Below are positions 1 to 32,000 of a stretch of DNA of 32,000 nt, piece after piece. Source of the stretch: Mycoplasmoides pneumoniae FH (GTDB taxonomy: Bacteria; Bacillota_I; Bacilli_A; Mycoplasmatales; Mycoplasmoidaceae); assembly GCF_001272835.1 (NCBI RefSeq), contig NZ_CP010546.1, positions 362,809 through 394,808 on the forward strand. Reading direction: 5' to 3'. How positions within the stretch are numbered: the stretch's first letter is position 1; the number at the start of each line of letters is the position of its first letter. The translations under genes were made by a program, and so were the position numbers. The notes beneath the pieces are model-generated. The model had not been told where the DNA came from and ran no database searches. It was given only the letters and a program-made list of their open reading frames with translations.

Positions 1-341
1 AAGACTATGCTCAAGATCCCAACCAAGCGTATTATGCCGATCCCAATGCTTATCAGGACCCAAACGCTTACACCGATCCTAACGCCTATGTAGATCCCAA
101 TGCTTATCAGGACCCAAACGCTTATGTAGATCCTAATAACTACACCGATCCCAATGCTTATTACGGCTATGGTCAGGATGGTCAAGCATATCCACAAGAC
201 TATGCTCAAGATCCCAACCAAGCGTACTATGCCGATCCCAATGCTTATCAGGACCCAAACGCTTACACCGATCCTAACGCCTATGTAGATCCCAATGCTT
301 ATCAGGACCCAAACGCTTACACCGATCCTTACTATGTTACT
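1..341 (+). repeat. Coding repeats inside p65: an 18-nt (DPNAYx) tandem unit, plus a ~120-nt segment duplicated at a 195-nt offset
   Basis: Units GAYCCNAAYGCNTAY+NNN run at about 39-164 and 234-341. The block at 1-~120 recurs at 196-~315 with a single mismatch that I could see (gcgtaTtat vs gcgtaCtat). Confidence 0.85.
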
Positions 342-1064
342 AGTACCGATCACAACGCTTACTATGGTCAGGTCGATAATGTACCTGCTTTAGAGGCGAG
401 TGATCTCGCTTATGAGGTAACACCGCAAGAGCAAGCAGCGGAACAAGAGCTGTTTAGCGAACCGGAAACAAAGGTAATCCGTGAAATCCACGAATTTCCC
501 TTTGAGAAGATTCGCTCTTACTTCCAAACGGACTTTGACAGTTATAACAGCCGTTTAACCCAGCTCAAAGACAAGTTAGATAACGCCATCTTTTCGATGC
601 GCAAAGCGATTGATACTGTCAAGGAAAACAGCGCTAACTTGCAAATTATGAAGCAGAACTTTGAACGCCAACTCAAAGAACAGCAAACCCAACGGCTTAC
701 AAGTAATACTGACGCGGAAAAGATTGGTGCTAAGATCAACCAATTAGAGGAACGCATGCAACGTTTATCGCGCACTATGGAAAGTGTGGAGTGAACCAAA
801 AAGGAGCCACGTCAAGAACAGTTCGATCCACGCTTTGTCGATCCACGTAACTTTAATAACTATGTAAACAACACTGACACAATGATGTCAATGTTTGAAA
901 AGGTATTAATGATGAACTTACTGCGCAGCACCACTCCAGTCCAACCTCCAGTGCAGTACTTTACTCCTCAACCCCTTACAGCATCGCCACGTCCAGTGTA
1001 TGAAGAACCGATCTCCGCTTCGTTCCGCCGTCGTGGTTACCGTGGTGATGAATTTTACGAATAA
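1..1064 (+). CDS. p65: Terminal-organelle (cytadherence accessory) protein P65, 3' portion; the ORF enters from the left edge (codon phase starts at nt 3)
   Basis: Frame is open from nt 3 to TAA 1062-1064. One in-frame TGA (792-794) joins track ORFs 597..794 and 882..1064. It has DPNAY(Q/T/V) hexapeptide repeats, a short coiled-coil segment and the C-terminus ...RRRGYRGDEFYE. It sits immediately upstream of hmw2, as in M. pneumoniae. Confidence 0.9.
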
Positions 1065-1083
1065 ACACTGGCTCTTTTAACCG

Positions 1084-4000
1084 ATGAATGATACTGACAA
1101 GAAGTTCCCCTTGCAACCAGTTTATGACACTGGGTTTGATGATGGGTATTTACAGCGTGATTATGAAAAGCGTTTAGAAAGTGCTGCTGCTAATGATGCA
1201 CAAACAGTGGAACTACAAACCCAGCTGTTAGCAGAGATTAAAAACCTTGAAAACGAAATCAAGGCCCTAAAGGCGCAGGAATCACGCCAACCCGATCCGC
1301 ACAACAATGCCCGGATTCAAAGCTTAGAAGCTAGCTTAAACCGTTTGGTCAATGAGTACAACAACTTTGAATTCCAAAAGAACTATATGGTTGATCGGGT
1401 AGCAGAGTTAAATAACAAAGCGCGTTTTTTTAAGGACGAATTAAAGCGTCTCCAACAAGAAAACGCCGCTTTTGTTAATTCCCGTTATGCCAATTGAGCT
1501 GACTTTCAATCCAACTATCAGCTCAAATTAGACCAGTTTCAAGCGTTAATTGACCAGCAAAACCAAACAATTAAGCAGCTCAACGAACAGATTGCAGCTA
1601 ACCAGGGCTTAATTGATCAAAACGTACAGCGCTTACAGCAAAACCACAGTTTAGACCAACAAGAACGTGACGCCTTACTGTATGAGGTTGACCATTTATA
1701 CAACGAACTGTACGAACTTGAAAACCAAAAACGCTTAGTGGGCATCGAGTATGAAGCCACATACCAGGACTTGGTGAGTGCGGATGCGGAGTTGCAAAAC
1801 GTTTATGAAACAATTGCCCAAAACCAGGCCAACTTCCAAAAGCAGTGTGATGCTTATTGAGCACAGCTCAAGCAAGTAGAACAGCAAATTCAAACGACAA
1901 AGCAAGAATTGGTTGATGAAGAATCGGCACTTAAGGTGCGTTTAAATGACGCTGATTTTTACATTAACTCACGCTTAGCAGAATTAGATGATTTAACTAG
2001 CAAGATTAACGAACGTGATTTTGTTTCTAAAGAACAAGCTCAAGACGTTAAAGCTAGTTTAGCTAACCTCACTAAGGAAAAAGAACGTTTGAGCGCTGAG
2101 AAGGATAGCTTTGAAAGGTTAAGGAACACCGCTTTAAACGACATTAACCGAATGGAGCAGGAAAACGCGTTGTTTGCTAAACACTTAGAACAGCAACAAT
2201 ACGAGTTTGAAAGAAAGCAACAGGAAAGCTTATTAAAGCTAGAAACAGAGCATAAACAGCTCCAAAAACGAATTGGTGAGTTCAAAATCGAGAGTGAAGC
2301 TAAAAGTGAAGCGTTACTGATACAAGAACGTGAACTGTTGGAAAAACGCCGGGAAATTGATGATTTGTTAACCCAAGCCAGCTTGGAGTATGAACAACAA
2401 CGCCAGACGAATCAGGTCTTAAAGGAAAAGCACCGTCAAGTCCAACAACACTTCCAAAACCTCGTGCATGCTAAAAAGAAATTGGATCAAAAGCGCCATT
2501 ATTTAGCGGAACAAAAGCGGATTGATGAAGAACAGATTTTTAAGTTAAAGGAAAAGATTGCCACTGAACGCCGCGAATTGGAGAAGCTTTATCTAGTTAA
2601 AAAACAAAAGCAAGACCAAAAGGAAAACGATTTACTGATTTTTGAAAAACAGTTAAGGCAGTACCAAGCTGACTTTGAAAACGAAATAGAAGAGAAGCAA
2701 AACGAGCTGTTTGCATCCCAAAAATCACTCCAAAAATCGTTTACACAACTCAAAAATAAGGAAGCGGAATTAAACCAAAAGGCACAAAAGATTGCAGAGG
2801 ATTGAGCACATCTCAAACAAAACAAACACCACCACGCTGATCTAGAAATCTTTCTGGAGGGTGAATTTAACCACTTACAACAAGAAAAGCACAAGCTGTT
2901 GGAAGCACGTACGCAGTTTGACAACCGTGTCAGTTTGCTCTCAGCACGCTTTAAACAAAAACAAGCAGAATTAGTTAAACAAAAACAAAGCTTGGAACAA
3001 CTCACCGCTGCCTTTAATAAAGAGCAGGAAGCGGTAGAGCGTGATTGGAAGGATCGCTTAGCTAACTTAGAAAAGCAAAAGGAAATGCTGGGGGATAAGG
3101 TACACCAGTTTGATGAAAATTCGCTCAATATTTCCAAAAAGCTAGCGGAGCGGGAGCTAGCGATTAAATTTAAAGAAAAGGAGCTGGAGGCTGCACAAAA
3201 ACAGCTAAGTTTAGACAACAACAATAACGCTGGGTTAAAGTTGCAGTTAGATAAATTGAGCGAATCACTCAAAACGGAACGCCTGGAATTAGAAGCATCT
3301 AAAGAACGTATTTTGGATTTTTACGATGAATCATCACGCCGAATTGCAGATTATGAAAGCGATTTACAAGCACGCTTAGCTGAGGTTAAGACACTAGAAA
3401 AAAACCAGCAGGAAACAGCGGCTAAAAGTGAGCGCGAACTCAAAGTAGCCTTAGAAAAGTTAAACCAAGCAAAAAAGGCTTTTTTACAAATTCGCAAACA
3501 GCAATTGCTCGAAATTGCTTCTGTAAAACAACAACTAGCACAAAAAGCTAATTTGTTGAAAAACCAACAAGCAGAGCTAGATAAGCAAACAGAAGAGTTA
3601 GAAGCAGCTTTTTTAGAGCAAGATACGGACAAAAAGGAGTTGGAAAAAGCACTCCACAGCGTTAAGTCCAAGCAAGAATTATTAGAGCGCGAACGCAGTT
3701 TTTTACTGCAAAAACAACGTGAATTTGCCGAACATGTAGCCGGCTTTAAGCGCCAAGTGCACTTTAAAACAACGCAAATGCAGCGTTTAAGTGAGTTCAA
3801 CAAACAACAACAAAGTGAACAGATAAAGCGCGAAACGGAGCTCAAAATTGCTTTTGCTGATCTAAAAAAGGATTACCAGCTGTTTGAATTGCAAAAAAAC
3901 CAGGAGTTCCAGCAAATCGAACAAAAGCACAAAGAACTAGAACTATTAGCACAAAAACAGGCCGAACTCAAACAGGAGTTAGAGCAAAAAGCAACAGCTT

Positions 4001-6540
4001 TAGCTAGCCAAGATCAAGACACAGTACAGGCCAAGCTAGATTTAGCGCGTCAACAGCATGAATTGGAATTGAAGCAAAATGCCTTTAACCAAGCTAGTCT
4101 TTCGCTCAACAAACAACGCGAACAGCTCACAAACCAAGTCAAGGTATTGCACGGTGAGTTGAAAAAACGCCATGAAAAGCTAACTTTAAAGGATCGTTTA
4201 CTAGCTGAAAAGGAAAAGGATCAGCACAAAAAAGATGCAGAAATTAACCAACGCTTTAAGCAGTTTGAAAATGAATACGCTGATTTTGACCAAGCCAAAA
4301 AGCGCGAATTGCAAGAGTTAAACCAAATCCGTCGAAACTTGGAGCAGAGCAATGCATCACTGCTAAAGAAGCGCAACCAACTAACGCTTGATTTTGCTTT
4401 ACTACGTAAAGTGCAACACAATACGCAAACTAACCGTGTCCAACTCAACACGCAAATTAAGGAGTTTTTACTAGAGAAGAAGAACTTTCAAAAGGCGAGT
4501 GATGAAGCCGCTTTACAAAAAGCACTGTTAATTAAACGCTTACGTAGTTTTGCTTCTAAATTACAGTTGCAACGCGAAGCTTTAGCGATTCAAAAACTGG
4601 AATTTGATAAGCGTGATGAACAACAAAAGAGTGAGATTAACAACGCTAAGTTACAGTTAGAGCAGTTCAAACTAGAAAAGCAGAACTTTGATGAAGCGAA
4701 ACAAAAGCAGTTAATTGAGTTTAAGGATCAGTGCCAACGACTTGATGTTGAAAAACGTCTGTTAAAGCAAAAGTTAGTGCAGCTCAAAAACCTATCTAAG
4801 AGCTATCTTACTTACAAAAACCGTGCTGATCTGTCCCAACAACAGCTGCAACACAAGTATGCTAACTTACTGGAGTTGAAGGAAAAGCTGCAAACCGCTA
4901 AGCGTGCCTTGGACAAAAAACACCGTGCCATTTATGGCAAAATGGCACAGTTTGTCAGTGAGCTCCGCCAAGAAAAGAAGCAGCTTTTAAGTGCGCAAAA
5001 ACAAGTTGATGACAAGTCACGTTTACTGGAACAAAACCAACGCCATTTACAAAACCTTTCCAGTGAAACCAAAAAGAAACGCCAGTCTTTAGAGCATGAC
5101 ATTAATAAGTTTGATCAAAGACGCAAGGAAGCGGTTTCTTCCATTTTAAACTCGCACAAAAAACTCAAGCAAAAAGAGGGAGAATTGCAAGGCATTTTGC
5201 AAAAGCTTAGCTTGAAAAAAACACAAATTGAACAAGAGTTTTCCAAGCTTTATCAGCAACGCGAAAAGTTAGATCGCCAACGCACTACGCTCTCTAAACT
5301 CCACAGAGAGCTAAAAGCCCAAAATGAAGCTACGGCACACAAAAATCGTGAAGTTTTAGAGATTGAGAACTATTACAAGAAGGAGTTGCAACGACTCACC
5401 ACGGAAAAGAGTGAGTTTGATAACAACAAAAATCGCTTGTTTGAATACTTCCGTAAAATTCGCAATGAAATTGAAAAGAAGGAAGCACACATTAAAACCG
5501 TTTTAGAAGAAACACAAAAAAAGCGTCACCTAGTCGAAACGGAAGCGGTCAAACTACATTTACAAAAGCAATCTATCATTTCTAAGGGTCAAGAACTTAA
5601 AGAAATCAAGGAACGGGTTAGCCGTGACATTAGCCACACCAACAAACAACGCGAAGAGTTAAACAGCTTATTGCACCAAAACAAACTGTTGCAAAAGAAT
5701 TTGGCTGAGCGTGAACGTGAAATTAATAATAAGGATTCACTGTTAACCCAAAAGATTCAAACAGCTAAACAAAAGTTAAGCGAAAAAGAAGCACGCATCT
5801 TAAAGCTGTTGGAAAAAATGCGTGCGGTAGAACAGCAATACCAAGCGGAAATTACCCGTTTAAAGACACGTAATGCTGATTTGGAGAAGAATGACAATAA
5901 GCACTTATTTCCACCGTTATTTAAAATTAACGGTAATGATATGAACTATCCTTACCCATATCCTTGATTTTATCCGCAACAAAAACAAGAAGATAGTTCA
6001 AACCAAATTCGCCATCTTTTTGAACAACAGTTGCAATTTATGCAACAGCGTTACGAAAACGAATTAACTGAGTTGCGTCGCCAACGTGCTTTATTGGAAA
6101 AAAAACTAGACCAAATTCAACTCGAATCACAGTTAAGCGCGAAGAAGAACGACTTTGAAAAGGTTGAGCAAATGATGCAAAAGTTGTTGGAAAAAACTGA
6201 GCAAAAACTCAGTGCCTTTGACCAAAAAATTAATGCTTTGGCAGAACAGATTAACACACAAAAAGCAGAGCACGCTGACAGTGAAAAGCAACAGTTGTTA
6301 CTAAGGATTGAACAGTTAGAAAAGCAAAACCTAGCTCAAGCTGTTCAAACACCCCAACCAGTACAACCAGTGGTACAAGCACCAGCTGTAGTACCCCAAG
6401 TGATCCAACCACAGGTAGTGCAGTCCCAACCAGCTTTTTTAGCAACGCAGCAAAGTATTTCTAAACAGCAACAAATCGCGCAATTAAACGCTGAGATCAA
6501 TAGTATTAAAAAGCTAATTGCCCAAAAAGCAGCTAAATAA
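1084..6540 (+). CDS. hmw2: HMW2, a giant coiled-coil terminal-organelle core protein (1818 aa when TGA is read as Trp)
   Basis: ATG 1084 to TAA 6538-6540 is one frame. Track ORFs 1084..1497, 1909..2805, 2899..5967 and 6031..6540 are separated only by TGA (1495, 1858, 2803, 5965). The sequence is almost entirely heptad-like and rich in E/K/Q/L, with a PYPYPW break and a P/Q/V-rich patch near the C-terminus. 5457 nt gives 1818 aa, the length I recall for HMW2. Confidence 0.95.
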
Positions 6541-6554
6541 GGAAGAGATGAAAG

Positions 6555-7628
6555 ATGACTAATGATTACCAACAATTAAATTATTTAGTGGAAACTGATG
6601 ATGAAGCTGACATCATCATAGCTAACCTCGTCAAACAACTCAATGAATTGAAGGAAATTCTGCTTTCATTGGACAATCAAGATTTAGAAATTAATCAGGT
6701 TAACCATCGCACCACAGTGCACAATACTAGTTCTAACACTTCTAATAATAGCACTAGCAATAATAGTGCTGATGGTAATTACAACAGCAATTTCTTTCAC
6801 AACTTTAGTAAAGAAACGCTGCAGACACAAGCAAAACGTGGCTTTCTTTTACTAGAACGCTGTTCCTTGGTAGGTCTACAACAATTGGAGTTGGAATACC
6901 TCAACGTATTGGGTCGTAGCTTTGAATCACATCAAGACAAAATTAACTTTTTGGTCAATTTACGTGATTTAACTAACGATCACTTGTTGGACACGGAAAA
7001 GATTGTCAGTACCCTAGAGCAGATCTTTAACGTTATTGGTGGCACGGAATACACCCCGATTCTCAATTCCTTTTTTAACCAATCACTTAACGATCCTGAC
7101 CCAATTCAGCGCGAAATTGGACTCAAACAGTTTGTGGCTAACTTACGCCAACGCTTTAAAACGCTATTGCAAAAAACTAACAACTCAATTCAACAGTTAG
7201 AAGCGGAAATTCAAATTCCAACTACTCATATTAAGAGTGATGAGGTAATGTTTGGCCCACCGGACATGAACGAACGCTTAGTGTTAAATGACAGTGAAAC
7301 CGATGCCATTCTACGCTCAATTGAAGCGGAGTTGGAAAGCGCTTTACAAAATAAAAAGCAGGTAGTGGTTACAGCAGTCCCACCAATAGCTGCTAACTTA
7401 GCTACCGATAGTATTAGCCAAGAAACTTTAGAACACAACCTTAATAACACTGAAACGGTTAACACCACTACTGTCACGGTAACATCAGCTAGTGAAACTC
7501 AAGTGCGTAAACCACAGATTTCATTACGCCCCATTTTTCAAGGCAACTTTCCCAAACGCTTAAGTAGAGAAGACATCCAGCGCTATGCCCACCAGTTACA
7601 GGAATTAGAACAAAGTAATGAAGGATAG
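6555..7628 (+). CDS. p41: Terminal-organelle protein P41 (357 aa)
   Basis: Intact track ORF 14 nt after the hmw2 stop, preceded by ggaagag. It has an N/S/T-rich low-complexity patch. Position and length match P41 (MPN311) as I recall it. Confidence 0.85.
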   Translation: MTNDYQQLNYLVETDDEADIIIANLVKQLNELKEILLSLDNQDLEINQVNHRTTVHNTSSNTSNNSTSNNSADGNYNSNFFHNFSKETLQTQAKRGFLLLERCSLVGLQQLELEYLNVLGRSFESHQDKINFLVNLRDLTNDHLLDTEKIVSTLEQIFNVIGGTEYTPILNSFFNQSLNDPDPIQREIGLKQFVANLRQRFKTLLQKTNNSIQQLEAEIQIPTTHIKSDEVMFGPPDMNERLVLNDSETDAILRSIEAELESALQNKKQVVVTAVPPIAANLATDSISQETLEHNLNNTETVNTTTVTVTSASETQVRKPQISLRPIFQGNFPKRLSREDIQRYAHQLQELEQSNEG

Positions 7629-8274
7629 TGCACTAACACTAAAACGGGTACGAATTGGAAAATTTTCCGAGTCAATGGTTGAAGAACGACCAACACTCAA
7701 CCTGTTCGAAAAGGTCGAATTCAACCCAGTACCGACTGCTTTAGTGGATCAATTGCCAACTGAACCACTTGTTGAAGCAACTCTTTTAGAAAAGGAAGCA
7801 ATTACTTTTGTCGATACTTACGCAACTTCGGAAGCTCATGATCAAATAGCTACCTTTGTTTTAGAACAATCAATGGAAACGGAGGTGGTTGAAAAAGAAG
7901 CGATTGAAACAGCAATAGTTGCACCAGCACCAGACTTAGTTGAAGAGAAAGCTGTTTTAGTGGAAGAGGTTTTAGTTGAACCAACTGCAACGGAAGCAGT
8001 TACAACTGAAGAAAATCAAGTTTCAACTACATCCGTAACTAAGATTAAAACTAAGCGCAGCAATACTAAAAAGGTGACATCAGAAACACTTGTGGCTTCT
8101 AAAAGTGTGAAAACTAAAAAGTTAATTACCCCTAACCGGGTAAGTTCGGGCAACGTTAATATAACACTTTGACAAGCAGACAAGAAGTCCACTAACCTAA
8201 CTAAAACTAAAACCGATCTCTTTGGTAAAAAGCACCAGTTTAAGGGTCCACAGTTAATTTCTTACAAGAAGTAA
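7618..8274 (+). CDS. p24: Terminal-organelle protein P24 (218 aa)
   Basis: ATG 7618 overlaps the p41 end by 11 nt. Track ORF 7618..8172 continues through TGA 8170-8172 to TAA 8272-8274 (WQADKKSTNLTKTKTDLFGKKHQFKGPQLISYKK). The protein is acidic and E/V/T-rich. 218 aa matches P24 (MPN312). Confidence 0.85.
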
Positions 8275-8284
8275 GCAAAACAAA

Positions 8285-8312
8285 AGCCAGGCACTAACCT
8301 GGCTGTTTGTTT
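8285..8312. terminator. Bidirectional intrinsic terminator shared by p24 (+) and the small minus-strand gene
   Basis: Stem agccagg (8285-8291) pairs with cctggct (8298-8304), loop cactaa. It is followed by gtttgttt on the + strand and by ttttgttttgc on the - strand. Confidence 0.7.
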
Positions 8313-8356
8313 CGGAGAATCTAAACAAGTATTTAAATTTAAGTATTAAGTATTAA

Positions 8357-8629
8357 TTAAACGGGAAAAGAATAGGACGATTTACCAGGGGTTAAACCTA
8401 ATCGGAACCGACCGGTACTAAAGTAGTCTTTTTGTGAATTCCTTCTTTTATAGCTATAACTGCTGCCATTGCCGTTGGCATTATTAGCGTTAGCAGCTTC
8501 GCTGATGTCTAACGCGGTATTAATTAACGTACTAAAGGCGTTTACAATCATAATTACTCCCGCACTGAAGCTTCAAAATGATAAGCCTCCAACTACTTGT
8601 TTAGCTTCTGATTTTTTTAATCTCTGCAT
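8357..8629 (-). CDS. Small (90 aa) hypothetical protein with one predicted TM helix and an N/G/S-rich tail (position of MPN313)
   Basis: Track ORF 8357..8551(-) extends upstream through one TGA (Trp) to ATG at 8629-8627, which is preceded by GGAGacacaata. The N-terminus reads MQRLKKSEAKQVVGGLSFWSFSAGVIMIVNAF.... A T-rich terminator follows on the minus strand. Confidence 0.6.
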
Positions 8630-8683
8630 TATTGTGTCTCCATTTAAATGAATTACATAACTAAAGTAAAATGCCAAAGTTTT

Positions 8684-8689
8684 ATAATT
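8684..8689 (+). promoter_or_regulatory. Candidate -10 box (TATAAT) for the tRNA gene
   Basis: A perfect TATAAT lies 9-10 nt upstream of tRNA position 1. It sits in the 69-nt divergent intergenic region, and the same AT palindrome (ttataattaa) could serve the minus-strand gene. Confidence 0.45.
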
Positions 8690-8698
8690 AACTTAACT

Positions 8699-8775
8699 GT
8701 CATCATAGCTCAATAGGACAGAGTATCAGCTTGCGGAGCTGAGGGTTACAGGTTCGATTCCTGTTGGTGACGCCA
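8699..8775 (+). tRNA. tRNA-Arg, anticodon GCG, with genomically encoded CCA
   Basis: Hand-folded cloverleaf. Acceptor GTCATCA/TGGTGAC (one G-U pair). D-stem GCTC/GAGT with a GG-containing D-loop. Anticodon stem TCAGC/GCTGA with loop TTGCGGA. 5-nt variable loop. T-arm ACAGG-TTCGATT-CCTGT. Discriminator G plus CCA. Confidence 0.9.
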
Positions 8776-8786
8776 TAATACTTTCT

Positions 8787-8819
8787 AACCTACCAGTGTT
8801 ACCCTGGTAGGTTTTTTAT
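8787..8819 (+). terminator. Intrinsic terminator after the tRNA
   Basis: A 10-bp stem aacctaccag/ctggtaggtt with loop tgttacc, followed by a T-run (tttttatt). Confidence 0.75.
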
Positions 8820-8987
8820 TTGCTCCGTTGGCTCACGGTGGATGAAACCACCTTTGACTTACTTTTGTAAACCCAAAAAGTGGTCTTGTAAACCACTTTG
8901 GTGCCTTTTACTTTGCTGTTCCAAAGCGCTTTTTTTAGGTTTGCTGGCAGTTCTTTTAGCCAAAAAAGTTTTTTTATTCTAAGATAT

Positions 8988-9024
8988 AAAGTGTTTTAAA
9001 GTGTCACAAAGTGGCATAAAGTGG
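8988..9024 (+). promoter_or_regulatory. Array of four direct AAAGTG(T/G) boxes at exact 10-nt spacing; putative MraZ operator of the dcw operon
   Basis: aaagtgt at 8988 and 8998, aaagtgg at 9008 and 9018. The last box ends 5 nt before the mraZ ATG (9030). Candidate -10 hexamers TAAGAT (8980-8985) and TATAAA (8985-8990) lie just upstream of or overlap box 1. Confidence 0.65.
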
Positions 9025-9029
9025 TAAAA

Positions 9030-9455
9030 ATGCTTTTAGGAACCTTCAACATTACCCTTGATGCAAAAAACAGGATCAGTCTGCCAGCGAAGCTGCGGGC
9101 TTTCTTTGAAGGTAGCATTGTTATCAACCGTGGCTTTGAAAACTGCTTGGAAGTGCGTAAACCACAAGACTTCCAAAAGTACTTTGAGCAGTTCAACAGC
9201 TTTCCCTCCACCCAAAAAGACACTAGAACACTCAAGCGCTTAATTTTTGCCAACGCTAACTTTGTGGATGTAGATACAGCGGGACGGGTTTTAATTCCCA
9301 ACAATCTGATTAACGATGCCAAGCTAGACAAGGAAATTGTTTTAATTGGCCAGTTTGACCACTTAGAGATTTGGGACAAGAAGCTGTATGAGGACTACCT
9401 AGCCAACTCTGAGTCGTTGGAAACGGTAGCGGAAAGGATGAAAGATGTTAAGTAA
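9030..9455 (+). CDS. mraZ: Transcriptional regulator MraZ (141 aa)
   Basis: [23 protein letters not shown]... and the second half-repeat ...[12 protein letters not shown]... are the typical duplicated SpoVT/AbrB-like MraZ motifs. I prefer ATG 9030 over the track's GTG 9021. Confidence 0.93.
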
Positions 9456-10371
9456 TCAACCCCACAAAAGTGTCTTACTTGATGAAGTCATCCACAACCT
9501 CAACATTAAAGGTGATGGTAACTATTTAGATCTTACTGTTGGTTTTGGCGGTCATAGTCAGCACATTTTAGAGCAGCTTACCACTGGCACTTTAACTGGC
9601 AATGACATGGATAAGGACAGCATTACCTTTTGTACCGAGCTGTTCAAAGACAAAAAGAACGTTGTTTTAGTCCATGATAACTTCGCTAACTTTTTTAACC
9701 ACTTAAAGCAGCTCAAAGTAACGAAGTTTGACGGCATCTTAATTGATTTAGGGGTTTCGAGCTACCAGCTAGATAAACCAGAACGCGGTTTTAGTTTTAA
9801 ACACGCCGGTCCATTTGACATGCGCATGCACCAAAGCGATCGCGTACCAACTGCTTTAGATATCTTGGAGAGGTTGTCTGAGGAAGAATTGACACATGTT
9901 TTAAAGAAGTTTGGTGAAATAGCCCACCCCAAACCAATCGCCAAGGCCTTAAAAACACTCATTAATAACATTAAAAATCCAACTACGGTAGAGGTAGCGG
10001 AAACAGTTAAGGCAGCTGCTAGCAACTTTGAAAAGTACAAATCACGCAATTACTTAGCTAAAGTTTTCCAAGCCATTCGCATTTACCTCAACCGTGAACT
10101 GGAAAGTTTGGAAATTGTGCTGCAACACATTCCCAAGCTGTTGAACAATAAGGGTCGTTTTCTAGTGATTGTCTTCCATTCACTCGAGGAAAAATTGGTG
10201 CGGAACTACATTTTTAAACTTACTCACTTTGTCCAACCCCCTGAACTACCCGTTAAATTAACCCCACCGTTTGAACTCATTACTAAAAAACCCATTTTGC
10301 CAACTGAACAAGAAATTAAAACGAACCCCCGTGCTCGAAGTGCCAAACTGTTTGTCATTGAAAAGAAATAA
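9445..10371 (+). CDS. rsmH: 16S rRNA (cytosine1402-N4)-methyltransferase RsmH/MraW (308 aa)
   Basis: Intact track ORF overlapping mraZ by 11 nt. Motifs [19 protein letters not shown] (SAM pocket), [10 protein letters not shown] and NPRARSAKL. Confidence 0.93.
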
Positions 10372-10373
10372 CT

Positions 10374-28427: not shown

Positions 28428-30778
28428 GTGTTAGCTAGAAGAGGACGACGGCAAAAGAGTGCTGTAGGACTTACTTATTTTGCTTACCTTGCACAGCAAA
28501 CACTCCGCAGCAAAACCTGCTGGGTGATGTTTGTGCTGTTGATGCTGGCGTTAGTGATGCTGTTCATTGTTCAATCGAGCACCAACGTGATTGCGCTTTG
28601 AACAAACAATGTCTTTCAGTTTTCACTCATCTTAATACCGTTAGTGACACTGTTAGCGGGCAGTATTACCGCTGACATCTTTATTGAAGGGTACAACAAC
28701 GGGATTGAGCTGTTCTTGTTCTCTAAACCTATTAGCCGTGACCGCATTTTGCTCATTAAGTTACTAGTGCTGTTAATGTACTTGAGTATTGTAGCCGTAC
28801 TATCCACTGCTGTAGTGAGCTTGGGTTACTTTACGCGCAATGAGATTGAGAGTTATTTAGATGATTTAGCTTTAAGTATCTTTGTCGGTACCATTTTAAA
28901 CGGCATTATCTTTAGCGCTGTAACTATTATGTTAGCCACGCGCTTTAGCAACATCCAGAGCTTAATCATTTTGCTCTTGTTTGTGTCGTTGTTTAGCTTT
29001 TCCTCACCAATTGCGCGGTTAATCTTCGACACGCCTGCTAAAATGTTGAGCCAACAAGGTTACAGCGTTCGCCAAATTAACGGAATTGCGCACAGCGAAA
29101 GCCCTAATGTAGAGCGTAAAATTTACGTTTCGGTCAAAAAGCGGCGTTTAACTGGGGTGGATCGCGAAGAAAAAGAGCTTTGAAAGAGTGATGAGCAAGC
29201 AGCACTGCGTGGTAGAAATTTGTATGAGGAGGCACAACGAACCTCCTCTTACATTAATTCCTTTTACACCAACATTGGTTACTTATTTGGCTCGCTTTAC
29301 CGCTTGGGTGCGTTAGCTGATGAAAATAACTTTGATGCATCAGTAGCAACCCAAAACACCAAAATTCGCTTTGGTAAGTTAGTTGATTTAGATAAGAGTA
29401 CTGACATTATTGGTTATCGCACTAAAGACCGCTTTGGCCGTTTCTTTCGCTTTCACTTGCGCTTTCCAACGCTCAACTTTAAGCAAAGCTTGAGTAACAG
29501 CGGCGTTTTCTTTATCAATAAACGGGGATTAGTTAAAGCTACTTTTAGTGCTGGCGATGATGCCTTTAAACGTGACCCGAAGATAATGCAAAAGGTGTTT
29601 GACACTTTTCTAGAAAGTTTTAGTTGATTTTTAGACAAGAAAATTAACCGCCGGATTGCCAGAATTTACGCTGAAAGTGATAACAAGGGTAGTCCTTTCC
29701 CAAAGGAAGGAGATGATGAAAATGCTAAGGGGGATGACAACAGTAGTGAAAAAACGGATACAGTCTCTGTATCAACTAAGTTAAAAACAACTGCTGATCA
29801 ATCTGAAAGTACTCAGATGTCTAGTGAAAGCACTGCCACCGGTATTTCTAGTGATCCCCAAAGTCAGGGCAAAATGAACAACAAAAGTGAGGAACAAAAA
29901 AAGAAAGAAAAAGAACTCACTTGACAAATCTACCGTGATATTAAGTTTCTCAATTCCATTTATTTCTTACAGGTAAATAACGAACGTTTGTGGGACAATG
30001 TAGCTTTTTTAAATAAAGTGAACGCTGAAGACCAAAACGGGGATAAAAACCAGTTTGCCCAAGCAATGGCATCACTCAATAAGCAAATTAACATGTTTTA
30101 CGTGTTGAATGAAATTACCAACAAGGAACACAATTTGCCAACTAAATACGGTGCTTATTCTGATCAATTAAAAAAGGTCATAAACGAAAACTTTGAAAAG
30201 ATAGAAAATAAGAAAAAGGAGATAGAGGAAAAACAAAATAAAGAATTTCAGGAAAACAAGAATGGTGCATCAAATAATCAAGACACAAAGCAAGACGCAC
30301 AAAAAGGTGATACCAATACCCAAAGCACTGAGTTAAAAGCTCGTCAAGCACAACAAGTGCAAAAGGATCAACAAAATGACAGTAAAGGCAATACTGCTAC
30401 AAACAGTGATACTGGTAAATCGGACAATAAAACCGATACCACTGAAGATGAAAAAAACACATATAAACCCTTAACAGCTAGGGAGAAAAAACCAAAATTA
30501 AGGAGCTTACTAAGGACATCTTCTTCTCTACAGCGCAGAACTATTTGTTCTTAGTGCAAGGTGGGTATAACAACAAGTTGTTTGCTGGTGGTTTACCAGA
30601 GCTCCACCAACGCTTCTTGTCAGACGTAGTGGTTGATTTCTCTGAGGAAAAACTCGTTTATGAAGTACAAGGTGAACCGATTGTATCCAGTGTAGCCACC
30701 ATTGTGATTACCCTATTTTTAACAGTTGTTTTATTAGCTATTGCCTTTTTCTTCTTTAAATACCGCAACGTTAAATAG
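28428..30778 (+). pseudogene. Large permease-like membrane protein of the adjacent ABC system (MPN333 position), with the frame broken at an A-run near 30486-30491
   Basis: GTG 28428 follows an in-frame TAA. Track ORFs 28644..29183, 29220..29627 and 29988..30554 share a frame and are joined by TGA codons. That frame then ends in ...REKKPKLRSLLRTSSSLQRRTICS*, while the -1-shifted frame (open from 30482) reads GEKTKIKELTKDIFFSTAQNYLFLVQGGYNNKL...TM helix...KYRNVK* (track ORF 30545..30778). The span is 2351 nt (3n+2). Confidence 0.7.
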
Positions 30779-30780
30779 TT

Positions 30781-31761
30781 ATGTCTGTTACACCAATTGT
30801 TGAAGTTAAACATTTAGAAAAGGAATTTGGTTTTTGACGCAAAAACCGTATCTTAAAGGATGTGAATTTTGCCATTATGCCCGGTGAGTTCCATGCCTTT
30901 ATTGGTCAAAATGGTGCGGGGAAAACTACCACCATTAAGTGTTTAATTTCATCTTATCAGCGCTTTAAGGACGAAATTAACATCGATGGCATTAGCAATA
31001 AAAACGCCAAGTCTAAGGGTGTAATTAGTTATATCCCTGAATATGCTGTGTTTCCCAAACACCTCAATACCCATGAATACCTCTACACGTTGGGTAAACT
31101 GTCAGGTTGTAGTTTGCAAACCATTAAGGAAAAGGTTGATTACTGACTAGCACGTTTTCAAATTGAACACCTCCGCTTTAAAAAGCCAAATGACTTTTCT
31201 TCTGGACAAAAGAAAAAGGTTTTATTAATCCAGGCCTTATTTAATGATCCCAAGCTGTTAATCATGGATGAGCCCACTGCTAACTTAGATCCCAAAACAC
31301 GTAATGAGTTTATGGATGTGTGTTACGAACTTAATGTACGTAACAAGATGGCGGTGTTTGTTTCATCCCATATTTTGGCTGAATTGGAAAACTATTGTGA
31401 TTCGCTCACTGTTATTCATGAAGGGCAAATTCTTTTTAATGGCAAAACAAAGAACATTGCCAAAGACAACTTTGGTTACCGTTTAAAGGTTAACCATTCC
31501 GATAGTTTACGTAAGTGATTAAAAGCACAAAAAATTGCTTACAAGTATTTCCCTGCAACCGATGACTTTCAAGTTGACTTAAAACAAGAGCAATCCAACA
31601 AATTTGCAGTTGAGCTTTACCAACAACCTGACTTTGAGGTATTTATTTTTGCACGACAAGGCAACTCGTTGCAAAACATTTACAATAACCTAATTGAGCA
31701 ATACGAGTACGATCAAGCCCAGCGTGCTGTTGCTATCCGTGAACAAGATGAAGCTGTTTAA
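30781..31761 (+). CDS. ABC transporter ATP-binding protein (326 aa)
   Basis: Walker A GQNGAGKTT, signature FSSGQKKK, Walker B LLIMDEPTANLD and H-loop SSHIL. Track ORFs 30862..31146 and 31264..31518 are joined and extended through TGA codons to TAA 31759-31761. Confidence 0.92.
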
Positions 31762-32000
31762 AAATTGAAGCGATGTTAACAACGTTAAACAACGGCAACT
31801 TTTACTAGCTTACTTCCGTTTTATCTTAAAACAGACCGTTAAATCTTGACTTTTATGAGTTACTGCTGGACTAGTACTGTTTTTACTGGCTTTAGTGCTG
31901 TTAATCATCCCCGCTTTCACCAAACAAGATCCTTTGTTTTTGTGATCACACCCAGTGGTGCAAATGTCGAGTTTAATCATTCCTTTCATTGCTCTGTTTG
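31748..32000 (+). CDS. Second ABC permease-like membrane protein, 5' part (runs off the right edge)
   Basis: ATG 31748 overlaps the ATPase end by 14 nt. MKLFKNWSDVNNVKQRQLLLAYFRFILKQTVKSWLLWVTAGLVLFLLALVLLIIPAF... resembles the N-terminus of the 28428 gene (basic stretch followed by TM1). Confidence 0.7.

Follow-up and report, generated by a model that had tools for sequence, protein, structure and literature searches.

What reads the row of short direct repeats that ends just before the mraZ start codon of Mycoplasma pneumoniae, and what does its reader do to the genes that follow? In the window, the 32,000-nucleotide stretch of DNA analyzed here, four heptamers lie on the + strand: AAAGTGT at 8988-8994 (box 1) and 8998-9004 (box 2), and AAAGTGG at 9008-9014 (box 3) and 9018-9024 (box 4). 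The sequence-only reading had placed four heptamers with starts at 8988, 8998, 9008 and 9018, and 5 nt between the last of them and the ATG of mraZ; the letters confirm this arrangement, with box 4 followed by TAAAA (9025-9029) and the ATG at 9030. The GTG cores fall at -39, -29, -19 and -9 from the ATG, the four cores being separated by six bases, and AAA precedes the core in all four boxes, as in the Mollicutes-type site. Box 4 contains a GTG (9021) in the reading frame of the ATG at 9030, and for this reason the ORF lister starts mraZ at 9021. Our analysis leaves little doubt that the array is the operator through which MraZ represses its own operon, mraZ-rsmH-MPN316-ftsZ. The likely MraZ autoregulatory operator proposed from the letters is thereby supported by the identity of the MraZ gene, the printed motif, the transcription starts in box 1 and a ChIP-seq peak.

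The heptamer alone is common; the phasing is the enriched feature. AAAGTG(T/G) is not enriched in the window, with 23 occurrences versus 19.9 +/- 5.1 in shuffles, and it occurs 437 times in the genome of 817,207 bases. A genome scan for phased AAAGTGK arrays, suggested alongside the initial proposal, finds the array at 8988-9024 to be the only exact 10-bp chain among these 437 heptamers, apart from which a single heptamer pair is spaced at 11 bp. From the genome heptamer count, 8e-9 four-box arrays would be expected under independence, and GTG-N7-GTG-N7-GTG has no further occurrence in the genome beyond the array. With a weight matrix derived from the mraZ promoters of 29 other genomes (92 units), the array reaches 42.4 bits versus 4.2 for the best other four-unit site in the genome, while the best two-unit site elsewhere, C1:204107 (-), reaches 19.4 bits. 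Neither heptamer chains nor the weight matrix reveal phased arrays of at least three units elsewhere in the genome. The operator at 8988-9024 is unchanged in runs X8, X12 and X15, three of the four public runs, with contigs spanning the array. The spacing had been described as exactly one helical turn; the regular 10-bp period holds, whereas the exact turn does not, as one turn of B-DNA is about 10.5 bp and the period is only close to it.

Read in genetic code 4, the window places the array directly upstream of mraZ, the first of the four genes that make up the M. pneumoniae dcw operon. The product of mraZ (MPN314; 9030-9455, +; 141 aa) matches TIGR00242 at 224 bits (cut-off 98) and is identical at 141/141 residues to PDB 1N0E, which is M. 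pneumoniae MraZ according to PMC12957436. It keeps D11, K13, R15, S17, D82 and R86, with both DXXXR motifs intact. Downstream lie rsmH/mraW (9445-10371, +; 308 aa; TIGR00006, 455.9 bits), an MPN316 family protein (10374-11633, +; 419 aa; NF045748, 563.5 bits), whose place in M. genitalium is taken by a putative ftsA in PMC12957436, and ftsZ, assigned by NCBIfam in two frames (11639-12400 and 12408-12782, +). The NCBIfam order is mraZ, rsmH, MPN316, ftsZ, with MPN313 upstream on the opposite strand. The upstream neighbor is a tRNA-Arg(GCG) (8699-8775, +) that passes Rfam, and a terminator-like hairpin with a T run (8787-8823, +) separates this tRNA from the dcw promoter. That hairpin is partly conserved in G009, the genome whose mraZ promoter is the probe printed for M. 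genitalium.

The published promoter data place the array at the site of initiation. TAAGAT at 8980-8985 (+) is the MPN314 Pribnow box in Tables S4 and S8 of Yus et al. 2019 (PMC6721554). In Table S4 the promoter of MPN314 is given as TAAGATATAAAGTGT, its starts being numbered 373375 and 373377. Once paper and window are aligned by an offset of 1576, the printed promoters of MPN311, MPN313 and MPN314 are all recovered, and the published starts are therefore G8991 (TSS1) and G8993 (TSS2), both a G of box 1; upstream of MPN309 the paper-to-window offset is about 1630-1633. The UTR length of 39 given for MPN314 in Table S8 matches the 39-nt leader from TSS1. As such, the array overlaps the start site as mapped in those tables, and the element is the same as the published one, with string, starts and leader corresponding base for base to 8980-8994 and only the genome numbering differing. 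The placement at the initiation site that had been read from the letters is upheld, with TAAGAT as the -10. The array had also been described as downstream of both -10 candidates, which is correct for TAAGAT; TATAAA at 8985-8990 shares three bases with box 1, and the array therefore lies only partly beyond this hexamer. TATAAA was rejected as the -10, being absent in G009, where TAAGAT is kept, and misfitting the published starts. A consensus scan found no TTGACA-like -35 for TAAGAT. In X16, one of two RNA runs, the contigs end at 8974 and restart at 8994, beside the published starts, and those of X15 are uninterrupted, although assembled contigs cannot show starts.

A comparison across relatives shows that the arrangement is conserved. 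Among 61 genomes searched, 44 had a MraZ match, and the loci of the best 30 were taken. In the 110 bases before mraZ, the numbers of loci with strict GTG(T/G) chains (exactly 10 bp) of four, three, two and one cores are 4, 15, 5 and 6, respectively. At least three strict cores at 10 bp are thus found in 19/30 mraZ loci, our own included, versus 0/479 downstream coding control windows, one of which reached two cores; as the loci come from kin genomes, this comparison speaks for conservation and does not amount to 30 independent trials. With a relaxed core, [GA]TG[GT], which was picked after viewing the sequences, at least three units occur in 27/30 loci and in 0/479 controls. The strict triple heptamer is found in 7 of the 61 genomes, all of the same genus and at mraZ positions, and its reversed control in none. 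The heptamer, weight-matrix and triple-heptamer scans each return one full array for the present genome. G009, whose MraZ is 82% identical, has the same four-box register, with GTG at -39, -29, -19 and -9 from the ATG. Other positions also occur. Five loci of the same genus (L008, L009, L010, L012 and L013) carry a three-box array 61-86 bases upstream of mraZ, followed in several of them by a TAAAAT-like hexamer and an AGGAGG ribosome site. The boxes of these five loci would lie near the -35 rather than at +1, and we would guess that this might bear on the activation reported for M. gallisepticum. In L014, L016 and L017 the last box overlaps a GTG start codon of mraZ.

The MraZ operator at M. 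pneumoniae mraZ is already known and published for the species, and its M. genitalium counterpart has been solved by cryoEM. The motif that the sequence-only reading gave for Mollicutes MraZ, AAAGTG[G/T], agrees with the AAAGTG[T/G] printed in PMC8475190 and PMC5282649. The M. genitalium site consists of four AAAGTG(T/G) boxes with N3 spacers, and transcription begins at one of the G of box 1 (PMC12957436). This operator has been studied by EMSA and with box mutants: binding and repression, the latter measured with a lac promoter reporter in E. coli, are lost step by step as boxes are mutated, MraZ binds with a Kd of 43.3 nM, and the K13A, R15A and R86A proteins do not bind (PMC12957436). The cryoEM structures (PDB 9R4J, 9SZ7 and 9SX6) show an opened octamer ring with four subunits on four boxes, the core being read by K13, R15 and R86, and oligomeric MraZ tolerates longer spacers (PMC12957436). 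The M. genitalium start is given as 266629 in the main text of PMC12957436 and as 266929 in its supplement; provided that G009 is numbered alike, 266629 falls on the second G within box 1 and would correspond to 8993. Deletion of M. genitalium mraZ raises mraW, MG_223 and ftsZ by log2 3.02, 2.08 and 2.34, i.e. 4- to 8-fold (PMC8475190).

The M. pneumoniae locus is like that of M. genitalium in its four AAAGTG(T/G) boxes at 10 bp, its TAAGAT -10, a box 1 G as its start, the 5 nt from last box to ATG, the operon, and the contact residues of MraZ. In contrast, box 3 ends in GTGG here rather than GTGT, the spacer bases differ, the two proteins are 82% identical (residue 83 being S in one and T in the other), and the region upstream of the M. 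pneumoniae promoter is longer by about 90 bases, which contain two hairpins. The Mollicutes site of Fisunov et al. 2016, (AAAGTGKN3)3 as cited in PMC8475190 and PMC5282649, is alike in unit and period but has three units rather than four, and activation on over-expression was reported for it. According to bioRxiv 10.1101/2022.02.09.479790, the B. subtilis site shares the GTGG core and the 10-bp period, which are required there for repression of the mra operon, and differs in having three repeats, a GTGG[A/T]G consensus and a larger dcw cluster.

Binding and expression data exist for M. pneumoniae itself. In Table S3 of Yus et al. 2019 (PMC6721554), the ChIP-seq signal of MraZ reaches 50673.81 at position 373419, which maps to about 9035 in the window, roughly 11 nt beyond box 4 and off the array center. 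In part 5 of 11 of that table, eight other MraZ peaks have values of 620-2776, and the operator peak is at least 18 times each of them. From these published ChIP-seq entries, MraZ occupies the array region in vivo. We tested the same eight minor peaks (offsets 1630-1632) for a second operator; three of the eight have a nominal p < 0.05 in one of three tests (329062 with two units; 324824 and 354142 with three units), and no match at these eight peaks is convincing after multiple testing. With regard to expression, Table S8 of PMC6721554 marks MPN314 as DOWN under MraZ, and in Table S5 MPN314-317 are up in the MraZ mutant strain, with MPN313 and MPN318 blank. The rises, as given in Table S5, are 0.609 for MPN314 and 0.272, 0.267 and 0.300 for MPN315-317. 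Table S2 lists an R15A construct, the transgene log2 RNA is 0.53, and the mraZ rise of 0.609 is confounded by this transgene. The over-expression strain scarcely raised MraZ (log2 only 0.005; PMC6721554) and therefore does not demonstrate repression. The direction in the mutant strain fits repression and the size is small, so that support for repression from M. pneumoniae itself is weak, and M. genitalium appears to be de-repressed more strongly. EMSA or box mutants on the M. pneumoniae sequence were not found in the literature searched, which covered few subscription papers.

Taken with the M. genitalium structures, these data suggest how the operator may work. From the mapped published starts, RNA polymerase uses TAAGAT at 8980-8985 and initiates at G8991 or G8993. 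By analogy with M. genitalium, the ring-shaped MraZ oligomer would open so that four neighboring subunits occupy the boxes from one face of the helix, loading cooperatively from the opened ring with one subunit per box. Each subunit is predicted to read GTG(T/G) in the major groove via K13, R15 and R86, as shown for the M. genitalium protein. Coverage of +1 to +34 by MraZ might then block promoter opening or escape; the M. genitalium authors state that the promoter is "probably" blocked, in a review reply in the supplement of PMC12957436. The outcome would be negative autoregulation that holds FtsZ and its partners low. In this human pathogen with a reduced genome, the MraZ operator is among the few transcription-factor sites and determines FtsZ levels, and the recovery of a published operator with the right geometry from sequence alone serves as a positive control.

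The same occupancy could in principle serve activation, or activation and repression depending on MraZ level. M. gallisepticum MraZ is reported to activate on over-expression, as cited in PMC12957436, and the small de-repression in M. pneumoniae points the same way, but +1 and the leader lie under the boxes, the mutant-strain direction is up and Table S8 reads DOWN (PMC6721554), and deletion de-represses in M. genitalium with the same geometry (PMC8475190); we consider activation exceedingly unlikely. Nor is it easy to credit that the repeats act as RNA, with boxes 2 and 3 pairing in the 39-nt leader to control translation or stability. A 7-bp hairpin between box 2 and box 3 does appear in the minimum-energy fold of 8991-9060, but this fold is no better than shuffles (z -0.08; 82/200 shuffles as good), G009 retains the boxes and their period but has other bases at the spacer positions forming the hairpin, and the leader matches no Rfam family, only the tRNA passing; the chance of this reading is close to nil.

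A further alternative is that the protein chiefly reading the array is not MraZ but DnaA, or else a controller of the HsdC type, whose TG core is similar. In the ChIP row of the MraZ peak, DnaA (416.84) and numerous further proteins have small values (PMC6721554, Table S3). The MraZ value is more than 100 times that of DnaA, however, PMC6721554 itself warns of phantom peaks at active promoters, and HsdC does not bind the MraZ motif according to PMC5282649. Between the tRNA and the mraZ ATG there is no DnaA box TTWTNCACA within one mismatch, and no cluster of DnaA boxes. We give another main reader hardly any credence, and autorepression by MraZ remains by far the best account of the array.

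The stretch upstream of the promoter has features of its own. About 90 bases within 8826-8945 are absent from G009 and contain two hairpins, at 8837-8852 and 8877-8899, the second of which carries one AAAGTGG per arm, at 8877-8883 (+) and 8893-8899 (-). On the minus strand, 8826-8905 has a more stable fold than 200/200 shuffles (z -4.18), the 8826-8945 stretch has no Rfam match, and 8814-8950 is not a dispersed repeat, being single copy with a longest other genome match of 16 bases. RpoB and SigA have signal in a ChIP row whose position corresponds to about 8930 (PMC6721554, Table S3). The inverted AAAGTGG pair at 8877-8899, some 90 bp upstream of the array, might be an auxiliary site for MraZ, to which free subunits of the oligomer loop back in a bipartite operator. 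The tolerance of oligomeric MraZ for longer spacers (PMC12957436) would allow this, and the weight matrix scores the + heptamer at 13.1 bits, higher than the four main boxes. The pair is, however, no more than the stem of a terminator-like hairpin. A single heptamer within 150 bases has a chance of about 8%, with the other arm following from the hairpin, the genome has only two inverted pairs within 30 bases, as by chance, and the ChIP row at 8930 lists no MraZ signal (PMC6721554). We therefore regard an auxiliary site here as very unlikely.

Several open reading frames in the window appear irregular. Compared with the 369-aa FtsZ of G009, ftsZ switches frame between 12370 and 12381, and all four public runs, from four studies, carry a one-base indel versus the window in this stretch. 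The frame break is for that reason most likely an assembly error, with a strain mutation as the alternative, given that the same four runs share seven substitutions against the window. On the other side of the operon, the published MPN313 promoter (TATGAT, start 8541), at 8541-8552 (-), falls within a 90-aa frame at 8360-8629, and the real protein may therefore begin at a later ATG. Finally, a 708-aa permease-like frame at 28428-30554 stops abruptly about 230 bases before an ABC ATPase at 30781, where a second frameshift is possible.
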